Positions 1 through 64,000 of a stretch of 64,000 bases of DNA are shown here, piece after piece. The DNA comes from Octopus vulgaris (Eukaryota). Each line of letters begins with the position of its first letter. The stretch's first letter is position 1. Position numbers and translations under genes: made by a program. The notes beneath the pieces are model-generated. The model searched no databases, was not told the DNA's origin, and was given only the letters and a program-made list of their open reading frames with translations. The DNA lies in NCBI GenBank assembly GCA_951406725.2, contig OX597819.1, positions 40,672,001 to 40,736,000 of the forward strand. Direction: 5' to 3'.

Positions 1-2485
1 TCCACACCACATTCAGTTAGGACACTCTGTATCACTTATACTTATTTTACAAATCATAATATTTATTGCTTATTTACAGTTCATACATCAATTTCATGAA
101 ACTAACTGAGCCATCGAATTTAGAAATATTTTACAGGTTTCAATTGTTTATGTTCAATTACTTTGAATATTGATTTTTTTGTGTGTCCAATTTCTAATTT
201 TTGCAGACAATATCACTTTTATATTTTATTTGACATGTGAGTAGAACTCATGTCTGGAAACCGTGTGACATACTTAGATTGTTGAAAAAAAAATCGATAA
301 TAGGGCCCCCTCCAATGGATCCTTCTATCTACTACATATTACTAACTTTTTATTTAAACAACCCAAGGGAAATAACCCATACCATCTGCAGTTTTTAGTG
401 AAGCGACCAATATTTGATTCTCACGTTCAGCCGACCTAATTCTGCATTTCACTACTCAGTCTTGAACTGCTAAACATTACTATTGTACTTCATTGATTTG
501 AATCTTAAACCTTAAAGACTTCATTAATACATTTCTATACATACATATTTTTTTGCATGGCCATTACTCCAATAATTCTGCATTTTTATGTAGTGGTTTC
601 ATGCAGGCATAGCATGGATTCAATCCTTAATTGCCAAATTTCACTAAACACTTCAACAGTGCTTTTCTTATGATATAACAATAGTTTTTCTGTGAATGAC
701 AGCAGTTATACATTTCCCAGATGCATTCGCTAAGTAGAATAATCTCTTTGCTACTTGACTCTTCTAACCTCTTCTAGGCTACTAGGGGCTGGAATGGAGA
801 TAACAGACCTCCAATGAAATCATTTGTTCTGTTATCCTTCTGGCTGTTTTTTGATAGTTATAAATAGTTATAAAAACTCCGTAAGCTAAAGGCAGTTACT
901 GAGACTGACCATCAGTGAGTGTGAACATTATTATTGCACTTTCTTCATTTTATTCTTAGACATTAAACACTTCATTCATATATTTACATACGTATATACT
1001 ACATTTATATATTACCGTTAATAAATCAGCTTTCATAAAGTTCACCTTTAAAATGCCACGATGAGTCAGAGTACTTTCTTGCAAACCTCCAAAAACCTCT
1101 CTCGCCAACCTCCAACAAATTCTCCCTCCTCCAGCTGATAGTTTTTGTACTTTTGTACTTTTGTGGCTGTTAAAACGAAATTGCTTTCTTATATCAGAAT
1201 AATAAGGTATTTTAATAGAACATCTCTACCCACCGGAATTTCTGGGTACACCAGCTAGTATATATATGGTAAATAAACAAACGACATAACATATACTGAA
1301 TGTAAAAATAAACGGGAGACAAACAGAAGGTCCGTAATTCTTCATCAGTTATTGACTAACTGGTAATATTCAGTTTTGCGCCTTTGACAATAAGACTGAG
1401 TGTTTCCCAATTGGTGGTGCCCTAAAAAAAATTTTCTTGTGGAGAATTAAGGATGAGAACAATTGTCTTATACGTATATAAAAGCAAGTTGTCTGTTTGT
1501 GTCAAGTTGCCATCTATGCCCTTTAACAAATTTTCATGAAACTTTGCAAACATGCTAAAGTAGCATCCAGTTTGTTACTAGACTCATTGAAGTTTAATAA
1601 AAGTCTATAATTGGATAGTTGGGGCTCCTAGAAGGGATCCACATATATAACCAATATATTTTCCCTTTAACAGCCAGGGGAAATAACCCATTCATTTTCC
1701 TAGCCAAGGGAAGTAACCCCTTCATTTTCCAATATATAATAAATGAAAAAATATATAAAATAATTCTTGATTTATTAAACAAGCATTCTACATTACGTGG
1801 ACTTTCTTACAAGAACTTAATTCACGTATATACTATGAATGACGATGCCTTTCATGTCACTTCAGCCAATTGACAAGCACTGCATGAAGAACTGTTCTGT
1901 TTTTAGACAAATGCACTGTCATCACAAAGGTCACACTCTGTTTACATCTAGGAACAACTTCTTAATTTATATTGATAGGTGTGTTAATATTTTGCAACGA
2001 TGTACTCTATGTAACAACCAACCACACAAGCAGACAGAAATCGCCATTTATCTATCAATAACATTGCAGTCGACACTGTATTCATACAGTTTACATGGTT
2101 TTTACATGTAGGAATGGTTTCTTAATTCATATTAATGGCTATGTTGATGTTTTCTTAAGATATAGCCTTTACTTTTCTTTAATGGCCAAGGGGAAATAAA
2201 ATCCCTTATTTTTCTTTTCCGCTCACTGATCATCTGCACTGTTATAAAGGTCATGTGTGGCTGGTGTGCTAATGATTCTGCCAGCTCAACGCTTAACACC
2301 ATCTTATTATTGAAGCACTTATCTTAATAAATTTTTCATAGAGGTACACGTGTGTCTGTGTGGTAAGAAGCCTGCTTCCCAACCGCACGATTCTGGGTTC
2401 AGTCCCACTGTGTAGCGCTATAGCTTTGGGCCAACCATAGCCTTGTGAGTGGATTTGGTAGAAAGAAACTGAAAGACGCCCATCA

Positions 2486-2538
<53 letters not shown>

Positions 2539-2956
2539 GTGTGTTTGTGTGTGTGTATGTCTTTGTGTCTGTGTTTGTCCCCTCATCACAGCTTGACAAC
2601 TGGTGTTGATGTGTTTATGTCCCCTTAACTTAGTGGTTCAGCAAAAGAGACTGAAAGAATAAGTACAAGGCTTAGAAAATAAGTCCTTGGGTCGATTTGT
2701 TCAACTAAAACCCGTCACAGCAGTGCTCCAGCATGGCCACAGTCAGATGACTAACAAGCAAAATAAAAAAAAAAGGAAAAAGAATCTTTACAAAATTAAT
2801 TGAACCAATATATTTCAACAGAAATATGGTAACAAAAGGTTTAAAATGCAGAGAATTAGTATTTTTTTTATGTAATCAATTTTCTCTGAACATTCTCACT
2901 TCTTGAGACCTTATTATATTTGTGTTACTGTATTTTATATAAATTTGTCTTTGTAG

Positions 2957-4042
2957 ATTATGAGGACCGGTTAAACAAGCTTTTTCCTGCTGAACTAAAG
3001 AAACACCCTTGCAGAAATGCTTCAACATCTAAGCAATCGGATATAAATACAGCAAAAACACATTTAAGAACTGCTCCATCAATGATTTCTCCTCCGAGTT
3101 CTGTCATCACTTTAGACAGTGACAGTCCTCCAACTACCGTTTCTTCACAAAGTGGATTTTCTCGAACATGCAACACAAACTGTGAATTAGATTCAGAAGT
3201 AACACATGTTCAGTTACCCAACCAACAAACCAATCATATTTTCACCCGAAATTCTCAAATTATTGATCTGGAAAGTCCTGCTAGTCCTCCTAGCAGCTTT
3301 AATTATTCTAGAAATGTATCAAAGCCATCTCAGTATTTAGATCATGAAAGTCAACCTAAACTAGTTAACAACAATCAGAAAATTGGTTTGGTACATTCAC
3401 GTAACATCACATCAAATCAATCCCAAACAAACAATAATGAAAATAATTTTTCAGTAAGTGATCCTCATCATCATCATCATCATCAAAAAACACTATTACA
3501 AGGATGTGTTGGCAGTGAAGCTGGCGGGCGAGGTATCATAAATATATCTTCACAGAACGTTGATAGCCGACATGAAAATCAAGCTAACACCAATACTTGT
3601 CTCACGAGGGATGAATCACAAATGGAATTATTAATGGATGTTGTCATTGATGAAGACTATTCTACAGACAACTGGAACAGCAATTCTTCCGCTACGGTTC
3701 AGGATAACACTTCACATAACTTTCAAAGCAATAAAGATAAACATTTACCTCTTTTGTCAGTACCTGCTAAAAGAGGTAACTTTTCAAATTCTAACCAGGT
3801 TAATAATATTAGTAATAATAATAATAATAATAATAACAATAACAACAATAACAATAATAATAATAGTAATAACAGTGATATAATTAAATTGGATTTGGAA
3901 AATATAGAATCTGCTAATAATGTGCCTGTTACAGATATTAAAATTGAAGATGTGAAGCATTGTCTTGATGAAGAAAAGTTCTCCCTATTAACTGACAGTG
4001 TGAACAACCCTAACGATGTGATACACGCAACCGAATATTCTG
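2957..4042 (+). CDS. Internal coding exon of an uncharacterised gene (Asn/Ser/His-rich low-complexity region)
   Basis: Acceptor tttgtctttgtag|2957 and donor 4042|gtcagt. Lies inside ORF 2920-4146. 1086 nt, phase 1-1, joins in frame to the 8752 exon. Confidence 0.85.
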
Positions 4043-4178
4043 GTCAGTATTTTGGTATTTATTTATTACCATTGCATGAAAACAAAAGTTCATTTCTTAA
4101 ATTTCACTTTCATTGCTTTGTTATAATTTCTGTTGATTATAGATAGTACGGTTTTTATAGAAGCATTAGTTGTTTTAA

Positions 4179-4600
4179 CCTTTTAGCACCTAACCCTTTC
4201 GTTACTGTATTTATTTTGAGATGCTCTGTGTTTCTTTCAATTATTTTAGATATAACAAAAATTTAGTAAAATAACCTAGTTACCATTAAGCTAGTTTTAG
4301 GAACGTAAATTGTGACTAAGGCTTGGTGGAATATTTTAATTAAAAAATTATAAAAACAAGACATTTTACCACAGAGCCAGAGCTGGTTTTGGCCGGGTTA
4401 GCAACAAAAGGGTTAAACCGGTCATATCCAGCCTAAATATTCCACCTGATCTGACCTCTCACACTTACCCTACAATGTCATTCTAGAAATACACAATTAC
4501 ACTGTTGAAACCTTGAAGCTATGAAAGAATGCATGAGTAACTGGAAACAATGTAAATCAATAAGTATTATATTTGATAAAGTACTCTGAATGCCAGAGGG
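4179..4600 (+). mobile_element. piggyBac-type MITE (TTAA TSD) with a second piggyBac-type MITE nested at 4194-4412
   Basis: Outer TTAA|CCTTTTAGCA...TGCCAGAGGG|TTAA. Inner CCCTTTCGTTAC...GCAACAAAAGGG|TTAA. Confidence 0.75.
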
Positions 4601-5845
4601 TTAAAGCTGAATACTCTTTTTACCGTTAATCACTTAGTCATCAAATGCCGCAGCTACAGTAACTGCAGCAGTGGCAGCAGTAGCAAGTGGAGACGCAATG
4701 GCCCAGTGGTTAGGGCAGCGGATTTGCAGTAGGAGGATTGCGGTTTTGATTCCCAGACCGGGCGTTGTGTGTGCTTATTGAGCGAAAACACGTAAAGCTC
4801 CGCGAGGCTTTGGCAGGGGGTGGGGTGGCGACTCTTGTTGTACTCTTTCGCTCTAATTTTCTCTCACTCTTCCTGTTTCTTGTCCCCGACTTTCTATGCA
4901 ACCGCTGAGCCTGGATGCGCATTCACCCATCCGTCGATGCTCTCGATGTCGGGGGTTGACTTGCTTTCTCTTCTGCGTGTCTTATGAATAGCAAAGGACC
5001 ATGTTTCGGACTTCTCCCATCTTGCGAGCTCTGGGACAAAGACTGTTCGCTCAACAGCAACAGCAGCCCTAGATTGGCTCTGATCAAATAAACTTATGAT
5101 ATGTTGTTAGTAAGGACATATTGTAAATGAACCTTCATCATCATGTTTAATGCCCACCTTCCATGCTGGCATGGGTTGGAAGGTTTGACAGGAACCTGCA
5201 CCAAACTGCTGTGTCTCTTTTGGCAGGGTTTTTACGGCTGCCTGCCTGCCCACACAGCTGAACTGAACCCAAAACCATGTGGCCAATATGGTAATAAAAA
5301 GGTTAAAATTGTTACCTGTGGTATAGTTTTGCTTGTTGATACATGATTAAAACAGAAAAAGCAAGCATGGCTATATGGTTCCCAACTACATGGTTTTGAG
5401 TTTAGTTCTGCATGACCGACAAAAGCTTTGTGAGTGAATTTGGTTGATGGAAACTGAAAGAAGCCCATGTGTGTGAGTGTGTGTGTGAATGTTTGTGTCT
5501 CCTTGTCTTGACGTCACATGGTTATTGTAAATGAGTGTCACTGTCATACAAGCAGTGTCATCCATTTCCAATATTCTGTGAAAACATGTCTGGCTACGGG
5601 GAAATAATTATTACTTTACCTCGAAACAGGTAAGGGTTGTTGACATGAAGGTTCATCTGGCTGTAGAAAGTCTGCCTAATAACCAATGTCTGAGTCATGC
5701 AAGCGTGGGAAAATGGGTATTAAAATGATGATGATGATGATAAACTGCACACATTATAGAATGTTTCTTATCTACTTAGCTGTAGACCATTAAAAGTTTC
5801 CTTATTCCATCACTATCAGTCTTTGTATTTAACCCTTTGGCATTT

Positions 5846-6184
5846 CGGGGATCAGGTCGGGGGATCCCCTTTGGTCACGGCACTGACCATGGGATTGCAC
5901 CTAGAAAGTTACCCTCCTAGTCACAAGTCTGGGCAAGGTGGTTTATGGAGGACCAGCAGTCGCCCATGCATACCGGCTTCCTCTCTCCTCGCCACCAGTG
6001 TTATCCAAGGGAAAGGCAGCAGCCGATACAGCTTGGCACTCGTGATGTCGCAACTCATTTCTACAGCTGAGTGAACAGGAGCAACGTGAAATAAAATGTC
6101 TTGCTCAAGAACACAACACGCAGCCCGGTCCGGGATTCAAACTCACAACCTCACGATCGTAAGCTTGACGCTTTAACCACTGAG
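5846..6184 (-). mobile_element. tRNA-derived SINE with a 12-bp TSD, inserted in a piggyBac MITE
   Basis: TSD cctttggcattt at 5834-5845 and 6185-6196. tRNA-like head on the minus strand. A related copy lies at about 9205-9550. Confidence 0.8.
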
Positions 6185-7309
6185 CCTTTGGCATTTAAAC
6201 CATCCATATCTGGCCCAAATATTGTACGTGTTTTGTATTCAAACTAGCCAAATCTGACCTCCCACATCTACACTACAGTGTCATTCTAATGATAAACAAC
6301 CATGTCATCAAAGTCTCAAAACTACAAGATATAATGCATAATTAATTCAAAACAATGTGAATAAATAAGCATTACATTTGGCAAAGTAATATGAATACCA
6401 AAGTATTAAATCACAATGAGCCTCTTAAAAAAAGAAAGCAGCATTTTTACAGAAAAGAGAGCTAAGGTGGCAAGCTGGCAGAGATGTTAGCACACCAGGC
6501 AAAATGCTTAACGATATTTTGTCTGCCGCTATGTTCTGAGTTCAAATTCTGCCGAGGTTGACTTTGCCTTTCATCCTTTCGGGGTTGATTAAATAAGTAC
6601 TAGTTACGCACTGGGGTCGATATAATCGACTTATTCCGTTTGTCTGTCCTTGTTTGTCCCCTCTGTGTGTAGCCCCTTGTGGGCAGTAAAGAAATAGGTA
6701 TTTCGTCTGCTGTGACTTTGCCTTTCATCCTTTCGGGGTCGATTAAATAAGTACCAGTTACACACTGGGGTCAATATAATCAACTTGATCCGTTTGTCTG
6801 TCCTTGTTTGTCCCCTCTGTGTGTAGCCCATTGTGGGCAGTAAAGAAATAAGAGAGCTAAATTCTGGTTTCTTTTCTGAGTATGTGTTCATACTTTGTGT
6901 TCTAGGAGAAGAAAATAGAAGAATGTGATATTCAAGATATTATGGTATAAGGGAATTGAAATGGTTTCAACTGGAGATTGAGAGCATATTGTCTTATTTA
7001 ACAGTTTTCCATTTATTGGTTTCAAATTTTGGTGCAAGGCCAGCAATTTTAGGCAGGGCATAAGTCGATTACATTGACCCCAGTGCTCAACTGGTACTTA
7101 CTTTATTGACCCTGAAAGGATGAAAGGCATAGTTGACCTCAATGGAGTTTGAACTCAGAATGTAAAGGTGGATGAAATGCCACTAAGCATTTTGTCCATT
7201 ATGCTAATGATTCTGCCAGCTTGTACTTATCTATTTAAACTGGATATTTTGGGTAGGGCAATAATGTTTTGTTCTTTTTAATGTATTTAGTTAATATTTT
7301 CATTTGAAT

Positions 7310-7765
7310 ATAGGAACAGTGAACGGTATAAATAGAGTATAGGGGGTGGGATAATAGTATGACTAGGAAATTAGGGACTGAATGGCTTAATCAAAATATA
7401 AAGGCAGAAAATGGTTTAATTAGAGACAGGAAATGGTATGACTGGAATGGGACAGTGGATGGTTTAACTAGTATATAGGGGACAGTGAATGATGTATCCA
7501 GAATATAAGGGGCAGTAAAAAGTATAACCAGAATATAGAGAGAAAGTGAATGATAAAACCAGAACACAAAGGACAGTGAATGGTATAATCATTTCACAGG
7601 GGACAAAGAAATGGTTTAACCTGAATATAGGAGACAGTGCATGGTATAACAAGAATATAAGGGATAATGGATGATATATCCAGAATATAAGAGACAGTGA
7701 ATGGTATAACCAGACCACATGAGATAGTGGATAGTATAACAAGAATCACTGATTGTCACAGTGGA
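7310..7765 (+). repeat. Diverged ~30-bp minisatellite (gacagtgaatggtataaccagaatataagg)
   Basis: More than 10 degenerate tandem units. It explains the spurious ORF 7464-7742. Confidence 0.8.
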
Positions 7766-7769
7766 AATG

Positions 7770-7792
<23 letters not shown>

Positions 7793-7800
<8 letters not shown>

Positions 7801-8160
7801 TGCCCCCTTGTTATCGAGTATGGCCATTGCACGAAGCTTAACTGTTCCTGGTGCTGTGATTGAATGTGACTTTTTAGCCAAGCTAAAGATCTACAATGTT
7901 TTGTACAGAATTGGCAGCTAAAACCTTTACTGGCAATAGCCGGCTGTAGTTGTAACTGGGCTTCATGTACCTTTGCATGTCGTTTAAGTCCTCCTGCCGA
8001 ATTACACTCTTCCACATGCCTGGCAGATATGATTAGTACGGTGTGTAACACCACCACCAGTGGCCAGGTTGTCACTCATCTGTCTCGCTTTATGACTACG
8101 AAGATGACTCTTGAATCCAGCTTTACTGAAGCAGGGTCTTGCACGTATATTTAATCAACT
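7793..8160 (-). mobile_element. LINE 3' fragment with degenerate C2H2-like fingers
   Basis: ORF 7746-8075 contains C.SAGGLKRH and CQFC.K.C.S...LKSH. No splice context. Confidence 0.45.
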
Positions 8161-8380
8161 AACTCATGTCCCTCCCTAAAATTCTGGCTGGTGTTAATGT
8201 TAGAAATGAATTATTTGTAACAGATGTGGTTGTATAGTTAAAATGCTTGCTTCCTAAACATGTGGTCTTAGGTTCAGTCCTACTGCATGATACCTTGGGC
8301 AAGTGTCTTCTGCTATAGTCCTGGACCAACCAAAGCCTTGAGTGGACAGGTAACTGAAAACTGGAAGGAGTCTATCATGT

Positions 8381-8419
<39 letters not shown>

Positions 8420-8751
8420 GTGTGTTGTGTGTATGTGTGTGTGTGCCATTTTCGTGATATCATGTGATGTTTGCAAATGAGCATCACCATTATACAAGTG
8501 GTGAGGTTTGTTTCTTGTCTTCTGTGGGTGAAATATTATCTTGGTTGGAAATGGGTGAGCATTGGTGACAAGAAGGGCATCTGGGCATAGAACATCTACA
8601 AATTCCATATGACCCATGCAAGCATGGAAAATTGGGTGTCAAATATGATGATGATGATGAACAACAATAACAACAAATTACTTTTGAAATATAGCATCTT
8701 TTGATATAAAACTTTAAAGTTAACATCTTGGATATTTATATTATTTTACAG

Positions 8752-8840
8752 ATTCTGACATGGAAGGTGAAAACAGCCATAGTTCACAACACGACACTGT
8801 AAATGCTGAACGTCTATGGAGTGCTGAAGAATTGAAAGAA
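8752..8840 (+). CDS. Coding exon of the same + strand gene (DSDMEGENSHSSQHDTVNAERLWSAEELKE)
   Basis: Acceptor attttacag|8752 and donor 8840|gttggt. 89 nt, phase 1-0, exactly bridges the 4042 and 12366 exons. Confidence 0.75.
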
Positions 8841-10191
8841 GTTGGTTTGGTTTTTAATGTTAATTTCCATTAAAAAAGATTTTATTTTTGTATCTCATAT
8901 GGAATCTATTTCTGTTCCATATTTTCAGTCATTGCTCAATTAGCACAATTTTTTGTGTTCTGATATTGGTGAAAATTTTAATCCTAGTTTTAAATTTTGG
9001 CACAAGCCCAACAATCTTGGCGGAGAGGCTAAGTCGATTACATTGACCCTGGTGCTAACTGGTACTTATTTTATTGACTCCGGAAAGATAAAAGGCTCAG
9101 TTGACCATGGCAGAATTTGAACTCTGAATGTTAAGATGGATGAAATGCTGCTAAGCATTTTTTTCAGCATGCTAATGATTTTGCCATCTCACTGCTTTAA
9201 TGGCAAAAGGGTAAAGATCCCTTTGGTTATGATGAATGACCACAGGATTGCACCAAAAAAGTTCCCCTCCAGGGCACAAGTTTGGGCAAGGTCGTTTATG
9301 GAAGACCAGCAGTCACCCATGCATATCAGCCTCTCCTCTCCACACCACTGATGTTATTCAAGGAAAAGGCAAAGGCCGATACAGCTTGAAACCTTTGACA
9401 TCGCAACTCATTTCTTACAGCTGAATGAACTGGAGCAATGTAAAATAAAGTGTCTTATTCAAGAACACCACGCACAGCCCAAACCAGGAATCAAACTCAC
9501 TACCTCATGATTATGGGCCTGATGTTCTAACCACTGAGCCATGTGCCTTCACTGCCTTAATGGTGAGATTGTAATATTAAGATAGGTATTGTCATGGTTA
9601 TACATACGGTTATACAAAGTCAAATATTTGTAATCATTTTAACTGTTTAACATTGATTTTTGTTTTGGGTCAGAATAGTTTGTTTAATAATGTCCAAACT
9701 CTCATTTGAAACTGATAAGAAATTGCCTGGGTTGGTTATCTGCATTAGACAGTTGTCTTATCCAGAGAGAAGATTCATCTCTCATGGCACCTAGTAGGTA
9801 TATATATAATCCTTTCTACTATAGGTACAAAACCTGAAATTTTGTGGGTGGGAGCTGGTTGGTTACATCAACCCCAGTTTTCAACTGGTACTTATTTTAT
9901 TGATCCTGAATGGATGACAGGCAAAATTGTTGGCAGAATTTGAACTCAGAATGTGAAGGTGAATGAAATGTCACTAAGCATTTTGTCCAGCATGCTAATG
10001 ATTCTACCATCTTGGCATATGTAATGGAAATTGTTTCTATTGTGAAGGAACATTTAGGCCAACTGGAGCAATATATTTATTGTATGATCATAGTGTTACA
10101 CATTTGGGATTGTATTCTCGTTATCTAAAGTTGTGGTCCTCAGCTAGGGAATAAATGACCTTTGGCAGTCCATATAAGATTTAGTTGTTGA

Positions 10192-10582
10192 TGGCTGTGT
10201 GGTAAGTAGCTTGCTTACCAGCCACATAGTCCTGGGTTCAGTCCCACTGCATGGTACCTTGGGCAAGTGTCTCCTACTATAGCCTCGGGCCGACCAAAGC
10301 CTTGTGAGTGGATTTGGTAGATGGAAACTGAAAGAAGCCCGTCGTATATATGTATATATATTACGTGTGTGTGTATATGTTTGTGTGTCTGTGTTTGTCC
10401 TCCCAACATTGCTTGACAACCGATGCTGGTGTGTTTACGTTCCTGTAACTTAGCGGTTCGGCAAAAAGAGACCGAAGAATAAGTACTAGGCTTACAAAAA
10501 TAAGTCCTGGGGTCGATTTGCTCGACTAAAGGCGGTGCTCCAGCATGGCCACAGTCAAATGACTGAAACAAGTGAAAGAGTA
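10192..10582 (+). mobile_element. Abundant tRNA-derived SINE family A with an internal (TA)/(TG) microsatellite
   Basis: ggctgtgtggtaag...gggttcagtccc head and ...ggcggtgctccagcatggcc tail. Near-full copies also at about 2343-2765, 14238-14622, 14628-14975, 46118-46527 (+) and 31960-32340, 57410-57740, 63110-63530 (-). Confidence 0.85.
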
Positions 10583-10650
10583 ATAAGTTGGTTATACTTC
10601 TGCAATGCAAAAACTATTTAAAAATTTTTTCAATACTCTTCCTGATATTA

Positions 10651-11014
10651 TCTCTATATATATAAACAGCAAAATGTCTGTGTGTGTGTCCTTTATACAA
10701 ATCCACAATTTTTCAGTTAGTGGGCACACACTTTCTATGGTCATTCAAAACCGTCCAAGGGTGGTCGTGCACATCTTTACATTTCCCCACTCACTCCGCA
10801 AAGCCATTAAAAAATCAATAGAAGTGACTTTTTTGTGAATTTTCTATCCAAAACCCAATCAAAATGCCTGAAACTTGATACGCCAATTGAATGCCTGCTA
10901 GCTGTATGTGATTGGTCAGAGATTTGGACAGTACTCGCGTGTATGTGTGCACGCACTCAGCTGTATATGCATGCACTAGCACTATGACCCGGCGTTGCTG
11001 GGTCATAATGCTAG
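10651..11014 (+). mobile_element. Non-autonomous Helitron
   Basis: A|TCTCTATATATATAAAC...tatgacccggcgttgctgggtcata hairpin...CTAG|T. Confidence 0.82.
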
Positions 11015-11820
11015 TTTAATTATAAAAATACAATGGGATTTTTATAAACATCAAATAGCTGTGGGAATCCAGTAGAGTAAAATAAGAGTCAAAAGGGTTC
11101 ACAAACAAAAAATGGTTGAGAAACACTAATCTAAAAGTATATTATTGTTTCAACATCATTCATCATCATCATCATCATTCTTTAACGTCCGTTTTCCATG
11201 ATAGCATGGGTTGGACGGTTTGACCGAGGTCTGGGAAGCCAGGAGGTTACGCCAGGCTCCAGTCTGATCTAGCAGTGTTTCTACAGCTGGATGCCCTTCC
11301 TAATGCCAACCACTCCATGAGTGTAGTGGGTGCTTTTTACGTGCCACTGACACAGGGGCCAGAGGAGGCTGGCAAACAGCAATGATTGGTCAGTGCTTTT
11401 TATGTGTCACCGACACGGACACTAGTTGGGTGGCGCTGGTATTGGCCACATTCGTATGGTGCTTTTTACATGTCACTGGCATGGGTATCATAACTACAAT
11501 TTCCATTTGATTTCAACCTAATGAAAATATCTGTAATCAGGTGTTACTACAATGTCTGTCATAATACTACTGTTACCACCTGCTGGAAAGGTAATGGTGA
11601 AGTAGAAGAGATGCTTCAAGGGATAAAATACAATAGAGTTTATAGTAATGATAGACAGAATCCTCTCCCTTTCCATGTGCCACACTTACAGTTGTCAGCA
11701 TTCACAGACCTTCATGTCCTGTCCCGCACACAGCTTAGCACATGGGCAAGAGTCTTCTATTATAGCCTTGGGCTGACCTATGTCTTGTGAGCAAATTCGA
11801 TAGATGGAAATTCTCTGGAA

Positions 11821-11930
<110 letters not shown>

Positions 11931-12365
11931 CAGAGTCCACACTGTAAAGTGGTTGGTATTTGGAAAGGCATCCAACTGTAAAAAACTATGCCAAAAATGA
12001 CCTTGCCTGTGCTGGTGCCATGTAAAAAGTACTGAGCCCACTCTGCTGGTGGTTGGTGTTAAGAAGGGCATCCAACTGTAAAAGGATGTTAAGTGATGAT
12101 ACATATATGTGCCTGTGTGTGTGTGTTTATCACTTCTATGCACCACTTGATGAGTGTTGGTTTGTTTATGTCCCCTTAACTTAGCAGTTTGGCAAAAGAA
12201 ACTGATAGAATATGCACCATATTTATCTTGCCCATGATGCTGCACAGTGGGACTGAACCTGAAACCACTTCGTTGCAAAGTGAGCTTCTTAATCACACAG
12301 CCATGCCTACTCTTGTGTTTTATTTACTATATTCTAAAATTGATTTTTCTTTCTCTCTCTTTCAG

Positions 12366-12626
12366 TTTTCAAATGCTGTAATATCTCGGCGCAGATATAT
12401 TGGTAACCGCTTCAAACCAAACATTTCCTTACCTGTATTCAGTGGCTATTTACAGAACATGCTAGAAACTGGAAAAGCTCAGTTTGTGTGGTCAAAGTTA
12501 GTAGAACAATGTGCATATCATATTTTAGCGCAAAAAGACATTCGTGAAAAACACGACTATCGGGAATTTTGCCATGCTTTATATCAACAATATCCCAGTA
12601 TTGGATTAGAAGGTCCCCAACCATGG
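12366..12626 (+). CDS. Coding exon, N-terminal part of a predicted helical domain (FSNAVISRRRYIG...YPSIGLEGPQPW)
   Basis: Acceptor ctctctctttcag|12366 and donor 12626|gtaagt. 261 nt, phase 0-0, non-repetitive globular-looking sequence. Confidence 0.88.
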
Positions 12627-13738
12627 GTAAGTGTAGTTTGGTTGTTATCATTTGTTTTCATGTCATTTGTTTTCTGATGCCAGTGCCAGTGGCACGTAAA
12701 AAATACCATTTGAGTGTTGGGCCTCATGGAGGCAGTGACATGTAACCAAGACCTTTGGTGATATACCGTGCTTGTGTAGAGTTGTTAAGCCAAGTGAGAC
12801 TGTAGTTGTGGCCAATGCTGGTGTCAGGTCAGTGGCACCTGTGCTGGTGGCATGTAAAAAGCACTCACTACACCCTCAGAGTGGTTAGTGTTAGGAAGGG
12901 CATCCAGCTGTAGAAACCTTATGAAATCAGATCAGAATCCGGTGCAGCTCCCTGGCATACCAGTTTTCAGTGAAACCGTCTAACCCATGCCAGCATGGAA
13001 AGTAAACATTAAATGATGATGATATGTTGTTCTTATTTTTTTCCTTTTGTTTTTCTTGCTTGAATTGCAGTTTTTTTTGTTTGAGTCGTGATAGTTAACT
13101 GCTCAACACCTTTCTGCTTTCTCCTTTCTTAAATAAAACACACACACACATCTCATATTAGTTGTTGTTTAGCCCATGGTCAACCCTGATTGAGTGATGT
13201 TGAGGCACATGGCCTAATGGTTAGAGCAGCAGACTCGCGGTCGGGGGATCGCGGTTTCGAATCTCAGACCGGGCGATGTGTATGTTTATGAGCGAAACAC
13301 CTAAGCTCCATGAGACTCCGGCTGAAGGTAGTGTTGGTGAGACAGGTGGAGTTTTGTTTGTTGGTTGTAAACAACAACCTTCTGAGAGTGTTGTTTGCTT
13401 GTAGTCCATTGCAAAAGCATATCCAGACTTCTTGACTTGTCTTGGCATGTATGATCTTTGTAAACCAGAGGCTAGTTTACATGGCATTGTTTATTTCCGG
13501 TTCTCAGGGTAAAAATATCCGGCTTGTTGTCGTTCGATAGACAAAGAGATTATTACTTTGTTTGGAAACAAATGAGGGTTGGCAACTGGAGGGACATTTG
13601 ATTGTAGAAAACTGTGCCACGACTTAAATTCCTCTGCCCCATGCAAGCTTGGAAAAGTAGATGTTAAAATGGTGATGATAATGATAATGAATGTGTGTGT
13701 ATGTGAGAGAGAGAGAGAGAGAAAGAAAGAAAGAGATA

Positions 13739-13774
<36 letters not shown>

Positions 13775-14743
13775 CTGCATGTAGTGAGAATTTGGAAGGA
13801 AATGCAGGGGCTTTATCAGTGAGTGTGTTAAAGTAAATATAAACTTTGAACAAATTGTGTATTCGCTATAAGACTGAAGGTGCCGGTATAGTATGTGATC
13901 TACATGCAGCTTAAATCTTAGACTAACTTGTCATCTACATTCAAAATTATGTTATAAATTTGCAAATATAATTAGAGGAGTGAATTAAACAAGGAGTTCA
14001 TGGCGTCGGAGAAATTCTATTGCAGCTTCTTCATCTCAAATAATCTGCGTATAAAATTCTTTTGCTCTCATCACAACTTCTTTCAATGAGCTCAAGACTA
14101 AATGTGTTTAAATCCTAAAAGTTTTTTTGGTTTATATACCAAACCAACCAGAAGACCAGTAAATAGATGAATTTTAAATGTAGATCAATGACTGAAACAA
14201 ATAAAAGATTATGCTCTTCCGTCTGAAAAATATTATAGGTGCAGGAGTGGCTATGTGGTAAGTAGCTTTGCTTACCAGCCACATGGTTCCGGGTTCAGTC
14301 CCACTGTGTGGCACCTTGGGTAAGTGTCTTCTGCTATAGCCTTGGGCCAACCAAAGCCTTGTGAGTGGATTTGGTAGACGGAAACTGAAAGAAGCCCATC
14401 GTATATTTGTATATGTATATATGTGTGTGTTTGTGTCAGTGTTTGTCCCCCTAACATTGCTTGACAACCGATGCTGGTGTGTTTACGTCCTCGTAACTTA
14501 GCGATTCGGCAAAAGAGTACTAGGTTTACAAAGAATAAATCCTGGGGTCGATTTGCTTGACTAAAGGCGGTGCTCCAGCGTAGCTGCAGTCAAATGACTG
14601 AAACAAGTAAAAGAGTAAAAGAGTAATAGGCACATGGTTCCAGGTTTTGTCACACTGTGTGGTACGTTAGACAAGCATCTTGTACTACAGCCTTGGGCTG
14701 ACCAAAGTTTTGTGAGTGGATTTGGTAAACAGAAAGTGAAAGA

Positions 14744-14790
<47 letters not shown>

Positions 14791-15252
14791 TGTTTATCCT
14801 CCATCACTGCTTGACAACCAGTGTTGGTGTGCTTAAGTTCTGATAACTTACGACAAAAGAGACTGATACAATAAGAACTAAGCTTTGAAAAAAATAAGTA
14901 CTGAGTCAGTCAATGCATTGAACTAAAATTCCTCAAGGCAATGCTTCAGTCTAAATGACTGAAACAAATAAAAGACAAAAAACATAAGAAATTTGGTTTT
15001 GGGATTTGGTTTGCAAGATTCTTTATATCAGTTCGTGTGTTGAAGCATATTCTGTTGTGTCAAAACTATTGAAAAGGTTGCAAGACGCAACAAAAATTTT
15101 AGGAAAATAAAAATAAGAAATAAGTGGAAATTTTACCAGTGAGTGTGTTACATTATAAGGCACAAAAAGAAAATGACTCTCCCCAGACACAACAGAATAA
15201 GAAATTTGTTTTGATGATTTAAAACTAACATAATTTAATGTTTCTTTTCCAG

Positions 15253-15501
15253 TCTCATTTCTCCAAAACATTATCTCAGAAAATTCGACACATTCGATGG
15301 CAGTTGAAAAAACGTTCAACATTAGGAGATGTACAGAAAATCACAGTTTCTGGGATGAATGACCCTGTGCGGTCATCAAGTCCCACAATTCCTGGATTAA
15401 ATATTCCAACAAACACATTGATTGGAACCAACAACACAGTAGTCAACACAGCCACTACGTTAGCTGAGAGTTCTGACATTCCGGTATCATCTCTGCAAGT
15501 G
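15253..15501 (+). CDS. Coding exon (SHFSKTLSQKIRHIRWQLKKR...SSLQV)
   Basis: Acceptor tttcttttccag|15253 and probable donor 15501|gtatga. 249 nt, phase 0. If unspliced, the frame stops at 15507. Confidence 0.8.
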
Positions 15502-15769
15502 GTATGATGAGCTTTTTTTTTTATCATTTTCCTCTTTGGATTGATAATCTGCTGATTAACTGCTAAGATTTAAATTTATATGCTAATAGATATTATGAGT
15601 ACCCATTTGAGATAGAAAAGTGAAAAATTGAAAGATATAAAGAGCTAATAATATGTGTAAAATAAGATAAGTTTATGTGTCATGATAAGAGTTTTATGCT
15701 TTGGAATATCAAAAATGGTCTCGGATCTAGATTCCAGAACTCCCCTTTCCACATGGCATGTAAAACTTA

Positions 15770-16556
15770 CGAGGGGGTGCTGTAAAGTTCCTGGCTTTGG
15801 GTAAAAGAAAATACAAGAGATTCAGTTAATTATGATTTTATTCTCTGCTTGCGAAGACCTGTTGGGGCAAGTGAAATCGAAATTGGACCAATCCTATGAC
15901 TGGTACCCGGCAGTTGCCAGGACCGCTGGACTGACTCCTGTGCAGGTGGTAAGTGAAGAAACACCATTTCGACCCTGTGCTTGAGGAGATCCATTGAGTC
16001 AAGTACACCAACATCAAAATCAATGGAAACTGCAGTCGTGATCCCTGTGCCGGTGGCACGTAAAAAGCACCATCCGAACATGGCCGATGCCAGCGCCGCC
16101 CCGACTGGCTTCCGTGCCAGTGGCACATAAAATGCACCAATCCGATCGTGACTGTTGCCAGCCTCGCCTGGCACCTGTGCCGGTGGTATGTAAAAAGCAC
16201 CCACTACACTCACGGAGTGGTTGGCGTTAGGAAGGGCATCCAGCTGTAGAAACACTGCCAGATCAGACTGGAAACTGGTGCAGCCTTCTGGCTTCCCAGA
16301 TCCCCGGTCGAATTGTCCAACCCATGCTAGCATGGAGAACGGATGTTAAACGATGATGATGATGAACCCATGCCAGCATGGAAGGTGGACATTAATCGGT
16401 GACAGCATTGTTGTTGTTCCCCACTCTCAGATTCACACACTTATTGCAGTGGTCCTTCAGTTTTTCTAAGCCCCTGTAAAAGAACTCAGAAGGTTCAGCC
16501 TCCAGTCAGGCCTTTTGTGATACCTTTAAAGCCTGGAACTTTACAGCACCCCTTTG
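15770..16556. mobile_element. Mariner-type MITE with a nested RTE 3' tail
   Basis: TA|cgagggggtgctgtaaagttcc...ggaactttacagcacccctttg|TA. Confidence 0.7.
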
Positions 16557-17335
16557 TATCTTAACCCTGTCATGCCATGTTCCTGCTATAGTGGGAATAG
16601 GTTAAATGTCATCTCTGTTGAATTCCCAGTAAAGCAGTAATAAGTAACACACATAGAAAACGAAGATGCAACCAATTCTGTCCGTTAGTTTGCCTGCAAT
16701 TGTTACTCTAGAATTGTATATGCAACTAATTACATTTTTTGCTCATGAACCCAGTTGGAGGGTAATGGCCCAGGTCTGAGAGGGTTAATTTTGTTAATTT
16801 ACTTTTGTTGATGCAGATCATCCCCTACTTGCTTTTGTGTTTGCCCCCCCCCCCCGCACTACTTGACAACCAATGCTGATCTGTTTACATCCTTGTAACT
16901 TAGTGGTTCAGCAAAAGTGTCCAATAAAATAAGTACTCGGTGTACAAAAAGTAAGTCCTGGGGTCGATTTCTTCAACTAAAATCATTTAAGGCAGTGCTC
17001 CAGCATAGCCGTAGTCAAATGACTGAAACAAGAACAAAAGAGTATATTTATTTGAAATTAAGCAGCTTTCTGATGCAGAGAAAAAAAATTTACTTTTTTT
17101 CTTGAATTTTGGAACTCGTAAATTTGGTCACACAGTTTCCCTGGCATACAAATGGCCAAGATTACAACATTCCCCTCAAATGTGGATGCTAGTCCATTGT
17201 GGAAAAAAATATTAGCAAACTTTAATCTCTTCTGAATGGAGAAAAAAAAATGTTTTAGCAATAATCAAATTAAAGTGAATAATCCTGTTATTTATCGGCA
17301 GGATTTATATTTATTTATTTATTTAATTTTCACAG

Positions 17336-17344
17336 GTGGACTAA
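17336..17344 (+). CDS. Probable terminal coding exon (VD*), followed by an AT-rich 3' UTR to about 18300
   Basis: Acceptor ttaattttcacag|17336 gives GTG GAC TAA in phase 0. About 1 kb of repeat-free AT-rich DNA with AATAAA motifs follows. Confidence 0.45.
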   Translation: MD

Positions 17345-18318
17345 TTGGATTTTTTCATCAGATTGCAATCACCTGAACTGAAAAAGTAAGATGGATCTTT
17401 TGTCTGGTTAAGTTAACCTTTTAAATGATTCAAAATATTTAAGCATTCCTTCATGACTACAAGCCAGGGACAGGAAATTTTTTTTTATTATTTTTGTTCT
17501 TTTTTTTTGTTTTTACAATTTAATAATTTAAATTGTTGAAACAAATATTTTAAAAACAGAAATATAATAAAAATAAAACACACAAAAATACAAAACAAAA
17601 CAAACTGAAATTGAAATTTTGAATTTGGAAAAAAGAAACAATCAAATTAAAATTTGAATCAGAATCAATAAAAGTAAGCTTTTATTGGATTTTAATTTTA
17701 AGTTCAAATTTCAGTTTCATATGTTTGTCGATTCAATTTTGATTTATAAAAACTTCTGTTTTTATAGAATTAAAATTCCAAACACAGATGTTTAAGAACA
17801 CTGAAAACAAAAAGTTGAATTTCAATCTGTATATCTGCAGTGTATTAAAGATTGATTACCTGTAAAAGATTTTTAATTATACTGAAAAATGTTACAAAGA
17901 CAATGTCACTTTAAAAAATTTTTTTTTTACAATGGAAATAGCCAAATCAGATTTAATATATTTTAATATTTTGGCAAACATCCTTTCCAGTGCAGTTTGA
18001 TAATTAAAGATAATCTTTGACTTGAAATTAACTGCAATAGAATTTTCTTAAGCAAAAAAATAAAAATAAAAAAAAAATTATAAAATGCCATGAAGCAAAA
18101 AATGGACATTCAACCAATAATGTTGATCTGACGCTTTTGAAACAATTTTTTTGTATTATAAACGAAACAAATATTCCAGATAAAGTAAATTATACTTCAC
18201 TTAAATTGATATATTTGTTCATTGAAAGTATTTTTAATATATTCAAAACACATATTGAGAAAAATATTCATATTAAAAAAAAAAGGAAAGGTATTTTATG
18301 ATTGTCAACAATTATCTT

Positions 18319-18598
18319 CTACTGGTTGTCCTTGAGATTGTCGAATTTGTTACTGGACATGTTTGATACTGCTAAATCTGTCATTAGTTATCATGGTCAC
18401 TGGATATCTTTGACAATATCAAATCTCTAACTGGATATCTTTGACACAGTCAAAATTTGCCAGTGATAATCATTGACACTAGATCTATTCAATCTTTAAC
18501 ACTAACAAATCTGTCTCTGGACGTCTTTGACAATGTCAAATCTATTAGAGGATATCATTGACATTGTCATACCTGTCACTGGATACCTTCAACACTCT
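18319..18598 (+). repeat. Diverged ~31-bp minisatellite (actggatatctttgacaatgtcaaatctgtc), resuming at 21386-21450
   Basis: Repeated units are visible on both sides of the Gypsy insertion. Confidence 0.8.
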
Positions 18599-21385
18599 TA
18601 TAGTGGCTGCTGTTGGCTGTTCAAGTGCATTTTATTATATGGAAAAACAGTATGAATCACCATAAGATGTTTACTCTGTGTTCAATTTTTGTGGTGGAAG
18701 CATGTAGTATGATACAAAAACGTGTGTTTACATACAAAGGAAGTTTTAATTTTTGCTTTTGCACTGAAAGAAGTAACACAATATTTGTATTTGTATGCAT
18801 GCATGTGTAGAATGAGAACAGTCATTTTGAGAATGTGTATGTGATAAAATATCTTCGTTTATGAATCATATATCTTATGTTGAGGTGAATAGACATGTGA
18901 GTCACATGTGGGAGATTGCATGTGGAGCTGCAGAGAAGACATGTATCTTTGACTGAGAATGAGGCCGGTGTCTCAGAACGAGGCTACTGTATCAAAGTGA
19001 GGCTAGACACCTCATTGATATATTCATCTGCTGTACAGGTCGACTCACATATTACTATGTAATATGTAGCTCTGCTACATAGCCTCCTGTTAGACTTGAA
19101 AAAGTCGAAAAAAATAGAGTTGGCGTATGTAAATATGCAGTGCAAAAAGCAAGTAAGAACATGGAATACAAATAGAAGGATACAATACAACAAAAAATGA
19201 GAAACTGAAATGAAAAAGCAGAGCTTGGTAAGGGTAAACAGAATATGAACACTAAGAAATGAGCAAAATGTTCAAGTCGATTAGGTAAAGTTCAAAGGAA
19301 TACTGTGAAGAACAAAACTGTGTCGTTGGTGATATGTGTTGAAAAGTCTCTGGTAAGTTCCCAAGTTGTTCATTATAGTTCAGATGTATATAGTTTTAGA
19401 CAGCTTGGTGGGCTGAGTCATAGTGACATATGTAGATGGAGGAGGGGTTGCTGTGTGTGATGGTTGCAGTGGAGTAGCGTTTGCTTTTATGTTGTACTGT
19501 GAATGTGGGAGGTGTATGAGGTGGTATTGTATCACTGTCTGTGTATGCCCGCTTAAGCCTGTCTATTGAGACAGTTTGTGGAGGCACATGGCCTAGTGGT
19601 TAGAGCAGCGACTCGCGGTTGAGGGATTGCGGGTTCGAATCTCAGACCGGGCGATGTGTGTGCTTATGAGCAAAACACCTAAGCTCCACACGGCTCTAGC
19701 AGAAGGTAATGGCAAAACCTTTGCTGACTCTTTCGCCACAACTTTCTCTCACTCTTTCCTCCTGCATCTTGCAGCTCACCTGCGATGGACCGGTGTCCCG
19801 TCCAGGTGGGGAACCTATACGCCAAGAAACTGAGAAACCGACCCTTATGAGCCAGGCATGGCTCGAGAAGGAAAAAAAAAAAAATTGAGACAGTTTCCTT
19901 TTTACCATTAATGTCTATGGTATATAGTTTGTCTGTGTGTGATAGGGTCCTGTGTATAGAGGTGTGAGAGGGATTTTCACAGCATCTTTTTGTAGGAGCA
20001 CATGGGTGCAAGAATCAGTGTCTTTTGGAACTGATGATTTAGAGGTTTGGTGTTGTGTTGACATGGGTGGCAGTTCTTGCATGTATTTGCGAAGTCTGTG
20101 TATGTACATAGTGGGGTCTTGTGTGGACAGATCCACTGGGGCCAGCATCTGGCCTGGCAACGAAAGAGGTGTGCCATAAACAAGTTCTGCTTAGAAATAA
20201 CTGAGATCCTCCTTTATCGAGACTCAACAGCCAAGAAGGACTATTGGAAGATATTCGCTCCAACACTACCGATCTGGGTAAGCACGCAAAGCAGCTTTCA
20301 TTTGATGGTGGAATCATTCCACCATACCTATTTCTTTATTACCCACAAGGGGCTAAACACAGAGGGGACAAACAAAGACAGACATAGGTATTAAGTCGAT
20401 TACATCGACCCCAGTGCGTAATTGGTACTTAATTTATCGACCCCGAAAGGATGAAAGGCAAAGTCGACCACGGCGGAATTTGAACTCAGAACGTAACGCA
20501 GATGAAATACCACAAAGCATTTCGCCTGGCGTGCTAACGTTTCTGCCAGCTCGCCGCCTAAAGGAATAGCTTCTGGCCAATGTGTGAAATGATCAATGCA
20601 AGTGAGCAGGTAGGTATATCCCTGGCTGACTGGCCAACGCCAGACAAGGTTGATGTGTATATGGTTGAATGTGTGTTGAATGTGCCAAGCGGTGCATGAA
20701 TGTGCCTATGCACCTTTGACTTCTGACAAAAGCCGCAAGAGCATAACCAAGCAGTGATGTCTTGTCTCATATTTGGTCAAAAGAATCTAGCCGAAATGAG
20801 TTTCACTGTGGCAGTGACACCAAGGTGTGACAGATTACGCAGTGTGCTGAAGACTGTTTGTGGGTCTCTGGAACAAAAGGACAAGGAGAATTCATAGAAG
20901 TATCGCATAAAATCTGTGCATCAGCTGTGGGTACTGGGAAGTACTTGAAGTTGCATGTGGCAAAGGCGAGTGAGGTTATATTAATTGTCTCTAAGTGAGG
21001 TTGATCTTCAGTCAGGAGATACAGATTGATGTCTGTGGGTGATGACAGCGAATTAAATAGTAGACGCAATAAGGCGTCTGTTGCAGAGTTATCTATACCA
21101 GAGATGTGGTGGATGTTGGTGGTAAATTGGGAAATAAAATCCAAGTGCCTGGTTTCCTGCAGAGAGTACTTGTCAGGCTTCGAACGCAGGGCAAAGGTGA
21201 GTGGATGGTGGTCCGTAAAAATCATGGATTGGCGTCCCTCAGGTGTGTGCTGGAAATGTTTGACTGCTAAATATGTAGCTAACAGCTCCCATCTGTTCCA
21301 GGCTACTGTAGCCAAGCGAATTGATATGTTCATCTGCTGTGCAGGTCGAATCACATATTACTATGTAATATGTAGCTCTGCTACA
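18599..21385 (-). mobile_element. Decayed Ty3/Gypsy LTR retrotransposon (RNase H + integrase remnants; 3' LTR about 18599-19079; truncated 5' LTR about 21322-21385)
   Basis: RNase H: ELLA.YLAVKHF...TDHHPL. Integrase: HPG...CGFC, IDHFTHWPEAIP, GPY, TVSIDRLKRAY. A 60-bp direct repeat at 19019-19079 and 21324-21385 starts TGTAG on the minus strand, with a purine tract before the 3' LTR. Confidence 0.85.
19578..19883 (+). mobile_element. tRNA-derived SINE with polyA tail and 13-bp TSD, inserted in the Gypsy integrase
   Basis: A box tggcctagtgg and B box ggttcgaatc. TSD attgagacagttt at 19565-19577 and 19884-19896. Related heads at about 4688 and 13201. Confidence 0.88.
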
Positions 21386-24300
21386 CTGTCATATCTGTCA
21401 CTGGATATCTTTGATACTGCCATACCTTTCGCTGGATATCTTTGATAATATATATATATATATACACACACACATATATACATATACATTCAGTATCTGT
21501 GTGTGAGTCTTTATGTTTTTTCTCCACCACTGCTTGACAACTGGAGTTATTGTGTTTACACCCCCATAACTTAGCAATTCAGCAAAAGAGACCAATAGGA
21601 TAAATACCAGGCTTAAAATGAAAAATAAGTACTTGGATCAATTTGACTAAAATCCTTCAAGGTGGTGCTCTAGCATGGCTACAGTCTAATGACTGAAACA
21701 AGTAATAGGGATAAATAAAAGATAATTAGCTTCTCCAAAGAAGTCTGTTTTGCTTTACCCTGCATCCTCAACAGACAGAGTTATAAGTGTGCCATCATAA
21801 CACATTGTGTCATGGGAATCAAATATAAACAAACTATAATAAACCCATCCTTTACTTGTCTACATGTGATACACAGTACAAATTTCCCTGGCATCTATGC
21901 ATCGTATATGACACACATTCCAAATTTTTCGACCACTTAGGATCGTAGCCATGGCCAATAACTGAGCCATGTCACATAACTGGTCCTTTTAAAAGTACCC
22001 TTCGATCGTCAGGTAGTATGCTGTGTTTGAGAAGACCTGTTGAGTCAAGTGAAATTATAGTCGTGGCTGATGCGAGTGCCGCCTGACTGGCACCTGTGCC
22101 GGTGGCATATAAAAAGCACCATTTGAACATAGTCAATGCTTGTGCCACCTGACTGGCCCCCGTGCCGGTGGCACGTAAAAAGCATCTACTACACTCTTGG
22201 GGTGGTTGGTGTTAAGAAGGGCATCTAGATATAGAAACCTTGCCTGATCAGATTGGAGCTTGGTACAGCCTCCTGGCTTGCCAGTTCTCAGTCAAACCGT
22301 CCAACCCATGCCAGCATGGAAAGTGGACGTTAAACGATGATGATGGTGGAGAAGTTAAACACAAGGCACTGATAATTACATAAAATTTCTATTACTCTCG
22401 TTCTTTCTCTCACTATGTTGACACAGAAATTTTTTTTTTTACAAATTTCAGTGATTGGACTGTGGTGATGCTGGGGCACTACCTTTAAAGAGTTTTAATC
22501 AATTAGTACTTGTTCCAACATTCTTGTAATATGCGACAATGGAAATTAGCATCAAGGGAGATAACTCAGGCTATTCTTCAGGGTGCCTTGCTACCTCAAT
22601 TCTGATATATCAAATTTTTTATTATAGCTGGTGTAGCAGTAAGAGTTGTAGTAGTGCTATCAGGACACACGGTGTGTCTTGAACATTGTTTTAGACCTGG
22701 TGGAGTCCATCTCTCTCCAGGTCTGACCATAAATGATTTTTTTTTCCAGGGGAGAGAGACAAGGTGAATAGTTGACTGCAGTACAGGATGAAAGGCAAGG
22801 GTTGACTTTAGCTGTATTATATCTCAAGAGTATAAAGAGCTGGGACATATACTGCATGATGATTTATCCAGCACTCTTACAACTTGGCCAGTTTGCTTGG
22901 GTATTCCTGTCTGAACATACCATTTTTTTTATTCCAACAAATGGCAAGATTCCATGCTGGAAAGTATCTCACTAAGCCATGCAAGCATGGAAAGTGGATG
23001 TAAAAATGATGATATATTTATAATATGATGGTCTTTGCACAGATTCCTGCAAACAAATTTCTCTCACAAGGCATTGGTCAAACTAAGGCCACTTGTATAA
23101 AGTACCATACAGTGGAATCGAACTTTGAACTGAACCACTTCCTTGTGAGGTGAACTTAAACCACACAGCCATGCCTGTGTTTGCACAACTAAATACATTA
23201 AAAAAAAAAACCCAACTTATTTTTCAAGAAACAGAAAACGATTCAAACTCAAATAGTTATGTATTGAATTCAATTTATTTAAAGAAGAAATTGATGAAAT
23301 TACAAACATATTAAACAAGTATTTTATTAATTAATGCAATTCTGTTATCATGGGTGAAGATTAATGTATAGCTGCTTATCCTTTCTCTGTGTTATTGTGA
23401 TGTATTGTATCACTGCTAATTGCAAGATATTTTCACAGAAATATTCATTTAACAAGAACAAAGAGAAAGATTAGAAGGAATAAAAAAAAAGATCGAGTTT
23501 TGATTTATTTTTTTCTTTTCTAGAATTGAAAAAAACAACAAAAAAAAAAAAAAAAACAAGTATCATATACACCTAAATATAAGGTGAGATTTATTTGTAC
23601 CTTCAGCAAAGAAAAAAAGGTCTTGATATCCGTGTCCTTACAAAGACTTTCAAATGATTGACAAAAAAACTTTATACTATGAGAGAAGGCATAATCATCT
23701 TATGCTTGTGCATATTTGATGAACTTGTTTATTTTCTATTTAAAAGTTAGAAAAGAAAATACTTGGATAAAGCTGTTAAACTGAACATACTTGAAATCCA
23801 TAAAATATTTTAAAACCAGTCCTCCTCAGTTGATAACATGTAAGCTGCCCTTTTTCACACCAGTATTAGTATCATTTCAATAAAACTTGACAAAGAAAAC
23901 TTTAAATAATTAATTAATGATTAATTTTAAACTGAATAATTTCTCTTTTTTTATCCTTTCCAATTTAAAACATTCATCTAGATTATTATTATTATTATAA
24001 TTATATGTATATTGTCCTTGTCAATTACAAAAGTTGTTCTTCCTTCTGTAGCACCAGACAATTTTCCAAACCTGCTAATACTTTAAATAAAGCACAAATT
24101 TGACCTACACTAAAGTATAGTTTATATATTTGAGATAGCAGCTGGTTCAAACATAATCATATATATTTTAGACTGCACCACAGAATGATGTCTGCCAAAT
24201 AAGCAAGCATTTTCAAACACACGAATGTTGTCGAGCTGTATCATCTTTACTCTCAATTTCACAGCTACCACAAAGGCCTTTATTCTTTTAAACTTGCGAT

Positions 24301-25583
24301 CAGTATCAATACTTCACTTAAATCCATTCTATGTATCAGTTTCTTCCATCTTTCCATCTCCTAACCTAAGATTCCAGCCGAAATTCATTTTCTTGCCATT
24401 TATCAGAATTGTTTCCCTTCCCACCAACTTAACTGCAACAATTCAAATTGAACTGGCATATTCTTCTCCCTTCGCTTACAAGGAAGGTCTGTGAAAAAAA
24501 ATTATAGGCATTGCTTTCCTCCTCAAATTAACTAATTGCAAAAAACAACAATAAAAAAAAAATCAAACAATAACTTAAAGAGTTTAATGAATATACATGT
24601 GGTATGTCTGGAGATTTTAAAAATTATATAAAAAAAGTTCATTAGAGTTGATTATCAAATTAAAAACATATATATATATATATTAGTAATCAGTGCTCTT
24701 GTATATGATATTTTTAAGCCCTGGGATACCGGGTTACTTGTTTCTATTGTCTTCTCCAGGTAGGAATGAAAGCCAAGGTATTTATGGGAGGAACAAATAG
24801 GAATTGTAATGTTTAGGACATTAAAGGCATGAGTTAAAGTGAACATATCTTCAACAAGTTGTCAAAACTCAGTGGTAGACTTGCTACTTTGAGAGACATG
24901 TAACCATTAAATGGTGCTCTCTGAACATTTGTTGAGATACAAAAACATCTAATAAAAATCTACTTAAGTAGCCTAATATTTAATATGAATTCTAAAGTGT
25001 TAGAGTTGTAATTCCTTTTTATTTACTGATATTTTGAACCAGTTAATCACAAGTATTTGTACTGCTTACATGAGGTGTCTCAATAATTCAGGTATTGAAT
25101 CACAAACAATAAATAGAAAATGTAAATATTTCTTTTAATTTGGAATTTAAAAAAATTTATGGACATTATTTACTGGTACTACTAAATCAGAAAGAATATT
25201 TAACTTAAGAATGTTAATATCATTCATTTATAAAAATAAATATTTCATCATAAGATATTTTTCTTAACTTGTTTAGAAAAGATAGTTATTGATAAATAGT
25301 AGAAATAAGAGAAAAAATGAGATCTTTCTGATATGAAATTATTTATTGATTTTTTTTTTAAAGAATTTAATACCTGTAAACTAGTATATTAAAAAAAAGT
25401 TTAAAAGAAAAAAACAATGTAAAAATAAAAACAAATTTTTTGTAGGGCAGGGGGAAGTATCAAATCAAGATAAAACATGTCAAAAAATATTGCAAAATAA
25501 AGATTATTTCTCAAGAGACAACAGATACTGAGCTTTTGAGATTTTTAAACAACAATTTGAAAGAAGAGAAGAGAAAAAAGAAA

Positions 25584-25994
25584 TCATGTCCTGCTTCTGT
25601 GTGGGACGGGAATAAAGGATGGCTCTGAAATAGTTAGAGCATTTTTGGGTGTGTAGATTCCAGCTTTAGCTGGAAATCTTTGACCAGAAATATCAATTTC
25701 ATATTTGGCATTTTTGTCCAGAATAAATTCATTAAGATTTTTCATGATGCATGGCTGATATCTGTCATCAAATTTTGAAACATAGCCAAGACATAGCATC
25801 TGCTCTAAAGTAAAACCATAACCGCTTGATGTTGTTTCTCCTACATACTCACCATTTCTATAGATTGGTTCACCACCCCATGGCCAAAGATCTGTATCGA
25901 TGTTATGATCGTCCAACAAGAAATGCACCAATTTCTGTTTAACACCTTCTTCATGTTGTTGCAATAAAGCGTCTTTTCCAATGAAGTCTCCTTT
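25584..25994 (-). CDS. PDPR: PDPR-like terminal coding exon (KGDFIGKDAL...DLWPWGGEPIYRNGEYVGETTSSGYGFTL...*)
   Basis: tttacag acceptor. 411 nt to TGA at 25586-25584. GcvT C-terminal barrel motifs. About 2.3 kb of repeat-poor AT-rich putative 3' UTR follows, to about 23270. Confidence 0.93.
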   Translation of the reverse strand, partial: KGDFIGKDALLQQHEEGVKQKLVHFLLDDHNIDTDLWPWGGEPIYRNGEYVGETTSSGYGFTLEQMLCLGYVSKFDDRYQPCIMKNLNEFILDKNAKYEIDISGQRFPAKAGIYTPKNALTISEPSFIPVPHRSRT

Positions 25995-26699
25995 CTGTAA
26001 ATGAAAAAGTAGCAAAAGGATGGAGGACAAATCAGAACTATAAAAAATATTTATTAAATTTTAAGTGGTGTAGAAATTTCAATGAAATAAGGATTTATTA
26101 ATAATTCATTTAAAAATAATAAAGATAACAGTATCAATAACAGCAATTATAATTGAGAAAAATTGTTACAATATTTCACTTAAATATGGGTGATAATTTT
26201 TTCCAAGTAGGTTGAGTAGTCTGGTCACTGAGGCTGACTCCAAAAAAATCATTGCTTTATACTTTAACAATACAAAAATGAGCCACCCAACTGAATGGTA
26301 TAAAGTCACAGACAGACCCCCAACATCCAGTCCACCAGTAAACTGTTTCCTCTCTGCTCCTTGGAGCTGACTGGGCTCATGTCACCTCCACTTGAGTATT
26401 TCTGTCCCACTTATCTCTCATTCTCCCATCACCCTAGTTATGCTGAATACTGCAGGCCTTATACTGACCATGTCATCCAGTCCTTTCTTCCTAGAACATC
26501 AGAGGTGGTGCTGATTTACAAAAGTTCAAGAGGGACATTAATGGTATCAGTCTCACCGCTCTAGGAGGGTCTGGAAGAAGCTATGGGTACTGCACCTTCC
26601 TTCACACCCAGCAAGTTTATTGTAATTTCTCTTGCATTTGCTTCGTATATCATAGCTAGTAAAGGTACTAAGTATAGTAGTTGCTAAATCACTACACTG

Positions 26700-27710
26700 G
26701 AAGCAGACTGGATGATGATAATCTATGTAAACCTCTAAATTTAACACTAGCAGTCATACATCTCTTTGTACACACAGAACTAGAGAAGATTATTGCTGAA
26801 TCACAACCAGAACTAGAGAAGAAATTTCGGGTATAGAAGCACAGACTGGAATCAAAGGGCTTTAGAGTTAATTTAGCAAAGACCAAGATAGGAAAACAAG
26901 CAAATCACAAATCTCTTCAGAGCGGTGGCCCTGCTTGATATGTAGAAAAGGTATTGGGAGAAAGTCTATAAGGTGTACCAAGTGCAAGCTATGGACACAT
27001 AAGAGGCGCAGAGGTATTACTGGAAGACTAACAGAGAAAGTAGGCTTTACATGTGGCAGATGTGCAGGCATGTTAAAGATCAGGAATGTACAAAAAAATA
27101 GACTTCCTCAAATGTTAGGGGGGATCTTTACAAGTAGTAGATAGTTTTCGTTACTTAGGTGACAAGTTAGTTGTGGGAGGTGTTGTTCTGAAAGCATAGC
27201 TGTTAGAATAAGAATAGGCTGGGAGAAGTTCAGAGAACTACTACCTCTGTTAGTAATAAAAGGCCTCTCTCTCAGAGTGAAAGGCAGGTTGTATGATGCC
27301 TGTGTATGAACAGCTATGCTACATGACAGGGAGACATGGGCTATGACTACTGAAGATATGCAAAGGCTTGAAAGAAATGAAGCCAGTATCCAGGTTGGTT
27401 AATGTCAGTGAACATATATGCCAGAGTGTAAGTGATTTGAGGAGAGAAAAACTGGGTATAAAATGCACCAGATGTAGTGTGCCAGAGAGAAGACTGTGCT
27501 GGTATGGTCATGTAATGTATATGGACGAAGACAGCTGCATCAAGAGATGCTGATCTCTAATTGTAGAGTGAACATGTGGAATGGGTAGACCTGGAAAACA
27601 GGATGAAGTGGTGAGAAAGGATCTACAGATGTTGGGACTCACAGAGAGATGACAGGGGACTGAGACTCCTGGTAGTTTGCTGTACTTGAAAAGACACATC
27701 AAGCTAAGTA
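26700..27710 (+). mobile_element. Decayed RTE-clade LINE (RT end, Cys-rich insert, C-terminus)
   Basis: Encodes RLESKGFRVNLAKTK, WPCLICRKGIGRKSIRCTKC..WTH...FTCGRC and ERRLCWYGHV, with many stops. Confidence 0.78.
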
Positions 27711-28051
27711 AAAGCATGGCTTTCTTGCATACAGGTTTGTCCCCTGCATCCCTCTCCCGCTGAGCAGTCCTAATCTTGCAGGCTCATGGGTGCTGGTGCC
27801 ACATAACAAACACCTGTACCAGTACCATGTAAATGCACCTGTGCCGGTGTTGTGTAGCAGCACCCAGTATATTCTGTTGGTGTTAGGAAGGGCATCCAGC
27901 CAAACAGATATGGAACCTGGGTAGCTCTTCGACTGACCAGCTCTTCGACTGACCAGCTCTTGTCAAGCTGTCTAAACCAATGCCAACATGGGAAACATGC
28001 TAAATAATAATGATGTTGATGATATATACATATACATATATATATATATAT

Positions 28052-28917
28052 CATCATCATCATCATTTAACGTCCGTTTTCCACGCTAGCATGGGTTAGA
28101 CAGTTCGACCGGGGTCTGGAAGCGATGGAGGCTGCACCAGGCTCTAGTCTGATTTGGCAGAGTTTCTACAGCTGGATGCCCTTCCTAACACCAACCACTC
28201 CTTGAGTGTAGTGGGTGTTTTTTACGTGCCACCGGCACAGGGGCCACAGCAGGCTGGCAAACGGCCACATTCGGCTGGTGCTTTTACGTGTGACCGACAC
28301 GGACGCCAGTCAGGCGGCGCTGGCATCTGCCACATTCGGATGGTGCTTTTTATGTGTCACCGGCACGGGTGTCTTAACTACAATTTCCATTTGAATTTTT
28401 ATTTTGATGTTGATGTACTTGACTCAATAGGTCTCCTCAAGAACAGCAGGTCACTCTATGATCCAAGGTTAGCACAGCAGGCCATCCTGCGAGCCATGAA
28501 CTCACTTCATTTGTCGGGTCTTCGAAGTCACAGCATATCTCCAGAGGTCTCGGTCTTTCGTCATAGCCTCTGTGAGACTCAGAGTACGAAGGTCATGCTT
28601 GACCACCTTGTCCCATATCTTCCTGGGTCTACCTCTACCCTGGATTCCTTCAACAATTTGGGAGTGGCACTTCTTCACACATCTCTCCTCATCCATCCGT
28701 AGTACATGACCATACCAACGCAATCGTCTCTCCTGCACGTTGCATCTTATGTCCACCAATGCTTCTTATGTCCAGCATTTCTCTCAGAGCACTTACACTC
28801 TGTCATGTATGGACACTGACATTACACATCCAGCGGATCATGCTAGCTTCATTTCTTTCAAGCCTACGCATTTCCTCCGCAGTCACAACCCATGCTTCAC
28901 TACCGTGAAGCATGGCA
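28052..28917 (-). mobile_element. RTE-clade LINE 3' end with a (GAT)n tail
   Basis: Encodes QERRLRWYGHVLRM...RGRGRPRKIW...DRDLWR. Its 3' UTR is the same repeat seen at about 11155-11515, 12680-13023, 15846-16365, 21935-22345, 32400-32780, 53112-53305, 54945-55500 and 61783-62040. Confidence 0.85.
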
Positions 28918-29062
28918 CAATATAATACTGGTGATGAGATATAAACCATTAACCCATTTGCAAGTGAGATCAACACGTTATTAGCTTCACCAGCTGTAAT
29001 TCAATGGCTTCATACAATGTTGTTTAATAATGTGAACGATGCTTGTTTTCTAGTTAACTTAC

Positions 29063-29242
29063 ATTAAACTTGACACGGAATTCTCGACCGCATTCAAAAG
29101 GTGTTGTGATGGGAGTCAAATCAACACCCCAACTTGCAAAGAATTTCTCTACTCTTAATTCTTTCATGCAATTGAAGCCAACATTACGAATTCCATAGTC
29201 AACACCTGCACGCATTAATGTATCATAGACATGGAGGGCATA
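29063..29242 (-). CDS. PDPR: PDPR-like exon (YALHVYD...LRVEKFFASWGVDLTPITTPFECGREFRVKFN)
   Basis: ttttcag acceptor and gtaagt donor. 180 nt, phase 0-0. The EKFFAxWG and TTPxECGRE motifs fit PDPR better than SARDH/DMGDH. Confidence 0.93.
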
Positions 29243-29754
29243 CTGAAAATATATACAAAAGCAAAAAAACAAACAATTAAAAAACATTAGCAAACTACAT
29301 TCATTGTACTGCAATAACATTAATTATTATCTATTAGCAACAGGTGTGGCTTTTGTAATGAATAGTAGTTAGCACATCCAGCCTAAATTGGATGTTCTGT
29401 TTACAATACCTTAAACTACTGTCATTGTGATAAGGACCACCAAAATCCTTCAATGAAGTGATTAATTTGGGTCATCTAATAAATACTAAAAAAAAATTTT
29501 TATTTTTACTTCTTCTTAAGAGTGTTCCCTGATATTTAGTCATAATATACAACCCACTAAACTCTGATTTCAAATGTCACCGAGGTGTGTGTGTGTGTGT
29601 GTGTGCATGCGTGTGTGTGCTGCTTATTATATTAAAAGCTAACCGTCTGCTTTGAGTTTATATACTATATATTTTATATATGCACACACACACATGTGTG
29701 TTTGTACTGTTCACATAACAAAGGATAAAAATACATATATATTATATCCTTTAA

Positions 29755-30017
29755 CCTTTTAGTGTTCAGATTACTCTGTTAAATGTAATACTTTTTAACT
29801 CAAATTGTTTTTAATTAATCCTGCATTATCTTATAGCTTTTGAGGTTTCAGTGATGTGATTGTTTATTTTTAGAATGTCAATGTAGTTTAGGTGTGAGAG
29901 GCTAGATATCACCAGTTTGAATATAAAACATGTAGAATATCTGAGCCAGATATGGCCAGTTTGAATATAAAACATAGAATATTTGGGCTGGATATGGCCG
30001 GTTTAAACACTAAAGGG
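29755..30017 (-). mobile_element. piggyBac-type MITE, same family as 4179-4600 and 5833-6408
   Basis: TTAA|ccttttagtgtt...aacactaaaggg|TTAA. Confidence 0.78.
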
Positions 30018-30156
30018 TTAAACAAAATTTCAGAAAAAATAGCAATAAAATATAAAATCACTTTTGGCAGAGTAAGTCATAATTATACAAATATAATCAA
30101 TGTTTTGCAATATAATTTCTACATAAACATTTAGGGACAGAAGTAGGGCGTCTTTA

Positions 30157-30885
30157 TAATAATAATAATAATAATAATTGTGTACAGTGCTCAGGTGCAC
30201 TACAACTCATCTAAAGTGTATATATAATCAGGTGTAGTTTCGGCGGATTTCGGAAAGCATGAGGGCCTTAAAAGATGCAGTGTCATGGCAGTCAACAACT
30301 GACGCAGGCAGTTTATTCCATGCTTCAGCAACTCTGAGCGTGAAAAAATGTTTCCGAAAGTCATGGGAGCTGTATTGTTTTCTGACTTTGTAGGCATGTC
30401 CACGTGTGTTAGACACATGGAGATCAAAAAGGTGTTCAGTGTTGTTGTTGGTGAGGTGGTTGATAACTTTGTGGGTGTTTACCAAGTCCGTCGCCAAACG
30501 CCGGAGCTTCAGTGAATCCATGCCCAGGGAAACAAGGCGCTCAGAATATGGTAGGTGTCTGATGGAGGGTATGCGTTTGGTTGCACGTCTCTGGACAGAT
30601 TCCAGGAGGTCAATGTTCTGTGCAAGATAGGGGTTCCAAACTGATGATGCGAATTCCAAGTGTGGTCGTACCATAGCTGTATACAGTTTTAAATAGATGG
30701 CTGGAGAGCGGCTAACAAAAGACCTGCTGAGTGATGCCAAGACACCCTCGGCCTTCCTGACAATCTTAGAGATATGCTTTGACCAACGCAAATCACTGCT
30801 GACAGTGATGCCTAGGTCACGCTCACAAGAGGATTTCTTGATATCAGTGTTGTGGAGGGAGTATGTGAACGCAGGGTTTTTTCTG
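30157..30885 (-). mobile_element. CR1/L2-group LINE 3' end with an (ATT)n tail
   Basis: Encodes ERDLGI.V..DL.W..H, LY..MVRPHLEFASSVWNP, LESVQRRATK, TRGH, FF..RV...WN.LP. Confidence 0.88.
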
Positions 30886-30941
30886 CCTATCCAATACAGC
30901 ACAAAGGAACATGAAAAATTACCTGTGATAATAAACATATT

Positions 30942-31925
30942 GGTTAACGTTTACTTTAACACTTGGCCACCAAAACAAAAAAAAAGTGTAATAGGCGTAA
31001 AAAATGTGTATTAAACAAATATGAAAACAAAAATTTTGTGCTAATAAACTGGGGGGTGGAGAGAGGACTTTCAGCAAATTTTATACAAATACCTTTGAAA
31101 CAGCATAGATGATGATTATAAAGAAATTTGTGTGGAAAATCTTTTCCAAGGGGGTTGGGGAGAGGACTTTCGGAAAATTCACATGATCCGATTTTTCCTT
31201 CATAACTTTTAGAAAAATGGATATCTTGTAATGAAATTTTACACAAAAACCTTTGAAATGGCATAGAACACATGTATCATGGTGAGAGAAACCAAATCAT
31301 AAATACGGCGTTGAATATGGTTTCACTATGGTAAAAAGGTTAAGGGTGATTTAGCTGTTGTTTTTAGCACAACTCCACCATTGAGATCATTTTTTAAAAC
31401 CTTTTTCTATTACTCAAACAAAAAATAAATGAAGGTAAAAATTTTTTTCCAAACCTTTTTTCCATTACACTTACACAAAACAATAATTTATGAATTTCTT
31501 TCTCTTCAAAAGTCGCCTTCCCACACCCTCAGAAAAAATTTTCCCTACACATTTCTATATAATCATAATCTATACCGTTTAAAAGATAAGCATTTTCCTA
31601 AAAGTTATGAGGGAAAAATGAGGGAATTTTCCAAAAATCCTCTTCCCACCCACTTGGAAAAAATCTCCCCCACAAATTTCTTTATAATCATAATTTATTC
31701 TGTTTCAAAAGTATTTATATAAAATTTCATTAAAAGGTATCCATTTTCCTAAAGGTTATGAGGGAAAAAAATCAGATCTTGTGAATTTTCCAAAAGTCCC
31801 CCCTCCCCGGTTTGTTGGCACAAATTTTTGTTTTCATATTCATTGATTACACATTTTTTTAAACACTTATTACACTTGATTTTTTTGTTTGTTTTAGTAG
31901 CCGGGTGTTAAAGTAAACATTAACC
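30942..31925. mobile_element. Non-autonomous DNA transposon with long imperfect TIRs, GG...CC termini and an 8-bp TSD (Merlin- or MULE-like)
   Basis: aacatatt|GGTTAACGTTTACTTTAACAC ... GTGTTAAAGTAAACATTAACC|aacatatt. Inverted similarity extends over 130 bp, with internal sub-repeats. Confidence 0.75.
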
Positions 31926-33120
31926 AACATATTCTATCATTTTTGTATCTTTAACTTGCTTTGGTTATTAGAGTGTAGCCATGCTGGGGCACCACCTTGA
32001 GGAATTTTTAGTTAAATGAATTGACCCCAGGACTTATTTGTTTCCCTTTTGTTTAAACCTGATATTTATTCTATAAGCCTCTTTTTGCTGAGCTGCTAAG
32101 TTACAAGGATGCAAACATACCAACACCAGATGTCAAGTGATGGTGGGGACAAACACTGACACAAAGATACACACGTGCACGCACACACACACACACACAC
32201 ACACGATGGGCTTCTTTCATTTTCTGTCTACCAAATCCACTTACAAGGCTTAAGTTGCCCAAGGTGCCATGCAGTGTAACTGAACCTGGAACCATGTGGT
32301 TGGGAAGCAAGCTTCTTACCACACAGCCAAGCCTGCACCTAGAATGTTTTACACGACTGTATTTCTTGGCATACAAGCAGACTTGGCATATAGTATAAAC
32401 ATCTGTGCCAGTGGCACGTAAAAAGCACCATTCGAGCGTGATCGTTACCTGCGTCGCCTTACAGGCACTTGTGCTGTGGGCACGTGAAAAAACATTCGAG
32501 CGAGGTTGTTGCTAGTTCCACTGGACTGGCTCCTGTGCAGGTAAAAAGCACCATTTGGGCGTGGCCGTTGCCAGTACCGCCAGACTGGCCCTCGTGCTGG
32601 AGGCACGTAAAAGCACCCACTACACTCTCAGTGGTTGGCGTTAGGAAGGGCATCCAGCTGTAGAAACTCTGCCAGATCAAGATTGAAGCCTGATGCAGCC
32701 ATCTGGTTCACCAGACCTCAGTCAAATCGTCCAACCCATGCTAGCATGGAAAGCAGACGTTAAAGAATGATGATGATGATTCACTATCATTCCAAATCTT
32801 GGTGCATTTCATTTGGAATTTTTGGTTCTCCAAAGTTGTCTCAGTGTAGAAATCAACCTACATTTTATGGCTCTAAATTTTGGCCTGAAAAGTCCGACTT
32901 CTATGCCAGAAAATATGGTATATTAGAGAAATTTAATAATAATAATCCTTTTTACTGTAAGCACAAAGCCTGATATTTGAGGGGAGGTGGGGGCTAGTCG
33001 ATTACATCAACCCCAGTACTCAACTGGTACTGGTTAATTAACTAGTATTAGTTCATTTTTATGTAAGAAATTCTTTCTCTTTTTTTCTTTTTTACATTTG
33101 TTTGAACAAGAAATTCCTAC

Positions 33121-33210
33121 CTCAGCAGGGATGTATAAAATAAATCCATCTTCTCCAACATGAGTGAGACGCATTGCTCGAATTCCACTTGCATATCCAA
33201 CATCAACGAC
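33121..33210 (-). CDS. PDPR: PDPR-like exon (VVDVGYASGIRAMRLTHVGEDGFILYIPAE)
   Basis: tttaaag acceptor and gtagga donor. 90 nt, phase 0-0. Confidence 0.92.
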
Positions 33211-33676
33211 CTTTAAAGTAAAATGAAGATAATATGTACAGATACAGGGTTGGCCCCAGGAAGAGTGTTAGGTCATAAAACACTACTACAAAAAGATAAT
33301 CCCTTCCAACCTATGCCAGCATGGACGTAAAGAAGTAATGATGATGATGATGACGATGATGATTACATACATACCTACATAGATCACTGCCGCTGCCATC
33401 ATCATCATATTAATGTCTGCTTTTCCATGTGGTTAGGCTGTTGCACTCACAATCACTAGATTGTGGGTTCAATTCTCTGACTGGGCAGTGTGTTGTCTTC
33501 TTGAGCAAAACACTTCATTTCGTGTTGCTTCAGTCCCACTTTTGATCAGTGAGGACTGTTAGCCTACTTGCCTAGCAGGCAGGGTGGCATCATTTGAAGG
33601 CTAAAACAATGCGAAGGTGCATTGTGACCAGTGATGTATAACAATAGCTGACAGCCTGGTCAGTCACATAATCACA

Positions 33677-33711
<35 letters not shown>

Positions 33712-33794
33712 CAACAATTGAGGGTAAAATTAATTAATTATTAATCAATTTCACCAAGTGTTCAGTATGCAAAGGGACCATTTAAGGCGAATTC

Positions 33795-34108
33795 AAATTA
33801 TTACATTATATAAAGGGCTTAGTAAAATAAATTACTTTGCCGCATACTGAACTCATTAGAAATAGCAGCTAAAAAACTTTTTAAAACTATTTCTAATACT
33901 TAAAGAAAATCTCTCTCATATATGCGTTTGCTTAATTCAACTCACAAAAGTTTTGTGAGTTGAATTAAGCAAACGCTATATATGAGAGAGATTTTCTTTA
34001 AGTATTAGAAATAGCTTTAAAAAAGTTTTTTAGCTGCTATTTCTAATGAGTTCAGTATGCGGCAAAGTAATTTATTTTACTAAGCCCTTTTATATAATGT
34101 AATAATTT
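33795..34108. repeat. Near-perfect 314-bp palindrome with a 1-nt centre at 33950
   Basis: Arms aaattattacattata...ctcacaaaa and ttttgtgag...tataatgtaataattt are reverse complements with only a few mismatches or indels. Confidence 0.95.
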
Positions 34109-34159
34109 ATATATATATATATATATATAAGCGAGAAAGAAGCAACAAGAATGGATAGG

Positions 34160-34251
34160 TTTTTAGTACAATCGTTTCATACAAGGACAGGCTTTATTAA
34201 AAGTTGCAAAAATTACAGCATATAAACGTGTCCCGTACTCATCAGCTAAAA
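34160..34251 (-). ncRNA. Type I hammerhead ribozyme (PLE-associated, short stem III)
   Basis: Minus strand reads UUUUAG-CUGAUGA-[guacgggaca...uguccuuguau]-GAAA-cgauug-UA|CUAAAA. All core nucleotides are present and stems I and II pair. Predicted cleavage between 34167 and 34166. Confidence 0.8.
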
Positions 34252-35703
34252 TACATGTGAGTTCTCTAGACATCCTAGTGGTTGAGGCTATACTCATGAA
34301 GTAATGTAGATAATTAAGTAACATAAACAGATTTCTAAAGTTCATTAAAGTTCATTAAAGATGATGTACAGTCTTATCACAGAATTTTAAAAAAGTTTTA
34401 ATAGCATCACAGAGAAGGTGACCTAATCCATAGTGCACATATGAATTTCCAGAGATATGATGAGGGATTACATACTCACAGAAGACAAATTTATCCATTG
34501 TTAATTACAACGAGGTGGGTTTCAATTCCTGCTTATTAGCATTATAGAGAGGGTGAATTAATCCTTTGTATAGATGCACAATTTCCAATGGTGTAGATGT
34601 AAATTTCCAGAGAAATGAAGAGGAATTTCAAACTCACAGGCGATAAGTTTATCAATGGTTGAACACAATGAGGTAGGTATCAATTCTTGTTATATGATTA
34701 GGTATTTGCCACATTAATCACATTACTGCTATTTACAAGAGGCTGTAGCTATTTAACTTCTAAAGGCTGAAGGGCTTTCTAGAGCGGCAAAAAATGGAAA
34801 AGGGAAGGGAATAGAGGAAAAGAGAGAAAATAAAGGAGGAGGGAGCAAAAAGGGGGGGGGGACTCAAAGAGAAGAGAAAAGGAAAAAGAGAATAAGCAGA
34901 AGGAAAGGAAGAAGAGAAAAGAGAAAGATATAGGGAAAGAAGGGAAAAAAGAAAAAGAAAAAAAGGGTTCTAGTTATACAGAAGAATTAGTAGACGGCAA
35001 GTCTGGTTTTAATTTTCAGGCATCTAGGAACGAGAGGAGAATATTATTCTTTGACCAGTAAAACAGCTAATTTATTGCTGTTGAAATCAGCTATGAATTT
35101 AAAGAGAATCTAAAGAGATAACACAGTCAGGGGTTTTGGGGTCAGATGCTAAAATCACCAGAAAACACATTAGGAAAATCTAGGTATAAACTTATCAAAA
35201 AGTCATTAAAATTTACTTATTTAATTTATTCCTTTTATTGTCTCAAGGAGTTGCCGTTATTATTCATACATTGACGGACTACAGGTCAAATCTTAGAAGA
35301 TCATTTATAAGGTGTTTGGGGATTGTCTATTATAATGAAGATAATCATATTATCACCGAGGGGATAGCCTTATTTATTTAATTTTGAAATAGAATTATGG
35401 GGCTATAGTCACTCATTTTAATTTATTAGAGTTATGCTATTTAAATTAAATTAAGTTAGGAATTAAAATTAAAAATTACAATTAAGATTTAAAATTAAGA
35501 ATTTAAAAATTGTGAGTTTGAAATTAAATAAAGCCTCAATTAAGCAGCCAACAAGTGCTATTCATTTCCCTGTTCTCAAAAAACTGATGCAGATATAAGG
35601 AAAAAGATAACTATAGTGTGAGAACTCTTAGTTATCTACTTAAAGCAATGCTATACTAATAGAAGTCAAGTTATATCTATCTATCTAGTTACGAATATTC
35701 TAA

Positions 35704-36855
35704 TCATTTAAAATATTTTAAAGTCTTCAATTTAGCGTGGACACAAACTTGACCTAGTTCGATATGGTTATTCAATAAGTTTCTATGTTTTCTATGCTTT
35801 ATAATTTCATACGTCTCCATGGAGCACAGTTGACAACCAACCCTACTATTTTTATACGGAAATGCTCTCCTAACTATTTCCCAATTAAGGTTGTAATTTT
35901 TATTATTATTTTTGAGTTCCCAGATTTTGTTTGAAAGTGTGGTGGTACCAGCTTTATGACGTAATTTAAAAGTCGAGATGTGATTTCTAATTCTGGCTAA
36001 AAAATTAATTGTACATCCAATGTAAAAGTATTTGTTATTCTCCGTGGATATGGTACATTTATAGATTACATTATTTTCCCCACATAGACCAGGTGCCGGG
36101 CATTTTGATTTTATTCTACACTTACACACAGGAGGAATAACTTCAGGCTTTGGATTATTCTTGGGTAGATGTTTTAGGTTCTTATTATTTTGATTATCAT
36201 TTCTATAGTTGGTGCTGATATCTAAAGTATTGCTATTATTTATTGATCCTTCTGTTTCATCATTTAGGTCTAAAGTCCTACCATGATTTCTTGTATTATT
36301 GGTAATGTTAATATTATTGTTAGTCTTTTTATCCGACTGCATATTGTTGTTATAGATATCACTAATATTTTCATTCTCCCTATTTTCTCCATTATCCCTA
36401 TTTCTATTATTTCTATTATTAACATTATTACTTCTATTAATATCGGCATTGTTATTATTACTATTAATGTTAATGTTATTAGTCATTCTGTGGTTACTAC
36501 TTTCACCTATGTTTTGATAGTTACTATTGCTGTTTTTATTGTTGGTAGTATTATTATAATTGCTATTAGTAGTATTGTTGGTAGTATTATTATAATTGCT
36601 AGTGGTATTCATGCTGATATTACTATTTTTATTTCTATCTTTCCTGGCTAGTTTAATGTTGTTATTATTAATCTTAGCTATTAAAGTGGACATATTTGGG
36701 AGGGTTGAATAAGAAATTCTAACTGTTTTCCTAGAAATAATTCTATGATATCTATGAGAGATAGGGAAATTTTTTTCCAGAATCACTTTGAATTTGTTCT
36801 GTATATCCGATTGTATCGCACAGTTGAAAGGAATATTCAGCCATAATATAATCAC
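35704..36855 (-). CDS. PLE C-terminal ORF: RT-thumb remnant + Asn-rich insert + Cys-linker + GIY-YIG endonuclease
   Basis: Motifs in order: LWLNIPF...NFPISHRYHRIISRKTVRISYSTLPNM (PLE thumb), CKC-x4-C-x5-C linker, VIY...YIG, RxxNH, LSNKIWELK, W, CQLCSME, LLN, CVH. No RT catalytic core is present. Confidence 0.85.
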   Translation of the reverse strand: MIILWLNIPFNCAIQSDIQNKFKVILEKNFPISHRYHRIISRKTVRISYSTLPNMSTLIAKINNNNIKLARKDRNKNSNISMNTTSNYNNTTNNTTNSNYNNTTNNKNSNSNYQNIGESSNHRMTNNININSNNNNADINRSNNVNNRNNRNRDNGENRENENISDIYNNNMQSDKKTNNNINITNNTRNHGRTLDLNDETEGSINNSNTLDISTNYRNDNQNNKNLKHLPKNNPKPEVIPPVCKCRIKSKCPAPGLCGENNVIYKCTISTENNKYFYIGCTINFLARIRNHISTFKLRHKAGTTTLSNKIWELKNNNKNYNLNWEIVRRAFPYKNSRVGCQLCSMETYEIIKHRKHRNLLNNHIELGQVCVHAKLKTLKYFK

Positions 36856-36962
36856 CCCACATTACTGTATTGTTAAATCAGTATGGTTTTTTTGGGTGCA
36901 TCTAAGTTAGGTACCATATTCAAGTTAATTCATTTAAATTAACTTGAATCTTTATTGCTTTT

Positions 36963-37002
<40 letters not shown>

Positions 37003-37087
37003 ACTAATGTAGGATAAAATTTTTTTCGAAAAAAAATTTTATCAATGGCCAGCATATCAAAAAATACCTTTAAAGGTTGATTTATAA

Positions 37088-37256
37088 ATAGCTTATAAAA
37101 TAAGGGCAAAAGAAAAATTCTAATGCCAAATATGCCGAAAAAAGACAAAATTGTCAATAACCATTATAATTAATTATAATGGTTATTGACAATTTTGTTT
37201 TTTTTTCAGCATATTTGGCATTAGAATTTTTCTTTTGCCCTCATTTTATAAGTTAT
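37088..37256. repeat. Loopless palindrome with arms of about 84 bp
   Basis: Centre ccattataatt|aattataatgg at 37171/37172. The arms are reverse complementary. Confidence 0.92.
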
Positions 37257-37331
37257 ATATATATATATATGTATTCATTTGTGTGTGTGTGCATGTGTAT
37301 GTGTGTGTATACATATTATAATACGTATAGG

Positions 37332-37382
<51 letters not shown>

Positions 37383-37510
37383 GATGATGATGATGATATA
37401 AATATATAGATTCAGATGAATGTGGTACTTAAGTTGAGGCACCAGAATTTAGTATAGTATTATCTATACAATTTAAAATAAGGTGATTAAAATCAAAATA
37501 AGCAACAAGG

Positions 37511-37620
37511 ATATCCAGAGGTAATGCAGTACGATTGTTTCATGCAACTCCATTTAATGATTGCATTGTTCAATTAAATGGAGTCGCATGAAACGATCGT
37601 ACTGCATTACCTCTGGATAT
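37511..37620. repeat. Inverted repeat of a PLE pLTR tail containing the 3' half of a hammerhead
   Basis: atatccagaggtaatgcagtacgattgtttcatgc... pairs with ...gcatgaaacgatcgtactgcattacctctggatat. Confidence 0.85.
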
Positions 37621-37829
37621 GTTGAATCGTTAGCCCCTACACGCAATTTTTTTCTTTTCTGTGTATCTTTCTGTCGAAGAGCGTAGGCTCGAAACGTAAA
37701 ATACTTGTGTTATTTCTATTCCTGAGTGCCATACTAATACATTATTTGTTTGTACTCCACCTGCCTTCGTCTTTTGTTTATTTTCGTAAACCTGCCTTCG
37801 TCTTTTGTTTATTTTCATAAACCTTCCCG

Positions 37830-37863
<34 letters not shown>

Positions 37864-38109
37864 TTACTTATTACTTATTATATTATATTTATCATTCTTT
37901 TTATACTTTTTGGAAAAAAAAAATTAAAATTTTATATATATTATATTAATTATATTTATATTATTTATTATTTATGTATTGGTTTATGTCTATCACTGTT
38001 TGAGTTGCCTAATAGTGGTTTAATTCATATTTTATATATTTATACTGTGAAATTTGATTTAATCCTAAATCTAATTTTTCCCTGTAAGTTTGGAGCCATA
38101 CTCCCTAAT

Positions 38110-38141
<32 letters not shown>

Positions 38142-38176
38142 GGCACTTCAGAACTATATATATTTGGGATATTTAC

Positions 38177-38384
38177 CTTACAAGTCATGAATTTGAAGTC
38201 TGATTTTGTTGTGGAGGCCTCTGTAACTTCAGCAAGAAGTTCTTGGGCATGTGGACCAATCAGAGTGATTGCAGAATACATGGATGTCACATCTCTAATT
38301 TGGATAGAGCCATCTTTTGGGAGGTGCCGTAACAACCATGCCAAACTTTTCGTTTGTTGAGTAGTTGGAGAGATCAGGAAGTAA
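38177..38384 (-). CDS. PDPR: PDPR-like exon (YFLISPTTQQTKSLAWL...DVTSMYSAITLIGP...FMTCK)
   Basis: cttcag acceptor and gtaaat donor. 208 nt, phase 2-0. Confidence 0.92.
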
Positions 38385-39719
38385 CTGAAGAGAAATCAGA
38401 GAAGCAAAATTAGTTAAATGAAAATAATAATAATAATAATAATCCTTTCTACTATAGGCACAAGGCCTGAAATTTGTGGGATGGGGGTTAGTTGATTACA
38501 TCAACCCCAGTGTCCAACTGGTATTTATTTCATTGACCCCAAAATGATGAAAGGCAAAGTTGACCTCAGTGGAATTTGAACTCGGAACGTGAAGACTGAC
38601 AAAATACTTCTTAGCATTTAACCTCTGTGCTAACAGTTCTACCAGTTCACCACCTTAATATTATTATTATTATTATTAATAATAATCTTTTCTACTATAG
38701 ACACAGGGCCTGAAATTTGAGGGAAGGGGCTAGCTGATTACAGCAACCCCAGTGCTCAGCTGGTACTTGTTTTATCAACTCTGAAAGGATGAAAGGCAAA
38801 GTCAACCCTGGCTGAATTTGAGCTCAGAACCTAAATATGGATGAAATGCCGCTATACATTTTGTATGGCATGCTAACAATTTTGCCAGCTCACTGCCTTA
38901 ATAATAATAATAATAATCCTTTCTGCTGTAGGCACAAGGCCTGAAATTTGTGGGGAAGAGTTGAGTTGATCACATCGACTCCAGTACATGACTGGTACTT
39001 AATTTATCAACCCTGAAAGGATGAAAGGCAAAGTTGACCTTGGTGGAATTTGAACTCGGAACATACAATTGCTAAGCATTTTGCCTGGTGGGCTAATGTC
39101 TCTGCCAGCTCACCGCCTTATGGTTTCACATTTTGGCACAAGGCCAGTAAGTTCAAGGGAGTGTTTAAATCATTTACATTAGCCCCAGTGTTCAACTGAT
39201 ACTTATTTTATCAGCCCCGAAAGGATGAAAGGCAAAGTCGAGATGAGTGGAATTTGAACTTAGAATGTAAAAATAAATGAAATGCCACTAAGAATTTTGT
39301 CCGGTGTGCTAACAATTCTGCCAGCTCGCCACTAAACAATAATTGTTGTTGTTAGACAGTGAGCTGGCAGAATTGTTAGCACACTGGAACTAATGCATTT
39401 CTTCTGGCTATGCATTCTGAGTTCAAATTCTTCTGAAGCTAACTTTGCCTTTCGTCCTTTTGGAGTCAATAAAAAAAAAACGTAGCAGTCATGCTGTTGT
39501 ATTCCATTTCACTTTTATATTGTTGTGTCTGATGTTCTTTGCATATTTCATATGTGTGTTGTGTTGAATATGTGTTGTGTATATGTTGAGTCATAGTGTT
39601 GTGTTGATTTTGTACAAAATAGCATCATTAGTATGGTGTTCTATTGTCAGTATGAAACACTATGTCCGAGTAATGAAAGATTGAGTAGTCAAGGTCATAA
39701 TAGTATAAAGCATATGCAG

Positions 39720-40130
39720 TAATGTACAACTGTCTGGGAAGTGAACAGTGTATGAGTTAGATACATGCTTGCGTGTGTATGGAGGGGAGAAAATCAGGTG
39801 TAGTGTTGGCGAATCTCAGGAAGCATGGAAGTTTTGAAGGATGCAGTGCTCCAACAACTAACAACTGATGCCGGCAGTCTGTTCCATATTTCAGCAACTC
39901 TTAGTGTGAAAAAATGTTTCTGAAAGTCATGGGAGCTGTGTTGCTTTCTGACTTTGTAAATGTGTCCACGGGTGTTAGACAGGTGAAGTTTGAAAAGGTG
40001 CTCAGAGTTATTGTTTGTAAGATGGTTAATAATTTTATGGGAGTCTGCCAAGTCAGCTGCCAGACGTCGGAGTTTCAATGTGTCCATGCCCAGGGAAGTA
40101 AGGCATACAGAATATGGCAAATGCCTGATG
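39720..40130 (-). mobile_element. Shorter copy of the same CR1-type LINE 3' end
   Basis: Encodes IRHLPYS...LKLRRLAADL...TRGH...FFTLRVAE.WN.LP. Confidence 0.82.
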
Positions 40131-40398
40131 AAATACCTTTGGTCACAGGTCAGCTTGAACACAACTGACCTGGTGGTGGTGGTGGTGAAGAAGAAGAAAA
40201 AAGAATTGAGAGACGAACTGGTAGCAGGAGGAAGAGGAGAGGAAGAATTGGAGGAGGAGAGAAGAAGAAGAAATAATAGTAGTAGTAGTAGTTTACAGAA
40301 AATCTTTGGTAATGATGGTAGCACAATCTTTACATTTTCAGTTGTCATAAAAATTAAAAAACATGGTATGGTATAAATAAGTAGATAATAATTCTTAC

Positions 40399-40547
40399 TA
40401 ATTTTCACTCAACCGTGCCACACTACAGTCATTTTCGTAGCCTCCAAACTCATTTTGCATTCCTGTATTTACAACAGTACCAACATCAAGATCGACATCA
40501 TTTGAACATAGATACTGTAAAAAGTTAGCAGCTTCTTGGTTGGCAGA
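40399..40547 (-). CDS. PDPR: PDPR-like exon (SANQEAANFLQYLCSNDVD...TGMQNEFGGYENDCSVARL)
   Basis: atttcag acceptor and gtaaga donor. 149 nt, phase 0-2. Confidence 0.92.
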
Positions 40548-40908
40548 CTGAAATAGACAAAAAAGATGTGTAAAGAAATAATGACTCAGGATATAATATG
40601 CAAATATTACAAGATCACTAATTAAATGTTCAGGTAATTAATTGAAGAATGAAGCATTATTAAAAAAAAAGGAAAATAAGTTTAAAAAAAAAATGGGAGC
40701 AGAAATGATAATAGACAAATCTCTTTCCCTCCCTCCCCACACATGTAAGTACATACACATACACGCACACAAGCAGGCACATACACATGTACACACTCAC
40801 TCACACACACCATCATTTAACGTCTACTTTTTTATGCTTGCATGGGTTAGATGGAGTTTATTTGAGCCAGATTTTCTGTGGCTGGATGCCCTTCATGTTG
40901 CTAACCAA

Positions 40909-41056
40909 TGTATGTATGTATGTATGCATGCATGCATGTATGCATGCATGCATGTATGTAAGCATGCATGCATGCATGCATGCATGCATGTATGCATACA
41001 TGTGTGTGTGTATATACACAAGTACTTTTGTGTGTGCATTTATATATATATATATA
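40909..41056. repeat. (TATG)/(CATG)n and (TA)n microsatellite
   Basis: Directly visible. A similar tract lies at 63530-63612. Confidence 0.9.
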
Positions 41057-41309
41057 CACATATTTATATAGTACAAAGTAAGATAGGAGTTATGAGGGTA
41101 ACCCACTATGGGATATCAGTTATCCAATATTATTAATTTGCATATTGATGTATATTGTTTTGTTTGATTTTCAAGTTCCTATTTATATAATTAATAAATA
41201 ATATGAAATGGTAATATCTGTAAGTTGATGATTGAAATGAATTTGTTCCTCCATTTTCTTATTTGTATATATATATATATATATATACAAATATGTATGT
41301 ATGTAGAGA

Positions 41310-42416
41310 GTGCAGTGAATAAACTGTTATCTAAATCATGCAAAAATGAAAATAACACTCACATCTCATTCTAACAGATATATTCACCAAAATTACATAA
41401 AAATATCTTGAAATACTAAAGAGTAAATTTATTTAATAAAATCGCCATTAGCTTCAACCATGGCTTCCAGATGACTTCAGAATCTACTGCAACTCTTCTG
41501 GACGGTCTCCTTGTTTAAGTTGCTGAATGTTGCCATAATCCTTGCCGTCAGTTCATCTTTGGTGTTACAAGGAGTTTTGTTGGTTTCTTGCTCAACTGTG
41601 CCCCACACATAATAATGAAGGGGGCTGCAGCCTGGGATGTCCAAATGTTAGGGATGATGTGGTAGCACACTGGAACTAATGCAGAATCCTTTAGAGCAGT
41701 GGCTCTGCATCCCTTTTACCATATGACATTACAAACAACCCCTTTCCATGTTTTGACCTCCCAGTAAAGACTGCTTTATTTTCTTATACTATCTCATGCA
41801 GCATGTGCCTATTTTCAGATATTTCTCTGAATTAGTACTGCTTAACAATAAGTGCCTAATTAGAAATATTGTCTATAGGTCTAACGTCCACACTAACCTG
41901 AATATTTTTACCTATATAGGCTCCACATCTTTTTCACTCAGCCATGAGTGGGTTCTCCTGCTTGTGTGGTATGGTGCAGAGTCTCGTTGCCAGACATAGG
42001 GTGTTCCAGCAGCCACCCTCTTGACCCAGAACAGCATTATCTCCTCCAGGCACTTGATGTAGGCCTCTGTGTTGAGTCTGATGGCGTGAGGGAAGATGAA
42101 TGGAAGCATAATGTCGCCATCACTATTGATCACTTCAAACACAATGATGTTGACTGGATGTTTGATTTTTATCACTCTCGGTACATGTTCTCAGATTGCA
42201 CTGTCCTCAGATCGACACCCAAACAATCTGAAATGTTCAAATTGAAGCTTCCAACGCAAATGCCAAGCAGTACAGCATGTTGTTTCCAAATTTCTGGCAG
42301 TGTGAATTGTGTCATGGTGCTTATCTGACCCTACTATACTGTGTAGTCAACAAAATCAACTACACATGCGCGAAATTAAAAATATAAAATGGCGACAATT
42401 TACCCATTGCACCCTG
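41310..42416 (-). mobile_element. Second copy of the DD37D Tc1/mariner remnant, interrupted at 41663-41938
   Basis: Colinear with 56413-57278. Ends ...ttacccattgcaccctgTA. Confidence 0.8.
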
Positions 42417-42426
42417 TATGAATGTG

Positions 42427-42465
<39 letters not shown>

Positions 42466-42495
42466 GTATGTATATATATGTATAAACTGTTAAGA

Positions 42496-42726
42496 GGGCG
42501 GTGAGCTGGCAGAAACGTTTGCACACCAGGCGAAATGCGTAGCCGTATTTCGTTTGTCGTTACATTCCAAGTTCAAATTCTGCTGAGGTCGACTTTGCCT
42601 TTCATCCTTTTGGGGTCGATAAATTAAGTACCAGTTATGCACTGGGGTCGATGTAATCGACTTAATCCTTTTGTCTGTCCTTGTTTGTCCCCTCTATGTT
42701 TAGCCCCCTGTGGGTAGTAAAGAAAT
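42496..42726 (+). mobile_element. Abundant SINE family B (gagctggcagaa...gagttcaaattc...gactttgcctttcatcctttcggggtcgat core)
   Basis: Copies at about 6465-6850 (internally duplicated), 7020-7220, 8990-9190, 9810-10010, 20330-20557, 38440-39480 (clustered), 46760-47530 (clustered), 49720-49930 and 58250-58460. Confidence 0.85.
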
Positions 42727-43223
42727 ATATACATGTATAAACCGTTAACATTAATTTCTATTATAACAGAAAGCAAAAAATCAGCTTTTACTCTAAACCC
42801 GCCTAAAAATACATATAAAAAAGGGCCAAAACTATAAAATCAGCCTCTTTGGTCTTTTTAAGATGAACCAGCACAGTAAGCATATTATTATTCAGGACTA
42901 ATCAGCAGTTAATTCTATTTATAGGAGCAGGGAGAAACAGCAATTTAAAAAAAAATTCTCCTTCTGTACCAGCTTACATGAGATCAGCACTGTTTATTTG
43001 ATATAGAATTTTTTGTTTAATTTAAAGCTTTCCTGCTCAAATTAAAACTTTCCATTAAAAGTTTACGTGGCAACCTCTAATTAAGTTATGTCACAAAAAC
43101 CTGCTTAATGCTATTTTATTAAATCCCTCTAAATTCTTGATTTATTTAAAAATTAATTGAAATGCATGATATGTTCCATTAGAAACAAGGGTCACAAAAT
43201 GTTTAATATAATATAGAATTTAC

Positions 43224-43363
43224 CTTTACTTCAATTTTAGAGAATGAAGACATGTCTATGATGCAAACCCTTTCTTTACAAGCCCAATACTCATCTTTGA
43301 CAATATTAAACCAATCTGGTTTACTGAATGTTCCCTGTGACATTCGCTGTTCAACAAACTCGT
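43224..43363 (-). CDS. PDPR: PDPR-like exon (EFVEQ...[36 protein letters not shown])
   Basis: ttcaag acceptor and gtaaat donor. 140 nt, phase 1-0. GcvT DMSSFxK motif. Confidence 0.92.
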
Positions 43364-43455
43364 CTTGAAAGGAAGAAATTTGAAAAAAAAAAAAAAAAAA
43401 AAAGAAAATGGAAGAGAAAGATCAATCATAAGACAAAAAGAAAGATCAATCATAT

Positions 43456-43905
<450 letters not shown>

Positions 43906-44466
43906 GAAGGAGAAAGATAAAGAAAGGGATCATTCATAAAGTAGAGAGAAAAATCAATCACAGAGAAGAGGGGAGAGCTAAATCATGAAGTAAAGAGAAA
44001 GATCAATCGCAAGGTAAAGAGAAAGATCACTCATAAAGTAGAGAGAAAAATATCTATCATCAGTTAGAGGAAAGATCAAAGCAAGGACAACTTAATCTAA
44101 GACATGCTCATTTTTTCTACATTGTCAGTTGTTACACTCAGACGACTAGAGTAGAAAAGAATATTAAATATAACATGCCATTTGCTATATATTGATGTAT
44201 GCTAAGTAAAGCACTACATGCACTTCTTCCACCCTTAAACAGCTAGTTGTTATTGTTTAACAACTCTTGTCATCTGGACTTAGGATCAAAGGCACTCCAG
44301 CTATGACAATCCCATCATCTTGTATAATACAAGCAATCAAATCAGGGAGTGTTTTAAATATTTTGCAACTTTAATCACATATATATCGTAAACAAACTAA
44401 TTAAATCCAAATTTAATCTAATCATTGCAGAAAATGGAAAGAGCAGGTAGAATTTGAAACACTCAC

Positions 44467-44622
44467 CATCAGCATTAGGAACAAACCACATTGGTGTTTC
44501 ATAGGCATTAGTTTCTCCAAAGACAGCTCCTGCTACTTCAAGCCTGGTATGTAATGGAGATGTCCTTAGTTTACGAGAAGACCCATACTCTTCAGTTGAG
44601 TAACCAATAGCATAAAGATGTC
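44467..44622 (-). CDS. PDPR: PDPR-like exon (HLYAIGY...RKLRTSPLHTRLEVAGAVFGETNAYETPMWF)
   Basis: tttaaag acceptor and gtgagt donor. 156 nt, phase 1-1. Confidence 0.92.
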
Positions 44623-44814
44623 CTTTAAAAAAAGATAAATATTTTATTAGTAAACTACAATTGTATAGAATCATAAGCAAGGCAAAATAACATGTATTCT
44701 TTTATTGGTTTTAGTTGTTTGGATTGTTGCCATGCTGGAGCAGAATCCTTTAGAGCATATGACATTACAAACAACCCCTTTCCATGTTTTGACCTCCCAG
44801 TAAAGATTGCTTTA

Positions 44815-45175
44815 TCTCTCTCTATATATAAACGGCAGTTTGTCTGTGTGTGTTTCTGTGTGTCTGTTAGGTTGTACCCTCACCCTGACCACGGCTTTCA
44901 ACCGATTCTGATGAAACTTGACACACACATAGCCCAATGTCATAATTCAAAACTAACACAGCGAAAATTTTGAAAAGTTCCCCCAGTTCTGAAAAAATCG
45001 ATAAATTCGACATGGGGTCGAGAATCAGAAACACAAACCACAGACTATCTAGGGGACGCAACTCGACCTTTTTAACTAAAAAAAAATTTACCATCATTTT
45101 TTGGCTATAACTCTCTAAAAATGCTTTATAGTTATTTCCCTTACAAACCTGAGCAACGCTGGGCGATACTGCTAG
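44815..45175 (+). mobile_element. Non-autonomous Helitron
   Basis: 5' TC, 3' CTAG with a subterminal hairpin (cctgagcaacgctggg). Inserted between A and T with no TSD. The empty site is present at 41778/41779. Confidence 0.88.
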
Positions 45176-45239
45176 TTTTCTTATACAATCTCATGCAGCA
45201 TGTGCCTATTTTCAGATATTTCTCTGAATTAGTACCGCT

Positions 45240-46090
45240 TAACAATAAGTGCCTAATTAGAAATATTGTCTATAGGTCTAACGTCCACACTAACCTGAAT
45301 ACTTTTACCTACGTAGGCTCCACATCTTTTTCACTCGAATGAATAACATTTAACCATGTTCACAACTTTAGAAGTAGAGATAAGGCTAAAATGACATCCC
45401 TAGCTGCAAAAATCTGGGAACTGAAAGACAACAATGTTGAGTTCCACATTACTTGGAGCACTGTGAAGAATGCTAGGCTTATATCAAAGATAGATATGGA
45501 TGTAAACTATGCAACACTGAATTACTAGAAACCCTAAAATGTTCTGGGGAGAGTTTAACCCTTTCGTTACTGTATTTATTTTGAGATGCTCTGTGTTCTG
45601 TCCAATCACTTTAAATATAACAAAGAATTAAGTAAAATAACTTCGTTATCATTCAGCTAGTGTTAGGAACATAAATTGTGACTAAGGTTTGGTGGAAGAT
45701 TTTAATTCAGAACTTATGAAAACTAGCCATTTGTACTCAGAGCCAGAGCCGGTTTCAGCCAGGTTGGTAACGAAAGGGTCAATAAATCAGATGAACCAAC
45801 TTTCTGTTAGCTTAAGGTATAAGACCATAAATTATATCTTCTTCCCCTCTTAGCTTTGTACCATAGCTGCTTGTCAGCTCTTGAACACACCCACTTGCTA
45901 GAGCTATATATTGATAACTCCACTTGCTGAAACTAGCTGGCCAGTCATGGGTTGACCATGCTTAAATAATGTCTGATGAGACTGGGGATTCACATACTGT
46001 ATGATGTAGTCCAGGATATTGTATTATGATTACATTAAATAAAAATTCCTACTGAAATAATTATCACAAAATTTAAACTCCAGTCGCCTG
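45240..46090 (+). mobile_element. Degenerate Penelope-like element fragment (GIY-YIG remnant plus hammerhead-like CTGATGAG at 45973)
   Basis: Translates with stops and frameshifts to KCLIRNIVY...TYVGST, NH..NFR...TSLAAKIWELKDNNVEFHITW, GCKLCNTE, colinear with the 35704 ORF. Interrupted by a TTAA MITE. Confidence 0.75.
45559..45778 (+). mobile_element. piggyBac-type MITE, same family as 4194-4412
   Basis: TIR ccctttcgttac/gtaacgaaaggg with ttaa/tcaa flanks. Confidence 0.82.
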
Positions 46091-46286
46091 TTATTATGTA
46101 CATGTGTGTGTGTGTATGAGTGGCTTGGCTGTGTGGTAAGTAGCTTGCTAACCAACCACATGGTTCCAGGTTCAGTCCCACTGCGTGGCGTCTTGGGCAA
46201 GTGTCTTCTGCTATAGCCCCGGGCCGATCAATGCTTTGTGAGTGGATTTGGTAGATGGAAACTGAAAGAAGCCTGTCGTATATATG

Positions 46287-46317
<31 letters not shown>

Positions 46318-47574
46318 TTGTGTGTCTGTGTTTGTTCCCCTAGCATTGTTTGACAACTGATGCTGGTGTGTTTACATCCCCGTCACTTAGGGGTTCGGCA
46401 AAAGAGACCGATAGAATAAGTATTGGGCTTACAAAGAATAAGTCCCAGGGTCGATTTGCTTGACTAAAGGCGGTGCTCCAGCATGGCCGCAGTCAAAATG
46501 ACTGAAACAAGTAAAAGAGTAAAGAGTATGTGTATTTGTAGGTGTGTATGCATGTGTGTGTGTTTAAAAGTGTGCTTTGATGTGTGTGTTTATATTCTCC
46601 AAACATTGCCTAGCTATGGGGAGTAATGTTACTGTCATTTCTCTTATTGATGGGTTGTCTGCTGGCTTTTGAAAATGTGTGGAATAAGATATCTCTAATT
46701 TGGTAAATAAGGATTAGAAACAAAAAGTGCATCTGGTTCCAAAACTATGCCTCAAAGTAGAGTCAATAAATTAAGTACCAGTAAAACACTGGGGTCAATG
46801 TAGTCCTATCAAATTTCAGGCCTTGCGCCTATAGAAGAAAGGATTATTATTATCATTATTATCATTATTAAGGCAGCAAGCTGGCAGAATTGTTAGCACA
46901 CAGGGAAAAATGCTTAGCGGCATTTTGTCTGTCCTTATGTTCTGAGTTCAAATTCTGTTGAGGTTGACTTTGCCTTTCATCCTTTCGGGGTCAATAAAAT
47001 AGGTAGCAGTTGAATACTGGCGTCGATGTAATTGACTTACCCCTCCTTTGAAATTGCTGGCCTTGTGCCAGAATTTGAAGTCATTGAAGGTGGTGAGCTG
47101 GCAGAATCGTTTGCACGTCGGGCGAAATGCTTAGCAGTATTTCGTCTGCTGCTACGTTCTGAGTTCAAATTCCGCCGAGGTCGACTTAGCCTTTCATCCT
47201 TTCGGGGTCGATTAAATAAGTACCAGTTACGCACTGGGGTCGATATAATTGACTTAATCCCTTTGTCTGTCCTTGTTTGTCCCTTCTATGTTTTTCCCCT
47301 TGTGGGCAATAAAGAAATAAGAATCATTAGCATGCCGGGCAACGTGTTTAGTGGTATTTTGCCCATTTCTACATTCTGAGTTCAAATTCAGCTGAGGTTA
47401 ACTTTGCCTTTCACTCTTTTGGGGTTGATAAATTAAATATCAGTGAAACACTGGAGTTTATGTAATCGACTAGCCCCCCCCCCCCCCACCGCCAAATATC
47501 AGGCCTTGTCCCTATAGTAGAAAGAATTATCATTATTATTATTATCATTATTATAATAATAATAAACTACTAAC

Positions 47575-47767
47575 CAACTGCTTCTTTTACTCTGTCCCGC
47601 AGGAACCTTCTGTTATTGTGTAAGTCAACAAATCGGCTCACATCAACAGACCATAGATTCTTACTGGTGGTACCATCTACAATCCAGTCAGCAACCTCCT
47701 TACCAACACCTCCTGAGCCAGCAATTCCAGAAGAATTCATGCCAGCAGCTACAAAGTAATTATCCAC
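47575..47767 (-). CDS. PDPR: PDPR-like exon (VDNYFVAAGMNSSGIAGSGGVG...FLRDRVKEAV)
   Basis: tttcag acceptor and gttagt donor. 193 nt, phase 0-1. Confidence 0.93.
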
Positions 47768-48384
47768 CTGAAATGGTAAAGACACAAGTACTTTTAGTTC
47801 ATAGAATATGTTCATGTTCATCATCATCGTCATCATCATCATCATCATAAGAATTATCATTTAATGTTTTCCTTTCATGCTGGCATGGGTTGGATGGTTT
47901 GACAGGAGCTGGCAGGTCAGGAGACTGTGCCTCACTCTACTGTCTGTTTTAGTATGCTCTCTATAGCTGAATGTCCTTCCTAACACTCAACCACTTTACA
48001 AAGTGTACTGGTTGCTTTTTTTACATGGCACCAGCAGCAGTGAGGTCACCAACTAACTTGCAAAACAAGATCCTTTCCACTGAGGAAGGAGTAGCAGTAG
48101 ATGTGGGGTTAAGAATTTTACTTACCAACCACATGGTTTCAGGTTCAGTTCTAGTGCATGGCAATTTGCAGTAGAATTTTGTGGTGTGTGTGTGATCATG
48201 TCTTGAAAGCACATGATTGTTGTAAATGAGCATCAGTATCATACAAATGATGCTGTTTGCTTCCAGCCTGTCATGAAAGACATGTCTGTCCAATAGGAAA
48301 TATTACTACACACTCACTAAACACATGCACTAAGCACACACACACTAAACACACGCACAAAACACACATGTGTGAACAGCTCAC

Positions 48385-48509
48385 CTCAGGAGATTCTCCT
48401 ACAATATACGTTCCATCAGGTGTGAATGATTCTGGACCATTTAAAAGTTGTCGGACCTGAGCTTCTCCAACACCAGGAAATCGGTGGAGAATGGGCTCCA
48501 AAAGAACTT
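48385..48509 (-). CDS. PDPR: PDPR-like exon (VLLEPILHRFP...LLNGPESFTPDGTYIVGESPE)
   Basis: tctcag acceptor and gtgagc donor. 125 nt, phase 1-0. Carries the NGPESFTPD motif. Confidence 0.93.
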
Positions 48510-48589
48510 CTGAGATGTTGGAAAAAAAAAAAAAAAAAAAAATTGCAATATATGAATATTTTCATTTAAAAAATGGAATAATTAATAGA

Positions 48590-48627
<38 letters not shown>

Positions 48628-48631
<4 letters not shown>

Positions 48632-48840
48632 TAGTTTGATTTTTATAACGTGCTTTCACTACCGAGTGCAGCTCTGTGTGCCCCTTGGGTATGTGCTGTG
48701 GTTTGGTTTGATGCTCTTATGGTTACTGTATTGAAAATGTTTTGCGTAAGATGTGTGCAGTGCCAAGTAGTGCAATTTTCTGTATGTTATATATATCTGT
48801 GAGTCCTGGTGTTTTCATTACGTATTTGTCTGAATATTTT
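48628..48840 (-). mobile_element. R4/Dong-like (RLE) non-LTR retrotransposon 3' end inside a (TAA)n tract
   Basis: Minus strand encodes KTPGLTDIYNIQKIALLGTAHILRKTFSIQ*. (TAT)n on both sides. Confidence 0.7.
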
Positions 48841-48927
48841 ATTATTATTATTATTATTATTATTACAATTACACCATCAATTTATGTGAGAATTAAAAAA
48901 AAAGTAATAAAAAGGAAGTTATCTTAC

Positions 48928-49080
48928 GGAAATGATCCCAGTCTTCAGGAAGAAGTTGGTATTCAAAATTTTCAGGAACACCATGATGAAAGACTGGTTT
49001 GGCTTGAGGTTCAAATCCTCCAGCCAGAACTCCTCCACTCCATTCACGTATGTATACTTGGCCATCATAATCTCTTACAA
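48928..49080 (-). CDS. PDPR: PDPR-like exon (VRDYDGQVYIREWSGGVLAGGFEP...LLPEDWDHF)
   Basis: ctttgtag acceptor and gtaag donor. 153 nt, phase 1-1. Not in the ORF track; translated by hand. Confidence 0.92.
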
Positions 49081-49149
49081 CTACAAAGAATTCGAAAGAA
49101 AATTAAAAAATAAAGGAAGGTTGAAATGGTACTGTACATTAGCCTTCAA

Positions 49150-49490
49150 CTAACACTATCTCCTCCGAGACCCTGCAGCACAAGTTGACCAAAATTGAGA
49201 GTATGATAGAAGAAGGCTTGCTCTTCCTTCCGTCGAAGATAAAATTCAAATCAGACCTGTTAACACCAAAAATTATTTACATCAAGAAGGTGCTTTTTTT
49301 CTATGAAAATCCCTATTTTTTACGATTTTTTGACTGCTGTGTCGCCATTTTTCGGTGTATTTTAAGCAGAAAAATGTTCACTTAAAGAGAATAACAAGCT
49401 ACATAATGCAAAATTTTTACTTTTCAAAAATTCCAATTCTAAAGGGTTGAAATGAAAACAAACCTGAGCAACGCTAGGCTATACTGCTAG
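49150..49490 (+). mobile_element. Helitron 3' portion (same 3' end as the 44815 element)
   Basis: Ends acaaacctgagcaacgctaggctatactgCTAG|T. The 5' boundary is approximate. Confidence 0.65.
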
Positions 49491-50481
49491 TATTAAATAT
49501 GTTTATTCTGAACACCTTTATTCTTTGGTTTAAAATTCTAACTTCCAAACCTGCCTTAGTTTAGCTTAATCTAGAAAGGATCATCTGCCCTATGATGGCT
49601 GACTATCAGGGCTACACCTGGTGTAAAAATAAAGGTGTTATAATAAAACCTTAAGGATTACGATTTACTTTTATGATTTGAAAGTAATTTACTCATTCAG
49701 ATGTATGGTATGGAAATATTGGTATCAAATTTTGGCATAAGGCCAGCAATTTCAGGGGCAGGGATCGGTTGATTATGCTGATCTCAGTGTTCAACTGGTA
49801 CTTATTTCAGTGACCCTGGAAAGATGAAAGGCAAAGTTGACCGTGGTGGAATTTGAACTCAGAATGTAATGATGGATGAAATGCCACTAAGCATTTTACC
49901 CAGTGTGCTAACAAATCTGCTAGCTCATTGCCTTATGTTATGGAAATATCAAAAAAATTGCAATGAGTACATGCCAGTAGCTGTATGGTTAAAAAGTTTA
50001 CTGCAGAATCACATAGATGTGGGTTTGATCTCACTGCACAGCACTAAGTGTCTTCCACAACAGCCTTGGGTTGACCACAATTGAGAGAAATTTGTAAGAC
50101 AGAAGATGAGTAGAAGCTCGAAGTATAATACGCACACACACGTGTGTGTGTGTGTATTCTGAAACAGTAATATTGTTAATAGTGACTTCGAAGTTTCATT
50201 GTCAGACTGTATTCTGATGGGGCTTAACAGGCTGAAATTTCAAAATCTCTGTTGTGTGTGTGTGTGTATGTGTGTGAGGTGTGTGTGTGTGTGTATTATA
50301 CATTGAGCTTCTACACATTTTGGCAGTGTCTTCTGCTGTAGCCCTGGGCCAATCAAAGCCTGGTGAGTATAGATGGAAGCTGAAAGAAGCCTGTGGTACA
50401 CATATAAAGATGTAATTATAGAAATACTCTGCCTGAATACTTTCAGAATAACAAGCACAGTTACAAGTGATTGGTACATAC

Positions 50482-50596
50482 CTGGCATCATAGGATCAAT
50501 ATTACCAAATGGTTTAGTAACAATGTAGAAATGTTCACAAGCATGTACAGGTACACGTACACGGGGAATGGTCCTTTTACCAATTTCTCGGGACCA
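50482..50596 (-). CDS. PDPR: PDPR-like exon (WSREIG...VPVHACEHFYIVTKPF...PMMP)
   Basis: ttccag acceptor and gtatgt donor. 115 nt, phase 0-1. Confidence 0.92.
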
Positions 50597-50699
50597 CTGG
50601 AAAATAATACATATAAAAATTAAAATTTGTTTCTCCAGCAAAGATTCTTGTGCTCTGTTTTTTTTTTTGTATGCAGTTTATTATTATTATTATTATTAT

Positions 50700-51041
50700 T
50701 GAGTGAGAGAGCAGTGCATGCCATCAAAGTGACACTGGGGTATGAATATATGAAGCCCAGTATACCCATCATGACTACCCGTCTGATAAGGGTACACTAG
50801 GCACATGCATCACAACCATATGTGCACAACATGGTGATCTCATATCAAGACAAACAGCATATGAACTTGCAGGTGGGGCCCAGTTGGAATTTTCTTCTGG
50901 TCGAGTAACTCATCCTGCTCAAAAGGTCCCTGAATAAGGGTTGTTTAAGGATGTTGAATGAAACACCCATGTTTCCAGAGGTGAATTATTCAAACCCCAA
51001 AGAATCCCTCTCAACACGTGGCTATGATGCTCCCCCACTAC

Positions 51042-51042
<1 letters not shown>
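50700..51042. repeat. Interspersed repeat fragment embedded in a (TTA)n microsatellite
   Basis: Unique-looking 340 bp flanked directly by (TAT)n on both sides. Family not assigned. Confidence 0.45.
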
Positions 51043-51072
<30 letters not shown>

Positions 51073-51431
51073 ATTATATCATATCATCATCACCATCTTA
51101 TTAATGTATAGCTAGGTGCAGACATAGTTCTATAATTAAGATGCTTGCTTCCCAAGCATGTGGTCTTTGGTTCAGTCCCACTGTGTGGCACATTGGGTAA
51201 GTATGTTCTATATCTTTGGGCTGACCAAAACCATGTGAGTGGATTTGATAGACAGAAACTGAATGAGGCCCATTATTTTGTGTGTGTGCGTGTGCGCACA
51301 TGTGTATGCATGTGTCTGCATGCATGTATGTGCATGTGTAGGAAAATCACCTTGCTTGGACACAGGCAATAAGGAAGAGCACCCAGCAGCAGAAGAAATG
51401 TGACGCAATAAATTCTGTCTGATTCATACAA

Positions 51432-51675
51432 TCTTCTTAATATATGAAACTGAGAATGTGTGTCTGTCTCTCTGTGTGAATCCCTAAAACTCGAGAACTA
51501 CACAACCAATTTCATTCAAATTTTACACATACCTTAGTTAGGGTACATGCAGTTTCATGGGCCAAAAAAATTTTCAACTTCTTGCCTAATGCAAGCCAGG
51601 AGCAATCTCTTATCTCTTACACTATTTCAGTATTACATGTCAAAAGTGAAACAATAAAATCTCTATTATAATGTG
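51432..51675 (+). mobile_element. Helitron-like 5' fragment
   Basis: A|TC...tatatgaaactgagaatgtgtgtctgtc, plus a ccaatttcattcaaattttacac motif resembling the 44815 element. No 3' CTAG seen. Confidence 0.45.
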
Positions 51676-51977
51676 GGAATCTCATACCATGCTGACCTTT
51701 GTGCAGCTCTGCAGTCTGAATGTTATAACCTCTCATAAACTAGTTTACATAGTCAATTGGCAACCTATTAGAAGGATACAAAATGAATAAAGCATAACAG
51801 ATAGCACATGACAATAAACAAACAGCTCTACCTCATTTATGTTGACCTGAAAAAATAGCTTCCCACAAATATCTATTATTTACAGGCTAATGGTTGGTGA
51901 GGAAGATACATATAACTAAGGAGTAACGGGAAGGCTATGGAGACAACATATTAGAGAGATAAAAGTAGATATATACA

Positions 51978-52242
51978 ATTGCAGCGTGGAAGGTGTTTGT
52001 AAGCCATTTAAGAAACACACAAAAGCCGTTCGATTCACTTCAACATTTAAGTTTAATTTGTCAAAATATTTTCGTCACTAAAATCCGCAACCTGTTCACT
52101 GACAAAAATCCATGCTGCAGTGAACAGGTCATGGTCTTAAAGCAACGAAAATATTTTGACAAATTAAACTTAAATGTTGAAGTGAATCGAACGGCTTTTG
52201 TGTGTTTCTTAAATGGCTTACAAACACCTTCCACGCTGCAAT
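51978..52242. repeat. Fold-back element, outer arms about 100 bp plus a 12-bp inner stem
   Basis: attgcagcgtggaagg...aatattttcg pairs with cgaaaatatt...ccttccacgctgcaat. Inner stem acctgttcactg/cagtgaacaggt. Confidence 0.92.
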
Positions 52243-53035
52243 AGTTTTCGTTCCAGCACACGATCTCAGATCGAGTACATCTCCGTAAAGTAGATATATA
52301 ATTGGCAATGAATTCAGTAATATGTTTAGAATACGTCAAAGTGTATTTTTGTGACTCTCTTTTTCCATTGTAATCATGTTTAAAATTTTTCATTGTTTAA
52401 TCAGGGGAAGAATAGTGCTCATGGACTTCTTCAGGGCCTCTGTGACTTATGGCAGGAAGAGAAATTGCTATCCTTAAATCAGAGAACTGACCTGGATGCT
52501 TGCAACAGAGGGAATTTTGCTAAAGGTTTCTAAGGGCTAGATGATGGTGTTGAACCAAGCAACAGACTGAATCTGTTATGCAAGAACATGAAAATGGTCT
52601 CACACTCAGATTTCCACTCAAATTTTCTGCCAATTAAATTTCACTCTCAAAGCTTTGTTTGATCTGAAGCTATGGTAAAAAACACTTTACATGCTAAGAA
52701 CCAAACTCTATGTAAATGCAAAGCAAATTCCTTCACAAAAATGTTCTGTGCTAAATTACACCTGCTGAAGTGTTAACTTGGGCTCCCAATTCCTAATGGA
52801 GTCACTGGACATTTTTAGATTCGACCATCCCTAGGTCTAACCACAACAAATTCCTTCAAGAGAGAATGTATGTGTGTATGCATGTGTGTGTGTGTGTGTG
52901 TGTACGTGTGCATGCGTGTATATATTTAAATGCAGAGCAATAAGAAAATGGAAGGGATCAATAGGTGGTCCATCAACTTTTAGAGATTATATTATGTTAA
53001 CTTATATAGATTAATATGTACATATATCTATATGT

Positions 53036-53097
<62 letters not shown>

Positions 53098-53311
53098 GTA
53101 TACATACATATATCATCATCATCATTGTTTAACGTCTGTTTTCCGTGCTAACATGGGTTGGACAGTCCGACCAGGGTCTGGGAAGCCAGGAGACTGCACC
53201 AGGCTCCAGTCTGATCTGGCAGTGTTTCTAGAGCTGGATGCCCTTCCTAAGGCCAACCACTCCGTGATTGTAGTGGGTGCTTTTTATGTGCCACCAGCAC
53301 AGAACCCAGTG

Positions 53312-53345
<34 letters not shown>

Positions 53346-53784
53346 AGAGAGAGATCACTGAACTCTGGATTCTCATTCCTAAGGTATTTTTTGATGTTAT
53401 TATTATTATTCAGGTAACTGCCTGGAGTTGAACTTGGAATCTTAGGGTCAGTAGCCTACGCTTTTAACCACTATGCCATATGGTTATTAGTTTGCTAAAG
53501 AAGGGGCTTAGATCAGTGCCACACCGATACGTAGCAAATTTCCAGGAAAGAAAGAAGCATTATGAAATGCTTATGTAATATTGTATTATTTGTTTACAAA
53601 ATAAACATGAAATTTTTTTAAATAGCCAACTTTTATTATATTCATTATATAAAAAAGCACCATCCGACGTCTTCGTGGCGTCGCCGTCGCTCGCCGCCGG
53701 CGTCCGCTCGGCCGGTTCGGGGGCAGCACATCCGCGCCCGTCCCTTCCGGTCACGACGATACGGTCGGCCTTCCGCATTGGTCG

Positions 53785-54030
53785 CGGCGCAAATATTAGA
53801 CTGAGACCGACGCATAGATGCACACTGCATTGACAACAGATTGCATTCCCAGAATATAGAATGATACCTTTTAGTGAGCACATTGAGAGATGCGCAAAGC
53901 AACTACTACCACAATTTTTAATCTTTCCATTTTACCAATGTGCTTTCGGATCATCAACATAAATTAGACTAAACAAGGAAACATTCTTCATTGAAAAGTA
54001 CAAGCCCAGACTCAACCATCCGAACATACT
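53785..54030 (+). mobile_element. Degenerate GIY-YIG C-terminus of another Penelope-like family
   Basis: Frame reads HRCTLH*QQIAFPEYRMIPFSEHIERCAK...FLIFPFYQC...RLNKETFFIEKYKPRLN (R..H, H, E..FI....P.LN pattern) with in-frame stops. Confidence 0.65.
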
Positions 54031-54719
54031 GATACAGAGAAATTCACACCAAGGGAAAGGAAAAATTTTTAAGCGATTATCTCCCTTACACCGGAAGAAA
54101 TCACTCACTACCTTCCCTTATTTAGAACTCTCCTGAACATAAACATAACGAAAACTCTATTCAACATAAACATAACGTCGCAAGAAATTTGAAAAGCTAC
54201 ACGCGAAACCGGTCTTTCTTTTAAATTATGTCATTATAAGAGAAAAAAAAAAAAAAATTTTCTAATATTCTTCAGACATATTGACGCAAATATATATATT
54301 TTTTAACATTTATGCCTTCTGTAGTTTTTTCACTCTTTACTATTTTCTATATATATATATATACTTCCCAGATACCTGGTCGAACCGTCCAACCCATGCT
54401 AGCATGGAGAACGGACGCTAAACGATGATGATGATGATGATGATATATAGATGAGCATCTTTCAGTTTCTGTCTAACAAATCCACTCACATGACATCGGT
54501 CAGTCAGAAGCTGTAGTAGAAAACACTTGCTCAAAGCACCATGCAGTAGGACTAAACCCCAGACCCATATGATTGCAAAGCGAACTCCTGGACCACATAT
54601 GAAATGAAATAGTTACCTGGAACCCCCCCACCAAAAAAAAACAAAAGAACAAAACAAAATGGTTTGTCACATGAATGGAAATGTGCAAGAATACTTATAC
54701 TTAATTCGTCTTAACTCAC

Positions 54720-54841
54720 CATTCCTGCACAATTGACGAAATATTCACACCGGATTTTGCCATGGCTTGTTAACACAGTTGATACTTTGAGGTTTTCTGT
54801 TGGGATTTGGAAAACCTGGATACCTTCAAAAATTTTAACAC
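54720..54841 (-). CDS. PDPR: PDPR-like exon (GVKIFEG...GKIRCEYFVNCAGM)
   Basis: ccatag acceptor and gtgagt donor. 122 nt, phase 1-0. Carries the VNCAG motif. Confidence 0.92.
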
Positions 54842-55758
54842 CTATGGAGGCAAATAATAAGAGTTTAATTACATTTTGAAACAAAAACAACATATTTTAA
54901 ATTTGAGAACTTTGTTATTAGATTTTGGTAAAAATAACTAGGTATCATCATCATCATCATTGTTTAACGTCTGTTTTCCATGCTGGCATGGGTTGGATGG
55001 TTTGAGTGGGGACTGGCAACCAGGAGGCTGTGCCAGGCTCCAATCTGATCTGAATCAGATGCCCTTCCTAACATCAACCATTCCAAGAGTGTAGTGGGTG
55101 CTTTTTATGTGCCACCAGCACGGGAGCCAGTCAGGTGGCACTGGCATCAGCCACATTTGGATGGTGCTTTTTACATGCCACCAGTACAGGAGCCAGTTGG
55201 GGCATGGTGGTGGTTGGGGGAAGGCTGGCATCGACCACGTTCAGATGGTACTTTTTATATGTCACTTGAACAGGGAGCCAGTCAGGCGACACTAGCAATG
55301 ACCCATGCATGAATAGGGCTTATTGCATGCCACCAGCATAGGAGCCCAGTCAGGTGGCACTGGCAACGGCAACAACTACAATTTCCATTTGATTGAGATT
55401 CTGATTGTGATATTGATTTTGATTTTTGATTTTATTTGACTCAATAAGTTTCCTCAAGCATAGTGTGTCACCCAACAATTCAAAGGTACTTTTTAAATGG
55501 GCTGGTTATTATATATAGTTATAACATTCTATGGAATCTAGGCACATCAACATGTAGGATGCCAGAAATGGCTAGGTACAATAACATAAAGTTCACAGTG
55601 AAGTAGAAGGATCCTGTAGGTATCATATGTTTGGGGGATACTGCAGATATGTAGGTACCAAAACCAATTTAAATCATAGAACTGATTGAGTGCAGGTTCT
55701 AGATGTGGCATAGATATGTGTTTAAACACACACATATATTTATTCACATATATATATA

Positions 55759-56135
55759 CACTTGCGTCAGAAATTAATTAGCACTTCTCAAATTTCTACA
55801 TTAAATAGGTTAAATCAATTAACCTATGAGCTGTTCAAAACGTCTTACGCGATGAGAAAACTTAGTATGGTGTGATTTCGGTCCTTGCGAGGTGCTACCT
55901 ATATCTATTAAACAAAGGAAGATTTGTCTGCATCCGCACTCCAAGTTGTTGCACTGCTATGTCAACATCATAAGGCTGTAGACTCTCAAACTGCTCTGAA
56001 AACAAAGTTACGTCATTGTTCTGCGCAACAGTGAACTCGCAACAAAGCAATAGTTCGAGATATGGCCACTAGGTGACAGCACATACCTTGAGTGAAGAGC
56101 AAATCAAGGGTGCTAATTAATTTCTGACGCATGTG
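55759..56135. mobile_element. Tc1-type MITE
   Basis: 26-bp TIR cacttgcgtcagaaattaattagcac (1 mismatch) with TA flanks. Confidence 0.8.
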
Positions 56136-56412
56136 TATATCTATCACAGTATTGACCCAATGATCAGATGTTGTTATACATTGCTGGTGGCATTGCGCTT
56201 TGCATTGTTTTAGCCTTTGAATGATGTCACACATGTGACAGGCTTCTTTCAGTTTTCATGTCTGGACTCCCCTATACAGAAAACATTTACAAATTTAAAG
56301 ATGATGTCACTTATGTTTCTTTGTATCAAAATGAAAACTTTAAAACTTTTTCATAGATTTTTCTGTGTTAGCATGGGCTGGATGTGTTTTTCAAATTCCA
56401 CACATAGATATA

Positions 56413-57278
56413 CAGGTTGTGGTGAATAAACTGTCATATAAATTACGCAAAAATGAAAATTACACTGACAACTCATTTTGACATATATTTTCCAAAATTA
56501 TATAAAAATATCTTGAAAGACTAAAGAGTAAATTTATTCAATAAAATCGCCATTGGTTTCAATCATGGCTTCCAGATGACTTTGGAATCTCCTGCTACTC
56601 TTCTGGATGGTCTCCTTGTTTAAGTTGGTGAATGCTGCCATAATCCTTGCCTTCAGTTCATCTTTGGTGTTACAAGAAGCTTTGTTGGTTTCTTGCTCAA
56701 CTGTGCCCCACACATAATAATGAAGGGGGTTGCAGTCTGGGGAGTTAAGTGGCCAGATGTTAGGGGTGATGTGGTCACAGAAATTGTCTGACAGCCATGA
56801 CTGGGTTCTCCTGCTTGTGTGGCATGGTGCAGAGTCCTGTTGCCAGACATAGGATCTTCCAGCAGTCACCCTCTTGACCCAGGGCAGCACTACCTCCTCC
56901 AGGCACTTGATGTAGGCCTGTGTCTTGAGTCTGAGGCCGTGTGGGAAGATGAATGGAAGTAGAATGTTGCCATCACTAGTGTACACTCGAAACACCATGA
57001 TGTTGACTGGATGTTTGATTTTTAGGTATCCAAATCCTCTGCACTGTCCTCAGATTAACACCCAAACACTCTGAAATGTTCATATTGGAGCTTCTAGTGT
57101 GACAGCATGCCGTTTCCAAATTTCTGGCAGAATGAATTGTGTCATGGGTGCTGTTTTTCTTACAGACAGTGCCCAACTGACTCTACCATACAGTGTAGTT
57201 AACAAAATAAAAAAACAAACAAACCACATGCTTTAAATTAAAAATATAAAATGGCAACAATTTACCCATTACACCTTG
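56413..57278 (-). mobile_element. Deleted Tc1/mariner element, DD37D (maT-like) transposase remnant
   Basis: WQQDSAPCH...WPLNSPDCNPL(H)YYVWG has 37 residues between the second Asp and the third-Asp position (here His). Imperfect TIRs and TA flanks. Confidence 0.82.
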
Positions 57279-58654
57279 TACATGCACATATATGCAAACA
57301 AGCACACATACACATGCATATATACATGCACATACTTGTACGCATACATACAATTCAATTTAGAGTGAAGAGGAATAGATTATTTTTTTTATTCATCTTT
57401 TTTTTTTTAGTTTTTTACTTGTTTCACTCTTTGGAGTCAGACTTAATTTTAACTCTGGTACTTTTTCTATTGGAGTTTTTTGCCGAACCACTAAGTCATG
57501 AGGATGTAAACAAATAAACATCCATTATTAAGTGTTGAAGGGGGAACAACCACAAAGACACACACACACACACACATTATATGACAAGCTTTCACACAGT
57601 TTCCAGCTCCCAAATTCACTCTAAATGCATTACCTGATCTAGGACTGTAGCAGAAGACACTTGGCTAAGAAGTCACACAGTGGAACTGAACCCAAGACCA
57701 CATGACTGCAAAGCAAGCCCCTTAACCACAGAGCCATGCCATTCTTGTTTTTAAATTAAAATATTGTGCAAGGAAAAAAATTTATACAACACAGACACAT
57801 GTGTATCCACCCACATCATCATCATCATTGTTCGACCGTGGTCGAGACAATGGAATTTACCATGCTACGCCAGACTTCACAGTCCATCATAGCATTGCGG
57901 AGGTCCTGTTGCTGGATGCCTGTATCCCTGAAGATTACATCAGAATGCTTTACTATATTTGTCTTGATTCTATTTGTTCTGAGTTCAAATCCCACTGAAG
58001 CCAACTGTACCTTTCATCCTTTCACTGTTGATAAAAAAGCAGCAATCCAGGATGGTGGCTGAGCAGAACTAAAAAAAAACTCATCCCAGATGCTTCTGCA
58101 TATTTGCTGAAGCTTTTTGCATTCTGAGCATTAATTAAGCTACGACATATGTGAAATGTAGACTGAAAGCATTGTGCAGTACTTTGGGTACCTTTTGTGA
58201 ACCTCATTTTATAACAAGTAACTGGATCAAACCTCTTGCACCACTCTTATTTCTTTATTACCCACAAGGGGCTAAACACAGAGGAGACAAACAAGGACAG
58301 AAAAACGGATTAAGTTGATTACATCAACCCCAGTGCACCACTGGTACTTAATTTATCAACCCTGAAAGGATGAAAGGCAAAGTCAACCTCGGCAGAATTT
58401 GAGCTCAGAACACAGTGGCGGATGAAATACCACAAAGCATTTCACCCGGCATGCTAACATTCCTCTTGCACCATTCTTGTAGGCCCTATAAAGTGTCATG
58501 GGTACTGACTTCTCTTCTCTTTGAAAGATAAGAAAAAAAAAAAAACCGTATATGCCAAAAGTACATGGTTGGGAAGTCAGCTTCTTAACCACACAGCCAT
58601 GCCTGTGCATCTACAAAAGTGTCAAAGCAGTAAAGAATTCTTGAAATGACTCAC

Positions 58655-58736
58655 CTTTTTCTTTTGCTAGCTTAGCATAGACCATGAGAAGGTCAGTAGG
58701 ATTAACAACACCATCACCAGGTACCCATAAAGCACC
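58655..58736 (-). CDS. PDPR: PDPR-like exon (GALWVPGDGVVNPTDLLMVYAKLAKEK)
   Basis: tttcag acceptor and gtgagt donor. 82 nt, phase 0-1. Confidence 0.92.
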
Positions 58737-59420
58737 CTGAAAGAGAGAAAGAGAGAAATTATCTTTTATATGTGTGTGCATGTGCATGTACATACATACA
58801 TAAATACATTTATGTATATATATATTATATATATGTATATATATCCAACCCATGTCAGCATGGAAGGCAGACATTAAACGATGATGATGATGATCATCAT
58901 CATATCATCATCATCGTTGTTTAATGTCTGCCTTCCATGCTACCATGGGTGGGATGGTGATGATAATATATATGTGTGTGTCTGTGTATGTGTGTCTATC
59001 TTCAGAAAGAATGAAAGTGACAAACAGACAGGGGAGGTGGAAAATTTAGCTATAAAGTGAGAAAATAATTATTAGGGAAATTCATGAATACAGAAATGAT
59101 TGAATGAAATTAGCAAAAGGACTAGTGAAAACTAGTAGAGAAAATAACCGTTTAACAGCAATGAATGATACTTTAAGATGAGACAGTTGTAATATATGAG
59201 GATCATTGTATATAAAGTACCATGATTTGTTAGAACAAAGTTATTTTAGGCCAAAATAGATCACTTGGTATCTTAGACTTCTATCATAAATTTACCCACA
59301 TCTAGGGTTCACTTATAGGAACATTAAATTGCACTTAGCAAGTTACTTTATCTTATCAATCCTGAAGGGATTAAAGGTGGAGTTGACCGTGGCAAACTTT
59401 GAATGCAGAGAATGTAAATA

Positions 59421-59991
59421 TTGGGTTGTCCGGAAAATTTGTGCTGATTTATAGTAGCTTACCTTTCAACTTATTTTAGAACATGGTTGAGTCCATAAAA
59501 TAGGATTTGACTACACCTCCATTTAGAGCACAGTTTAAGCTATCTTTTTGTGGAAGAAGGTTTATGTTTCTATAACCTGTGTTAATTCTGTAACCCTTTA
59601 AAATGGAAGATAAGAAAGTTCGGAAGATAAAAAAGTTCATTTTCGGCACTTGATGCTTTGGGAACCAGACAAAAATTGATGTAGCTTGGCTGGGATGTGT
59701 TACCCCACCCTCCATATTCACCAGATATTGTTCCTTTGGATTTCCACTTATTCAGGTCTCTTAATGGTAAAAATTTCAATTCCTTGGATGATGTAAAAAG
59801 ATACCTTGATGAATTCTTTGCCATGAAACCACTTCAATTCTGGGAAGATGGTATTTTCAAGTTAAAGGAAAGATGGAGACGCATTGTGCAAAACAATGGT
59901 TCATATTTGGTTGATTAAAAATGTTATGGCATGTATTCATTGACTTTTTTCTTTCCTTTAAAAATTGGCATGAACTTTCCAGACAACCCAA
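59421..59991 (+). mobile_element. Internally deleted mariner (DD34D-type C-terminus)
   Basis: TA|ttgggttgtccggaaa...tttccagacaacccaa|TA. Encodes HPPYSPD..P.DFHLFRSL and GI.KL.ERW. Confidence 0.85.
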
Positions 59992-60430
59992 TAGTAACAG
60001 CTGAATGTTGCAAGGCAATTTGTCCCATGTTGTGACAATTGTTCATATTTACAAGAGTAGTTGTTAGGATCCTAGCTTAGAAAACATGGTGACATGCATA
60101 GAAGAATCTAAGGGTGAAAGTATACAAGGATATGGGTTTGCAAAATGTAAATCCTTCCAATCATCTCAAAATATGGATAAGTTGATGATGATCCTTATCC
60201 TATTTGTGGTACTGATAGTAGCAACAATGGATATTTTAAAAATTTGGTCAGCATTAGGAAAGGCATCCAGAAATAGAAACCATATCAAACTTTAAAAACA
60301 AAACAACAAAAACAAAGCAAAACAAAACAAAATGAAAATAAAAAAAAACACGAGAAAGACATAGTCTCCTGACCTATCTGAGAGGACAATAACTTTGAAT
60401 AATAACCAACTCAAAGAAAGAATTAGTTAC

Positions 60431-60512
60431 CTCGAGATCTTCATGACGGATTTCTGGACATTTATCTTTAACCTCTTTAGCAGTAATAATGTGTGCTTCT
60501 GGACCATTTTGT
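60431..60512 (-). CDS. PDPR: PDPR-like exon (QNGPEAHIITAKEVKDKCPEIRHEDLE)
   Basis: cccag acceptor and gtaact donor. 82 nt, phase 2-0. Confidence 0.88.
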
Positions 60513-61558
60513 CTGGGAGTAAATAACAATAACATTTAGTATTGTCAAATAGTTATCTTTTAGTCAGTCTTTCAGACAAATAAAAAGATGCAAAAAAGAA
60601 GATATTTAAAGTTAATTAGCTATTTTGTTTCATTATATTGTTTATACAGGCACAGTAACCTAGGGTAGTTTTGAAGTGGTTTATATGATCGGAAATATAA
60701 TTTCAAAGTGCTCATAGCGAGGATCTGATCAAAGACTTTGCAATTTAAAAACAGGTGAAAACCTTTCAAATATAAATAAAGTGGAAATATACAAAAATAA
60801 ACATTATTTTCCATCTTACTGTTAGTTTTTTCTCATTTTAAAAAATAAAAATTTATTTTATGGCTATTATTGTTTTATATATTGACTGACATATATATGG
60901 GGGAGCCAAAATCTTTAATGTGCTTAGGACCTTTATGGGTCTTAATCCGGCCCTGTGACTACTCACTCTATTGGTCACATTGCTGTGTACTGATGGTGAC
61001 ATTGTAGAGTAGTGACAGAATGTTTTCCATTGCAAGGTACAGGGTAACCTCACAAGGGCTGGTGCCACAATAAAATGCATCCAGTACACTCTGTAAAGTG
61101 ATTGGTAAATAAGTGGAGACATAGATTCAAGAGAACTCTTAGACTTGATAAAGGCATGACAATTTCTCTGGTGCTAATGCTATGATAAAATGCACTCACT
61201 ACACTCTGTAAAGTGGTTGGATTAGGAAGGGCATCCAGCCATAGAAATCATGCCAAACTTAAAATGTATGAGAGAGATGTGGTTTCCTCAGTCCATCTAA
61301 GAGGATAATAACTCTGAATAAAAACAAGCACAAACTGAGATAATTCAATTCAGTCCATACCAGTATGGATTAAAAATGTAAAAAGATAATTTAATTTAAT
61401 TTATCACTATATTTACCACTTACTAGTTATTACAATTAGAACCAGTTTATAAGAGTGATAACATACAGTTGAGAGGGAGTTAACATCAACAAGAAGGGCC
61501 ACTATACAAAGGGATAAATGTACAATTTGGCAAAAAAAAAATATACTTTAATATTTAC

Positions 61559-61640
61559 TTGGCTCTAGCCTCTGCTCGTTGGAAGTAGATGAGTCGGTCT
61601 TTAGAGCGAGCTAATTGCAAGCTCCCACACTGCTTCCAAC
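61559..61640 (-). CDS. PDPR: PDPR-like exon (GWKQCGSLQLARSKDRLIYFQRAEARA); first exon inside the window
   Basis: ttttcag acceptor and gtaaat donor. 82 nt, phase 1-2. Motif typical of the PDPR/sarcosine-dehydrogenase FAD domain. Confidence 0.9.
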
Positions 61641-63580
61641 CTGAAAAAAAAAGAAGGAAAGAATGAGACAGAGACAGAGAGAGTAACGTTGCATATTATT
61701 CATAAATTGAAGAGTTGCAAACTAGCAGAATCATTAACATATCACACAAAATGGTTAGTGGAATTTCTTTTAGTTTTACATTCATCATCATCATCATCCT
61801 CGTTTAGCGTCCACTTTCCATGCTGGCATGGGTTAGATGGTGCAACTGGGGTCTGGGAAGCCAGAAGGCTGCACCAGACTCCAGTCTGATCTGGCAATGT
61901 TTCTACGGCTGGATGCCCTTCCTAACGCCAACCACTCCATGAGTGTAATGGGTGCTTTTTACGTGCCACCTGCACAGGTGCCAGACAAGTCTGGTAAACG
62001 GCCACGGTCTGATGGTGCTTTTTACATGCCACCGGCATGTAAGTTCATATTCCACTGATGTGGATTTTTTGCCTTTTATCCTTTCTGGGTTGATGAAATA
62101 AGTACCAGTTGAGTACTGGAAATGATGTAATTGACTACTTCCTCCTGCCAATATTTCAAGTCTTGTGCCTATAGTTGAAAGGATTATCCATAAACTGAGT
62201 ACAGCAGTCAACAGACAGAATCAACAAGATAACAAAAAAAAAAAAAAAAAAAAAAACTGCCAAATTCACTCTTACTTTTCATTTGTCCAATGTCAATCAG
62301 GGTCCATAAGATAATCAGAAGTAATTATGCAGGGATCAATTGAATGGACTATACTCTCTAATATACTAATATACTAATGTAAGAAATCATTATGATTTCA
62401 GAAATATAAAAATAATATCGATCATGCCTTGTGTTATAATCAGGGGTTCTGAGTGAAATAGGTTGTAAAACAGAACAAAAATGCTTTTGGACCCCAGGGG
62501 CAGATCCTTTGAAAATTCAAAGGGAGAGATTGTTGTGTTGAGAAAAGAGCCCATCAAATATTCCTTGGTTTTCTTGACCCTTGACTGTCTCCACCACTCA
62601 TATAGGCCTTGGCTATAATCACAAAAAATTTGGCACATTTTGGAGATAATAAAAGTGCTTTGTTAGAATCTGTCATTTTAATGTCCATTTTTCCAAACTT
62701 CATGGATCAGAAAGAATTCACTGTGGTAGACTTTCTATGGCCAAACGTGTTTCCAAACAAGGTAATATTTCCCTGTGGCTGGACAGGTTTACACAGAAGA
62801 TTGAAAACAAACAAAACATCTTTTGCTTGCAAGATCATTATTTACAACCAGCAACCACACATGAAGATGAGAGAAAATATGAATTGAATCCACACACACA
62901 TACATTTCTTTCATTCAGTTTCCATCTAACAAATTCATTCACAACGCTTTGGTCAATCTGGAGTTACAGTAAAAGATACTTGCCCATGGCATCACACAGT
63001 GGGTCTGAACCAGGACCATGTGATTGGTAAAGAAACTTCTTAACCACACAGTCAAATGATATCTAATGTTGCCATGTTCTGAAATATATATATGTGTGTG
63101 TGTGTATTCTTTTACTCGTTTCTGTCATTTGACTGTGGCCATGTTGGAGCACTGCCTCAAAGGGTATCAGTCGAAGAAATCGATCCCAGGACTTATTCTT
63201 TGTAAGCCTAGTACTTATTCTATCGGTATTTTTTTCCAAACCACTAAGTTACTGGGACATAAACACACCAGCATCATTTGTTAAGTGATGGTGGAGGGAC
63301 AAACACACATACACACACACAAATATATACATGCACACACGTATATATATATATATATATATACACATACACACACACAATGGGATTCTTCCAGTTTCTG
63401 CTTACCAAATCCACTCACAAGGCTTTGGTTGGCTTGAGGGTATAGGAGAAAACACTTGCCCAAGGTGCCATGCAGTGTGACTGAACCCAGAACCATGTGG
63501 TTGGGAAGCAAGCTTTTTACCACACAGTCACATACATACATGCATGCATACATGCATGCATACATGCATGCATGCATACA

Positions 63581-63613
<33 letters not shown>

Positions 63614-64000
63614 GTCTATGACCTACAAACGTTATGTATCACTGTACTAACAAAAATATTAGGTGTAGCTATACCCTGCTGGTCACAATGCTTCCTCATA
63701 TTGTTGTAGTTTTTGAGTGATGTCATCCTGCTGGCAAGGCAGTCCAATTACCCTTGAACAAAATGCCAGTCGATCGTAGGGTTACCCATTTACAGCCGAG
63801 TGGACTGGAGCAACAGGATATGAAGTGTTTTACTCAAGAACACAATGCATCACCAGTCTGGAAATTGAAACCATAATTTCAAGATTGTGAGTGCAACATT
63901 CTAACCACCAGGCCACATACTCCTTTTAACAGAATTCATATTACCTTTCTGGAACCCAAGGTTCCAGGACGACAGAATGCAACATTTGTTCAACCAGAAT

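What the first reader, a model, noticed from the sequence alone, without database searches (positions are those of the whole stretch)
33680..37862. (TA)n-delimited stack of Penelope-like modules: endonuclease ORF, ribozyme and hairpins in one PDPR intron
Seen: six (TA)n tracts (about 33680, 34110, 36965, 37255, 37340, 37831) divide 4.2 kb into modules. One module carries a GIY-YIG ORF plus a hammerhead. The others are short tails that end in or consist of fold-back palindromes (33795-34108, 36918-36949, 37088-37256, 37511-37620) or carry hammerhead-like motifs. Established: PLEs encode RT plus GIY-YIG, carry hammerheads in their pseudo-LTRs and often insert with inverted terminal segments. Inference: several distinct microsatellite-targeting PLE or retrozyme-like families have inserted repeatedly into one (TA)n site, and the loopless hairpins are footprints of snap-back self-primed second-strand synthesis. 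This may be a poorly described cephalopod ribozyme-hairpin retroelement system.
Basis: partly seen in the sequence, partly recalled or inferred. Interest (0 to 1): 0.75.

Follow-up and report, generated by a model that had tools for sequence, protein, structure and literature searches.

The report
Penelope retroelement pile-up in TA repeat
Five shortened jumping-gene pieces, mostly of known kinds, sit stacked in one TA repeat inside an intron, and their mirror-image shapes likely arise because both cut DNA ends start copying the element's RNA at two different fixed points, not because one copy folds back on itself.

Summary
In detail: six (TA)n tracts, four palindromes, a GIY-YIG-type frame and one canonical hammerhead lie in one intron of a PDPR-like gene. 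The stack holds five high-copy families. B is a 5'-truncated, young Hydra-clade Penelope-like element (PLE) whose full-length copies encode RT plus endonuclease. E1 is the 3' stub of an older sister element. A and C are stubs of 544- and 471-nt non-coding hammerhead units (retrozyme-like). E2 is a one-armed repeat with a degenerate hammerhead. Hydra PLEs in (TA)n, including one from Octopus, inverted arms and one-sided tails are all in print. Simple snap-back is not supported. Of 52 head-to-head B junctions, 42 pair one 'long' with one 'short' 3' end and none pairs two short ends. The short arm reaches further 5' in 21 of the 42, and the window copy's two arms share only a TATA. The 36918-36949 hairpin is template-encoded. 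Best reading: both ends of a (TA)n break prime on one RNA at two fixed sites, and the cDNAs are joined. This scan reached that reading before on other DNA. Added here: a zero-overlap case, 79-121-nt tails, and an untemplated G at 32 of 42 short ends.

The parts
38177..38385 (-). Host exon upstream of the intron (GCV_T positions 103-170); left limit exact, right limit approximate
   Evidence: donor GT at 38176
33121..33210 (-). Host exon downstream of the intron (GCV_T positions 167-201)
33680..33707 (.). (TA)14, left boundary of the stack
33708..33953 (-). Module A long arm: 3' part of a 544/545-nt tandem hammerhead unit, ending at the family's long site
33951..34107 (+). Module A short arm, inverted; ends about 87 nt before the long site; TTT shared at the junction
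34108..34129 (.). (TA)11 between A and B
34130..36850 (-). Module B short arm: 5'-truncated Hydra-clade PLE body, ending at the short site
34161..34251 (-). Type I hammerhead motif of B's pseudo-LTR (CUGAUGA, GAAA, 6-bp stem I)
   Evidence: hammerhead pattern found in 70 of 76 B loci
35704..36849 (-). C-terminal 376-codon part of the PLE ORF: thumb end, Asn-rich insert, CxCx5C linker, GIY-YIG endonuclease; RT lost by 5' truncation
   Evidence: (87% identical to residues 579-954 of a full-length copy)
36847..36964 (+). Module B long arm: the 118-nt tail alone, inverted; joined to the body through a shared TATA (36847-36850)
36918..36949 (+). Template-encoded 13-bp stem-loop inside the tail, present in other copies
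36965..37000 (.). (TA)18 between B and C
37001..37171 (-). Module C long arm: 3' part of a 471-477-nt hammerhead unit, with a template stem-loop at 37013-37045
37172..37256 (+). Module C short arm, inverted, no spacer; ends at the family's short site
37254..37404 (.). (TA)8, TG-rich simple repeat, (TA)22 and a GAT run: mixed microsatellite between C and E1
37405..37558 (-). Module E1 long arm: 3' end of an older Hydra-type PLE
37555..37620 (+). Module E1 short arm, inverted; holds the 3' half of the hammerhead (37590-37607); TAAT shared at the junction
37617..37830 (+). Module E2: one-armed high-copy repeat with a hammerhead-like fold at 37666-37703 (core CUGUCGA) and a 31-nt tandem at its 3' end
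37831..37862 (.). (TA)16, right boundary of the stack

Best explanation
The 4.2 kb is a pile-up of five high-copy mobile families in one intronic (TA)n tract (a young truncated Hydra-clade Penelope-like element, a stub of an older sister element, two retrozyme-like hammerhead units and a one-armed repeat), and the back-to-back arms were likely made by both ends of the cut (TA)n priming reverse transcription on the same RNA at two fixed start sites. Shown: the family identities, the (TA)n ends, two fixed 3' ends per family 79-121 nt apart, one long plus one short end per insertion, and arms that match each other better than they match other copies. Inferred: (1) the GIY-YIG domain cuts both strands of (TA)n; (2) each ...TATA-3' end pairs with a UA-rich site on uncleaved RNA, one end at each site; (3) the trailing cDNA either stops at the short site (the window's B) or displaces the leading cDNA; (4) the two cDNA 3' ends are joined by microhomology or a short filler and prime each other's second strand; (5) each insertion leaves (TA)n on both sides, which renews the target. 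A and C would borrow a PLE enzyme; which one is unknown. The identity part I hold at about 0.95, the priming mechanism at about 0.7.
For: Identity: B copies are 88-99% identical. Frames of 949-957 aa from the Met with RWK, DKT, YRDD and CxCx5C occur in 7 fetched copies, matching the Hydra diagnosis. E1 lies downstream of a Hydra-type endonuclease 46-59% identical to B's. Arms: 52 head-to-head junctions, 42 long+short, 0 short+short. The 5 scored long+long are tandem read-throughs. Second arm short in 13 of 13 two-armed E1 loci, 8 of 10 for C and 4 of 4 resolved for A. Short arm further 5' in 21, long arm in 11, within 15 nt in 10 of 42; in the 20 position-ordered loci 8, 4 and 8. Arms differ at 4 of 4000 nt within insertions against 0.96% between insertions. 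A G replaces the template T at 32 of 42 short ends, in all three classes (17 of 21, 7 of 11, 8 of 10), while the long arm reads T in 41 of 42: one chemistry at the short end whichever arm is longer. Junctions: 18 overlap, 6 blunt, 18 filler. In vitro, an anole PLE cuts and extends both strands and starts at two internal sites that bracket the tail (PMC11167929).
Against: No biochemical test on these families. Near-symmetric junctions are in excess (10 of 42 against 1.0 by permutation); snap-back predicts this too, although run-off at a shared RNA 5' end also would. A snap-back lariat resolved by a nick at the short site can also give a longer short arm; only the G signature and the in vitro data argue against it. 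In vitro, start sites did not differ between strands and were not homologous to the cut DNA, so pairing of TATA with the RNA is my inference. Close arm identity shows one source locus, not necessarily one RNA molecule. 22 of the 42 come from loci chosen for a long body. 10 of the 52 junctions were not simple long+short. E2 shows no inverted arm in 13 of 13 loci, so the mechanism may not cover it.
Confidence: 0.7

Rival explanations
1. One cDNA folds back on itself (snap-back, or self-priming on an antisense template as proposed in PMC3846280), and endonuclease resolution of the intermediate leaves the tail on either arm.
For: Ten of 42 B junctions are symmetric within 15 nt against 1.0 expected. 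Module A's junction fits a fold-back with 3 shared bases. Arkhipova 2013 reads junction palindromes as self-priming. Craig 2021 ascribes the one-sided tail to endonuclease resolution.
Against: Without a resolution step it cannot give the 21 of 42 cases with the longer short arm, nor the window's B and E1. With one, the short junction would form by two different chemistries, yet the same untemplated G appears in 17 of 21, 7 of 11 and 8 of 10. Module C has no spacer, which a folded strand cannot easily have. Two internal RT start sites on both strands are shown in vitro.
Confidence: 0.2
2. Both target ends prime, but on two separate RNA molecules (or two pseudo-LTR copies of one tandem transcript) held by a protein dimer.
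For: The anole protein is predicted to be a dimer. Tandem sources exist (L076, L081, L160). A template whose 3' end already carries the G could explain the G.
Against: Arms match within insertions far better than between them (16 of 20 identical over 200 nt against 56 of 325 pairs), so two RNAs would have to come from one locus. Two free RNAs give no reason for the one-long-one-short rule.
Confidence: 0.07
3. The palindromes are fold-back sequencing or assembly artefacts, or two independent insertions that landed head to head.
For: I have no raw reads across the locus; the run search listed only contig-level runs.
Against: Arms in the window differ at 1-4 positions plus gaps. The same family-specific long and short ends recur at dozens of unlinked loci. 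In the 42 long+short B junctions the arms overlap or are at most 17 nt apart, which leaves no room for a long (TA)n between them, and the arms share their variants.
Confidence: 0.03

Closest known systems
Hydra-clade Penelope-like elements, including Hydra-1_Obim of Octopus bimaculoides (Craig et al. 2021, PMC8557442; section 11, passages and supplement rows seen)
   Same: One ORF with RT and C-terminal GIY-YIG; RWK, DKT and CxCx5C present; no Cys pair between GIY and YIG; CxxC and CxH near the end; hammerhead; (TA)n targets.
   Different: B's unit is about 4.7 kb, where Hydra elements are described as generally under 3 kb (Hydra-1_Obim 2507 bp), owing to Asn-rich inserts and a 1.7-kb 3' UTR. 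Its hammerhead differs from that listed for Hydra-1_Obim, and by eye the visible protein stretches are related but not the same family (not aligned).
Complex insertions of endonuclease-bearing PLEs with inverted pseudo-LTR and one-sided tail (Pen2a_Av, PMC3846280, passages seen; Fig. 2 legend of PMC8557442)
   Same: Inverted 5'-truncated arm, palindromic junctions, tail at one end, tandem pseudo-LTRs (L081 has the full textbook layout), Asn-rich ORF inserts.
   Different: Tails are 79-121 nt here against 30-40 bp in print. The papers invoke self-priming or endonuclease resolution; the counts here favour priming from both target ends.
Poseidon element PAc of Anolis carolinensis (PMC11167929; parts 1-2 of 4 read)
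   Same: Two internal start sites bracket the tail; both strands are cut and extended; AT-rich targets; hammerhead cleavage is not needed.
   Different: Another clade. The paper reports no homology between start site and target, and the parts read do not link the two sites to the two arms of one insertion.
Metazoan non-LTR retrozymes (PMC7229834, passages; bioRxiv 10.64898/2026.07.22.740005, part 1 of 5)
   Same: A and C are non-coding, low-GC (33%, 31%) closed units with a type I hammerhead; A forms tandem arrays 99.5-99.9% identical.
   Different: Units of 544-545 and 471-477 nt exceed the 150-450 bp described. Cleavage and circular RNA are untested. They insert with PLE-type long and short arms.
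LINE-1 twin priming (recalled, not read)
   Same: The window's B has the same geometry: the 3'-most piece in one orientation, the adjoining upstream piece inverted, joined at a microhomology.
   Different: In L1 the internal primer site is variable and inversions are a minority. Here both sites are fixed, two-armed insertions are common and the arms usually overlap.

Membership tests
Hydra-clade PLE (module B) | Single ORF with RT and C-terminal GIY-YIG endonuclease | tested here: met
   Frames of 949-957 aa from the Met in 7 fetched copies. The Atlas links residues 130-520 to RVT_1/HTH_animal clusters and the end to GIY-YIG. Pfam and PDB found nothing. The window copy has lost the RT.
Hydra-clade PLE (module B) | RWK motif and DKG changed to DKT | tested here: met
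   Both present in 7 of 7 long frames checked and in the protein printed; definition.
Hydra-clade PLE (module B) | Linker CxCx5C; CCHH motif absent; CxxC and CxH around the conserved E and N | tested here: met
   CKCRIKSKC, a single Cys between VIY and YIG, CQLC and CVH in the window frame; definition.
Hydra-clade PLE (module B) | Canonical hammerhead in the pseudo-LTR | tested here: met
   Pattern scan. Rfam gave no hit, the minimum-energy fold of the monomer is not the active fold, and cleavage is untested.
Hydra-clade PLE (module B) | Insertion into (TA)n | tested here: met
   30 of 30 position-ordered tail ends against 5.6% of flank positions; 412 exact short ends run straight into TA.
Hydra-clade PLE (module B) | Placement in the Hydra clade on an RT tree | not tested
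   Reference proteins were seen only as cut text in the supplement and were not loaded.
Hydra-clade PLE (module E1) | Hydra-type endonuclease upstream of the hammerhead end on the same strand | tested here: met
   L198 holds CNCSVKSYC and an endonuclease 50-53% identical to B's, about 1.7 kb upstream of the E1 end; 6 of 20 loci show the domain, all decayed.
Hydra-clade PLE (module E1) | RT with RWK and DKT in the same element | tested here: inconclusive
   Only one decayed RT-side hit (L204, other strand) in 20 loci; no full copy fetched.
Endonuclease-bearing PLE insertion layout | Tandem pseudo-LTR, inverted 5'-truncated arm, tail at one end | tested here: met
   the tail is longer than the published 30-40 bp.
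Non-LTR retrozyme (modules A, C) | Tandem units, each with a type I hammerhead | tested here: met
   A: arrays of 544/545-nt units, hammerhead in 12 of 14 loci. C is weaker: one natural 471-nt repeat (L048) and hammerhead-pattern hits in 5 of 14 loci.
Non-LTR retrozyme (modules A, C) | Non-coding and low GC | tested here: met
   Longest stop-free stretch 77 aa (A) and 57 aa (C); GC 33% and 31%.
Non-LTR retrozyme (modules A, C) | Unit of about 150-450 bp | tested here: not met
   544-545 and 471-477 nt against the range; filed as retrozyme-like only.
Non-LTR retrozyme (modules A, C) | Self-cleavage and circular RNA monomers | not testable with these tools
   Needs RNA work.
PLE-type hammerhead element (module E2) | Conserved core CUGANGA and two-armed insertion | tested here: not met
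   Core CUGUCGA in the commonest form (7 of 13 loci); no inverted arm in 13 of 13 loci. Left unclassified.

The most novel reading that the evidence does not exclude
PLE integration is obligately two-ended: two RT centres load on one uncleaved RNA at two sites that bracket a structured 79-121-nt tail, one per target end. Every palindrome, inverted arm and one-sided tail follows from where the two cDNAs stop. The same platform is used by 471-545-nt retrozyme-like RNAs. In family B, initiation at the short site leaves an untemplated or slipped C as first base, a telomerase-like initiation slip that can be read from the genome.
Probability: 0.45. Interest if true: 0.65.

Novelty: new member of a known kind. 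Interest (0 to 1): 0.33.

Why it matters
As a locus it is ordinary: known element classes piled into a microsatellite. Its use lies in the mechanism. How PLEs make tandem, inverted and tailed insertions is stated as open in PMC8557442 and PMC11167929. This young family offers hundreds of near-identical insertions (437 exact tail ends; 1077 exact matches just upstream of the short site), a strict one-long-one-short rule, a zero-overlap case and a one-base initiation signature. Together these give sharp predictions for the existing in vitro assay. It also ties retrozyme-like RNAs to PLE-type integration in this genome.

Tried and rejected
Rfam found no hammerhead in 32000-40000, only sub-threshold matches, mostly miRNA families, on the hairpins. 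Pfam missed both the window frame and a full-length ORF, and the PDB gave no hit. An endonuclease-only element was considered and rejected: other copies continue into RT. A fold-back origin for 36918-36949 and 37013-37045 was rejected: both are template stem-loops. No ORF was linked to A, C or E2 in the loci held; flanks were mostly 1.5 kb, so a distant master is not excluded. A special stacking tendency was tested: another of the five families lay within 300 nt in 6 of 128 loci (70 kb), against 7 hits in 242 kb further out, about threefold. The families were chosen from this stack, so no probability for a five-fold stack is claimed. Sequencing runs: 24 listed, all as contigs, no RNA holder listed; no reads were laid, so this is no evidence either way and the read check stays open. 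The representative-protein search did not run. Literature: searches listed no paper whose title or abstract start applies twin priming to PLE arms (only listings seen for most). The library lacks most subscription papers, including Evgen'ev and Arkhipova 2005 and Arkhipova 2006, and bioRxiv supplements are closed. The O. vulgaris repeat paper (PMC13282606, passages) has no mention of hammerheads or retrozymes in its main text.
Full report
Observation. The six (TA)n tracts, the four palindromes, the 385-codon minus-strand frame and a type I hammerhead at 34161-34251 are present as described. The hammerhead was the only hit of my pattern scan in the window, and 0 of 200 shuffles of the region gave one; Rfam did not detect it. 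The stack lies in a phase-0 intron (33211-38176) of a minus-strand gene whose exons match DAO, FAO_M, GCV_T and GCV_T_C. One exon matches DMGDH and aminomethyltransferase structures weakly. PDPR is plausible but was not separated from its paralogues. The host species was not determined.

Modules. Searches of the own genome show five families: A (1390 first-look candidates, best copies 97-99% identical), B (2510, up to 99%), C (1722, 92-96%), E1 (1934, 94-97%) and E2 (4899 candidates for the joint E query, 87-92%). Only 40 candidates are scored per search, so these are not copy numbers. Exact patterns give 437 B tail ends, 412 short ends running into TA and 1077 matches just upstream of the short site. 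By best-copy identity, E2 looks oldest and A and B youngest; this order is an inference.

Module B. Other copies continue beyond the window's 5' limit into an RT with YRDD. Seven fetched copies hold frames of 949-957 aa from the Met (L076, L081, L156-L159, L161). The protein has RWK, DKT, a CxCx5C linker, no Cys pair inside the GIY-YIG core, and CxxC and CxH near the end. These are the features that define the Hydra clade, almost all of whose families insert into (TA)n (PMC8557442 section 11). That paper's supplement lists Hydra-1_Obim from Octopus bimaculoides. Pfam and the PDB miss the protein, but the ESM Atlas links its parts to RVT_1/HTH_animal and GIY-YIG clusters. L081 has the textbook layout: (TA)n, inverted pseudo-LTR, palindrome, direct pseudo-LTR, ORF, pseudo-LTR with tail, (TA)n. 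Asn-rich inserts like B's are described in rotifer PLEs. The unit is about 4.7 kb, longer than described for Hydra. No tree was built.

Other modules. E1 copies carry a long AT-rich upstream region and, in 6 of 20 loci, a decayed Hydra-type endonuclease 46-59% identical to B's in the longer matches (one copy with an internal gap 30%); L198 has domain and E1 end on one strand. E1 is therefore the stub of an older sister element. A is the 3' part of a 544/545-nt unit found in arrays 99.5-99.9% identical, with a canonical hammerhead in 12 of 14 loci and no frame above 77 aa. C is the 3' part of a closed 471-477-nt unit with a hammerhead. Both work like non-LTR retrozymes but exceed the described size, and their RNA is untested. 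E2 has a fixed 3' end on TA-type microsatellites, a hammerhead-like fold with the core CUGUCGA and no inverted arm in 13 of 13 loci; I leave it unclassified.

Targets. 30 of 30 position-ordered B tail ends are followed by at least three TA units, against 5.6% of flank positions. Another of the five families lay within 300 nt in 6 of 128 loci, about three times the rate further out. Stacking fits a target that each insertion renews; no special property of this site is shown.

How the arms form. Each two-armed family has two 3' ends: a short site and a long site 79-121 nt downstream, both UA-rich in the template. The tails fold well in B (z -4.45) and A (z -2.88), and weakly in C and E1 (z -1.97, -1.64). 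Of 52 distinct head-to-head B junctions in 107 loci examined (overlapping loci counted once by junction), 42 pair a long with a short end and none pairs two short ends. Five scored long+long because one arm reads on into a tandem copy, and five had an end elsewhere. Of the five read-throughs, three have long+short outer ends, one ends 20 nt before the short site and one leaves the locus. A first pass on fewer loci gave 37 of 46, with 20 loci showing no inverted pair in view. The second arm is short in 13 of 13 two-armed E1 loci, 8 of 10 C loci (one cut by another repeat, one unresolved) and 4 of 4 resolved A loci; in these sets one arm was long by choice of query. In B the short arm reaches more than 15 nt further 5' in 21 of 42, the long arm in 11, and 10 are symmetric (1.0 expected by permutation); the 20 position-ordered insertions give 8, 4 and 8. 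A cDNA that folds back can only copy what it holds, so simple snap-back fails for half of the insertions. The window's B is the limit case: the long arm is the tail alone, and shares only TATA with the body. E1's 14-nt spacer also lies in its short arm. Arms within an insertion differ at 4 of 4000 nt, against 0.96% between insertions, so both come from one source. Junctions show overlap in 18, blunt joins in 6 and filler in 18. At 32 of 42 short ends a G stands where the template and the partner arm read T, in all three classes. This points to one initiation chemistry at the short site; its cause is unexplained.

Mechanism. The reading that fits all of this is priming from both ends of the (TA)n break on one RNA, one end per site, followed by joining of the two cDNA ends. 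It agrees with the in vitro finding that an anole PLE cuts and extends both strands and starts at two internal sites that bracket the tail. Strand displacement by the trailing RT, pairing of TATA with the RNA and the joining step are inferred. The excess of symmetric junctions is compatible with run-off at a shared RNA 5' end, but also with snap-back. A snap-back intermediate resolved by the endonuclease (the view) is the main rival.

Artefact. No reads were laid, so that check is open. The window's arms differ by 1-4 substitutions plus gaps, and the family-specific ends recur at many unlinked loci, which a fold-back chimera would not give.

Novelty. The element classes, the (TA)n bias, the inverted arms and the one-sided tail are in print. 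My searches listed no paper that applies two-ended priming to PLE arms, but the library is incomplete. I wrote that reading down; later look-ups showed that this scan had reached it several times, on shark DNA and on other pieces of this genome. A look-up by this protein's sequence found nothing. What this locus adds is a Hydra-clade example with counts, long tails, a zero-overlap case and the G signature. Verdict: new members of known kinds, with a testable mechanistic clue; interest 0.33.

Noticed in passing
L033:1237-2625: Beside a two-armed A insertion, about 180 bp of left host flank reappears on the right side three times, once direct and twice inverted, separated by (TA)n. It may record synthesis running into the target flank.
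   Followed up: partly
L004:4436-5311: A 292-codon frame with a weak Myb/SANT-like match (E 5.7e-05, below Pfam's cut-off) and a poly-Q stretch starts just downstream of a B copy.
   Followed up: partly
window 36893-36922 and 37417-37446: The tails of B and E1 share TAATCACC at the short site and a UGGUGC-N11-GUACCA stem followed by UAUUCA (family form; the window's E1 has one change), seen by eye; a possible conserved enzyme-binding element.
   Followed up: partly
L066:5870-5900; L158:1266-1340: Two B insertions have a long arm of only 14 and about 72 nt, so some apparently one-armed copies may hide a minimal second arm.
   Followed up: partly
window 20803-21357 (-): Remnant with an RT_RNaseH match (E 8.1e-06), likely a decayed LTR retrotransposon piece in another intron.
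   Followed up: partly
window 30228-30950 (-), 39794-40408 (-), 28502-28765 (-), 41912-42190 (-): Frames that look like LINE RT ends and a mariner-type transposase piece (recalled resemblance; Pfam gave no match for the two tested).
   Followed up: no
window 38425-39062 and 39300-39388: A 242-bp repeat of 2.7 copies and a short hairpin with about 30-nt arms inside a common repeat, next to the stack.
   Followed up: no
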